Of a stretch of 64,000 nucleotides of DNA, positions 1-64,000 are shown piece by piece; position 1 is the stretch's first letter, and each line of letters begins with the position of its first letter. The notes under the pieces are model-generated. The model was given only the letters and a program-made list of their open reading frames with translations, did no database searches and was not told where the DNA came from. The stretch is taken from positions 13,764,001 to 13,828,000 of the forward strand of contig NC_135813.1 in the NCBI RefSeq assembly GCF_964213995.1. Direction: 5' to 3'. Made by a program: the position numbers and the translations under genes. The DNA comes from Mustelus asterias. Its lineage: Eukaryota.

Positions 1-1344
1 ATACATGGATGGGATTCCCCTCAAGATCCCACCCACCTGACCTGGTCATATTATGCCAGGACAGGCAGGACCTTGGATGAGATGCCTACCCATGCCCCAA
101 TTAAAGCCCTTAAGTGGCCCCAATATTTAGGCTAGTAAGCGGATGAAAGATCAGATGGGGAAACCTGAAATTGCACGAAATTTGATCTTGGGGGGGGGGT
201 GGTGGTGGGGGAGCCGAGGCTCCATTAGAAGCCCCCTTCTGACTGAGGCCACCCTCGCCTTGAGAACTGGAGACCTCCATCTCCCCCTAACCTATCACCT
301 GACAACCCAATCACCCCCTTGTGACCCCCAAGGCCTCCCATTTCCCCCACTTGACCACTGCCACTTACCTGTCCTCCAGCACTTAGTTCCAGGTAGCTGG
401 CTGCAGAGCCTCTTCTGGCCACTGCAGTGCTGCTCTTGGAAAGACTGGAGAGCAGTCAGCCAATGAGGTTAGCTGGCAGCTCTCCAAGGAGGGATTTCCT
501 CCCAGTGGCCTTCTGCCAGTCAACGCTCTTTAGAGCGTGAAATGATGGGGATGTGTCTTGATCACCTGCCTTCCTGAAAACTCAGACCAATATGTCTGCA
601 AGGACAAAAGGGACACCGACTCCTCTAAACACCTCGAGATTCCAGATCTGGAAAAATACCTCCTTTGTCCAAAACCCAGGACAAGAAGTGGGAGGTATGT
701 CACATGACCTTCCCAAGCTGCTAGAATATTGACATGTGGAACTGAACTCAAGCAGTCTACCAGTTTACCACCTACCAGGTAGCAGCAGGAAGAGCTCTGT
801 CCTGGTAAATTGTCTGGTCTTGATCTACACTATATATTACTGGAAACATCAGAACACCTATTAGACTAATTCATCTCAATGTACCTTCTTCATTGGGAAG
901 TCCTCACTTCTGGAAAGACGAATCACCCTGCAACAGTTTCAGCCTGCTAACCTCTGAAGGAATACACCATTGGACTTTTGATTCTGGACTCACGTAAAAC
1001 CATAACTCTTATTTTTATTGTGGTCTTGCCCTTTAATCCTTTCTTTCCCTTCTCCCTCTTATATTGAATGAGTGCAAAAGGGGCAGTCGTTGTGAATTCC
1101 CTTGCCGCATTTTGTTTTGTGTATAAAATAAGCTAACCCTCTTATTTTACCTTATCTCGAGTTTGCTGTGGGGTTATTAATAGAGTATTTAAGCACTCAA
1201 AACTGAAGGGCTGGGGAAAATATGCCACCATTAATGAAGAGAGAAATCAAAATTCAAAAACACCTTTCTGTTTGTGGACAGATAGTGAGAGAAGAAATCA
1301 GGGCTGTCTAAATTAACACCCTCCTATCCTTAACACCATTCAGG

Positions 1345-2905
1345 TGGTTCTTCAGCTGTTCCTTGTACCTCATGGAATATTAAATATTGCTGAATCTTCT
1401 TTGCCAATTGTTTCTTCAATTCATTCAGAGTGTCATTAAATTCATTTTGTTCCTCTTTGTTATTTTTGAGAGGAACAAACTTTGACCTGAAGGATCTTTA
1501 GCATGTGCAGGTCCTTCAACAGGTTTTTCTTTTCTTTGCAAAGCTCAATTGCTTCATCTTCATTTTTCTTGTGATGAAACAGAATCTTTGCAAGTTTCTT
1601 CTGCTGCTCAAAACACTCTTCATTTCTTCATGCTGCTGAACAGTCATGTACTCCTTTTGCATTTGATCTTGAAGGATTATTAGTTGTTCTTTCAACTATT
1701 TATTTTCTTGTTGATTTCTTGCCAACTCACGCCATGTTTCAGTACATTGTTTTGACGCTACTGGTAGTTTCAAAACAGCTTTTTCTAAAGTAGTATTCAA
1801 CATCTTTTTAGTTCCTCATGTTTATCCATGGACACGTATTGATTTTCCAGTCTTTCCAGAGCAGCAACTTCTTCGAGTACCTTTTTTGCCTGGTGTTGCA
1901 CTTGGCTATAATTCTGGTTGAGTTCTTCCCATTCAGCACTGATACAAACATTTTCCTGCGGAATAGCTTCATTTTCTTTTTGCCAGTTTTGTTTCTTTTG
2001 GATTACCTCAGATAGCTTTTCTTCATTCACAGCCAGCTGCCCATTCCACTCTGCCATCTGCACTTACAGTGTGGGTAATGCATCAGCATTTTCACACTGC
2101 TCTATTTTTAAGTCTTTCGGCTGCTTCTCAACTCCATTTTCCTTCTGCACTAAACTCTTCAGCTCATGCACTTCATTGCACTGACATGATGTGCAATCAT
2201 CTCATAGCTTCCTTAGGTATTGTTTCCCTCAGCCTGGGGTCTCCTGTCTCCCTCACTCGGGGGTCTCCCCATCTTTTCAGTGCTTTACTGAGGTATTCAA
2301 GACTTTATTTTAAGCTATGTGCTCTCCACAGCTTGGGAGTTTACAATATTTGTCAAAGGCTTTTAATATCTTACCAAATGTGGTTAAGGATTCAGCTTCA
2401 TCTTATCGTAGGATAATGTCATCCAAAACTACACCAAACAAATATAGAAACATAATAGTTTGTATTTTTTCTGATTTCTTGCTTAATCCTGATATAATCC
2501 TGTAAACAATAAGTTTTCTTCTCCAAGACTCCCAATTTTGGGTCTGATTTAGCCCTTTCCTTGACCTAAACTTGTCTGATATTTTTAATTTACTATCCAT
2601 GGATAGAGTATGTCTTTAATTTTTTTATCTTCAAAATGGATTATTCTGCGTTTCAGCCTATTTTCTTTTTGGTGAATTTTGCTCCGCCTTTTGGTGATTT
2701 GGCGAGGTCTCTTGACTCTGCCTCTATGTTTCATCAGCTTCCAAGTCTGCAATTGCGATTTTCATTTTAGGCAATCTCCAACTGTGTCTTTGAGTTGTGT
2801 TAGGTGCTCTTTGCTCAGGTCAGGATTCAGTTTCTTTATCTCGTGCTTTGAGATTCTGAGTTCCTTCTCCAGCTTCTCTGAGATTTCAAGGTCCATCCTT
2901 CACGG
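1345..2905 (-). pseudogene. Disrupted UACA/RAI14/ANKRD24-family coiled-coil coding segment
   Basis: Joining frames gives LENQYVSMDKHEELK/MLNTTLEKAVLKL...ENK*LKEQLIILQDQMQKEYMTVQQHEEMKSVLS...SKFVPLK...DTLNELKKQL. This parallels recalled UACA NQYVPVKTHEEVKMTLNDTL...NQIKAEYISLAEHE. It has multiple frameshifts and in-frame stops. Confidence 0.65.
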
Positions 2906-3728
2906 CCACCATATTGTAAGGTTGTTTGGTGCCTCACTAATAGGTCTGGAGATGTGCATGGTTGAACATGAACAGTTCATTGGTAACCCATAACTTATAC
3001 ATAGCCAAGGTACTGCCAAGCATGGGTGCTGTCTCTATGTTGGCTCCTTCCAATCTGTACACAGAGTCTATCATCATGTGACTACATCATACCAAGAGTG
3101 GTACTGTTCACCAATCTCACATTAACACTTGATCTGCCTGAACACCTTTATGTTACATTACCTACCCATTGTATTATCGGGAAGGGGTAAAGGTTGGGGT
3201 GGGTCATAAAATTCATCCCTGCTTCTAAAAATTCCCACCTCACTAATGTCAATGTTTAAGGTTAGATAAGTTGTGAAAAAAAAAGGAAAGTTATAGAGAG
3301 CAGGCACATAGGATTAAGATTAAGACGACTGGTCACTTGAAGAATAAAGACCAACAGGCCTGTTCTAATTTTTAAGTAATTCTTTGCAAAAACCACTTGC
3401 ATTTATGGAACCACTATTACACAGAAAAAAATCCCAAAGTACCTCCCAGAGGCATTAGGAGAAACTTGGAAACAAGTCATACAAGAAGATCTGCTTCAAC
3501 AATGTTTCAAGAATGCCGCTATCTATCCTGCTGTAAGGTTTCTAAGAGATATCTCAATTCTAAAGTAGGTAGAAAAAGATCCAAATCTGTACAGTACTTT
3601 GTGTCAACCTGAAAACTTTCCAAGTGCATTGATACTAATAGCAGGAAGCTGTTAAATTCCTTTAACTTTTATAATTAATCCCCAAATCGTAGCTAGGCCA
3701 TTCAGGGGAGAATTTAGAAAACACTTCT

Positions 3729-6333
3729 GGCAAATATGGGTGGAGCTGAGAAACAGGAAAGGTATGACCACATTAATGGGTTGTATTATAGACCACCTAA
3801 TAGTCAGCGAGAATTGGAGGAGCAAATCCGCAGAGAGATAGCAGACAACTGCAGGAAACATAAAGTTGTGATAGTAGGGGATTTTAATTTTCCACATATA
3901 GATTGGGACTTCCACACTGTTAAAGGTCTAGACGGGTTAGAGTTTGTAAAATGTGTTCAGGAAAATTTTCTAAATCAATATATAAAGGTACCAACTAGAC
4001 AGGATGCAATATTAGATCTCCTATTAGGAAACGAGTTAGGACAAGTGACGGAAGTGTGTGTAGGGGAACACTTTGGTTCCAGTGATCATAACGCCATTAG
4101 TTTCAACTTGATCATGGATAAAGATAGATCTGCTCCTCAGGTTGAGGTTCTAAACTGGAAAAAGGCCAAATTTGAAGAAATGAGAAAGGATCTAAAAAGC
4201 GTGGATTGGGACAGGCTGTTCTCTGGCAAGGATGTGAATGGTAAGTGGGAGGCCTTCAAAGGAGAAATTTTGAGAGTGTAGAGTTTGTATGTTCCTGTCA
4301 GGATTAAAGGCAAAGTGAATAAGAATAAGGAACCTTGGTTCTCAAGGGATATTGGAACTCTGATAAAGAAGAGAGAGAGATGTATGACATGTATAGGCAA
4401 CAGGGAGCAAATGAGATGCTTGAGGAGTATAAAAAGTGCAAGAAACTACTTAAGAAAGAAATCAAGAGGGCTAAAAGAAGACATGAGGTTGCTTTGGCAG
4501 ACAAGGTGAAGGATAATCCTAAGAGCTTCTACAGGTATATTAAGAGCAAAAGGATAGTAAGGGATAAAATTGGTCCTCTTGAAGATCAGAGTGGTCGGCT
4601 ATGTATGGAACCAAAAGAAATGGGGGAGATATTAAATGGGTTTTTTGCATCCGTATTTACTAAGGAAACTGGCATGGAGTCTATGGAAATAAGGCAAACA
4701 AGTAGGGAGGTCATGGAACCTATACAGATTAAAGGAGAGGAGGTGCTTGCTGTCTTGAGGCAAATCAGAGTAGATAAATCCCCAGGATCGGACAGGGTAT
4801 TCCCTCAGACCTTGAAGGAGACTAGTGTTGAAATTGCAGGGGCCCTGGCAGATATATTTAAAATGTCGGTATCCATGGGTGAGGTGCCGGATGATTGGAG
4901 GATAGCTCATGTTGTTCCGTTGTTTAAAAAAGGCTCAAAAAGTAATGCAGGAAACTATAGGCCAGTAAGTTTGACGTCAGAAGTAGGTAAATTATTGGAA
5001 GGAGTACTAAGAGATAAGATCGACAAATATTTGGATAGACAGGGACTTATTAGGGAGAGTCAACATGGCTTTGTGCGTGGTAGGTCATGTTTAACCAATC
5101 TATTAGAGTTTTTCGAGGAGGTTACCAGGAAAGTGGATGAAGGGAAGGCAGTGGATGTTGTCTACCTGGATTTCAGCAAGGCCTTTGACAAGGTCCCGCA
5201 TGGGAGGTTAGTCAGAAAGGTTCAGTCGCTAGGTATACATGGAGAGGTAGTAAATTGGATTAGACATTGGTTCAATGGAAGAAGCCAGAGAGTGGTAGTG
5301 GAGGATTGCTTCTCTGAGTGGAGGCCTGTGACTAGTGGTGTGCCACAGGGATCAGTGCTGGGTCCATTGTTGTTTGTCATCTATATCAATGATCTGGATG
5401 ATAATGTGGTAAGTTGGATCAGCAAGTTTGCTGATGATACAAAGATTGGAGGTGTAGTGGACAGTGAGGAAGGTTTTCAAAGCTTGCAGAGGGATTTGGA
5501 CCAGCTAGAAAAATGGGCTGAAAATGTTTAATGCAGACAAGTGTGAGGTATTGCACTTTGGAAGGACAAACCAAGGTAGAACATACAAGGTAAATGGGAG
5601 GACACTGAAGAGCGCAGTAGAACAGAGGGATCTGGGAATACAGATACATAATTCCCTAAAATTCACAGGTAGATAGGGTTGTAAAGAGTGCTTTTGGCAC
5701 ATTGGCCTTTATAAATCAAAGTATTGAGTATAGGAGTTGGAATGTTATGGTGAGGTTGTATAAGACATTGGTGAGGCCGAATTTAGAGTATTGTGTGCAG
5801 TTTTGGTCACCTAATTACAGGAAGGATATTAATAAGGTTGAAAGAGTGCAGAGAAGGTTTACAAGGATGTTGCCGGGACTTGAGAAACTGAGTTACAGAG
5901 AAAGGTTGAATAGGTTAGGACTTTATTCCCTGGAGCGTAGAAGAATGAGGGGAGATTTGATAGAGGTGTATAAAATTATGATGGGTATAGATAGAGTGAA
6001 TGCAAGCAGGCTTTTTCCACTGAGGCTAGGGGAGAAAATAACTAGAGGACATGGGTTAAGAGTGAGGGGGGAAAAGTTTAAAGGGAATATTAGGGGGGGC
6101 TTCTTCACACAGAGAGTGGTGGGAGTTTGGAATGGCTGCCAGATGAAGTGGTGAATGCGGGCTCACTTTTAACATTTAAGAAAAACTTGGACAGGTACAT
6201 GGATGAGAGGGGTGTGGAGGGATATGGTCCAGGTGCAGGTCAGTGGGAGTTGGCACAAAAATGGTTCGGCACAGGCAAGAAGGACCAAAAGGCCTGTTTC
6301 TGTGCTGTAATGTTCTATGGTTCTATGGTTCTA
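3729..6333 (+). mobile_element. CR1-clade LINE, 5'-truncated ORF2 (APE endonuclease part plus reverse transcriptase)
   Basis: Motifs [63 protein letters not shown], plus a (TTCTATGG)n tail. Few lesions: a stop at 4279 and frameshifts near 3780, 4370, 5525 and 6135. Confidence 0.95.
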
Positions 6334-7029
6334 ATGGTAGAGTCATAGAGGTATACAGCATGGAAGCAGGCCCTTTGGCCCAACTTGTCCATTCTGAAGT
6401 TGTTGGTTGGTAGTTGAAGTTGATTACCTGGGTTTGGCAGGGAGACTGATTCTTGCATTATAACTTTCGTACATTTCTATATCTTCAGGCTGCATATTTT
6501 AAATTTCCATTGATGTGGATGAAGCCTCAATAAGAAACTGAATTTACCAAAGGTACCCTCATTTGCTGTTGAGGTCACTAGTTGTTCTTCACAGGAACAA
6601 GGTGAAAGACTCAGCTAAGGCATTGTGATTACTGGCAGTCACTGCATGTGACATTTTACTATTTACATGAGAAATGCAAGATATTATCTCTATTCCTTAT
6701 AGTGATGTCAATTACTTGGTCACTCTATTGATGTATCTAGTCTTCAGTGTATGGGTAATATAGTGGTTCTGAGAGAAATTTAGCCAAGAGATTGATTTTT
6801 TAAAAAGAACAGCTCATTTATCCCATGAATATTCTTAGATTCCAATAAATGTGCTGGCAGATTAGCTGCTTTGGCAACCTGGGATTAAACTTTCTGGCCT
6901 CAGTTAAGTGGGGACTATGTGGATACAATTATAATCGAGCAAACAGAAACTTTATCATTGTGTATATCCCAGTAGCTTGGTTTCCAGACGTTTAATAAGG
7001 TGATGGGTTTCAATATGTGTTGCACATCT

Positions 7030-9347
7030 GGGGCAGAATTTTTCAATTTTTTAAAAAAGTGTCGTTTTCAGTGAGAAAACCAGAGACAATACCCATGCTG
7101 CCCAAAAGCAGGCTCGGATCCTCAAGGCCCAGACCCCTCAGGGGATGCCCACCAAGGTCATCTGAGGCAACCGGGCATGACAGTCAGCTGGCCGCCTCAT
7201 CGTCAGCTATGGCTCCTGGGGAGATACCTAGACAGGGTGAGGAAGGTTAAAAAAATAGAGTCACAGGATTGGCACGGGTGAACTTAGGCACAAGTAGAAG
7301 TTATTCCCCAATGTTAGTACCATTAAATGTATTAAAAGTCACATTGTGCACCCTTAAAGTGCCTCCATGCTTATTTCATTACTGCATGCTCAGCCAACCC
7401 CGCGCAACGCCGGTGCATCTTCAATCTGCTCCAAGAGAATGTTAGCTCAGTGATTTCTCCCCATCTCCCTCTGTGACAACACAATCATGCTGATGTGATA
7501 CTGTGTAAAAGTTCAGCACGGCTGTAACATTAAGGGCCACAGGCAATGGGTGACCTCCCAGTCCATGTGTCACCAACTCCTGTATCACTGGCACAGGTGT
7601 CCACCATCCCTCAGGACAGATGCAGTCCTCTCCAACATCTGGAGGTATGATGCTGTCCTCCAATGCACACATGACTGGTCGTATCTCCTCCGAAAAACCG
7701 CGATGTGTGGCCCTGCCCCCAGTACCTCAGTGGGCCCTGCCACCCCCTCCTCTGCAGAGTGCTGGTCCTGCCCACCTGCAGCCACACGTTAATGCTGTTG
7801 GTCCACTGCTAGCAATAGCACTGACAGCTTAACATGATCCTCTCAACCCAGAAATGTGAGCATCGAGGAGCCCTGGTAATATCCTGAGTAAGAAGTTTAA
7901 CAACACCAGGTTAAAGTCCAACAGGTTTATTTGGTAGCAAAAGCCACACAAGCTTTCGAGGCTCTGAGCCCCTTCTTAGGTGAGTGGGAATTCTGTTCAC
8001 AAACAGAACTTATAAAGACACAGACTCAATTTACATGAATAATGGTTGGAATGCGAATACTTACAACTAATCCAGTCTTTAAGAAACAAAACAATGGGAG
8101 TGGAGAGAGCATCAAGACAGGCTAAAAAGATGTGTATTGTCTCCAGACAAGACAGCCAGTGAAACTCTGCAGGTCCACGCAACTGTGGGAGTTACAAATA
8201 GTGTGACATAAACCCAATATCCCGGTTGAGGCCGTCCTTGTGTGTGCGGAACTTGGCTATCAGTTTCTGCTCAGCGACTCTGCGCTGTCGTGTGTCGCGA
8301 AGGCCGCCTTGGAGAACGCTTACCCGAATATCAGAGGCCGAATGCCCGTGACCGCTGAAGTGCTCCCCAACAGGAAGAGAACAGTCTTGCCTGGTGATTG
8401 TCGAGCGGTGTTCATTCATCCGTTGTCGCAGCGTCTGCATAGTTTCCCCAATGTACCATGCCTCGGGACATCCTTTCTTGCAGCGTATCAGGTAGACAAC
8501 GTTGGCCGAGTTGCAAGAGTATGTACCGTGTACCTGGTGGATGGTGTTCTCACGTGAGATGATGGCATCTGTGTCGATGATCCGGCACGTCTTGCAGAGG
8601 TTGCTGTGGCAGGGTTGTGTGGTGTCTTGGTCACTGACCCAGAACCCTATCAAGACATGGGACATCCACCCATGCACATTCCCCTATGTGAACGCCTTTC
8701 CAATGAGCTTCACTCCCTTCTCTCTCACACAATGGTCATGTCCCCACACAAATCTCTCCCAACTCCACTTGACAGATGGGCATACACCTTGGATAGTCCT
8801 AGTGGTCCGCTTAACCCCACAAGGGTGAGGACTGAGGGCACATGAATGCATTGACTTGACCTGTGTGCTGAATTCCCAGGGGTTCGAAACGCACCCCCAA
8901 ACTTTGTCATGTTAGGTCTGACTGATGAGCTCTGTTACCTTTGTCTCTTGCATTGGGGACTACATCTGTGTCACCTCTGTCTTATGGAGAGGTGAATGTA
9001 GGCAATGGAGTTCAATGCTTGGGGATTCCTCTCTGCTATACCCTTCAGAGGTGAGGTTGCCAGGTTCGCGTTTTTATAGAGCTATTGTAAGTCATGCCAG
9101 CATGACGTCACGCCGGTGTGGAATGAATATTCAGAGAGGGTGGAAGTCCTGGTGAGATGGCTCACAAATTAGATGCTTATGTATTTAAATGAAGTGGGTG
9201 GGAACCTCATTATGTCACGGGCGAGAGGCGTGGAAAAATCGGGAAACAAGATCTCACCAGTAGGAATCTTGTTTCCCGACTTTCAGGGGATTTTGCACCC
9301 ATGTTGCTGTTTACACTGACAGCTAACGCGGGTTTAAAATACCACCC
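7030..9347 (-). mobile_element. Degenerate PIF/Harbinger DNA transposon, interrupted by a Penelope insertion
   Basis: TIR-like ends GGGCAGAATTTT / AAAATACCACCC. Minus-strand remnants GHPLPVALNVTAVLNFY and RRRY...SYLQM resemble the HARBI1-like transposase N-terminus. Confidence 0.55.
7887..8636 (-). mobile_element. Penelope-like retroelement 3' part (GIY-YIG endonuclease)
   Basis: ORF 8192-8677 contains CNSANVVYLIRCKKGCPEAWYIGETMQTLRQRMNEHRS...HF...EQKLIAKFRT..GLN. The frame is open and is followed by the typical terminal sequence ...TGTTGGACTTTAACCTGGTGTTG. Confidence 0.9.
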
Positions 9348-9519
9348 GTGATGAAGAAAAATAGGATAGGACAAAAGTTTGGGCAGCTCTTGAATTGACT
9401 GAAAAAGGTCTAGATCCATAAGCAGCAAATGAAGGAATGATTTGATAAGAAACAGGGCAGCCGTGAACATACACTTGGAAAAAGATGATCTAATAATAAT
9501 TTTACATTTTAACTTAATA

Positions 9520-9900
9520 GACACTTCACAGCCTTCTGGACCCAACAGTTTCAGATCATAACCACTGTTACCGTTTATTTGGACAATAGTTTACTGTTGT
9601 CATTTACACCTCCTCTAGATTCAGCTTTTTTCTCTACTTATCCCATCATCTCCTTTTGCCTTGTCTCATGATCTCTTCTGCTATTTAAATCCCCCCCTGC
9701 CTTCCACCCTCTCATGTCTCCATTTCCTTGCACTTGTACTCGCTTAAAACCTGTTATGTCTAGAACATTTTCCAGTTCTGATAAAGGGTCACAAACTTGA
9801 GTCAACTCCATTTTTCTCTCCACAGATGCTGCCTGCCTGAGTATTTTCAGCACTTGCTGATTATGTTTCTGATGTCGAACATCCACAGTATTTCACATTT
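9520..9900 (+). mobile_element. Old Penelope-type 3' terminal fragment
   Basis: Contains the recurrent 'ctctccacagatgctgcc...ctgagtatt' motif shared with 25065-25620, 39395-39530 and 52300-52385. Confidence 0.5.
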
Positions 9901-10057
9901 TGTAATAACAACTTGTTTGGAAGTGCACAGTGTCAAACCCAGTCAAAAACTTTGTAAATGTCTAAGAAAATGACAGATGATTCATCACAAGATTCAAGAT
10001 TAGAGCTCTGAGATGTATTGAATGATTACAGTGAACAGCAATGCTAGTAATTGTGGA

Positions 10058-10490
10058 TTAACAAAGAAAATTACAGCACAGGAACAGGCCCTTCAGTCCT
10101 CCAAGCCTGCACCGACCACGCTGTCCGACTGAACTAAAACCCCCTACCCTTCCGGGGACCATATCCCTCTATTCCTATCCTATTCATGTATTTGTCCAGA
10201 TGCCCTTAAAACTCAATAGCTCCACTACCACTACCTCCCCCGGCAGCGAGTTCCAGGCACCTACCACTTTCTGTGTAAAAAACTTGCCTCGTACATCTCC
10301 TTTAAACCTTGCCCCTCGCACCTTAAATCTATGCCTCCTAGTAATTGACACTTCCACCCTGGGAAAAAGCTTCTGACCATCCACTCTGTCCATGCCCCTC
10401 ATAATCTTGTAGACTTCTATCAGGTCGCCCCTCAACCTCCGTCGTTCCAGTGATAACAAACCAAGTTTCTCCAACCTCTTCTCATAGGCC
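10058..10490 (-). mobile_element. CR1 LINE 3' fragment
   Basis: ORF 10184-10492 reads YEKRLEKLGLLSLERRRLRGDLIEVYKI...FFTQKVVGAWNSLP, followed by a CR1 3' UTR. Confidence 0.9.
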
Positions 10491-10499
10491 AAAACTTGC

Positions 10500-11645
10500 T
10501 AGGAACATAGGAACAGAAATAGATCATTTAGCCTCTCAAGCCTGTTCTGCCATTCAACAAGACAATGGCTGACCTATGACCTAACTCCATATATCCGCCT
10601 TTGTCCATAAGCCTTTGACATCTTTGGCTAATGATAATCTATTTTAGTTTTAAAACTAACACTTGATCTAGCATCAGTTGCTATTTGCAAAAAAAAGTTT
10701 CAAACTTTTGCCATCCTTTGCACAAGAACATAAGAAATAGGAATAAGAGTAGACCATTGGCCATTTGAGCCCATTCAATAAAATCATGGCTGATCTGATC
10801 ATGGCCTTAACTACCTGCCTATCCCCAAGCCCCTGACTCCCCTATAGATCGGGATGTTTGAGTGAAGAAGTGAATCCTAATTTCACTCTTGAAAGGTCCG
10901 GCTGCAATATGGCTCCTAATCCTACACCCCAATTAGTGTGAATAGTTTATTCCAATTTATCCTATCTGTTCCCCTTAATACCTTGAAAACGTTGATTGAC
11001 TTACCCCTTAACCTTCAAACTCTCCTTGTAATTTAACTCTTGGAGTCTAAGTATCATTCTGGTAAATCTATTTTGCATTCCCTCTGAGGCCAACATATCC
11101 CTCCAGGAACTGCTCCCAGTACTCCAGGTATGCTCTGATCTGGGCTTTGTGCAGCTGAAGCCTTATATCTACTCCCGTATGTTCTATCCCTCCCTCCAGA
11201 TATAAAAGCCAGCATTTCATTAGTCTTTTTGCATATTTTCTGCACCTGTTCATGGCATTTTAATTTCAATCTGCGTGTCTGAACCCACAAAACCTATGGA
11301 TATTCACTGTTTTTAGCTTCTTACCATTTAGAAAGTAGTCTGTTCTGGTCTTTTTAGGTCCAAGAACCTCACATATGTCTTACATTGAAATCCATTTGCC
11401 ACAGTTTTGCTAATTCACTTAGTCCATCAATATTTCTTTGTAACTTTGTGCTTTCATCTACACTGCTTTATGAATGAATCCTGCCTATCTTTGTATCACT
11501 GACAAACTTGGACAGGTGACTTTCTATCATATCATCTAAGTCATTGATGAAATGTAGTGAATCTTTGCAGCAGAATACTTGTCACAGCTGTCTCCTCCTG
11601 CTCAGCCAATTTTCTATCCAGGTCAATAATCTGCCTTCAATCCAA
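10500..11645 (-). mobile_element. Older degenerate CR1-type LINE fragments
   Basis: Two CR1-type tails (aggaacataggaac at ~10501; aagaacataagaaatagg at ~10725) and degenerate RT C-terminal remnants (KFVSDTKI, WQMDFNV, MLAFI). Confidence 0.65.
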
Positions 11646-11669
11646 CTTTAGTAAACAGTTTCTTCTGAG

Positions 11670-11840
11670 GTACAAAAACAGGAACAGAAAATGCTGGAAA
11701 AATCTCAGCAAGTCTGACAGCATCTGTGGAGAGAGAACAGAGCTAACATTTCAAGTCTGGATGAACCTTGAAGGGTTCTGCTGAAATTTTCCAACATTGT
11801 GTGTTTTTGCTTTACAGCATCCGCAGTAATTTGCTTGTAT
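11670..11840. mobile_element. Penelope terminal fragments in inverted arrangement
   Basis: AAACAGAAAATGCTGGAAAAATCTCAGCAAGTCTGACAGCATCTGTGGAGAGA followed by a partial reverse complement (CTGCTGAAATTTTCCAACATT). Confidence 0.55.
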
Positions 11841-12467
11841 CCCTTCTACTGTACCTTATTTAGGTGATGGATTATTTGAAAATTAACAGTAACTTCCAGA
11901 ACTAGAGAATAACCAATATAGGACCAATCAATCAGCTGATAGATAGAAGGGGACATTGGATCTTTCTTAGGGAATAAGAAAAAAAAATCAAATGAGAGAA
12001 GGACTTGGAGCAAAGAGATTGAATAGGTGTCAATTGACAGAGATACGTTTGAGCACACTTTGGAAGGATGATGTAAAGAATACCATTAGGACTGGACGTC
12101 TTATTGGATTTCAAAGAACTAAAAATCTGATAGACCAGGCAGAGATAAAGTTAGTATTGCATATAACGGTTGAATAGAATGGAACCATATAGAGGCTCTT
12201 TTCCAATTTCATCAAGGTCTGTGTTTTCAGGAAAAAAGTAAGATGAAAATATTAGCTTTCTATTTAGATATTAGGGCGTTCTGTGAGAAGTAGGTGTGAG
12301 GCAATGGACAAAAGAGCCCAGCGTGGGGAGATAAATAGTGTATAGAAATTAGGATTGATTGAATATGAATAGATTTATTAACCATAGCAAACAAATGGCA
12401 TTGGTCCCACACAAATAGAAGAGTGGCAGTGAAGCCATTGTTGATGGTGGTTTCAGCAAGAGGTAAT

Positions 12468-13038
12468 AGAACATAGAACATAGAACAGTACAGCACAGAA
12501 CAGGCCCTTCGGCTCACGATGTTGTGCCGAGCTTTATCTGAAACCAAGATCAAGCTATCCCACTCCCTATCATCCTGGTGTGCTCCATGTGCCTATCCAA
12601 TAACCGCTTAAATGTTCCTAAAGTGTCTGACTCCACTATCACTGCAGGCAGTCCATTCCACACCCCAACCACTCTCTGCGTAAAGAACCTACCTCTGATA
12701 TCCTTCCTGTATCTCCCACCACGAACCCTATAGTTATGCCCCCTTGTAATAGCTCCATCCACCCGAGGAAATAGTCTTTGAACATTCACTCTATCTATCC
12801 CCTTCATCATTTTATAAACCTCTATTAAGTCTCCCCTCAGCCTCCTCCGCTCCAGAGAGAACAGCCCTAGCTCCCTCAACCTTTCCTCATAAGACCTACC
12901 CTCCAAACCAGGCAGCATCCTGGTAAATCTCCTCTGCACTCTTTCCAGCGCTTCCACATCCTTCCTATAGTGAGGTGACCAGAACTGCACACAATACTCC
13001 AAATGTGGTCTCACCAAGGTCCTGTACAGTTGCAGCAT
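12468..13038 (-). mobile_element. Young CR1 LINE 3' fragment
   Basis: Open ORF 12550-13038 (LVRPHLEYCVQFWSP...SLERRRLRGDLIEVYK) with a (TTCTATG)n tail. Nearly identical to 34996-35310. Confidence 0.93.
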
Positions 13039-13041
13039 AAT

Positions 13042-13167
13042 GGGCGGAATTTTCCCGTCCTGCCCACCACGGGAATCGTAGCGAGTGGGGGTGGATCATG
13101 CAAAGGTCCATCAACCTCGGGTAGGATTTTCCAGTCTTGAGGCAAGAGTGGCTGGAAAATCCCACCC
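13042..13167. mobile_element. Harbinger-type MITE with 3-bp TSD (AAT)
   Basis: aat|GGGCGGAATTTTCC...GGAAAATCCCACCC|aat. Related copies at 23187, 23524, 27525 and 29311. Confidence 0.75.
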
Positions 13168-13647
13168 AATAAGTTAGTACTTTTAATTTTATTTAATGAA
13201 AGATTGAAAAGTTGGAAGAATAATAACAGATCATTTCATATCGTGAGAGAGAAATTGTTTCAGGGACAAAATTGAAATCATGTGATTGGAAGGAGCTACC
13301 AATCTTAAGAGGGCCAATATTTACTTGGCTGCATTTGTGGCATTCTGGTCAGTGAAAGTTCACAGAGGAATCTGAACAAATAATCTATGTGTCCTTTAGA
13401 AGAGATGTTATTTGCATTAAGATGCTGTGCAGAATCTTCCAAACTCCAGAGCAATGAAATCTGAAGTTAAGTTGCTGTTGTGCGTCAGACCCTGCAGAAG
13501 TCCCAGTTTGTTTAAACTTCCAAAGGGCTCGATTACACTACCTGGACACAACACAGTCTGAAAGTCTCGAACATTAACTTCAGCGTCAGAGACATGGGAC
13601 AGATATGATGGGTGTACCTGAACACTTACCCTGGAAAGGCAATGTTT

Positions 13648-13941
13648 TTAAAGTTTATATATTAGTGTCCCAATTATCTTCATTAACACTGCAATGAAGT
13701 TACTGTGAAAGTCCCACACTCTTGAGCCTGTTTGGCTACACTGAGGGAGAACTTAGCATGGCCAATGCACCTAACCAGGATATCTTTCGGACTGTGGGAG
13801 GAAACCAGAGCACCCAGAGGAAACCCATGCAGACACATGAAGAACGTGCAGACTCCACACAGACAGTGACCAAAGCTGGGAATCAAACCCAGGTCCCTGG
13901 CGCTGTAAGGCAGCAGTGCTAACCACTGTGCCACCGTGCCG
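13648..13941 (-). mobile_element. tRNA-derived SINE (HE1/V-SINE-like), tail type B
   Basis: Head GGCACGGTGGCACAGTGGTTAGCACTGCTGCC with B-box GGGTTTGATTCC, the central V-SINE core, and tail GTAACTTCATTGCAGTGTTAATG. Confidence 0.85.
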
Positions 13942-15631
13942 CTCTGCTATAACAAAGTGATTAGCTAGCATAACTGAACTGAGCAACAATCCATCCATCC
14001 ACCATCTCAATCCCTCTGCCCAACTTGAATTACCCCTGACATAACCCAATTCCACCTCCTCCCCCAACCAAACCAACTCTCCTCTGACTGGACCATACTA
14101 CAACCCAACTAATTCCTGACCTGACCCAACTACGAGGGGGGTCTGGCTACCCACTCACTCAAAAATCTTTGAAACTTACCTGAATTTGACAGCTCATGCT
14201 GAAAAAAAGGGGACATGTCCTCTCTTCATCCTTCTTCTCCTAACCTTGCCACTCTTGCCCTGGAGTGTCTGTGCTGGCCCAATTCCGCTGCAACCAGAAT
14301 CAGAAGTCCCGGCTGAAAATGTGCAATATTGCCAAGACGCAGAAAACCAGGACACAGAAAACCTCACTGATAGCAACAATAATACCGCTGACCAGAAGAT
14401 CTGTGCCTCTATCTTTTCAAATGAATGATTCTAAAATTCCATTACCAAAATTCAAAGCAGAGTAGTTGTTCTGGCCAACACTCCTCTCTCAAAAAACCTC
14501 ACCACCAAGATCAAATTCAGTGCTGTATTTACAATTCCACTGTGCACAAAGACATTGCTACATTTGCCTGCATGGCAATGGTGACTGCACATCAAAGTAA
14601 TTCCTTGCATGTGGAGCAGTTTAGGATATTTCTAACAGATCACACCTAAACAGTAACCTGTCTTTTCCTCTTTCAGATGTTCAGCAGGCTACTACATTTT
14701 AATGCCCTTAAAACACATTTGAAACAAAAGGATCTTTCAAGTAGCGGACAGAGGAATGTCATGCATTAAGTGCACAAAAACATGGCATGCAAGGACAGCC
14801 ATAGGAAGCTGAATTTTGAGACTGCAGCTGAATCTGACTAGCTGTCACCAATCTAATGTCTGCAATCTATTGCATACTTATCGATTATTATATTTTTGAT
14901 TTGATGCTCACATCTCTCCATGGTTGTTGGCCATTTCAGTACTGTAAGTGGCTATTGCATGACAAAGTTAAAAAAAAACATACCTCCACTAAGAACAAGT
15001 GAACAAGCTAAAAACAGGTTGCAAACAAACCGGAATACTACAGTCCACCCACAAATAGGAGAGCGGTCTGCATTACATACTAAGTAGTAAAACCCAACAT
15101 AGCAATATCACAATGTATTTTTTTAAAAGTTAGGTAAAGCTCATCACCGCTCACTTACTTCCTTTATTTCTAAACTGTGACAATTCCACAACTGCAGTAC
15201 TGAAAATGTTCAAGAAGGAAGTAGTTGATACATTCATAGCAGGAAACATCATCTTCCTCTCACAAAGAAAATAAAATAAAACTTCACATCAGCTAACAGC
15301 TGTTGGATGCCTGACAGGCACAGCATTCTGGAGGTTTTGCTGCGCCTGTTGGCAGGGTAATCTGCTGGAATTTCTTGGCCCAAGCCATTTGCTTAACTCA
15401 ACAGCATTCCTGAAGAGCTCTGCCTCCTGATAGGGCCTTGCACCCAAATCAGGGACAGAGCAAGATTATAACTCTGTCTCTGAAGCTAGCAACAACACTT
15501 CTGGCCCCTGGCAGCAGGATCTAAATACCCAGATGCCCAAGGATCGTCAGAAGAGGGGAATATATTTCTAGCCTTCAGTGAACCTCCGGTGCTATTGATT
15601 TTCCGGGCGCTTCCAGGAACCTCAGAGATTC

Positions 15632-15959
15632 TTTTTTTTTTATACTTTTCCAATTCAATCAAATCAAATCCAATTCAGAGTCTCAACAAGTTGAGACATT
15701 TCCGATCCAGGCTGACAAGACAGGGCAGGCGACCAAACCACCCTGTCCTGGGCCCGATCTACATGAGCCAAGCTGATTGGAGAAGGGGGAGGTTCCTCCT
15801 CCAAGACTTGGGCTCATTTTCATCTTAGCCAAAAGGCCAAGATGCCGCTTTTAAAAATTGCTTCATATGAAACATATGAAGCCTCAGCGTAACCTAATGA
15901 CCTCAACCAAACTGATAAGAACAGATACTACACTTGATCTTAGCCAAAAGGCCGAGAAG
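15632..15959 (-). mobile_element. U2 snRNA-headed, polyA-tailed retroposed element (SINEU/Keno-like chimera)
   Basis: On the minus strand: U2 nt 5-55 (15959-15909), then ~265 nt of hairpin-rich body including a second U2-like motif (15845-15822), then an A10 tail (15641-15632). Confidence 0.75.
15909..15959 (-). ncRNA. U2 snRNA 5' fragment (pseudogenic; not a full U2 gene)
   Basis: Reverse complement is CTTCTCGGCCTTTTGGCTAAGATCAAGTGTAGTATCTGTTCTTATCAGTTT, identical to recalled vertebrate U2 nt 5-55 including the branch-point recognition GTAGTA. The Sm site and 3' half are absent. Confidence 0.92.
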
Positions 15960-17479
15960 AGTCTGTAGAGAGTTCTGACGTATGCCCTGCCACTTGTTCT
16001 TTTAGGCAAAGTCAGTAGGGTAAGGGTGGGGGGAGGTGCCGCTGACAGTACCCCTCCCACCTGATCTGCAAACTGGACCCATGCTGATTCCAGATGTAGG
16101 TCCAGTTCTGCCCACATTAGGAAGCGTTGGAAATCTTAGGGCAGCATAGAGAGACTGGAAGCTTGACGCAATGAGGCCGTTACTCATTTCCTCTTCGCCT
16201 GGGAACTGAGCATTCTTCTTAGCATAAAGAAAAGGACAATCTATCGAAAAGACGTCTAAATGCTGCAGTTTTACTTCTTGGAGATAAATAGTAACGATAC
16301 CCATTTCTACAACATTCAGTAGGCATCAACTCACCTTAAACATTTCTGCTTCAGGTTCTTGTGCACAGGCAGGACCTGTGTAATTGGTTCTGATTGCATC
16401 CAGTCGTATCCTCTGATTGATCTAATTGGTTCCACTAACTTTCAATCCTGCCCTACAAATGATCAGACCAGTTCTGGTAGATCCCAATCTAATTGATCGA
16501 TTCTGACAACCTCCAATTTCATTGAAAAGACTGATTTTCCTGGCAAAATGCTAACAAGCTGACACATGGAATGAAATGCTAACTGTCAGCTTGAAGTGTG
16601 ATGACTAACATGTACGCACCACTAATGTAATTCTGCACTGATCCAGCTGCATTTTCACTGTGCTTAAAAGGGGTTATTATCATAATATGTAAAACCAGGC
16701 ATCCTCACCCCTTTTATAAACGTTCATGGTTGTAACACCATTTTACAGCAACTGCCTGTTGCTAGTTAGTTCTCCAATTACAGAACTTACAAAGCACGCA
16801 CATTAGGAACAGAACAGTCATTTAATTTTTGGTGTCAAACTTTCTTTGGAGACAACAATTTTATTTAACTGTATTTTGACACAGCTTCCTCAATATGAAT
16901 GCTCATCTGCACACAGTCGTGCCAAAATCATCCATATATTTACTACAGTGGTCAAATAAGTCCGAACCTGTAGTCTTTCTGTGATCTTGCAGGTTAAACT
17001 GGATTTGGTTGGACATAGACAAGTGCCCACCAACTCTGTACACAATTTGGAACCAATACCACTCAATTTTCACTCCAAATCTTTCTCCTTATAATTAAGA
17101 ATTTCACAGTTTCAGTCATAGTTCTTCATTCTTTGCTGATCCGATTCACTAGTAATTCAAGAGGTGTCAAAGAGCACGAGCTTGATCAGCAATTTATACT
17201 CCAATTGGACAGAGCTTGGATCCAACAATCCTCGTTTAGGCTTGGGGTCAGTTCAGCAATGGTCCACTTTGACTCCTGAAGGCAACAAAGATTTCACTTG
17301 GAGTCAAACTGGCTCGATTTGGTTTTCTCACCTCAGTAATGCTGATCAGTTTTGAAGCCTAACAGTTCTAGTCTGGGTATGAACATACAGATAGTTAATC
17401 AAGGCCTTGCAGGCTGTAGGAAAAAAATATAAATCACCTGCCAAGCTTTTTGTAGTCATATTGAAAACACTTTCCAGTG

Positions 17480-17910
17480 TGAGAAGAAAAACCTTTCAAT
17501 TTTGTCAGACAGATTTTGAAGTAAGCCATAATCATCAATAGGCCCAAAGAAAGTGATGAGCCTTCTCACCTGGGCTCCGAGCGCAAGCCTCCAATTAAAG
17601 AAAAATTGTTTGTTTTTAATGGTCTTTTACACTGACAAGTGGGCAATCATTCCAGCACCGGTAGCTGTCAGGGATCCAGGAAAATCCTCAGTTGATAATG
17701 CCCAATGCTTCCAATTAGGAGCAGAGCCGCTCCTGGAGCGCTAACGATTCCCCAGTCTCCACAGGCCCTCGATCAGACTTTTACTGCAAATTACTGACAC
17801 AAAACAACTTGTATTGATGGCGGAACATGTCGTCCGTGGCTGCTGAGTTTAATGAGGCGATGGAAGTTTGGTTTTGCTGAATTTCTTTGTTTGACAGCTG
17901 CTTGGGAAGA
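17480..17910. promoter_or_regulatory. Candidate conserved non-coding enhancer in the presumed cfap77 intron
   Basis: Non-repetitive, locally CpG-retaining block with CAATTA/TAAT, TGACA(G) and CAGCTG motifs. Conservation is inferred, not verified. Confidence 0.4.
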
Positions 17911-18880
17911 GGAGTGTTGACCTTATAAAAGATTTAGTGATTCTCATTATATTCTGTCAAGTAGTAGAGTGATGTGTTTCTAAGTAATTTGCATCCAGGA
18001 TCCTTGTGCATATTTTTGCAGAGCATTTCTATATCAAAAAAGTAACTGTTGCAATCTTTCTGTCAGTTTATTTTAAAAAGTGTTTGTCCATAAGCTGCTT
18101 TGTCATGAAGTGGTGGGTGGGGGGGACGTGCAAGAAGGGGATAGAGGGATGTAAAAGAAAGAGTTGTATCTATGCTGTGGCCCACCTCTGAAAATGAACT
18201 CTATAGTTTCAGTTTTTCCTGGATATATTATAAAACTACCAACACATAGTGGCAGATGGCGTACACAGCAGGGAATACTGGTGATAAGAGTGGCTCTGTA
18301 TCTGTGACGCTTTCTGACACAAACCTGGACCACTTGCTGAACAAGACTGTAACTATAATAGGTTTTGTGGGTGTGATTATTTTTAACAAGTTGTCAACAG
18401 CTCTTGAGAGTTTGCTGATAATTTTTCAGGCCAACCTCCCTTTTGTTTGTTTTTCTGTATCTTGGAGAACACTGGATATCACTAGTCTGTGACACTCTTG
18501 CTGGCTTTTAGGGTGGGAAAGAAACGCAACAAAGGAGTGCAATTAGCGATATTAATCAAGATGTAATGTCTTCCTGTTGGCTATTTAAACCGTCAGTATA
18601 GTTTCTGCAATGGCCAAGCACATTGGTTCTTGAGCCTTTTTGTCTGCAGACCACTTACAAAAGATCCTGTAGACCACTGGTCCTTACCCCACTTGCCACC
18701 ACAAAAAGAGTCATGAAAACTAATGGGAGCTATAAATATTGTGCCTCTTTTTGCTACTGAATGTTAATAAATTTGTAAGATTTTTACGAAATATCACATG
18801 TAAATTATTAATCCAGAAACAAAAGTATGGACATTTCATAATTTTGTTTTAAGGTTAATGCTGTTAAAGGAGTGTTAAAG

Positions 18881-19180
18881 GGGTTGCATGGTGGTACAGT
18901 GGTTAGCACTGCTGCCTCACAGCACCAGGGACCCGGGTTCAATTCCTGGCTTGGGTCACTGTCTGTGCGGAGTCCGCATGTTCTCCCCCGTGTCTGTGTG
19001 GGTTTCCTCCGGGTGCTCCAGTTTCCTCCCACAGAAAGACTGCATTAGGTGCATTGGCCATGCTAAATTCTCCCTCAGTGTAACTGAACAGGCGCCAGAG
19101 TGTGGCAACTGGGGGATTTTCACAGTAACTTCATTGCAGTGTTAATGTAAGCCTACTTGTGACACTAATAAATAGACTTT
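18881..19180 (+). mobile_element. tRNA-derived SINE (HE1/V-SINE-like), tail type B
   Basis: A-box and B-box head, core, and tail ...GCCTACTTGTGACACTAATAAA. Confidence 0.85.
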
Positions 19181-19847
19181 AATGTTATGATCTTCTTCAA
19201 AACAAATACTCACCTGACATCTTTATTAATTAAATAAAATCAACACAAATGTTGCTTCTAAAACAACATTCTTTTGCTCACGCTTATAACAACTCATGCC
19301 ACGCACACAGGAGTTAGTGTTGTGTGACGTTACACAAGCGATGGGGATGAGTTCTCGACTGTTCTTTCATATAGCCTTGGCCATAGTATTGTGCGCCTGT
19401 GACTTGAATTTTGGAGCAGCCCGTGGAGGACCCTCATGGATCACCAGTGATCCACAGAGCAGACTTGGAGAATAACTGGTCAAGGACATTGTCACTGTGA
19501 TATGATTTGGGCAATATCACACAAAAGGTCTGAAAACCGCACAAGTTCATCACAGGTGTAGGTCAGTTTGGAGTATTTCAGTACTTTGTCCACGTTTTTG
19601 CAGGATAGATTATCTTTGAGAAATTCTACATTCCTCTCTAATTAACTCTGTATAGCTTTCCCATATTACTGTAAAGCACTTTGGAAAACGCTATAGAAAT
19701 GCATGTTTTTCTTGTCTGTCAAAAGTGAACATCTACATCTGTAGGTGTAACTTGCAGTGACAGGAAACTGTTAACAAATGTGATTTTGTTCATATTGGAA
19801 TGATAAATACTGAAATTTCATAATTTGAACTTCCTAAGATTTCAATG

Positions 19848-20644
19848 AAGGCAATCTTATTGGCTCGTCACACTGGTCAATCGGTGTGGTGAGCCGACAA
19901 GATTGAGAGAGGCAAGAAACCGGGTTTGCGTCAGGTTTCTTGCTTCTCACGATATTACCGGTCCTGGATTGCTGGCGCGATCAGCCTGGCGCTTGGGAAG
20001 GGTGCAAGGCTGATTTAAATATTCATTTGAATATTATTAGTGCGTCCTGCACACAATCGTATGGGCTCACTTGCCTTAATGGCCTCGCGGGTGGAAGTCC
20101 TTACTGGCAAGGATCACGTATGGTCTCCACCAATGGGGCACGGCCTCAGGGGAGGGGCAGGGCCATGATGGGGGCGGGGCCTAAGAGGAGGTAGGTGGGG
20201 GGATCGGCCAGAGTGGGGGGTATCGGGGCAACGATCAACCGAGGGTGGAGAGGCTGGGGGGGGGGCAGTGACAGGGGAAGGGGGCGATATCCGGGGGTAG
20301 TGGGGTAGTTGGGGAATTGGCCGGGGAAGCCAGCGATTGGTGGGGGGGGGAGTGCAATATCCAGGGGGGGTGGGGGGAGTGACAAATCTTCAGTGTTTTC
20401 AGTGTTGCACAGAACACTAAGAGATCTGCGCAAGCATGATAGCGCCCTTTAGCTGTGAGCAGCCGGCTTTCCAACGAGAATAGACTGCATCCATCCCTCC
20501 TATTGGCATGAATCAAACCTTGCCTCTTCTTTTGCACTAAGTGGCATAAGATCGTGTCTGAAAGCTCACTGAAAAAATGGCCACAATTCTCTCCCGTTTT
20601 AATGCTCATTCAGCAATTAGAATTTTTTTGGTAATATCGCCTCC
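19848..20644. mobile_element. Non-autonomous Harbinger-type element with G-rich interior
   Basis: Imperfect TIR-like ends GAAGGCAATCTTA / TAATATCGCCTCC. The GC/CpG-rich interior contrasts with the flanks. Confidence 0.45.
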
Positions 20645-21189
20645 TATGAGTTATTGTTTAAAACATTACAGGTAACTTATAAATTCCTCCAATTGTCAAA
20701 ATTCCTCAAATCCTAATACAAGTTTGTGGCTCTGTTGCCATCATTGACAAATTGGATTTCCAAACAAGAAATGGGAAATAGTAGAAAGGTCAATCCTCCA
20801 CATTAAAGATTATATTTAATAAGGTGTTGCAGCATTTTCCAAATTTAAAAAAATGATCACTGGGAAAGAGGAGTGAGTTAAGTTGCCTCACTGTACCGGT
20901 TCTGCAGACACTCCAATCTGTGTCCATCAGAATTTGTGTCCACTGTTTGGCCAACTATATAGAGTCAATTATATACAGTTACTGCAAGGCCAGAGCATCT
21001 TCACCGCAAAGACTGCATAGATTCAAGAAGGTGACTCACCCCCGCCACCTCTCAAGGTCAGTGACAGTGTCAGTGACACACTCATTCTGTGAATGGATAA
21101 AGTAAATCAGTTATACCTATCAGGAATTGCAGTACAGGCTGGGGCTCTTTTCTCTGGAAAAGAGAAGGTTGAGATGACATACTGATAAG

Positions 21190-23875
21190 TTATGGAGAGA
21201 TGCAAACATTATAGGTGTTTAATTATCCAAATATAGACTGGGACAGTGGGAGTGCAGAGGGTGAAGAGGGCCAAATGTTACTACATTGTTTTCAGGAAAA
21301 TCTTCTACAGCAGTGTGTCCAGTCCACAAGAAAGAATGCACTTTTGGACCTGGTTCTTGGAAATGAGGTGGGCCAAGTAGATCAAGTGTCAGTGGGGGAT
21401 TATTTAGGAAACAGTGATCATTGTATCATAAGGTTTAGGATAATGATAAAAAAAGGAGAATAGACAATCCAGAGTAAGAATAATTAACTGCGGAGAGTCA
21501 TCTTCAATGGGGCAAGAACGGAGCTGGGCCGGAAAGAGTGGAATGAAAGGTCAGCAGGAACAATTGTAGCAAAGGGCTACCTTTGAAAAAGAAATGATCC
21601 TGATACAGTCAAGGTATATTCCCTTAGAAGGGAAAGGTAGGGCAAACAAGTCCAGAGCTCCCCGGATGAAAAAGGAGGTAGAAATTAAGATTAAAAAGAA
21701 AAAAGTGTGATTCTGACAGGTGTCAGGTAGAAAATACAATTGGGAACAAAGAGGAATACAGAAGGTTCAGCGGGGAGTTGAAAAAGAATATTGGAGAAGC
21801 AAGGAGGGATTATGAGAAAAGGCTGGCAGCCAACATAAAGGGGAATTCCAAAGTCTTCTATAGGCATATAAAAAGTGAAAGGATGGCAAGAGGAATAGAG
21901 TCGATTAGGGAGCTAAAGGAAATTTACACATGGAGGCAGGGGGTGTGGCTAAGGTATTAAATGAATACTTTGCATCAGTCTTTACCAAAGAGGGAGATGC
22001 TACCCAGGCCTTGATGACAGAAGAAGGGTTCAAAATTGTTAAGGAGGAAATGTTGGATAGACTGTCAGTACTTAAAATTGACAAGGCACTGGGATGAGAT
22101 GCATCCAAAGATGTTGAAAGAAATGAGTGGAAATTGCATGGGCACTGGTCATGAGCATTCAGTCTTCCCTAGACTCAGACGAGGTGCCAGAGGACTGGAG
22201 GATTACAAATGTTACACCCTTGTTAAAAAAGGGCTGTGAGGATAAGCCTAGCAATTACAGTTTAACTTCAATGTTGGGGGAAACTTCTAGAAACGATTAT
22301 TTGGGGTAGACTCACATGAAAAACTGTGGGTTGATTAGGAAGAGCTTGGAAGAAGGATTTGTAAAGGGGAAATCATGTTTGACTAATTTGCTGGATTTTC
22401 AAGAGATAAAAGAATTGATGAGGGTAATACTGTTGATGTGGTGTAGATAGACTTTCAAAAGGCATTCGATACAGTGCCACACAACAGACTTGTGAGAAAA
22501 ATTATAACTCTTAGACTAAAAGAAACCATTGCAAAGTGGGACACAAAATTGGCTGAGTAGTAGGAAAAAGAGAGTAATGGTCAGTGGATATTTTTCAGGC
22601 TGGAGGAAGTCCTCAGGGGTCAGTATTGGACCTGTTGCTTTTTCTGATATATATTAATGATCCAGATCTTGGTACGCAGAGGACAATTTCAAAGGTTGCA
22701 GATGATATGAAACTTGGAAGCATTGTAAACTGTGAGGAGAACAGAACTTCAAAAGGATATGGGCAAGGTGGTGGAGAGGGCAAATAGATGGCAGATTAAG
22801 TTGAATGTGGAGAAGTGTGAGGTGATGCATTTTGGTAGGATGAACATGGGCAGACAATATAAAATAAGGGGTACAATTCTTAAGGGAGTGCAGGAGCAGA
22901 AGGACCTGAATGTACATCTGCTTTGATAATTGATAGTGGCAGGACAGTTGGAGAAAGCAGCTCGCCAAGCATGCAGTGTCCTGGGCTTTATTAATAGGTG
23001 CATAGAGTACAACAGCAAAGAGGTTATGCTGAAATGATACAAGACACTAGTTAGACCCTCAGCTGGAGTACTGTGTGCAGTTCTGTGTGCCACACTATAG
23101 GAAGGATGTGGATGCATTGCAAGAGTACAGAAGAGGTTTACAAGAATGGTTTCACGGGTAAGAAACTTAAATAACGAGGATAGATTGGAATTTTAATGCC
23201 CCGCCCGCTATGGGAATTGGAGCAGGCGAGGGGCGGACAATGGGAAGGTCCATTGACCTCGGGTGGAATTTTATGGTTTCGGGACGAACGAGGCCGTAAG
23301 ATCCCGCCCAGTGAGTGGTTCAGGTCTCGAATTCTCTGTGTTCTATGGAGCGAAGAAGGCTAAGAGAAGATTTGATAGCGATGTTCAAAATCATGAGGGG
23401 CTAGACAGAGCAGATAGGGAGAAACCGTTCCTACTCATAAAAGGACCATAAACAAAAGAGCAGCGATTTAAAGTGATTTGCAAAAGAAGCAAATGTGATG
23501 TGAGAAAAACTTTTTCACACAGTGGCCGGAATTTTATCGCCCCGCCCGCTATGGGAATTGGAGCAGGCGAGGGGCGGACAATGGGAAAGTCCATTGACCT
23601 CGGGTGGGATTTTACGGTTTCGGGACGAGCGAGGCCGTAAGATCCCGCCCAGTGAGTGGTTCAGGTCTCGAATTCTCTGCCTGGAAATGTGGTGGAGGCA
23701 AGTTCAATTGAGGTATTCAAGAGGGCACTGGATCAATATTTGAACAGAAACAATGTATAAGGTTACAGGGAAAAGGCAGGAGAATGGCACTGAATGATAA
23801 TGAGCACTTGGAGAGATGATGCAGACAAAATGGGCCGCATGGCCTCTTGTACGCCGTAACACTGTGATTCTGTGA
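21190..23875 (+). mobile_element. Degenerate CR1 LINE (ORF2 remnants) with MITE insertions
   Basis: FNYPNIDW, SDHCIIRF, VPEDWRITNVTPL, PQGSVL, ADDMKLG and LEYCVQF remnants with many frameshifts, plus a (CTGTGATT)n tail. Confidence 0.9.
23524..23650. mobile_element. Harbinger-type MITE with AGT TSD, inside a CR1
   Basis: cacac agt|GGCCGGAATTTTA...TAAGATCCCGCCC|agt gagtgg. Removing it restores the CR1 sequence. Confidence 0.8.
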
Positions 23876-24268
23876 TATGTGAATGAAAAATCTGACTTCA
23901 GAAAGTAGTGAAAAGGAAAACAGAGAATTCAAACAAAATGCCATCAAAACTTATCTTTTAAAGGGAAAAGTCAAACTTGACATTTGCTCATTAGTTAAAG
24001 AGCATTGTAGATCAAGGATGAACAATAAACTCCTACTGCCTGTATTAGCTGAATTAATGCTAATACTGATTATCTTTTTTGTAAATTTATGAACGACTAA
24101 ACAAGAAAAGTTTATATTGTAATTTGACTTGTTCCTTTCTTCCAACTATTGTATTAGACCACAGATCATGAGCTTCAAGTTTGAGGTTGGAGATTGCCTA
24201 TTTAGGCAGTCTAGCTTTTGAAACATTAACCAAATGGACAATTGCCTCTTTTGCTTTATTTTGTGCAG

Positions 24269-24391
24269 ATTGGACCTCATCTAGATACATTCCGGAGCAT
24301 TAAGGCTCGGCGAGCAGCTTTTGATGCTAATTGGTTGGATTCTGCTGCAAGGAGTGGCCCCCATGGACACGGTGTTTATGCCTTTGAATAA
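24269..24391 (+). CDS. cfap77: Cilia- and flagella-associated protein 77, terminal coding exon
   Basis: Acceptor ttttgctttattttgtgcAG, then IGPHLDTFRSIKARRAAFDANWLDSAARSGPHGHGVYAFE*. This resembles the recalled human CFAP77 C-terminus ([21 protein letters not shown]...RQG..RMGNY). CFAP77 lies immediately upstream of BARHL1 on the same strand in human. AATAAA overlaps the stop codon. No earlier exons were recognised in the window. Confidence 0.85.
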   Translation: MGPHLDTFRSIKARRAAFDANWLDSAARSGPHGHGVYAFE

Positions 24392-24884
24392 ACCAGAGCC
24401 TAAATTATCAGATTTCTTTAACTTGCAAAATAACTAGGATTGTAATTCTCCATTTTTTCAAATGTTCGAAATGTGTAATGATTTTAAATTAGAATTAAAT
24501 TCATCCTTTAGCTGTCTTGATTACATCTGTTGTCTTTGAATGTTCAACGCTAGATAATTCCTTCATACAGAGGGAATTTTATTTCTTGAAGCAGTGGGTG
24601 CTCGAGTGGTTAAATGCATTGCACTGGACCACCTAACCAATCTCTGCAATAAGAACAGGAAATGCTGGAAAAACCTAGCAGGCTTGGCTGCTTCTGTGGA
24701 GAGAGAAGCAGAGTTAACATTTCGAGTCCAATGCAACTCTTCTTCAGGACTGGAAGAGGTAGAAGATTAGCGCTGTCAGTTTGGAGAAAAGAAGATTGAA
24801 AATGGGGTGACAGTTTTGCAGAACACTTTAGCTCAGTCTGCTAGAATGATCCCATTCTTCTGGTCGCTTGCCATTGCAAGTCAT

Positions 24885-25033
24885 CATACAAAGAACAGTA
24901 CAGCACAGGAACAGGCCCTTCGGCCCTCCAAGCCTGCACTGATCACGTTGTCCTATCTAGACCAACCGCCTGTATCCCTCTATTTCCCGTCTGTTCATGT
25001 GTGTATCCAGATAAGTCTTAAATGTCGCTAACA
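24885..25033 (-). mobile_element. CR1 3' end fragment
   Basis: AAAGAACAGTACAGCACAGGAACAGGCCCTTCGGCCC, the same tail motif seen at 10058 and 12468. Confidence 0.7.
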
Positions 25034-25064
25034 TCTTACGTTAATCATCATCTAATCATCTTAC

Positions 25065-25622
25065 TCTCATGTCCACATGTCTGTTCTCAACCTGTTACCG
25101 TGTTCCAGAGAAGTCCACGGCAAGCTGGAGGGACAGCACCTCATCTTCCAATTAGACACTTTACAGCCGACCGGACTCAGCATTGAGTTCAACAAATTCA
25201 GACCATGGTTTTGATTTTCTTTTCCCTCAACTGCCAGTCTGTATCTTGTTTTCATTCTTTTGTTTACGGACAGCGCTGACCTTTATCCTCATATTAACAT
25301 GTACTCTGGACCAATGCTTTGTTCCTTTACTATAACCATTTGCTTTTTGTTCTGTGACATACTTGTCATTTAATCTCCCACATCCTCTAACTTATCTTGA
25401 CCCTATCTTTTGCTCCACTTGGCTCTCCACCATCCCCCCTCTGCTTTTATCAACAGCATAAAACCCATAATTTCTACCTCTTCAGCTCCAAAGAAGGATC
25501 ACATTGAACTCAAAATGTTAGTTCTGTTTATTTTGCCACAGATGCTATGAGACTTGTTTAATTTTTCCAGCATTTTCTGCTTTTATTTCAAATCCCCAGT
25601 ATCGAACATTATTTTGCTTTTA
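25065..25622 (+). mobile_element. Degenerate Penelope 3' fragment
   Basis: KLEGQHLIFQLDTLQPTGLSIEFNKF (GIY-YIG domain C-terminus) followed by the terminal repeat motif. Confidence 0.7.
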
Positions 25623-25916
25623 GCTTAAACAACCTCTGATCGATATAATCTTCATCATGATACAAGAAGAAGCCTATAAGGAGTCTTCAGCTAGATATTC
25701 TATATTTCAGAAATCATCATTTTCATCTGTCTGTTTTAAGAAAATAAATGGTAATCAACAATACATTAATGACCAGGACAAGCTGATGAAAATTACAAGG
25801 AAAAGCCTTCTAAGTATCATGTAAAAAATAACCCTGATTCTGCAACATGATGCTACTCAGAGTTGAGGTAAACTCAGGCCAAGGAGAGGAGTGAGAGAAC
25901 ATTGAGATGCTTCATT

Positions 25917-26115
25917 TAAAGGTAAGGTAAAGTTGCCATAGTCCCAGATGACCATAGGCTGCTCTCCCCTTTGAGGGGGGAGAGCTGACTGGTGATGATT
26001 TTAACCTGAGGATCCCCACACCTCAGGTTGAGAAGGCGGGCCCTCATGAATAGCCTGAGCCTGTACGGGAATTGAACCCTTGCTGTTGACATCGCTCTGC
26101 ATCACTAATCAGCTG
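25917..26115 (-). mobile_element. Second tRNA-derived SINE family
   Basis: Minus-strand B-box GGGTTCAATTCCCG and a (CTTTAC/CTTAC)n tail. Confidence 0.5.
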
Positions 26116-26384
26116 ATCATAACTGTAAATTCAACTTAAGCTCATTCAATTGACACATCTCACCTTGACCTGCCTCTGTAAGTCGAATGGAGCAATCCTG
26201 TCGACTTGTTAAGGGGATGTGAAGAGGTGCACACTTTGTTCCACATTCCCAGGTTAAACCAACCTTGTTGTGACCATGTACTAAAATCAACAAAAGCTGG
26301 TAGACACCAGTCAAATATGATTTGCTAATCATCCCAATGGAGTTGTGGCATGAAACAATTATTGTACCTCAGCTTTTTATGCTG

Positions 26385-26505
26385 CTGTTTCCAACATTAC
26401 AACAGTGACTATACTTCAAAAGTACTGCATTGGCTGCAAAACACTTTGATTCACTTGATGCTTGTGAAAAGTGTGAGATAAATGCAAATCTTCTTTCTTT
26501 CTTTC
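26385..26505 (+). mobile_element. Ancient L2-tailed SINE 3' end (DeuSINE-like)
   Basis: CATTACAACAGTGACTATACTTCAAAAGTACTGCATTGGCTG...ATAAATGCAAATCTTCTTTC. Similar remnants near 14560-14640 and 19668-19712. Confidence 0.45.
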
Positions 26506-27524
26506 TGTGTGTCAGTATATGGCATCTAGCTACAGCCCAGCCAACAGGTATGGCAGATATTGTAAGAAATGCCCCAGTCTGGTTTATTTTCAGTTTCTCA
26601 TGAATGATTCAGTCTGACTCCAGACTATGGGCAAGTTGGTCTGTATTCTGATTAAATACAATGGGATAGATTTTGTGGTCAGTAGCAAAGCCATGGCTGC
26701 CCACAAAGATCCAACGATCTCTGCGACATGGATTTCCTATCTACTGAAGTTAGTTTAAGTCTAATGTCAAGTCAAGGGAATCTCCAGGCCTCCAGCAAAA
26801 GGCAGGACAAGGATCCATCACATTGAAGTATTCACAGCAAATCAGGAAGTACAAAACACTGAATTACTTCACTTTTAATTTTACACATGGCAAATTAATT
26901 GATTGCGACATACACACAGGATTAAGGTAGAAGCTAAAATATGATCTACATACGTGAAAAAAATTAAAATGTGGAATTTATCAGAATGGAGAAATTTGAT
27001 ATTCAACAAATATACTTTGAGGCCAGAGAGACTCCTTAGAGGTAATTATGAAATGTCTACACTGTTAAAAACCCAGTTACACCTTCACATTCTATGAGGT
27101 GTATTTTGTTTCATGACTGACAGAGTAGGAGTGGAAATTCTTGTCAAGTCAGTGATTTCTAATTGAGTGCATTTCGGGGTGAAAGTAAAAGCGTACCATC
27201 TGGAGAAACAGAATCACTGAAAGTAATTTCTTGATTTCTGGTTTAACTGTACAGATGTAAACTCGAGAAGTTGCTGTCAATTTCAGACATGTAATTTTGT
27301 AACCGTTTTGCCGTTATTGCTACTGCTAAATCCAGAAAATTCTTGCTGTAATATTATGTCAGCCGCTTTATCCTACTATTAAAGTTCATTTAAAATGGTT
27401 GGGTTTTTTTTCCATTTGTTTAATTGTTACTTGTGTGCAATGAAAATGTTAATAAGAAAGTATAAAATCTAGAAAATTAATAAGCATGTCCTACAAATAC
27501 AAGGAAAAGCCTTCTAAGTATCAT

Positions 27525-27647
27525 GTGGGATTTTACAGTCTCGCTCGACCTGAGACGGAAAATCCCGCCCGAGGTCAACAGACATTTCCATTGTCCGTCC
27601 CTCGCCCACTCCAATTCCGTGTCGGGCGGGTGGTAGAATTCCGGCGC
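27525..27647. mobile_element. Harbinger-type MITE (reverse orientation relative to 23524)
   Basis: GGGATTTTACAG...AAATCCCGCCCGAGGTCAAC...CCATTGTCCGTCCCTCGCC...GTAGAATTCCGGC. Confidence 0.7.
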
Positions 27648-28618
27648 ATCTATGGTGTTCCACTAAATATATCCCTTTCAATTTGGTTTTGCAGTTAGTT
27701 TTTAATCCTTACTTCAGTGTGTCTATAAATTGGAAGTAAACATTCCACAAAAGTCTTTCTCCCACTTTGCAACTTGTTTCGTCTATCTTTGTTTATACTT
27801 TGCCCAGAAGCATCACCAGACATTGCGGGGCAACTTTTCATCATCAACACACACCTGAATCCTGCAATGCGCTTCCAGTCTACAGAGCCCTGTGCCATGA
27901 TTGCGGGAGATGAAAATTTATTCCTCTGTGACTAACTCACTGCAAATTTCCTTAGGGCCCTATTAACAAAACATTACATTCGTAACGTTCTTTGTACTCC
28001 CTTTCAACACATGATAAACAGCATTTTCTTATTAGTACATTTACATTGTAAACAATAAAGCTCCTTAATTTCTGCAGATTCACCAACGAGGGCGGGTTTA
28101 TAATGTGGCATGAAGAAATAAATGGATGGTTGGCTATCCACAATTCTTCATCAAGATAGATAGAGTTAACCAGTTTCCATACAGCTTCTAGCAAAAAAAA
28201 ACACAAGAGCAGTGCAGGAGTAGGCTATCTGCCAGCCCCTCTATGTTAGCAAATGCACATCAAGATTGGAAAACTAATGAGGGGAACAAAACACAAATGT
28301 TTAAGATTATATCAAAGAAATAGATGACTTATTAGAGTTGGCTCTCAGATGTGGAGAGCTGGTAGGAGGCGGGCAGCTAAATAGCTAATAAAGAGCTTGC
28401 TGGCTCAAGATGATGAGCATATTTAAAGGGATGCAGTTGCTTAAAGGTAAATGACGGCATATTTGATTTGATTTTTTATCACGTACTGGGATACAGTGAA
28501 AAATATTGTTTCTTGCGCGCTATACAAAACATATCGTTCATGAAGTACACAGGGGAAAAGGAAAAGGATAGTGCGCAAAATATAGTGTTGCAGTTACAGG
28601 TGGGTGAAGAGAAAGATC

Positions 28619-29202
28619 AGCACGGTGGCACAGTGGTTAGCAGCACTGCTGCCTCACAGCGCCAGGGACCTGGGTTCAATTCCGGCTTTGGGTGACTGTG
28701 TGGAGTTTGCATATGCTCCCCATGTCAGCGTGGGTTTCCTCCAGGTGCTCCAGTTTCCTCCCACAGTCCAAAGATGTGCGGATTAGGTTGATTGGCCATG
28801 TTAAATTGACCCTAGTATCAGGGGGATTAGCAGGGTAAATATGTGGGGTTACGGGAATAGGGCCTGGGTGGGATTGTGGTCGGTGCAGACTCGATGGGCC
28901 AAATGGCCTCCTCCTGCACTGTAGGGATTCTATGATTCAATTCCGGCCTTGGGTCACTGTCTGTGTGGAGTTTGCATGTTCTCCCCGTGTCTGCGTGGGT
29001 TTCCTCCGGGTGCTCCGGTTTCCCCCCACAGTTCAGAGATGTGCAGGTTAGGCTGATTAGCCATACTGAATTGCCCCTTAGTGTCAGGGGGACTAGCAGA
29101 GTAAATAGGTGGGGTTATGGGGATAGGGCCTGGGTGGGATTGTTTTTGGTGCAGACTCGATGGGTTGAATGGCCTCTTTCTACACTGTAGGGCTCCTATG
29201 AT
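28619..29202 (+). mobile_element. Tandem pair of HE1-like SINEs with CR1-type tail (tail type A)
   Basis: A full copy ending GGATTCTATGATTC runs directly into a second copy that starts at its B-box (TTCAATTCC). Confidence 0.85.
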
Positions 29203-29310
29203 ATGGTAGAACCATTCACAAGTCTGATGACAGCAGGGAAGAAGCTGTTAGCTTTTAAAGAGGCTGAAAATATTTTCAAAAAATAGATATACGGCATTTC
29301 TAACGCCTTT

Positions 29311-29446
29311 GGGCGCGAGCTTACCTGATGTTCACGCCACACTCCCACTGCAGTGAAGTCGGGGAACTTGGTGGGCAGCCAAATCTCTGTTCACTGCGGC
29401 GGGATGGTAAAATCCCATCGGTGTGAGCGGTGGTAACGTTCCGGCC
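29311..29446. mobile_element. Degenerate Harbinger-type MITE
   Basis: GGGCGCGAGCTTACC ... GGTAACGTTCCGGCC inverted ends. Confidence 0.5.
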
Positions 29447-29717
29447 TTTGGGTTTTGGGGAAAAACTAATATAATTACACAGAAGCTAGCATAATAGAAA
29501 GAAAAAGTTTTTTGTTTATTGATGGAGCTTTCTGTTTGATACCTCACGTAGGGTTACTGTTATGAAGTTAGTACAACAGTTCCTGACACACACTGATAGC
29601 CAGGATCAATACAAAACACAGGAGTGAATGTGGAGGAAAATGGCACAGCTTAAAGATGTGGTTAAGGTAAGCCTCTCCAATGTTTGTGTTCCACATATGC
29701 ATGCCACAAAACATTAT

Positions 29718-30014
29718 TCAAGTTTATTTATTAGTCACAAGTAGGCTTACATTCACACTGCAATGAAGTTACTGTGAAAATCCCCGAGTCGCCACACTCC
29801 GGCGCCTATTTGGGTACGCTGAGGGAAAATTTAGCATGGCCTACGCACCTAACCAGCACGTCTTTCAGACTGTGGGAGAAAACCGGAGCACCCGGAGGAA
29901 ATGCACGCAGACATGGGGAGAATGTGCAGACGACAGTGACCCAAGCCAGGAATTGAACCTGGGTCCCTGACGCTGTGAGGCAGCAGTGCTAACCACTGTG
30001 CCACCGTGCTGCCC
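29718..30014 (-). mobile_element. tRNA-derived SINE, tail type B
   Basis: Same head, core and tail as 18881-19180. Confidence 0.85.
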
Positions 30015-30584
30015 TGGTGCTCATTTAGTGCTGACCAATACCAAATGTTCACACAGTCTTACAGCTCTTTCATTGCCAACCGTGCAGATTCAAATGGCAC
30101 ACATTACAGCTATAATTCACAATGGCAAGCCTGAAACTGATTTCACATCTTTAAAGGGACTCCATTGTGAAAGCACATCCTACAATGCAGTCATCTAATC
30201 ACACCCAGGGTGGACTGCACCTTCAGCATATTGTGAGGGTGCACCTTCAACGATCCAACATGTCAAGATTGCTACTCTGTTTCCATAAGCAGTCAGTAAT
30301 TGTCCTAATATGAGGGAGCAGTCCCAAAGGAGAGAAGTGGAGTTCTGAAATTACAACCCTGAACTCTGCTGCAGGAGGTCACTCTGTTAACCGTGCGTCT
30401 ACGATCAGAGAGGAGTCGAGCCAGGCTGAAGCTGGAAAACCCTGTTACATTGTGGAGTTGGACAATCCGCAAGCCCATAAGCTATTACCACATTAAAATT
30501 CAAAACATGCCAATTTTTCTTTTCAAATGACTTCCCTCTTTTATTTACCAGTGCTAATATCCAGGTCTTTAACCTCCTCCTCGA

Positions 30585-30830
30585 GGGACATGGTGGCACA
30601 GTGATTAGCACTGCTGCTTCACAGCGGCAGGGACCCAGGTTCAATTCCGGCCTCGGGTGATTGTGTGGAGTTTGCACATTCTCCCCGTGTCTGCGTGGGT
30701 TTCCTCTGGGTACTCCGGTTTCCTCCCTCAGTCCAAAAATGAGCGGGTTAGGTTGAGTGGCCATGCTAAATTGCCCCTTAGTATCAGGAGGACTAGCTAG
30801 GGTAAATAGGTAGGGTTATAGGGATAGGGT
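30585..30830 (+). mobile_element. HE1-like SINE, tail type A (3'-truncated)
   Basis: Head, core and the start of the CR1-derived tail. Confidence 0.8.
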
Positions 30831-32152
30831 CTAAGGGACAGGCTGGTCAGGAAAAAGCTATTCTAGGAGTGTTACTAACAGTGAAAATTAATGCTGACCG
30901 GAATTTAACATCAGCTTTCTATTGTGTTAAAATAGCATAACACCACACATTTAAAACATATTTTAATGATAAAATGGCTGTTAAAAATAGTGAAATTGAG
31001 TTGTGCAGTAATTTACAATTGCTTGGCAGGTTTTATATTTGAGGGAAGGTGTTAAATAAATGTTGTAAGAAGGAAACCTTCTGTCACGTATTAATTTTTT
31101 AAGTCCTTTCCCTAATTTTTTTAGTTGCCCTCTCCCTGCCTGAAAAGTTAGGCCAGTAACTTGCACACACGACCCGACCAAAGCCACTCTTGAACCACTC
31201 ATATTTGAACTATCAGACGGAATTTTCCCATGATTTGGCAAAAGTGGCGTTGAACCCGCCGGTGGCAGTAGCATATTTTTAAGCACTGTAAAAAAGACAT
31301 TTTTCTCCTTGGGTTTCACACTGCCTCCATGGCAGGCAGTGTCTGATTCACCCGCCCTGTCATCAGCTGAACACTACAATCAGTGGGGCACTCCGTTTAA
31401 AGGCAACCCCAGCACATCCCAGCTCCACCTTTATGTCCACTGCAAAGGATGCCTGCCTCAAGATTTTCAGGGACCTCCCTCACCAGGTGCCATGGAGCAA
31501 TGTAGTGACGCCCTCTACCCGCACACAGGGAGGAGACCAGCAAGCAAGTAAATGAACCCCGCAATGAAGACAGTGGTAATGCTGATAAGCACCAGCTCCC
31601 CGCAGAGGAGGATGGGCATTAGGTTTGTGACCCCGAGGCCTCTCTAATATTAAGTCCCACTGAGGTGTGTATCTCCATTGTTGGAGGGTGTGGGTGAAAG
31701 CTGTGACGACTCTTCAGAAAAGGATGAATGATTTCCTTGTTCTGCCAGAGTGGATCACTCCTCCCATCACTCTGAACTCTCACACTCACACACCCATTAC
31801 ACATCCACAGGAAGCACACTCACTGCCAGCTCAAGGGGCACCACCACTTGCTCTCCCACACACATCTTCATCTCCCCTGAGGGTCAACTCCTCACCCCCT
31901 CCCTGCTCCACTCACCATCCACACATGCCAGGCATCCTTAGCAACTGTCCTGGCACACAGCCTATTTACACTCTACCCATTTTAATGCAGGCCAAGTTGG
32001 CTCACAATAAGAGGGAGGGATCCAAGACGATGCCTGAGTTGAAAGTCCTCTTTGAATTCGAGGAGAGAGGTCACTAGTTGGTCGGGGAGGAACTCGATCT
32101 CTCCTGCGCCAAGGATGGAATGGGTGCCAAAAAACTAAGTGAGGATCCAGAA

Positions 32153-32348
32153 CAGTCTAAAGATGTGCGGGTTAGGTTGATTGGCCATGCTAAAATTGCC
32201 CCTTAGTGTCCTGAGATGCGTAGGTTAGAGGGATTAGCGGGTAAATGTGTAGGGATAAGGGGGTAGGGCCTGGGTGGGATTGTGGTCGGTGCAGACTCGA
32301 TGAGCCAGATGGCCTCTTTCTGCACTGTAGAGTTTCTATGATTCCATG
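32153..32348 (+). mobile_element. 5'-truncated HE1-like SINE nested in Harbinger
   Basis: CAGTCTAAAGATGTGCGGGTTAGGTTGATTGGCCATGCTAAA...TTCTATGATTCCATGA. Confidence 0.8.
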
Positions 32349-32571
32349 ACTCAGCTGAGGCCCATTCAGATGATGTGCTTCTGCCTCTGATGATGTGCAG
32401 CTGGAGCTACAAAGGCTAAACCGGGAACATCAGGAAGGAATGTCAGTTACACCCTTCAGAATGAAAGACAGAATGGAGAAGTCCTATCACCTTCTGCCCA
32501 ATGAGATAGTCTCGATACTCCAAAGCAACCAGATCAACACCGGGAGAGTGGCAGCAGCAGTGGCTGCACTA

Positions 32572-32672
32572 GTGCAGGATACACGCTCCATAATGCATGG
32601 CATGTGCTACATGGTGCAGGATATACACTCCATGGTGCATGGCATGTGCTACATGATGCAGGACATGCACTG
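32572..32672 (+). repeat. 42-bp tandem repeat (~2.4 copies), in frame
   Basis: GTGCAGGATACACGCTCCATAATGCATGGCATGTGCTACATG repeated, giving VQDTRSIMHGMCYM/VQDIHSMVHGMCYM. Confidence 0.8.
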
Positions 32673-34547
32673 CATCTTGCAGGCACTTGTGGGTATCCAT
32701 GATTGCCATCACCAGAGAATGGAAAGGCTTCCCAAGCTCCCTCCAGCTGCCCTCATATCCCAGGCAGGAGGCCAGGGGCCCTCGGGCACCCATAGCAAGG
32801 AGGAGAAGGTGGTGCAGAACCCGGGCCTACCACACAGGTGACTCCAGGAGTGCCCAGCCCTTCTGAATCCCCTCTTCCTGTGACCGCTTTAGCCCCAGCC
32901 CCACAGGCTGAGGAGAGTGGCACTGCCACACAGCAGAACCCCGAAAGCAGGCTGGGACCCTCCAGCTCTCAGCCATCCAGAGGACGCCCACCAAGTTCAC
33001 CTCAGACAACAGAGTGTGGCAGACAGCAGCTTGCCTCCACCTCCACTGTGGAACCTGGGGATACACCAATACACAATGGCAGGGTTAGAGAGTTTAAGAG
33101 CTCTCACTACACAGCATCAGCTCAGGTGTCAGGCGCTTGTAGAAAGTGTCCAGCTTTGTAAATACACACCCATCCCCGTGAATAAACTCAAACACACTGC
33201 AACCTCTCTATGGCTCCTTGCTCTGAGATCTCTTCCTGTCATTTCGCGCAGACAACTGCCCTCCTGTTTCATCACAGTGCACCACAGTGAGGACCTGTCC
33301 CTCAACATCTCCCAGAATAACCATGACCCCCCACACCATCCATTCCCCACTCAGCTTGATAACCGAGTGGCCACATCTTTGGCAACCCTACTGTCTCCTG
33401 AGCTCTCATGTAATGCACAGGTATTTATCCCTAGTTTTACTGAAACAGTCAATGGGGGGGGCACCCGTAAAGATGCCCCAGCACACACATCTAATGGACC
33501 AGGGTGCTCTGCTTAACCTGTGTGCCCTAACTCACTGCTGAGAGGGATGTATATGCTCACACATTCAACCAATGGTGCAGGGAGACGATAACAGTCACAG
33601 AATGAGGAGGTCAGCACAGTAAGGGTTAACTGCTGAGTGGCAATCAGTGGCACTCACACACATCAGTGTTTAGTTAGTGGGCATAATTGACTTAGTTGTC
33701 AGACTAAAGCATGATTGCCCAGCAGTTGAATGATCTCAGCTGCAAAGGAATGTTCATTGCTGACATACCTCTCCATTTGAGTTGGCATTGTCAGTAATGC
33801 TCTCAGGGGCAATTATACCCCCCTGCAACAGTCCATGGTTGGCCATCCACTCAACACACTAGTCAGTCTTCCCTTCCCAGTGTGTCAGGGCGTTCCAAGG
33901 AGACAGAGGCCCAGCTGCTAAAAATGCAGCCTCAGGATGGGTCAGTTTAAAACTTGGCTGACCTCCCCTTCTGGGCCCAACTCTTCCCCACGTCTGGCAC
34001 CAAGACCATTGCCCCTTGACCCCAGTGCCATATCCCCAATAGCCCTTGTGCTTTCAGCCCGAGCCCTCAGTATTTCAGCCTGGTGCCTATGCCTGTTGCT
34101 CCTCCCACCCCTCCACCTGTTGCTGCCCCCATGTTGCCCCCTCTCCTTATTGCCCCCACTCCATCTCTTGTCTTCTCTGCCTGTTGCCTCCTCCACGTTG
34201 CTCCCTCTACTTGTTTCCCCCACTCCACCTGTTTCTCTCTCTGCCCCTTGCTCCCTCCACCTGTTTCCGCCCATGCCTGTTGCCCCTCTCTGCCGGTTCA
34301 CCCCCTCCTCACCTCTGGACCAGTCGCTGCTTCAGCCCTCCCAGCCCAAGGTCCTTCACCACTTCAACCTCCCACAAACCGAGGCTCTTTGCCGGTTCTG
34401 AACTGCCCTTGGAAGTGAGCTCGCCAGGTTCCCATTTTTTAAAAGTTGTTGTATATGGTGCCACGGTGACATCAGGCCACCGAGGGCAGATATTTGAGCA
34501 CGGGGGTGATGCTTGCGGCTGAGAGGTCTGATAGTGAGATGCTAATA

Positions 34548-34861
34548 TGGGCACCACAGTGGCACAGTGGTTAGCACTGCTGCCTCACAGCGCCAGGGAC
34601 CCGGGTTCAATTCCAGTCTTGGGGTCACTGTCTGTGTGGAGTTTGTACGTGTCTGCATGGGTTTCCTCCGGATGCTCCGGTTTCCTTCCACACACCAGAG
34701 ATGTGTGGGTTAGGTTGATTGGCCATGATAAATTGCTCCTAGTGTTAGGGATTATCAGGGTAAATGTGTAGGGTTATGGGAATAGGGCCTGGATAGGATT
34801 GTGGTTGGTGCAGGCTTGATGGTCCGAATGGCCTCTTTCTGCACTCTAGGGATTCTATGAT
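34548..34861 (+). mobile_element. HE1-like SINE, tail type A
   Basis: Complete head, core and GGATTCTATGA tail. Confidence 0.85.
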
Positions 34862-34995
34862 CCCCATTTATATATTAAAATGAGATTCCCAATATAGCAT
34901 GGTGGGAACACACACACACACAGGTGGGAGGCCTGTTATGTTACTGGCGGGGGTGGGGAGGTTTTATATTTCTTAAGATTTCTCAATAGTCTTTT

Positions 34996-35310
34996 TCAAA
35001 GACTATTTCCTCGGGTGGATGGAGCTATTACAAGGGGGCATAACTATAGGGTTCGTGGTGGGAGATATAGGAAGGATATCAGAGGTAGGTTCTTTACTCA
35101 GAGAGTGGTTGGGGTGTGGAATGGACTGCCTGCAGTGATAGTGGAGTCAGACACTTTAGGAACATTTAAGCGGTTATTGGATAGGCACATGGAGCACACC
35201 AGGATGATAGGGAGTGGGATAGCTTGGTCTTGGTTTCAGATAAAGCTCGGCACAACATCGTGGGCCGAAGGGCCTGTTCTGTGCTGTACTGTTCTATGTT
35301 CTATGTTCTA
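34996..35310 (+). mobile_element. Young CR1 LINE 3' fragment
   Basis: Translation is identical to that of the 12468-13038 copy. (TTCTATG)n tail. Confidence 0.92.
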
Positions 35311-35662
35311 ATAAACTAAACCACTTGTGACTCCTCTGCAATTTGTTACCCCTGATCAAATCTTGCATGAGGTTTGCAAGGCAGGTTTCCTTCCCTAAAA
35401 GACATTAGTGAACCAATTGGGTTTTACGTAATCCAACGATTTCATGGCCACTTCCACTGAAATTGACTTTTATCCCAGATTTTTTAAAAACTGAGTTAAA
35501 ATGCTCAAATGGTTGGTCACGGTGGGATTTGAACTCAGATTCTCTGGATTATTATTAGTCCAGGTCTTTGTAACACTGGTTCGGAACTAAATTACATTCT
35601 TTGAAACAAACCCAAATATTTCCAGATGTGTGTGTGCGTGCGTGCGTGCGCGCGTGTGTGTG

Positions 35663-35875
35663 TAAAGTTTATTTATTAGTCACAAGTAAGGCTCACATTA
35701 ACACTGCAATGAAGTTACTGTGAAATTCCCCTCATCGCCACACTCCGTCACCTGTTTGGGTCAAACCATCTAATCAGCACGTCTTTCAGAATGTGGGAGG
35801 AAACCAGAACACCCAGAGGAAACCCACGCAGACATGGGGAGAACGTGCAAACTCCACACAGACAGTCACCCAAGC
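35663..35875 (-). mobile_element. SINE tail type B lacking its head, flanked by (TG)n microsatellites
   Basis: Core and tail are present. TG/CG repeats at 35627-35662 and 35876-35895. Confidence 0.75.
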
Positions 35876-37329
35876 TGTGTGTGTGTGTGTGTGTGATTGT
35901 GTGATATCTGTTAATAAACTGAATTCTTTGCAACAGTATATTTTCAGCTATAGCATCCACAAAAGGTGGTGGAAGTTTCTGCAGATGGCAATTGATGTTA
36001 GATCAGTTGTTAACTTTATGTCTGAAACTGACAAATTTTTGTTAACCAAGATATGGAGCAAAGATGGGTATATGGAATTAGTTCACAGATCATCCATGAT
36101 CTCATTGAATTCCAGAACAGACTCGAGGGGATAAATGGCCCCCTTCCTTTTCCCAAGTTCCTAATTTAGATGAAACATTGTGGGGTTCCATTAGGAAACC
36201 AATAGAGCAACTAGGATATTCAAAAAGTTAGGAAACTATTTTCTGCACTGGGAAATCATTTTAAAGCAGAATATACTGCCACTGGCAAAAAAATAATTAC
36301 TCCTTGGTGTGTTCTATTTTATTTACTAATGCACTTTTTAAATAAAATTCAGTGACAAAGGATTTTTATTTCGTTCGCGTAAAAGTTACACTTGTAAAAG
36401 CTAGTATCGACAACATTAAGCATATCTGCTGTCCAGCATTAACCCATGTTGCGATTCATACTGCTTTCATTAAGTGGGGACTGTTTCCTTTTCATATATA
36501 AAACACGTCATCTGCAAATTTTTGCTACACAAAGATAAAAATGGTGAGCACATCAACAATTGTGCAGTAAAACGCTCTTCTCAGTGCCAACCCTACCACA
36601 GAGCATCTGCTTGACATTTTCTTGAACTAAAATTTGACATCTGCTGGAGTTTATGTCAGCAGCATGTTTTGGATAAACAAAAGGAACCACTTGAAACACA
36701 TCGAGGTAATTAGCTAACATTGTAATGACACTTGGTTGTTTTTAACAGGATAAAATACTTACTTTCTGAATTAATAAGTAACTAATAATCAAATGTATTA
36801 CAATAAATGGTGAAGTTATGATGATTGAGAAGTGGTAAAGTCTATTTGCTTGATCTATCAGCGTGATATATTGGAAATTATAGAATCGTTATAGCACAGA
36901 AAGAGGCCATATATTGTTGTACTTTCCTACTGCCTGTAGGTTTAATTGTAAAACATTACAGACATTCTTTGAGAAGTTCTCACTAGCTGATATGAATGGT
37001 TTGGCTGCCCCAGCCCTGATAACTATCCTGATACCATTCCAGCTAAACTAATATAGCAACATTATCATCTGAATGGGCATAATGTTCATTACTGGTCCTG
37101 AGGTTCTCATTCCTAATGAGACCCTTAGGATTTATAATGACTTTAAAGCGCAAACAAAATAAGACTGATCATTCATCTAAGCAATGTGTATAATTTCTAA
37201 TTCTGTGTCCACTTTCATATATTTGGCTAGAGATCTATTTGAAACAATTTTTGGAGATCTGCCTTTGAGTGACTTCCGATGTTATGCTTTCAGTTGCCTT
37301 TCCAGAGAACTGCTTTAGTTATTGTGTGA

Positions 37330-37480
37330 TGGTGTGGAGATGCCGGCTTTGGACTGGGATGGGCACAATAAGAAGTCTCACAACACCAGGTTAAAGTCCA
37401 ACAGGTTTAGGTGGAATCATGAGCTTCGGAGCGTTGCTCCTTCATGAAGGAGCAGTGCTCCGAAAGCTCGTGATACCAAA
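37330..37480. mobile_element. Penelope terminal fragment with palindrome
   Basis: TAAGAAGTCTCACAACACCAGGTTAAAGTCCAACAGGTTTA (as at 7889), followed by a ~59-bp inverted repeat centred at 37444/37445. Confidence 0.75.
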
Positions 37481-39394
37481 TTTCACCTTCCAGTGACACC
37501 TAGCAAAGGTGTCACTGCCTGATGCTCCAATGTAGAAAGTGAAATTCTAAACTTGCTTGCGTGTGGCCTACACACAGGGCAGCAAGCATTGCATCAACAG
37601 GTGGGATTATCTGGTTGGACCTCCCCTTCCCATTTTGATGCTGGGTCCTGTGTTCAACGATGTCGACTTTCACCTGGCTGGATCTCAGTTTTCCAAGTTT
37701 CTTAAAATCTTCTTCATGCAAAGCACAAGGTCAACATTAACCTCTTTCAGTGAGGTTTATCATTCATTAGGTGAAAGCCCCTACCATCCAGTCCCAATTA
37801 CCGATAGGTTTTACTACAGACAGTACAGTATTATACCATGGTATTGTATTACAATGCATTTTCCCATTGAGAAAATATGAGATGGAAATTTTCACTGGAT
37901 TTCAAAATAAAATATTATGGTTCACTTAACATTCTTAATGAGTAATAACTTTGATTAGTAGACATTAATAGTTGAGAATAGCATATAAAATTCCATAGTT
38001 TGAACAGGCCATTCAATTTTTCAATCTCCTTATTACTGATTGATAATCAAAGGCATTCACCTCAAACCTCTTTGCCTCTCTTACAGTGTTTTCAAACCCC
38101 AAATGAAGTTACCTATGCTTTAAAACTTTGTATCAGATTAGACTTAGTGAAATTATTCTCCATGGATCAATGATCGAGATCAACTAGAGAAAGAATGAGA
38201 GAGAGGGGTTAATGGATAGTTTTAGCAAAAAAGCCAGCATGGACACAATGGGCCGAACAGCCTTGACCTGTGCTGTGAAACTATAGGATTCGATGATTTA
38301 CTGAACACGGTTGATGTGCCTTTCCCCATTAGTTCAAGAGTGTGCTGATGCTGCCTGATCCCTCTCCAGCTCTCTGTACAACCAGAGAGTGAGGAGGTGT
38401 AGTGTGGGGGACGGGGGAGGGGTGGAGAGTGGGAGGGGTGGAGATTGGGGTGTGAGGGTGGAAGGTGCAATGAGGTGGGGAGGGGGTGGGGGGTACCAGC
38501 TTCCTGATCCTGCAGAGTTTTGGGAGGCTTCCACCGGGAAAGGTGGACGCTGCTCCAACAGCAAGGAAAGGACGAGGGTACCTAAAGATGGAGGGAAGCT
38601 TCATCAAGTTGATGAAACGAAGAGAGTAGAGGAGCGGAGGGGAAAGCACTCTAGAGGAAGAGTTTGGGCCCTTCCCCCACACCGGTCATTGGGGTCTCGG
38701 GGTGGAGGGGGGAAATTATTTGCGAAGTTTCTCTTCTGATGGATACTGCGTTGAGTGGGGAGAATCATTGTTGATGCTGTTCGTGTCTGGGTTCCTTTTC
38801 TCACTTGCTGTATGAGGGAGAGAGGATGTCCTCAGTGCCTTCAGACTACAAGCCCCATGTTTTCACCGAAATCAGAGAGTGAATTGTCAACTTGCTGGAT
38901 GTGTGGTGATAAGTTATTGATGAATTACTCCTTCCGTGTGCAGAATAAATGAGTTACAAAGTGCCTCCCTCCTCTACAACTCCAGATATATGTAACATGC
39001 TTATAAAGCATCTATAGATCAGAACAGTCTGCTTTAGAGATTACACTAACCCATGAACAGAATTGTCTTCCACGTTAAAGGAATTATTACCTTATTTAAA
39101 CAGGAGTAATCCGGTGTAACATGTTATTGCACAGTCAATGATGGAGCCTCCTTCACTCCGGACTTCAATCCAATCCAAGTCGCGGAAAAAGGACCTTTTC
39201 TTGAACGAGCTGAGATATTCCTGTTCTGCCTGAGGAAGGCACATCCTGGACCCAGCCCAGGCCAGCAGCAACCGCCTGGACCCCCCAGTTTTTAAAACTT
39301 CGTTTGCTTTCCACATTTCGCTGGGCTAAAATCATGAAACAATGCAATGTGGCCATTCGGCCTATCGTGTATGTGCCAGCCCTTTGAGAGACGA

Positions 39395-39530
39395 AGCTCT
39401 GACGAAGGGTCCTCCAGACTCGAAACGTTGGCTCTAATCTCTCCCCACAGATGCTGTCAGACCTGCTGAGATTTTCCAGCATTTTCTGTTTTTGTTTCAG
39501 ATTCCAGCATCCACAGTTTTTGCCTTTATC
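39395..39530 (+). mobile_element. Penelope terminal fragment with hammerhead-like core
   Basis: CTGACGA-AGGGTC-CTCCA-GACTC-GAAAC, followed by CACAGATGCTGTCAGACCTGCTGAGATTTTCCAGC. Confidence 0.7.
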
Positions 39531-40894
39531 TTTGGGAATTTTGTCCAATTATTCTTCCTGTTCTTGATCCCTACAGTCCCTGGAATATTTCACTTCCAGA
39601 AAGTTGCGATTGAAACTGCTCCCACCGCGGTGCATTAAGAACTTGCTGGAAAACTCATTTCCCTTCCTGCCCGACCCCCAGGTAAATCTACCGGGGTTTT
39701 GTCCACTGTTCCAGCAATTGGATCAATGGTTGACTCCAGCCCGGGCAGTGACAAGGTGCCTTTTGGCCCAGGTTTCAGGTTTCTTTAATTTGCCGAGAAG
39801 CATGAGGCTCCCGGTTCCTCCCAAACCTTGACCTGTTTGAGGCAATCGCACGTCCACTCAGCACAGGGAGGAAGCCGAGAAATTCAACCGTGTCCCTTTG
39901 CTCAGTGATGTCGCTTTCTATGGAGATGAATAATCCTCTCCAACATGTACAGATTACTTCCTATGTGTGTGGAAAGTGAGGGTCGTGGAACGGCTGGTGT
40001 GGAGGAAACAATTGTTCCAATTCAAAGGGATTGCGATTTAAAGTCGATTTGGGACTCGGACTTGGATTTTCTTCCAAATTTCTCAACGTTTAGAAGTGTA
40101 AAGCTGGTTGGCGAGGTGGGGAGGGGGGTGCAGCAGTCCTGCTGAGATTAGCTGGGGGAGCAACAGAAGTTAATGAAACTTTTCCTAACTCACTTGGGGG
40201 TCTCCAATGAACTTGCTGCTGTCAAACTTCCGACAGCCGTGTTGTCCTTACTGGGGATCGCCGAGTGAGTTGATGTCAATGGTTTACACGGACTCCCAGC
40301 TTCAATATGCACGGGGTGGATGTGGGGTGAAAATGACCAACAACAAGATGCCATTATTATTATGTTGCTCCCCGAAAATAAAACCAAGCGCCGACTAATG
40401 CCAGAGACCGGGCGACGGAAAGAGATAGAGGAGGGTTCTTAGTTGTAAACTGCAGGTATAAATATTCATTTTCCAAACACAAATATACCTTGAAGACGTA
40501 TGAATATTCTATATATGTGCACAAACTCAGTCAAGACCATCAATAAACCCATGCACACAATATATGTACCAATTTACAGAATCTATGATAGGCTGGTGTG
40601 AACAAATTATAATTTGATTAGGAAGAAATAGGAACACAAATTGTCCTAGGTGGGGAAAGACAAAGAGAGAGAGACAAAAAGGAGAGAGAGAGAGAAGACG
40701 GGAGTAAAAACGGTAGCAGGGACAGATGTGTTAATGCCCTGAACAGATAAAGAAAATATTTACAGAGAGATAGAAACACAGATTTAAAACCGACATAGAA
40801 AGTCAGACAGCTACATAGACAGAAACTGGAATTGGTGGAAAGGGAGTTAAAAAACAGGAAAGAAGGAATAAGTTTTACGGGAGCTGAGGTGATT

Positions 40895-41110
40895 CTAGGT
40901 TTTATAACTTGGCGCAGCCACTAATGCGATGCTGTTTCTGCGGGTTGTGATTAATTAACCAGAGTGACACAGTATTTGAGAACGAAATAAATTATTGTGT
41001 CTGTAATTAGTAAACAGCCAAGTGTAAACAGCTCAGAGCGCCGAGAGCAAAAAAAAAACATTTTGGCTTCTCTGGATGTTTGCAGTTGCAACCGGCCATG
41101 GTTTAAAATG
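40895..41110. promoter_or_regulatory. Candidate upstream enhancer of barhl1
   Basis: TTAATTAA, TAATTA and two Forkhead GTAAACA sites within ~100 bp of unique sequence. Confidence 0.4.
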
Positions 41111-41974
41111 AGCCGGTGCAGCCCCAAGACTTGCCAGTCTGGTGGAGTCGCTTATCCAGGGGAAACCCAGAAACTGGCAGCTCCGCCTGTGATCCCGTTT
41201 CACTCTCGCTTATAAAAACCGGATCAGATACGCTCTGTCTCCAACAGATTTTAATTGGATACAGTGCAGCCCTCGCTACCTCGCCACCGCCAAATGTAAC
41301 ACTTTGCAGGTTGCACGGGATATTAATCTTGGTGAATAATTTAACATTATGAAACAGTTATATCTGTTATTAATTCATTCTGAAATGGGTGAAATTTAGT
41401 CACCGTGCCATGTTCAGTCATGCATCTTCTCGTATTGTTGTCTCTTGTTTAATTTTTTGAACACTTTTGAATGTTCGAAATGTTACTTGTGCGATCTCGG
41501 AGGAGGTGAAATCAGATTCCAAAAAAAAAACGCTTTCGGATAGATACAATGTGAATGTTTTCCAGTTCAAAATCTTTGTGCCTGCGAATCTTCCCAGATA
41601 CAACTGTTTCTTCTGTTGCTGTGGAGGTTGTTTCAATAATATCTCCGGATCGATGTGCAGTTATTACAATTACATTGGGAATGATGGAAAGTCGGTTTAA
41701 GAAGAGATCCGACCTTTTATAAATTACTGTCAGGATACATTAGGAAAGTAGCAATTACTGGGAGAAATCGGCATTTAAAATCGGGGCGAGGGGGGGGGGC
41801 GGGTTCATGGCGATTTTTCACCTGTGAATCCTGACCTATATCGATACTGCCCAACACCTGATCAGGGTTAGTGTTTTACCCAGACACAAACCATTTTTAA
41901 CACAACAATCTCTCAATGTCACAGACTCTTTAATTCTAATAGTTGGATCCTACAATCTGCAACGTTACCCAGTA

Positions 41975-42578
41975 CCCCCTGCCCCTCCGCCCCCCCCATC
42001 ACCCCCCCCCCCCCCCACCCCCATCACCCCCCCCCCCCCATCCCCCCTCCTCCAGATCCATCACTGCTTCCAGTGAAACTTGCGGCTGCACAGCCCCAGT
42101 CTGGGTGTCTTTCTCCTCCTGAACTTGTCTCCAGCTCCGAGAGAGGGTCGGCTTTGCAGTCACCGTGATGTCAGGGCGAAGCCCCAATCAGAGCGGCTTC
42201 TTCTCAGACACGTGCTCCAGACATTTAAAAAAAAAGGGGAAAATAAACCTTGCAAAGTGACAGAAGTTCATTTTAGTCCAAAAGTATCTGGAGGAGGCAG
42301 AAATCTGGACTGCCGCTTGGCGGCCCTGCGGAGGAGCGGATTTTTTTGTTGCCCTTGTCCAAGGTGCTGAAACTTGGTCCATGTTCCACTCGCCCCCCTT
42401 TTACAGCCAGATCAAAGCGAAGTTTCAATCTGCTTAGCTTCCGGCTCGCACCAACTTTCTGTCTGGAAATTGGAGCCCAGGGTTTAATTGCTCCGGATCA
42501 TTCTTTGGAAGTTCAAGGGTTTCAGCAAGTTCAGTAGAGTCTCCCCCAGTTCCAGATGACTATTTAACAGAGTCAGCA
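41975..42578 (+). promoter_or_regulatory. barhl1 proximal promoter / 5' UTR region
   Basis: C-rich tract 41975-42052, CCAAT (CCAATCA) at ~42184, CpG-rich sequence and TAATTG at 42485. The TSS cannot be determined from sequence. Confidence 0.5.
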
Positions 42579-43038
42579 ATGGAAGGCTCCAACGGCTCCA
42601 GCTTTGGGATTGACTCGATTTTATCTCACAGGCCAGCCAGCCCCGTCTTACCCAAAGGAGACCCCTTGATGGGCGACTGCCGCTCTCCCCAGGAGATGAA
42701 AGCTGGCCTGAGCCCGGTGTCGGATGTGGGCAGCGAGCAGAGCTCGCCTTCCTCGCCCGGCCTGGAGTGCGACGAGGCGGCGGCGCCGCTGCCGGGGGCC
42801 GCCGGCGGGATGGAGTCGCAATCGCACCCGGGGCAGCTGTGTGCCGTGTCCCAGCCCAGGACTGCTACCTCCTCCTTCCTTATCAGAGACATTCTGGGCG
42901 ATTGCAAACCTTTGGCTGCCTGCGCCCCGTATTCAAGCAGCGGTCAGGCGCCTCAAGAAGCCACTCACAAACACGGGGAAGAATTTAGAGACAAATTGGA
43001 CAAAAGGGAGAACTCGTCCTCAGACACGGAATATAAAG
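42579..43038 (+). CDS. barhl1: BarH-like homeobox 1, coding exon 1 (two eh1/FIL motifs)
   Basis: MEGSNGSSFGIDSILSHRPASPVLPKGDPLMGDCRSP...TSSFLIRDILGDCKPLAACAPYSSSGQ...FRDKLDK...SSDTEYK matches the vertebrate BARHL1 N-terminus. Start context is GCAATGG. Phase-1 donor G|GTAAG at 43038/43039. Confidence 0.96.
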
Positions 43039-44624
43039 GTAAGGGGGGAGGGGGGCGGAGAAACTAGGTCAAACTGAGAAAATGATAAATAATAGAAGTT
43101 CTGGCCGAAAGCTCGAGTGATGATCAAATATAATATACTGAGAAATCGAAAATTCTCAATTCAGGAGAGGAGAGATCACAATAGAAAACTTCTCAATGTT
43201 AGCACTGTTCCTTCAAATACTAAAACTACCGCGTGTGCAACGGATTACGTTTGGATAAAGTATTTTTGTGGCTGTTGGTTTGTCCTTCTCTCCTCGGGCC
43301 GGTGTTGTTATCACAGGAAACCAATAAATCGCTTTTCAATGGTCGCTTTTAGTTAACTAACCCGGTCCCTTTTTCAACAAAGATAATTCTGAAACGCCGG
43401 CTATCGAACTGCAGCAGTGTCGAGTTTAGTATCTTTGAGGCTCTTGCTGCCTCTGTGCCATGCAGACATTTCCATTTCGGGTCGAACTCGCCAATTGCGA
43501 GTCAATCCGCCCATCATCACTTTTACACATAACAGACTTGACCCGTGAATGGGAAACTGTCAGCAAAGGTTTCTCAGTGATCATCGGGTTTAAACCCGCA
43601 GCACTTGACAAAAGATCACAGTGGGTTAGAAATATAGTTATCAATAAAAAAAATACAAGGACGCAGGAAATTAATCGACTCTGTCGGTATTTTGTCCTGA
43701 AATACTCCTTCCTATAAAGCACCTTTGGCAATGGAGGCAGTGCACTTTTTGCGGGAATGGGGGGGAAGAATTTGCCAGATAATATTTTTAATTAATTGAC
43801 AGATCATCGTCATAAAATATAAACTGTTACCTTAACGAAACTACATTTAAATATTGTATAATCCAGTCCGTTAAACTGTTCAATTTTACAATCGAACAAA
43901 CGTCTGTCCTGACCTGTCCCACCAAGTGATAGATTTTTAACAGCAAGATTACTCGGATCTGTGAGATCTCACCTGCTTGCAGCTTTCAAACCAGGCGTTT
44001 AAAAAAATAACAGAGAGTGGTGCATTCTCACTCCGAATTGTAATAACAATTTTGGCAATTTGCAGAGTTGATTTTGGATAAAGTCAAATGTCAAACGATT
44101 GTCAAGAAATCGGGAAATTGAATTTCACCGAATCTAATCTTACTCAGTGAATTGGGATGTGAGTTCCAGACAGAGCAGTGAAAAGTTATTGAAACATTCG
44201 CATAAACGTGTTTTTTTTTGGTGACAGTTTTGCTGTTAAAATCGCGCGAACCTTAAGTTGTTGGATTGAAAAGCAACAACACACCTCCCACATTGAAACA
44301 TTTTCAGCTGAAGGCGGGAAGCCTTGATTGTAACAGGAAAGTATTAGCCAATTGGGAATAAAATGGGAAAGAATGTTGTAAAGAAACTGGGTTTAGGGAG
44401 GCGTGTAACGTTTCAGGATCTGAAGGATATTCCGAAATGTAGAATCATACTCGACTCAATCTCTAAATATATCTTTTTTTTGTGAAATAATTCAGAATCT
44501 ACTCCAAACCAGCAATAAAAATGTGTAATAGTGTGTGTGTGTATGGGGGAAGGGTGACAGTGGGGTTATGGGAGGAGGTTATAAAAGTTTAGATAGTTAA
44601 AACTTTAAAAGAAAGATTAGGTTC

Positions 44625-44830
44625 AGAGTGGCAGCTGCTCGCAGGGCCTCAGTCAATATCAGCCGCTTTCGAACAGCGAAAAAGACATGAATAAATAAAT
44701 GCCATTTTGATAGGACAACCTGTCAAAAGTTAGTACAACTTAACATAAATTAAGGGACGCACAATTGACCAAGGAGCAATAACCGGCCCGGGGCCCATTT
44801 AATAAAGAGACACAGGTTCTGACTGGCCCC
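44625..44830. promoter_or_regulatory. Candidate intron-1 enhancer
   Basis: GCAGCTGC E-box, CTGTCA (Meis/TALE), TAAATTA, ACAAT and TTTAAT cluster. Confidence 0.35.
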
Positions 44831-44940
44831 TACTTTTCTGAGGGAAAACAGAACAAACTTTTCAATCTCAACAACGGAATAAAATCCCGAGTTTACCCAG
44901 AAACTCCGGCCCTATTTCTATAGCCGCAGATTTAAATGTC

Positions 44941-44988
44941 CAACAGTCAGAGGGAACAGTCAGTGGGAACAGTCAGAGTGAACAGTCA
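44941..44988 (+). repeat. 13-bp minisatellite (AACAGTCAG(A/T)G(G/T)G) x ~3.7
   Basis: Direct reading. Confidence 0.8.
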
Positions 44989-47166
44989 CTGCCAGCCTGT
45001 GGTTATGGGAAATTGGCAAAAGTTTGCTAAAGGTACGAGATCGAAAATTAAAATACGTTCGAACAGGGAACACTCCCAAATATATTTATTTCGGCGGAAT
45101 CTTTAAATATTTCATTGGTTTTCACGAGTTTTTAAAAAATGTTTTGTTTCTTTAATTCTGCATTTGGAAGTGTTTAAAAGGTGCAAAGGTTGTAAATGAT
45201 CCGAGTATTTCGGAGTCCTAGAAACTGATTTTTGTGTTTTTTAGTAACCGGTAGATTGGAGTAAAGGGACTTCTGATGTTTCATATTAAAAGGGAGTGTT
45301 TGTTGTCGAACGGTTTTGTATGTCGGTTTGGGGGAGGGTGACACACCGTCTAGTTCGTTACATCATTTCTCTGGAGCCAGAGAGTTTGATATTATCACCA
45401 GCCCATTTATACACCGTACCTGGACCGGTGCTGCGACTGATAACATCTCCCTTGTTGTATTTTAATTTTTTTTTAAAAATCAATCCAACAAAAAAGAGGT
45501 TACAACTTACTGTGGCGAATTTCAGTAAAATAATTGCACGGATCGGGAAATATTAAATATTAGTTTCTGGATGTATTCACATGTTCAGAGACAATGAACA
45601 TATATCCCGGCATTCCTTTATCTCAGGGTAGTGAACAGAAATTATATTTATCCCTGCGTTCAGGCTCGCACAAGGAGCTCGGATTCGCTCTGTGTCTCCT
45701 GGAGTTTTGAGAGTTTAAAACCTGGATTTTGGGGCCGAGGAGTTGGTGTAATTGTGGGAGCCGATTCCGTGCACATTTAAACCCCCCCCCCCCCCCCAGC
45801 AACTGAGAATAGATTGAATGAGTATTGTGAAGAGTAAGGGCCCTTTCTCAATGCCCCTCTGCTGCCCGCAATGAAATGGGGTTCATTTTGTCAATTATCA
45901 ATAAAATAAACTCAGTTTGAGGTCGGTTGTTGGAGCTGCGATTTGGACACAGAAAAATTACGATTCTGTCTGTAACGAGATGAATCGTGTTCACATGAAC
46001 TGGGTGTGGGTGATTAGCGCAGGTTAATGCATTCTGCTTTAGAGGAACAAGTTTAAATGGAGAGATACTAGTTCAGGGGGAGATGTAGGGACAACAGACA
46101 CAAAATCGAGTTGGGTTTTAAGTAGAATGTTTGTGCCGAGCTTATTGCACAAGAAATCTCTTGTCACTGCTCCTCCCTGGGAAGGTTTCGCTTTAAATTG
46201 CGGAATAATCCTCTGATCAGTTTTATTTCCAAGGATTCTGGCCCTTAATCGGCTTTGTTCCCCTCTGAAGGTGGGCGGGTTTCATTTGTAAAACATAATT
46301 TAAATCGTTGCCGTTTTGTGTCGGATGTGCCAGTTTCCTGCACCTAATTGGTACAGCCCGCTTCAAGGAATCGGTGCAATTTGCAAAATAATCCCGTGAT
46401 CGGATTTTTAAAAAGGATAGTTCAATGATTGGGTCTCTAATCGGCCGGATTGCTGCTTTCGACTGCTCTGGGCATTTTCCCTGGTGACTCAATTAAAGGG
46501 ATTATTTTCTTGCCGGCTTGTGGAATTAGACCCACCTATCCTGTCTATTCTGTCTCATTTCTAACTCTGCCGCCCCTTCTCTCTTCCCAATTAAACCCAT
46601 TCGGTAAAAGTGCAAACAAAGAGCTTCTTATTTCACACTTAGGACCGCAGACATCATTGCGGAGTCCGAGATCGGCGGCGCCCGATGTGTGAGCGACTTT
46701 TAAACACAAACAACTCTTTCATGTCATCTTTCAGACTTAACAGAGAAAGGGAAAGTTTTTTTTCTGGAGTAAAGCAGTTCCAAACTCAGTTAGACTCATA
46801 CACACACACACACACAGGGACAGAGAAACAGAGTGCCGTACCTGGATCTTCAGTAATACAAAATTCAGCCACAGAAAGGGGGAACCCCCCAACATAATCT
46901 TTAGGAGCGAGAGGCTGAAACAAAATAATCGCCGGTTAAATGTTAACCATCTTAATGCTGCAAATACTTTGGTTACAGATTATCCAGAACATCTTTTGGG
47001 GCCGTTTAAATAATATTTATCCATGATAATTGTCCAAGTTTGCAAAATGTCGAATATCCTGGAAAATCACCTGAGGGAATTCCCAGAGGATTGCCTAGCC
47101 TAGTTCCCAGATTCCAAATTGGGATCTTAGCACCCCTCCCCCCCCCAAAAAAAAAGTTCGCCTTGA

Positions 47167-47511
<345 letters not shown>

Positions 47512-50500
47512 TGAGACAAACAAAACCCACAGCCAATTAATATCACAAAAAAGATCCAAATCAAACAGAATAATGGATTCAGATAAACTAACACCAAATT
47601 TAAACACAGGTCAACACCAGGAGGTATCTAAATCTTATTTAACATGGCCACATTTTCACAGCTGACACGGGGATCGATATAAATATCAATTCCTATCAGT
47701 GGGAAGTGTAAATGTATAAACCATCATCTCCCCCTCTCTCTCACTCGCACCATCTCCCCAGCTCACTGAAATTAATTATTTGAAGATGCGAATTATAGCA
47801 TCACAAACTCCTAACTGGGTTACAAAGACCGAGCCGGGATTAGGTGTCGGGGTGTTTTAAACTTGCCCGAGCGGATATGAATCACAGCTGCTGCATTGAG
47901 TGGCCGCTGCTCAGAGAGAGCATCAGCGAACGAGGTTTAGTTGAGCAGCCCAGTTTAGTTTGTTCCTATCCTGTTGTGTTGGGTGACCGAAACCACCAAC
48001 TAACTAACAGGGTTGTGGGGGGGTTATAGTCAGCGAGATTTGAAGGTTTTGTAACATCATTCATCAGATCAGATTCTTCCGGGGATTTCTGGATCTGGAT
48101 TTATTTGACAAGGGGTAAATCTTACAGAAACAAAACGTGTCAGAACAGGTTCCCAAAGCTAATGTGGCGCAGGAAAGGAGCCTGGGAAGTCCACTTGCTC
48201 CAAGTTGGACGCAGGGGTTCTAAGAGATCAAAATGTACTTTAAAAAAACAACCCCAGTAACTGAATCAATTTGAATATCAAATACTGGATGGGGCGACAC
48301 TCAAACAGGTCAACAAACTGCAATAGATCTCAGGCCAGAGACTGAGGTGAATAAAGTTTAAAGTCTAATCGATTACAAGGAAATTGTTGGAGTTGACGAT
48401 ATGAATTGTCTCTCTCTCTCTCTGCTGGGATCTTTTTAACATCGAACGAACGATAAGGTCAGCATTATTGGAAGAATCCAGGTTGAGGTACCGAGTATAG
48501 ATTCAAGAAACTTGATAGAAGGCACCACACAGCAATCGCTCTGTTGTAAATTCCCCCAGGAGGGTAGAGATGCAATGAAACTCTCACTGGGGAGAGAGAT
48601 GCCGAAATAAATTTAAGGGAGTAAACTGGATTTAAAAAATTACTATAGTGCGATGAAATCTAAACAAACAGCCCTGTCCAAAATATCCCCAGAATTGTTG
48701 CCGAAAAGAGGTCAAAATGAAAGCCAATCCCGTTGAAACAGGCGAGGCCAGTGGTAGCAACATCTGGCTGAAATACCCACTCCCCAAAAACCAAAACCCT
48801 TTCTCCACAACTCAGTCCAGATGTGGGCGACATTTTGAGGTCCAGTCTTTATGGTGCACATTTCCATCACATTCAGTCAGTTTCTGCATCGGGTAACTCT
48901 GCACGTTCCACCCGAGTGGCGCCTGGTTATATTGGAACCGAAAATGAGACTGGATCATCTCGCTTGTGGCCACCTGAATGGCCAGTGAGTGAGGAGTGAG
49001 CTGGTTATGTGTGGGTGCAGTATCCAATTTCTTGCTGCCTTGTTAACATCTATTCCGTTCAGAAAATAATTAGAACGAGTGGCTTTCTAATCACAGGAGT
49101 TTGCTTTGGGATTAGGCAGCCACCTGTCATGGCGCCCCCCCTCCTTCTCTGCACCCCCCCTCCCCCCCCATCCCACTATCTAATGTTGGTAACACCTAGA
49201 ATGAGAGCCTATATTTACGCACCAGTTATCAGATCGGATCTGTCGCCGAGCCTGGGTGTAAAGCATTTATTACCTGGATTTACTAACCGCCTCCTTTAAG
49301 GAATCAGTCGGTTTAATTCCCCAGAGGAGACTGTACAATACAGACTCGGCCAGAGGAAGTGTACACTATACCCCCCGAGCTGCAATTACCCTTAAATATC
49401 ATTCAAACTACTCTCCTAACTGAGCCCAAACGAGGAGATGATGAAAAGTGTCTACAGCTCAAGGTATAGCTACAAGAACACAAAGAGCAGCAATGATTTG
49501 CCGGCACCCCGGAGCGAGCAGTTACATAAAGCTGTCAAACTAACTAGGATTGAAAATTCTGCTCGGGGAAAGGACAAGGGCGACACTTGAATCAAGAGTC
49601 TGTGTAGTTTCTGCGTTATTTAATGATAGCACAGGACAGTGACACCGGGTTGAATATAAATATAGATTATGCACACACACACACACACACAGAGACAGGC
49701 AAATACCTTCAGACTGTTATGTTAGTGTAAAGAACTTTATGAGTTTTACGAATGCGCTTTGATGTTTTCTCCAACTCTCGATCGCCACTTTAAAATCCAT
49801 CAATTCTGGCCACCAGTTGTGTTCATATTAAAGCCGTCAGATAAAGGGGGTAAATCCTGCCAACATGCTGTTTGTCACCGAATGTTCTTCTCATCCCAAG
49901 CAGAGGAGGGTTCGGGGACTCAGTCTGAATATAGACTCGCCCCCAGCATACAGTGATATCATTGCACAGCCCTAACTCTCACACCACTTATTATAAGTTT
50001 CATTCATTCCCCTTTCGTTCGCATGTCCCCCTCTTTATAAACGGGCACCGGATTATTGTTCAAGGAACTGCAGCAATCATTCTCATCAAGAGTTTTCAAC
50101 AGTAAAGAGTGAAATCCTCAACTGAATCAAATGAAGGTTTTCCCCCGTCCTGATTTTAAAACCAAATCATTGCAACAACCCGCTCCCCGGACATATAAAT
50201 AAACAGTTCAGGTATTTATCGATAACAGGTCCTCAAATGTCCCGCAATTCTCCACAGGTCTGAGTGGGTTCAAGCTCTGCCCTTGTCCACTTTATCCATT
50301 ATATTTTTGTGAGGATTCAATCGCTCGGTAATTGCATGGATTTAGACCCAGTTCTGCTCGACCCAAGGTAAAGGACTGATTCCGGAGCCCGGTCACCAGT
50401 AATAATGAGCACAGGGCGATGGAGAGAGGAGGTGGGACAGCTCCTGTGAGCCGCAGCGATAACAGGGGGACAGGTTCAGGGTGTAACTCCCGCCGCCACT

Positions 50501-50629
50501 TACCTCCCAGCGCTTGCCATTCAGTCCCAGGAACCTGCCGGAGGCACTGTCTGCCTTTGCGAGCTCTTAACCTGACACATTCAATCTCAGTCCATTAAGA
50601 CATCTTTGAACTGGAGACGGCGAGGAGCG

Positions 50630-50812
50630 GGGCTTAATTAAAAGATAATCGATCGATTGATTGGTGACAGATTTGGGATCCTCCGAGAGACCCGCTGCCT
50701 TTCAAAATTAAACTGACAAATCCCCATTAGTGGAAACACTGACAGCTCATAAATCCATTAATGGAAATCGCCACCATTATTTCTCCCGCTTCCCTTAAAC
50801 CGACTGTCAAAG
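50630..50812. promoter_or_regulatory. Candidate intron-2 conserved enhancer
   Basis: CTTAATTAA, ATCGATCGAT, GATTGATTGG and TGACAG (x2), CTGTCA, CCATTAATGG. Confidence 0.45.
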
Positions 50813-51982
50813 TGTTGGAGAATTTGTCCCGAGTTTGGGTTATTTTTTTTATATAAAAAGGAACAACACTTTCTTGACGAAGAAATGACATTGTTATTGC
50901 TGCGATGCTGATTATGATAACAATGGAATAAATTGTTCCAGGTGTGGGGAGAACTGGCGGCGAGGGTGGTTTAACCGGAGGGGTGAGGCTTGGCTGGTGG
51001 CCGCTGAATGCGGGTTCTGGGGGGTGGGGGGTCTATTCACCCCCCCCCCCCCACCCATGACAGAAAGTTCACAGAGAAGGGGGGAGGGGGTGGGTGTATT
51101 AACCCACAACTTGTTGAAAAGACTCAGGGATTGCAGTGCTGTGATCGGATTCCAAATGAAAGTGACCAATTTTAATAAGAGTTTTAATGTTTCAGTTGAT
51201 ATAACCCGGGATAGGACAGCCCAGCCTCAAGAATACGCAGCTACAGAGCCGCATTTTGCTCACTGATTTGACTCCGCACCGTCCTCAGCACAACTCCATT
51301 CCCTAACTCCAATTCCCCAACAATTAATGAACATTTAAAAACACCAAGCTGAATATAAAATGACAGAACGCAAGATTTAGAACGAAAGGGAAGATTTGCA
51401 AATTGGTGGAATAGCAGAAACCGCCCGTGTCTCTCAGAAAGGGTATTTTTTTAAGCTTCATTCCTCGACAACATCTTTAAGGTGTTGCTTGGAGCTAATG
51501 TCCTCGGTTTCTCATCCTCTTGTGAGACCGGCCCGTTTCTCATTGCAGCAGCTTCAGGTTTACAGGAACTGGCTGAGATCTCAGTGAATATTGTCAGAGT
51601 TTGTGGTTCAGGTGAGAAAACAATTGGCCCTTTGGTTAAGACCAAGCCCAAGATCAGGCGCAATGTCAGCTTGGGTCTTGTGTGGACCGTGTGGACTCTC
51701 TTGTGAGGGACCGTGAATTGGCTTCAATTTGAATGTTTTGTTTTTGGAGCAGGCAAGGAGATGGATCAGGGGCTCGCCGTATCCACTCTGCCGCATTGGC
51801 TTTGTAACTTTGAGAAAGGAACAACATTGTTTAATAAAAATCACAGCCCCCCCTCCCCCCCCACCCCGTGTCGCTGCCGAGGCCGTGTAAAAACCCTGGG
51901 CTCCACAAAATGTTACTGTTTGGGGCAGTCAATGAGGAAGTTGCCGAAGATTGTAGAACGCACCTCGGTGATCCCATGCACG

Positions 51983-52152
51983 GGCGGGGGGGGGGGGGGG
52001 GGGGGGGTGGTGGACGTTGGAGGGTGGGGTGAGTTTGTGGAGGTGGGTTTGGGGGGAGGGGGTCGGTTTGTGGGGGTGGGTTTGTGGGGATGGGTTTGTG
52101 GGGGTGGGAATGGGTTTGTGGGGGTGGGTTTGTGGGGGTGGATTTGAGGGGG
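51983..52152 (+). repeat. G-rich low-complexity / (GGGTTTGTGGGGGT)n repeat
   Basis: A G22-type run followed by degenerate 14-mers. Potential G-quadruplex. Confidence 0.8.
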
Positions 52153-52299
52153 GCTCCTGAATCTCTTCCCATTAAATAAATAAACGCTTGAAATTGGCCC
52201 CGGCCATTGCGTTTGCCGAGTTGGGAAGAGAGTCGGTTTGACTGAGGCGGGTAAAAGTGCCCAATGAATATGGAAAAACAGCAGATAGGAGAAAAGTTC

Positions 52300-52385
52300 T
52301 GTAGAAGGGACTCGAAAGGTAAACTTCGTTTCTCTCTCCACAGATACTGCCAAACTGCTGAGTTTATCCAGAATTTTCTGTTTTT
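52300..52385 (+). mobile_element. Short Penelope terminal remnant in barhl1 intron 2
   Basis: TCTCTCTCCACAGATACTGCCAAACTGCTGAGTTTATCCAG, similar to 39440-39490. Confidence 0.55.
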
Positions 52386-52552
52386 ATGCGTGTATTGCAC
52401 TAAATAAGATAATAAACTTGTGTTATATTGTGTTGTTATATTGTGTGTTGTTATATTGTGTTATATTAAGTGTTAAAATGGGACAAACTTTAGTCCACTT
52501 TAACCACAGCTGAAGAATTCATTCTTTTCCCCCAATTTCTCGCCTCCAACAG

Positions 52553-52844
52553 GACGAAATGGAAAAGACAGACGGCGGTGGGACTGGAACTTCTGGCGGA
52601 GGCTGGCAACTACTCGGCTCTGCAACGCATGTTCCCATCGCCTTACTTCTATCACCCCAACGTGGTCTCCAACCTGGAACCAGCCGCCATGTACATGTAC
52701 CGGGGCCCGGCCGCTCCTCACCCGGTCATCCAGCGACCCATCGTCCCGCGGGTTCTCATCCACGGTCTGGCGGCGGGGGGCGAGCAGCCGCCGCCGCTCC
52801 CCGGCCTCGCAGGTGTCCTCCCCCGGCCGCCGCAGCCCCGGTGA
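52553..52844 (+). CDS. barhl1: BarH-like homeobox 1, coding exon 3
   Basis: Acceptor ...ctccaacAG|G, then TKWKRQTAVGLELLAEAGNYSALQRMFPSPYFY...PPPLPGLAGVLPRPPQPR*. The spliced CDS is 460+223+292 = 975 nt (324 aa), with compatible phases. Confidence 0.96.
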
Positions 52845-53345
52845 GCCCCTCCCACCCTCACCCTCCACCCCTCCTACCCCCTTTTCTCCTCCTCCTCCCT
52901 CCCCCCCCCCCCCCTTGGCTTGGACTTCAGTGGGGAAAACCCCTCACAAAACAAAATCAACACAAAAAAAGCTCCAGTATTTAAAACAAAGTGAAGCAAT
53001 TTTTAAAGAAGATTGTATTCTACACTATTTATGCCTTTTTATTTTCAAACTTTTCGTGTACAAAGTGAGAGGTTTTAACTGTGATACGAACATAGATTTA
53101 ATTTAAAATCATTTCCAATTCATCACGTAGCATCCATAGTTTATTACTTTTCATTTTAAAATATTTATAGTTTTTATAAACGGGAAATCAATTTCATGCT
53201 CTGAATCAGTAATAGGTGATGTTGCACTATTTAAAAAAAACTTTTTGTTGTTGCTGAACACTTAAATTGTACAATTTATTTATTTTAAAAATAAGTTACA
53301 ACGATTGACGAGTTTTTTCTGTAAATATATTTGTAAATATCCTCT
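52845..53345 (+). other. barhl1 proximal 3' UTR (AU-rich)
   Basis: Follows the stop codon. Contains ATTTA motifs, TGTAAATA x2 and TTGCACTA. The 3' end was not determined. Confidence 0.55.
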
Positions 53346-56300
53346 TGACGTTTCCAGCTTGGTTTCTAACCCTGCGTATCTTTGGTAAACTTCCACGTGT
53401 TTTGACTTTAGCTGGGTGTAGGTTGAAGACGGGAGAGATCACTAACCCCCCCACCCACCCACCCCTGTACACACACAAATATGATTATTTATTGAATACT
53501 GGAGCAGCAGTGGAGTTAGAACCCGGCAGCTGTTACCACACCAGACTGGGAGCGCCAACCCGGCTCCGGGAGCCTAACAGATGGGTAGCGAGATCTTGGC
53601 ATTCTCTGGCGCCCTCCTAACAGATATAAACAAAGCATCAAAAATAACAGTGTGTGTGTGTGTATGTATGTATAGATATATATATACACACACACACACA
53701 CACAGACAGAAAACAAAACCCAGGAACTGTTTGTTTCCATTTATCAAAATTCAACAAGTCAGCAACAGCGGGTTAAAATAGTTTGAAAATTTCCAATCAG
53801 TTCTATCTACAACCCCCCCTCTCCCCTTTGGTCTTGGGTCATTTTGTCCGAAATTGTTGTTAAGTGAATATCCACCCCCTCCTCTCCCCACCCCCCCCCC
53901 CCAACCCACGTCCCCTTTCAATTATAGATCTTAAAATATTTACATCGCCAATTACACCGTCAGTTTCCACTTCACGTCTTGCAACCTGGCTACTCGACAA
54001 ATAATGCTGCAAAGAAAAGTTTGATTGCTGGGTAAAGTGGAACGACTGTCCCTCCGAGCTGTGCGTTTATCTGTGAATCCTCTCTAAGCTGTCAGCAAGG
54101 TGTCAGTCACACATCAGTATTCCCACTTAACGCCGCAACAAGGGGAGAACAAGGGACAAGAGTACAACGGTTAATAGTCAGCTCCGAGACTTTCCAAAAC
54201 ATTCATTATTTTTATACCAGTTGATTGTCAATGGAGAATTTCAACACATCGAGACATTTCTTTCAGCCTTTCCCAGAACGAGTGACTCTTTCCGCCTAAG
54301 TTCCTGTTTACATTGTCATTTGTAAATTATTGAAATACAAATTATGGAAGAATGTCCGACACAGTTCATTTTTTTTAAGATTATATATCGGTCAATAAAT
54401 GATTCGCTCTTATTTATTAAAAAAGTGTACTGGCAAAACTCAGGTGTGTATGTTCAATTCTAGGAACCTTTAAACTGCTAGCCATCAGGGTTCTAAACAC
54501 AACTTTTATAGAATAAAGTACCCAAGACATAGTCTGATGCTCGTTTGCATGGGGACAGATTCCGGACACTCCTCAAAGGCGCCGATGTGATTCCTTCAAA
54601 GGTCAGCACCGTTTATCACTTCCTGCTTGTTTTTTTTTTCTCTCTCTATCGCACCTCTTGCTCTTCTTGTGCTGAAGGAGCGAGCAAATGATCTACTCTG
54701 AAGTCTTGGCTGTGTTACTCTGTTAAATTCGCTCTCCCCATTTTCCTTACCCTGTGCGGATAAATATCCCCCCACCCCCACCCCACCTCCCGGGGAACCG
54801 AGCTGAGATCAGTCCTGAAAGCCCAGGTGCTTAGGGTGGATGTTGTGTAGGGGTCCATCCATCCCACCATCACTAATGGCGGGGACGGGAGGGAACCCAT
54901 TGACACCTTAAAGAGAATTGAGCCAGTAAAGTGTCGAGTGACAACAGTTACCCAGTCAATTCAGCGCTGGGATCCCATATTAGATTAAAATAAAAACCAG
55001 TTAATGAGACTTCATAATTATCAGATACTTATGAGTCACTTAAAGGGTTTGCTTATAGAACGTTTTCAGTGTTATCATAAGGCTTGGACACTTTATGTCC
55101 TGTTGCAGGTTACAGGCTTGGAACTGTTGCGTTTTAAGTATTTTAGGTAACATTGTAACTTATTTCAATGTGAGGGAGACAGGAAAATTGTCCTTTCGAC
55201 TGGGGTTATATTTCTTCAGGTTTCCGTTGCTTTATGGATCACACTGGGGCATTTACGGGGATTAGGGGACATATTTGCTCTAAAGATGGATTTGATTGGC
55301 ACCACCCTGTGATGCGATCATTACCGTGCCAGGACCGATAAAACAGCAGCAGATTTCTTCTTGCAGTCAGTGGCCATCCTATACATGCATCTGCCTGCTA
55401 ATATTGCCTTTTTTATTATTTAGTGTAAATGATTTCCATCGACGCCGTTATAAAGGGACAAACGGGGTTTCTTGCAACCTGGTGGGTATGAATGCGAGTT
55501 TAGCTGTGATGAAAAACACGGACGATGTTTTATTTTGGTTTGATAAATTTTGATTCACAAAAACATGTTCTAAACTGGATGTTCAATATTTTTGAAATCA
55601 TAATTTATCACTTAATCAGGGCATTACCTTATGATCTCCCTATAAACCGATTACGTTTAATAATAAATTTGAACTTGCAGTCAATAGCCGAAAAGGATGA
55701 CACAAGATTTCACAATTTAAAACTTTCACTGCAACAAATGACTAAAACACTAGCGACCAAACACAATTTTCTCCTTCTAGGCAACTTATACTTAAACTGC
55801 AGAGAAGGACATTACCATTTTTAAGCTTATCATATATCACTCTCCATGGATTTAGAGTCCTTATAGTAAACAGTCCACAGTTGCTCCCAGTTTAGAAAAG
55901 GTTCCGGTATTCTCATTTTGCTGTGTAGTAACATCAAGTGACCATTTCCAGGTGGCTTTTAGAGAGTTCTTAAACCAGCAGTTTGATTTGTCTTCCTCCA
56001 GCTGGGTCAGGATAAATCTCCTGGACTCTTTAACTACCGACAGTATGTGTCGTCTAAACCAAAGGCCCTCTCCTCCGCACTTCTGATTATGGTAACTCAC
56101 AAAGTTTGCAACTTCTCTGCTGACTGTGGTAGGGAAGTCTTTTACCTAGATCTCAAAAATAGATCCTCTTCTGCATAGCAATGTGAAACCACGCAACCAC
56201 GTAGAAATACTAATCAGCCATCCTTGACCTCAACTCACTTTCACCTCAGAACTAAATGGACAGTTTACAGCACCGCTGTTTAAAACCCAGTGGCTACAAC

Positions 56301-56665
56301 ACCTTTCTGGTCCACTCATTATAAACTCAAACTGCTGCCGTTGTCACCAGTTGTAAATACCTTGCACCTTCGTCCCAATAAAACAATCTAAACCTCTCTT
56401 TGATCTTTAACACTCAAACCAGCCAAAATTACTGTCAGACAGACTGTAGAACAGGTCACATGACCCCTCCTTTCACCCTAAGTTTAAAGTTAGTACCAAA
56501 ACATCTCAAATCTCATATTTGTAACATGCAACCTGTTATTACATTTAAACAAGACCATTTATCAAAATGAGAATATAAAGAATTTATAAATAATAATAAA
56601 TGCCAAAAATAAAGTGGTTGGAAAAACTTGAAATCAAAACGAGAATTTGATTAAGCTGTTTCTTT

Positions 56666-57292
56666 ATAAACCATAGAACAGCCAGAGCACAGGAGGCCTT
56701 TCGGCCCATATTTCCCATGCAAGCCCAAGGACACCCAGTTATCCTTTCTAATCCTACCTTCCTCCACCTGGCCCAAAGCCCTGCAGCTTACAGCAGATCC
56801 AGGTACTTTTTAAAAGAGTTTAGGGTCTCTGACTCCACCACCAACTCAGGCAGCGAATTCCAGACACACCTCCCTTTGCAAAAAGTTCTTCCTCGCGTCC
56901 CCACTACAGCTACTGCCACTCATCCTGAATCTATGTCTATTGGTTCTAGAATTCCCCACCAAGGGAACAATTTTATCCTGTCCACTCCATCTCTTTCCTT
57001 CATAATTTTGTCTTCTTTGTTCCAAGGAAAATAATCCCAACCTATCCAATCCCTCCTCATAGCTACACTTTTCCAGCCCTGCCAACATTCTTGTAAACCG
57101 CCTTTGCATTCTCTCCAGAGCAATTACATCCTTCCTGTAATGTCGTGACCAGAACTACACACAATACTCCAGTTGCGGCTTCACCAGTGTTTTATACAAT
57201 TCCAATATTATATCCTCATTTATATTCTACACGTCTGCCAATGAAGGAGAGTATTCCATATGCCTTCTTTACAACCTTGCCTACTTGAACTG
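56666..57292 (-). mobile_element. Degenerate CR1 3' fragment
   Basis: QRRFTRMLAGLEKCSYEEGLDRLGLFSLEQRR; upstream LVKPQLEYCV. Confidence 0.88.
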
Positions 57293-57934
57293 TGATATTA
57301 AAACCTGTGACATTAACACATCCTAAACAGCAACATGATACTCATTGTACAATAATGCATTTTTTGGTGTTTGGAATTGCAGAGTTTTTTCCAAAGTTAA
57401 ACCTTCTCCCCCCCCCCAAATAGTTGCAATTATGGGCAAAGCGTGAGGGCCTGGTTGGTTGCTTATCCTGTATCTTGTGCACTGTCTGCAAGTAGGGAAA
57501 CCAGAGACATTACCCAAGGACGCGTTTGTTATTGCACTGGATGTGTTAGCTTGTCCATCGAACGTTTAATTACCATTATACCGGCAAAGGACTTTCCGCT
57601 GTCAGGTTAAGAGGGTTCAGCGGACTAAACTCAGCACATCAAGTACTGCATTCCTGGAGGATTGGAAGGATGTATGTAGTATGCCTGATAAGCAAGCTTG
57701 CAAAAACAAACCCGGCAGTGCTGATCTCTGCAACCGAATGCTGCATCGCTCTTATTGAACTGACGGAACATAGGACATAGTTTGTCAACGGTGTTGTATT
57801 TCAGGGTATGTATATACACCATAAATATTCATTGGTGTCTTTTTACGCACCCCATTAGCTGGCCGTTGTACTAAGTTTATTAGAGGGCAATTCAGGTTGC
57901 ATTTTCTGCAGTTAGTTCTGATCACAGTTAGTTG

Positions 57935-57936
<2 letters not shown>

Positions 57937-57979
<43 letters not shown>
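57937..57979. repeat. (AT)n(AG)n microsatellite
   Basis: Direct reading. Confidence 0.9.
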
Positions 57980-57980
<1 letters not shown>

Positions 57981-59184
57981 CAACCTTTCCCTTCCCAACC
58001 TGTCGATAGTCCCATTTAGGTGTGAATTCAGAATGGTTAGCTTCAGATGTTTAACACACAGTTCATGCGGAAGTCTATCCGATTCGGACGATACCAATCT
58101 AATATGGACTGAGGTGCACCTCCATCATCCCCTTCACAGTTGTACAGAGTATCAGGTAACAGTCGGGTACAGCTGCTGTGTGGGGCCTCCCTCCGGCACA
58201 AAGTGAGAGCATTGGGTGATATTCAGCTTGGGTGAATGAGATTTGAATGAAATACTATTGGCGGCTCCCAAATCTCTCTCTCTGCCGGTTGCTAACAAAT
58301 GAATCGCGGCCCCCACTAAAATGAAAGGTGGGGTTCAGCCCAACATGGTTAACACCCACCCACAGATGCAGCCCCCCCCCCCCCCGATGTCCTCTTTAAA
58401 ACGGGGGTTCAGGTAAAATGGACATGAAGTTTAACCACCTAGGTAGCCACTTCACTCTCCAATTAGAAATTGGTCGAAAGATTCGCTGTATTTAGAATAT
58501 GAAAAAAAAGACTCTTACTCCAGATCTGAAACACTAACGTTAAAGGATGTGAGCAGAATCCCTTTAATGAAACAAATCACCAAACGTTAAAATTAACCAG
58601 GGTTATTTTAACCGCCCTGGTTTCTCCCTAAAAAGAAATGCCTCTGTGATAATTAGCATTTTCTAGTTAGGGAGGTTTGATCACCTTCTAATGAACAATG
58701 AAATTATATAAACATCATTAATAGGTAGAGTCTAAAGTACAAAGGACAGCCACTAATCCGAACGTGTCAGCTTCGAATACAACAGACTAACGTGGCTCTC
58801 AGAAGCTGACGGGCGCCTGCTAAATAAAATGGAAGGAGAGAAAGGGCGTTATTTAAATATTAGTGTATTGGAAGAATAACAAGGGCACTCCAGCCATGAG
58901 ATTTTTTTTAAAAAAAGAGTGACTTTTCCTCTTACCGTCCACTGCGAGTTGTAAGTATGATTTTTGAACAATGGAATGATATTTCCTTAACAATCATCAG
59001 ACACACACACACACAGTCACTTGTCCTCGGCTGGGAGATCAGTTCCACACTGTGGAGTCAGTGTTAATTTTCTGGAGGCACAGATCAGTCCTCAAAGTTG
59101 GTAAACACTAAGTTACTCAATCTGATACAAGCCTACACCAACAACAGGAAAATACAAGAGGGGGACTAACCCCCACCACCCCAA

Positions 59185-59457
59185 GCTTTTATTTATTATT
59201 AATGACACAAGTAAGGCTTGCGTTAACACTGCAATGAAGTTAGTGAAAATCCCCTAGTCGCCACACTCCCGCGCCTGTTCAGGTACGCTGAGGGAGAATT
59301 TAGCATAGCCAAGGCACCTAACCAGCACATCTTTTGGACTGTGTGGGGGGGTGAGGGGGAACCATCGCAGACATGGTGAGAACGTACAGACTCCGCACAT
59401 AGTGACCCAAGCCGGGAATCAAAGCCAGGTCGCTGGCGCTGTGCCACCGTGCCGTCC
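59185..59457 (-). mobile_element. tRNA-derived SINE, tail type B, with internal deletions
   Basis: Same family as 29718-30014. Confidence 0.8.
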
Positions 59458-60039
59458 CATTAGTTTGAATTAACACAAGTTAGGATATTATTCGAGAGAC
59501 AGGAGCCTGTCAACGTGTTGAGGTGGCACTGAAAACATGCTCCAGCTTTGCTTTAGGGTTTTAGCACAACATCTCAACTCCTTCAGTGCTTTGTAATGGA
59601 TCTCAGTCCATCCTCAATGCTTTATCACCTTTCCCTTTGTACGAGAGGAGTTTAGTAGTTTCAAATTTGTGGAAAAGCACGACTTATTCTTAGTTAGGAC
59701 ATATTTCTGTTATTTCATACTATGCAGACCCAACTCCTTGCAAATTAGGTGGAACAGAAAGTACCTGTTCCCCATTTTAATTTCTGTAACAGTTCTTCCC
59801 AACCGTCACATCTCAGTGCTGGTTTGAGCACACTGATGCCGGCTTTGATGTGTTGATGAATAAAACTGGTCTCAAATGGAATGATTAGGAAAAAGGAAAC
59901 AGGCAAAGCTTGAAAGAAAACACAATAAAAAGATTTGAGAAACAAGGGCAGTTTAGTTTGGCCCTTTCATATCTTTTGAAGCCTTCAGAATCCACATTCA
60001 ATCATCCCACGATTCAAAATGAAAATGCTCTCTTTCTAA

Positions 60040-60640
60040 TGTGGAAGATCTGAGCTGTGTGCAGCGCTTAATGTATTCTCTGAATAGAAATAAAATAAAA
60101 TATATTGGCATGTTTACATTTGCTGCAGGAAGATTCTTGCAGCTCTCCAAGGACAATGAATGGAAAAAAAAAGTTGCTGAAGTGCGTAGGAGAGAGATAT
60201 GGCTAAGTGCAAGCAGCTGATTAAATCAAGAAGTTTTAAGAAATATATATATATATTTATTTGGAGAAAATCCGCTGTTTATCTGTGCTTGTTAGCATGT
60301 GAAAGGGTTTGGCAAATCCCCCTGGCCTTGGACAGGATTCTAACCGACTCAGGGTTAATGAAGTGACGGACAGAGTCTCTCTGAGGCTAGTAGAACAAAA
60401 AAGCAGCACAACAAAACAAGAGGATTCTGCAAGGATTGACTTAAACCCAGGGGATGATGAGGGGGTTTCATCTAATCTCATTGCTTAATAATGAAATCAA
60501 ATAAGGGCACAAAAAAGTTTTTTGAAAAAATAAATTTATAACCCATCAAACCCCATCTCAAAGAATAATGGCTCATGCACTCGAGTGGATGAGGTTTACA
60601 ACTAACCTATAATTAGAATCTGAAGATTAATTCTCTCTTT
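60040..60640. promoter_or_regulatory. Candidate downstream (3') enhancer of barhl1
   Basis: Unique sequence with TGTTTAC (Fox), ACAATG (Sox), CAGCTG at 60214, TGATTAAATCA and TAAT motifs. Confidence 0.35.
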
Positions 60641-61533
60641 TGTTTTAATGAGTTACAAAGCTATACCGGTAGCTTTCAAAAATATATAATGTACACAACC
60701 TAGAAATGGCAGAACGCTCCAGCTCAGCCTGGCAGCACGGAAAAGTCGGAAAACCGTCCAAGAAATACTAAAGTCATAAAGGAACAGAGCTTTGAAAATC
60801 CAAGGCTCAAAACTGGACAACTGACACAGCTGAAAATATTTCCAATTTATTTATTTTATACTGTCTTAGTCACTGTTAATACTTGCTTCAAATAAAAACA
60901 TTTTGGTTTTAATAAAATGCCAAGTTCTAACACGGAATTGAAAATTAAAAACCCCGATACCAAAATTCTATAAAACTCCTATTTTACAATACATTTGTTT
61001 ATTCCTTTAATTTTTAAAAATAAATATCAGTTCCATCCTTTCATATAACCTTCTTTCTACTCTTTTGAAATCTCAGGACAGGCACTAATCTTATCAGCAT
61101 TGTACCTTTGAATTCAGACCACGATTAGATAACATAATTGATAGTAGTCCAGGTTATGATAGGTCTTTAGGCTGGATTATAGATATCGTCAAAGGGGTCT
61201 TCAGACTTCCTAAGATGTATTCAGATGCAAGTGAAACATATTGTATGGCAAGGCTGAAAAACAGGGAGCTAATACAGTGCAAACCTCGGGTGTAAGTCAC
61301 CATGTGATGTCGACTGCAAGTCACCATGTGATGTCCACTGCAAGCCCTTGTACTACAAGACAGTGACCCACAAAGGGAGAGTTCTGGAACATTCAAGAAA
61401 TCAGAATTGTGCAAATCATAAATCTGATTTGATTTACCCAGGACTCTGCTCTCGATTATTCAGCCTGTTAGCTTCCTGCATTAGTCACCTCCTCATTATG
61501 AAGTGGACATGGGTTTTTGTTATTCTTTGCTTT

Positions 61534-63973
61534 AGTCAGCAGGAAATTGAGGAGCAATTTTGTAAGGAGTTTACAGAGAGCTCCAAGAAAAATAGGGTGG
61601 TAATAGTAGGGGACTTTAACTTTCACACCATTGACTGGGACAGCCATAGTATCAGGGGCTTGGATGGAGAAAATATTGCTGAGTGCATTCAGGAGGGATT
61701 TCTCATTCAGTATGTGGATGGCCCAACTAGAGAGGGGACAAAACTTGACCTCCGCTTGGGAAATAAGGAAGGGCAAGTGACAGAAGTGTTAGCAAGGGAT
61801 CACTTTGGGACCAGTGACCATAATTTCATTAGTTTTATGATAGCTATGGAGAATGATAGGTCTGGCCCAAAAGTTAGAATTATAAATTGGGGCAAGGCCA
61901 ATTTTGATGGTATTAGACAGGAACTTTCAAAAGTTGATTGGGGGAGTCTGTTGGCAGGCAAAGGGACAGCTGGTAAGTGGAAGGCTTTCAAAAGTGTGTT
62001 GACCAGGGTTCAGGGTAAACACATTCCTTTTAGAGTGAAGGCTGGTTAAATTAGGGAACCCTGGATGATTCGGGATATTGAGGCCCTGGTAAAGAAGAAG
62101 GAGGCATATGACATGCACAGGCAGCTGGGATCAAGTGGATCCCTTGAAAAGTATAGAGGGTGTAGGAGTAGAGTTAAGAGAGAAATCAGGAGGGCAAAAA
62201 GGGTACACAAGATTGCTTTGTCAGATAAGGCAAAGGAGAATCCAAAGAACTTCTACAAATACATAAAAAGTGCAAAAGAGTAACAAGGCAGAGAGTAGGG
62301 TCTCTTAAGGATCAACAACGTCATCAATGTGCAGATCCACAAGAGGTGGGTGAGATCCTAAATGAGTATTTCTCATCAGTATTTACTGTAGAGAAAGGCA
62401 TGGATGTTAGGGAACTTGGGGAAATAAATAGTGATGTCTTGAGGAGAGTACATATTACAGAAAAGGTGGTCTGGAAGTTTTAAAGCGCATCAAGGTAGAT
62501 AAATCCCTGGGACCTGGTGAAGTGTTTCCCAGGACATTGTGGGAGGCGAGGAAGGAAATTACAGCAGAGATATTTGAATCATCGACAGCCACACGTGGGG
62601 TGCCTGAAGATTGGAGGGTGGCAAATGTTGTGCCTTTGTTTAGGAAGGGCTGCAGGGAAAAGCCTGGGAACTACAGGCCGGTGAGCCTAACATCTGTAGT
62701 GGGTAAGTTAGAAGGTATTCTGAGAGACAGGATGTACAGGCATTTAGAGATGCAAGGACTGATTAGGAACAGTGGCTTTGCAAGTGGAAAATCATGTCTC
62801 ACGAATTTGATTGAGTTTTTTGAAGGGGTAACCAAGAAGGTAGATGAGGGCTGACATAGACTTTAGCAAGGCCTTTGACAAGATACCGCATGGTAGGTTG
62901 TTGCAAAAGATTAAATCTTACGGGATCAAGGTAGCCAATTGATATAAAATTGGCTTGATGACAGAAGGCAGAGGGTTGTTTTTCAAACAGGAGATCTGTG
63001 ACCAGTGGTGTGCCTCAGGGATTGGTGTTGGGTCCACTGTTATTTGTCATTTTCGGAGGCATGGTTAGTAAGTTTGCAGATGACACCAAGATTGGTGACA
63101 TAGTGAACAGTGAAGAAGGTTATCTAGGATTACAACAGGATCTTGATTAACTGGGCCAATGGGCTGATGAATGGCAGATAGAGTTTAATTTAGATAAATG
63201 CGAGGTGATGCATTTTGGTAGATCAAACCAGGGCAGGATTTACTTAGTTAGCGATGGGGAGAGTTATAGAACAAAGATCTCGGGGGACTGGTTCACAGCT
63301 CCTTGAAAGTGGAGTCATAGGTGGACGGAATGGTGAAGGCAGCTTTCAGCATGCTTGGTTTCATTGGTCAGAACATTGAATACAGGAGTTGGGATGTCTT
63401 GTTGAAGTTGTACAAGACATTGGTAAGGCCACACTTGGAATACTGTGTACAATTCTGGTCACCCTATTACAGAAAATATATTATTAAACTAGAAAGAGTG
63501 CAGAAAAGATTTACTAGGATGCTACCGTGACTTGATGGTTTGAGTTAGGAGAGGCTGGATAGACTGGGCCTGTTTTCCCTGGAGCATAGGAGACTTAGGG
63601 GTGATCTTATAGAGGTCTATAAAATAATGAGGGGCATGGATCAGCTAGATAGTCAATATCTTTTCCCAAAAGAAAGGGAGTCTAAAACTAGAGCGCATAA
63701 GATGAGGGAGTAGAGATACAAAAGGGTCCAGGGGGGCAATGTTTTTCCACACAGAGGGCGGTGAGTGTCTGGAACGAGCTGTCAGAGGTAGCAGTGGAAG
63801 CAGGTACAATTTTGTCTTTTACAAAGCATTTAGACAGTTTAATGGGTAAGATGGGTATAGAGGGATATGGGCCAAACACCTGCAATTGGGACTAGTTTAG
63901 TGGTACGAAAAGGGCAGCATGGACAAGTTGGGCCAAAGGGCCTGTTTCTATGCTGTAAACCTCAATGACTCTA
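61534..63973 (+). mobile_element. Degenerate CR1 LINE, 5'-truncated
   Basis: [38 protein letters not shown] and LVRPHLEYCVQFW motifs, with many stops and deletions. Confidence 0.93.
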
Positions 63974-64000
63974 GGTGCTTTACTGAGAAAACAGCACCTG

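Follow-up and report, generated by a model that had tools for sequence, protein, structure and literature searches.

The window analysed here, a 64-kb stretch of Mustelus asterias DNA, holds on its minus strand a short retroposon that begins with a piece of U2 snRNA and ends in an A run, and no further copy of the same family lies within the window. The nearest recognisable gene is presumably of BARHL type, with a probable first exon near 42.5 kb: plus-strand frames that we take to resemble BarH-like homeobox exons lie at 42438-43067 and about 52500-52800, and Pfam gave no match for the frames tested. Stretches at 3718-6154, 12550-13095 and 61273-62854 are, judging from their translations, presumably fragments of CR1-type LINE ORF2.

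The element opens with 51 nt (15959-15909) that are identical at 51 of 51 positions to nt 5-55 of the U2 genes in this genome, just as the initial annotation had stated. An Rfam search returned U2 (67.6 bits, E 3.5e-11), the sole family to reach its gathering score for the element. The part corresponding to U2 nt 5-39 (15925-15959) is family-wide and 100% identical to genomic U2, and U2 nt 40-55 (15909-15924) is found by alignment in this copy only, where it replaces the family linker; its last 2 nt are common to U2 and the body, a microhomology given which the head ends at nt 53-55. The 267-nt body behind it (15642-15908) is non-coding and is predicted to fold into a stack of hairpins. It had been described as about 265 nt of non-U2 sequence, which is right as to length but overlooks that U2 nt 4-30 (stem-loop I) occur again at 15819-15845, in a stretch with 24 of 27 positions identical that is itself a predicted hairpin. 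The body also includes a perfect 10-bp hairpin (15860-15882), a T5 run (15853-15857) that would stop RNA polymerase III and is one of three T4-5 runs, three more predicted stem-loops (15680-15816) and a low-complexity tail (15642-15677) ahead of the A10 tail (15632-15641). It is nearest to one young subfamily and differs at only 3 positions from its closest copies (L014 and L026), which agrees with the proposal of a recent insertion. Also as first described, the element ends in A10, with no U2 remainder behind the tail and no clean target-site duplication (TSD), the longest exact match between its flanks being 5 nt. An imperfect repeat of 9-10 nt with one indel, between 15976-15967 (7 nt off the head) and 15632-15624, is a doubtful 5' and 3' pair of a target duplication, and because the 3' flank is single-copy no empty site is readable for this copy.

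A multi-copy U2-headed family

In a genome search with the element, 40 of 2,859 candidates were scored and yielded at least 47 matches, far more than chance would give, the best 40 at 94-100% identity. A motif from the start of the body has 2,436 exact matches in the genome and a 23-nt motif from the low-complexity tail has 4,134, with 0 for the controls in both cases; these counts are floors, since older copies at 70-80% identity are also present. The numbers bear out the suggestion of a multi-copy, snRNA-headed family of short retroposons (hereafter the SINE family), the reality of which we regard as virtually certain. For a closer comparison we drew 98 non-redundant body matches from loci L001-L165, a non-random set made up of best matches, first-on-contig matches and loci picked for their target; 88 of them have a full body, and 86 of these 88 carry a U2 head. 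Elements are about 320-335 nt long with the A tail and are non-coding. An exact TSD of at least 9 nt flanks 45 of the 86 headed copies, compared with 0.7% of shuffled pairs. More than 99% of the family is dispersed, and 7 of the 4,134 tails (about 0.2%) are on-target in U2 genes. Dispersed copies show 5' truncation and tandem stacks, 15 of the 86 copies being placed in tandem behind another family member, and no upstream extension common to the dispersed copies was found.

In 40 of the 86 copies the head starts at U2 nt 1-2, and in 83 it ends at nt 34-40, the exceptions being the window copy (55), L010 (53) and one A>G-rich copy. A fixed family junction at U2 nt 55, as the initial annotation had proposed as a possibility, is thus contradicted by the family norm, and the junction between U2 nt 55 and the body has a single match in the 3.68-Gb genome, the window copy itself. 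The linker that follows the head differs between subfamilies and is fixed within each, and some subfamilies share changes inside the head, which together indicate that heads are inherited. At least eight subfamily groups could be told apart, each 1.4-4.5% from its own majority. The family was amplified as a unit, rather than being a sum of separate chimeras, with the window copy's own joint as the exception. The earlier rule of thumb that a varying junction would betray a one-off chimera was accordingly too coarse: it holds for the head of the window copy but not for the family.

Three copies (L140, L109 and L025) carry clustered A>G changes relative to their nearest relatives, amounting to 18 of 25, 15 of 24 and 12 of 16 differences, a likely fossil of A-to-I editing of double-stranded element RNA. 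A family-wide excess of A>G (p 0.003) vanished when the top three copies were left out (p 0.49), which leaves individual hyper-edited copies as the extent of the signal. Pairs and pieces of the element in head-to-head or inverted arrangement, resembling 5' inversions that arise during insertion, were seen at L108/L109, L116, L201 and L222. In a word screen of sequencing runs, 14 rows from 8 studies, representing 8 coded organisms and one hot-spring metagenome, contained 0.21-0.72 of the 29 words, which is a lead only; six RNA rows hold 0.07 of the words, as the U2 head alone would give.

Nature and predicted fold of the body

The body had been proposed to be the truncated 3' end of a Keno element or another LINE. 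Each copy would then be a separate chimera in which U2 is joined to the 3' end of a Tx1 LINE, Keno or another, an idea in keeping with the A tail, with insertion at the Keno site (described below) and with a short tail motif that looks alike by eye in SINE and Keno. The comparisons largely refute it. Of 30 loci followed from the tail, 24 extend as far as the U2 head, 6 begin within the body and 0 run into a LINE, in a sample that a LINE on under about 10% of tails could escape. The body has no significant similarity to the Keno 5' or 3' UTR (p 0.88 and 0.86), significant sequence in common between SINE and Keno being limited to the U2 head and the A run, and the linkers are fixed per subfamily. 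We consider separate chimeras highly improbable. The element itself, having neither ORF1 nor ORF2 and no Keno-derived UTR, is not classed as a Keno on its sequence.

Other candidate sources for the body were rejected. In five copies each compared with genomic U4 and U1, the best p was 0.04 uncorrected and the others were 0.17-0.96, and Rfam at E<=10 listed neither U4 nor U1 for the body. A decayed 3' half of U2 (nt 60-191) fared no better (p 0.49-0.91), and a match between the start of the body and the inverted head reached significance in only 1 of 5 copies.

The predicted fold has an energy of -143 kcal/mol (z -7.8 over 100 shuffles), and strong structure is kept across subfamilies. For the majority of copies, the prediction pairs the head with the beginning of the body; the variable linker becomes the loop, and this pairing takes the place of the native stem-loop I. 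In 33 of 83 copies the branch-point-binding bases of U2 (nt 33-38) are predicted to be paired at 0.8 or above; for the commonest subfamily the pairing is 0.67, against 0.58 in shuffled controls, and for the window copy 0.49, so that a specific masking of these bases is not clearly above controls and is left as weak. Strong structure of this kind, together with the second U2 stem-loop inside the body, is what might be expected if the copies were pseudogenes of a small RNA gene that arose from U2 and was domesticated for a function in the host. We rate this as very unlikely: at least eight groups at 1.4-4.5%, together with the older copies, point to successive selfish waves, and no intact conserved locus of such a gene was found.

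A resident LINE as the highly probable helper

According to the accessible part of PMC4640811 (citing Kojima and Fujiwara 2004), Keno and Utopia insert so that the U2 remainder starts from nt 39, reptile Utopia has 20-bp TSDs, and an AP-type endonuclease marks Keno. The M. asterias genome contains a resident LINE with a ZCCHC3-like ORF1 and an ORF2 of APE-RT-zf-RVT structure (Pfam matches). At least 51 protein matches were found, mostly at 94-98% identity, and a stop-free frame of 1,144 aa is present in 5 of the 51 listed; the LINE is recent. Its tail motif has 320 exact genome matches, and the U2 remainder behind its tail starts at nt 39, nt 38 being an A that has merged into the tail. We assign the LINE to the Keno type by its domains (AP-type endonuclease and RT) and its site (insertion before U2 nt 39).

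Places where the U2 remainder follows an A run were sought genome-wide, and the 58 overlapping matches correspond to 31 distinct sites. Seven of these carry a full SINE body (L062, L065, L066, L067, L076, L082 and L084, from several subfamilies), 2 a SINE-like scrap of tail and 10 a Keno tail that was read directly; by their spacing, 11 more are units of the same 8-kb Keno array, and 1 is another repeat. The chance expectation, under generous assumptions, is about 0.001. Most Keno copies are themselves dispersed, 0 of 30 tails on C1-C2 preceding U2. For 4 of 30 Keno tails, a SINE starts no more than 130 nt behind the tail (P about 3e-11, with 10,000 copies assumed), and SINEs likewise follow 5 of 20 Keno loci picked by ORF2, one locus being common to both sets. 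This adjacency may partly reflect the use of any A-tail as a target, Keno tails being the sole repeat compared. The initial annotation's link to Keno and to U2 genes is upheld by the seven SINE copies before U2 nt 39 and by the SINEs that abut Keno tails, and the Keno-type Tx1 LINE is, we believe, highly likely to be the helper that copies the SINE family.

Keno copies at dispersed sites can also carry U2 sequence. The dispersed copy L218 has the same U2-Keno joint as L224, a copy inside an array, and the off-target copy L221 consists of U2 10-59 followed by a slightly truncated 5' UTR within a 17-nt TSD, the same build as that of the window copy, in which a long U2 piece precedes a slightly truncated element.

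Several further loci were recorded around U2 genes and Keno. On C24, 44.81-44.94 Mb (L122, L123 and L228), tandem units of ~8 kb each consist of an intact U2 gene and a Keno in a split U2 gene; the ORFs of these Keno copies are broken, and the even spacing of 15 Keno junctions implies that the LINE spread here by amplification of the array. An older Keno lineage, with a 3' UTR about 70% identical to the young one, is also inserted before U2 nt 38-40 (L227:8187-8626 and L228:7223-7466). At L134:1446 (C1991) a different A-tailed repeat occupies the Keno site of a U2 gene, which suggests that Keno also carries other RNAs there. A second family suspected behind the tail scrap of L132 was dropped, as only older members of the SINE family turned up. 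On C1418 (L174, L238-L241) the spacers that separate U4 genes contain a Keno copy as well as old SINE copies, and at L060 (C24, 41.74 Mb) a full-length U2 with 3' flank, devoid of upstream promoter DNA, stands directly behind a Keno tail.

SINE copies in U2 genes and the source of transcripts

One typical SINE copy has three T4-5 runs, no B box and two loose A-box matches; the T runs and the missing B box argue against RNA polymerase III. As read from its sequence, with no internal Pol III promoter in the head, the element is not a canonical SINE of tRNA, 7SL or 5S type. Three copies are fused at +1 behind U2 upstream DNA. The first of them, L126, stands at the end of the C24 array; its 600 nt of upstream U2 DNA match an array unit at 95.7% and lead into U2 1-40 and the body, and the copy carries an internal deletion. 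The second, L135, is an old copy whose upstream region is interrupted, and the third, L223, belongs to a further U2 array with short spacing on C21 and has private changes; there is no clean master among the three. Dispersed retrocopies that include U2-locus DNA inside their own TSD were found at L127, L130 and L131. About 1.7 kb of the short-spaced array, three SINEs included, was retroposed in L131, and L130 reads U2 33-53, SINE, A run, U2 38-58 within a 13-nt TSD. SINE-bearing RNA of U2 loci has therefore been reverse-transcribed.

From these copies we infer that the U2 promoter probably drives the SINE RNA. Transcription could instead come from read-through of Keno or host promoters, the copies in U2 genes being dead ends. 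This would suit the frequent tandem placement behind Keno tails and behind other family copies (15/86) as well as the want of a clean master, and the array RNAs evident from L127 and L131 need not have started at the adjoining U2 promoter. A U2 +1 start, on the other hand, predicts what is seen at the 40 of 86 heads that begin at U2 nt 1-2 with unrelated flanks, and read-through sits poorly with dispersed copies that share no upstream extension. We judge read-through to be unlikely as the general source, and transcription from the U2 promoter to be the probable one.

The C21 array (28.05-28.08 Mb; L124, L125, L223 and L224) is made of a second type of U2 gene, about 90% identical to the main type, in units of ~450 nt. 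It takes both Keno and SINE insertions, and pieces of it have been retroposed to C1, C7, C14 and C1991.

Origin of the long head of the window copy

At inserts in the U2 site, the U2 sequence left ahead of the insert extends to nt 52 (L124), 53 (L131), 53-55 (L126) or 58 (L127 and L129). Because insertions at this site duplicate U2 to nt 52-58, the long head of the window copy, which lacks the family linker, is likely to come from a truncated member that sat within a U2 gene and was transcribed again. The head would then be the scar of a target-site duplication left by a stay in a U2 gene, an explanation that we think rather likely. It is also the course proposed at the outset, when a truncated element in a U2 gene was supposed to have been transcribed and then retroposed off-target; that scenario fits the window copy, with L130, L221 and L010 as analogues.

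Alternatively, with the same family and the same helper, the reverse transcriptase could have switched once from family RNA to free U2 snRNA as its template and so produced the long head. We keep this rival because no source locus with the U2(55)-body junction inside a U2 gene is present in the assembly, and because repeated 5' additions of such a kind are reported for crocodile SINEU-2 in the accessible text of PMC4494074; the 2-nt microhomology at the joint would suit it as well. Against it, the head ends at nt 53-55, within the duplication edges seen at U2-site insertions, and the only other long SINE head (L010) ends at 53. Moreover, in L130 U2 sequence flanks the SINE at both ends inside one TSD, a structure that a single switch leaves unexplained. 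A template switch is thus possible but doubtful, and the scar of a target-site duplication is the origin that we favour.

Proposed cycle and relation to known elements

The element in the window is a dispersed copy of a non-coding, U2-headed family of at least 4,100 copies, which inserts before U2 nt 39 and is likely copied by Keno and likely transcribed from the U2 promoter, a reading that we hold to be probable as a whole. A cycle can be proposed on this basis. A few copies occupy the Keno site of U2 genes, and three of these are joined at +1 to upstream DNA. Transcription from the U2 promoter would yield an RNA in which U2 nt 1-39 are followed by the linker, the body, the A run and the rest of U2; the Keno ORF2 protein would prime at the A run and place new copies mostly elsewhere, a step whose observed traces are TSDs, 5' truncation and tandem stacks. 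Occasional re-insertion into a U2 gene would renew the source. As for the window copy, a member truncated in its linker would have entered a U2 gene, where U2 to nt 53-55 was duplicated in front of it; transcription of that U2 locus and insertion of the RNA at the window site would have produced the long head. In its strongest form, the proposal describes a parasite that lives off snRNA genes and renews itself there: a SINE with no promoter of its own would re-enter U2 genes by way of its U2 head and capture their external Pol II promoter, as its helper LINE would too, and long heads such as that of the window copy would be dated footprints of these stays. We find the case for this stronger form evenly poised.

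The closest known elements are SINEU-1, -2 and -3, which in the accessible text of Kojima 2015 (PMC4494074) are confined to crocodilians and prefer Mariner-N4_AMi as a target. The likenesses to the description given there are extensive: a head derived from U2 (U1 or U2 in SINEU), a length of less than 500 nt, no coding capacity and a poly(A) tail; internal T runs, no Pol III promoter and no LINE with the same 3' end; tandem copies around one TSD and repeated replacement of the head; and a target in common with a Keno-group Tx1 LINE (Tx1-Mar in that case), a group that can also carry snRNA heads (PMC4494074). The likeness to SINEU-1/2/3 is one of kind: the family has every kind-level SINEU feature tested against the accessible text. 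It differs in that its target is the U2 gene, and not Mariner-N4_AMi (PMC4494074, in the same portion), which offers a candidate promoter.

With Keno and Utopia, as far as the accessible part of PMC4640811 describes them, the family shares the site at U2 nt 39, with duplications here of 14-20 nt, and the resident LINE shares the AP-type endonuclease of Keno. The differences from that description (PMC4640811) are that the SINE is non-coding and has no UTR in common with the LINE, and that the resident LINE is mostly dispersed and is U2-headed at dispersed sites (L218 and L221). Mammalian chimeric retrocopies of snRNA with LINE or Alu are one-off products in the accessible text of PMC4494074. 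They resemble the present elements in joining a 5' piece of an snRNA to another retroposed RNA, which fits the unique joint of the window copy, but here there are thousands of copies with inherited heads. Among elements tied to rDNA, R2 and its non-autonomous SIDE elements do not leave the 28S rDNA, and SIDEs are deletion derivatives of the LINE; upstream target sequence in the RNA can guide a seamless 5' joint. R2 itself is co-transcribed with its target 28S rDNA, as cited in the accessible portion of PMC4494074. The family resembles R2 and SIDE in apparently borrowing its promoter from a multicopy target RNA gene, but is more than 99% dispersed and is not derived from a LINE.

In the literature as far as it was accessible to our search, there was no report of such a family from fishes or otherwise outside crocodilians, and Repbase or Dfam may hold it; the accessible text of PMC5786205 still treats SINEU as newly proposed in 2018. 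How SINEU is transcribed is named as an open question in the accessible part of PMC4494074. This question becomes directly testable here, where one genome combines the element, a helper with open ORF2 frames and copies behind U2 upstream DNA. Were the reading as a self-renewing parasite true, it would explain how snRNA-headed SINEs are transcribed and would mean that the SINEU design arose outside crocodilians. The family is also young enough to serve as a marker in trees of populations and species, and it illustrates how RNA can be inserted at a defined site in nature.
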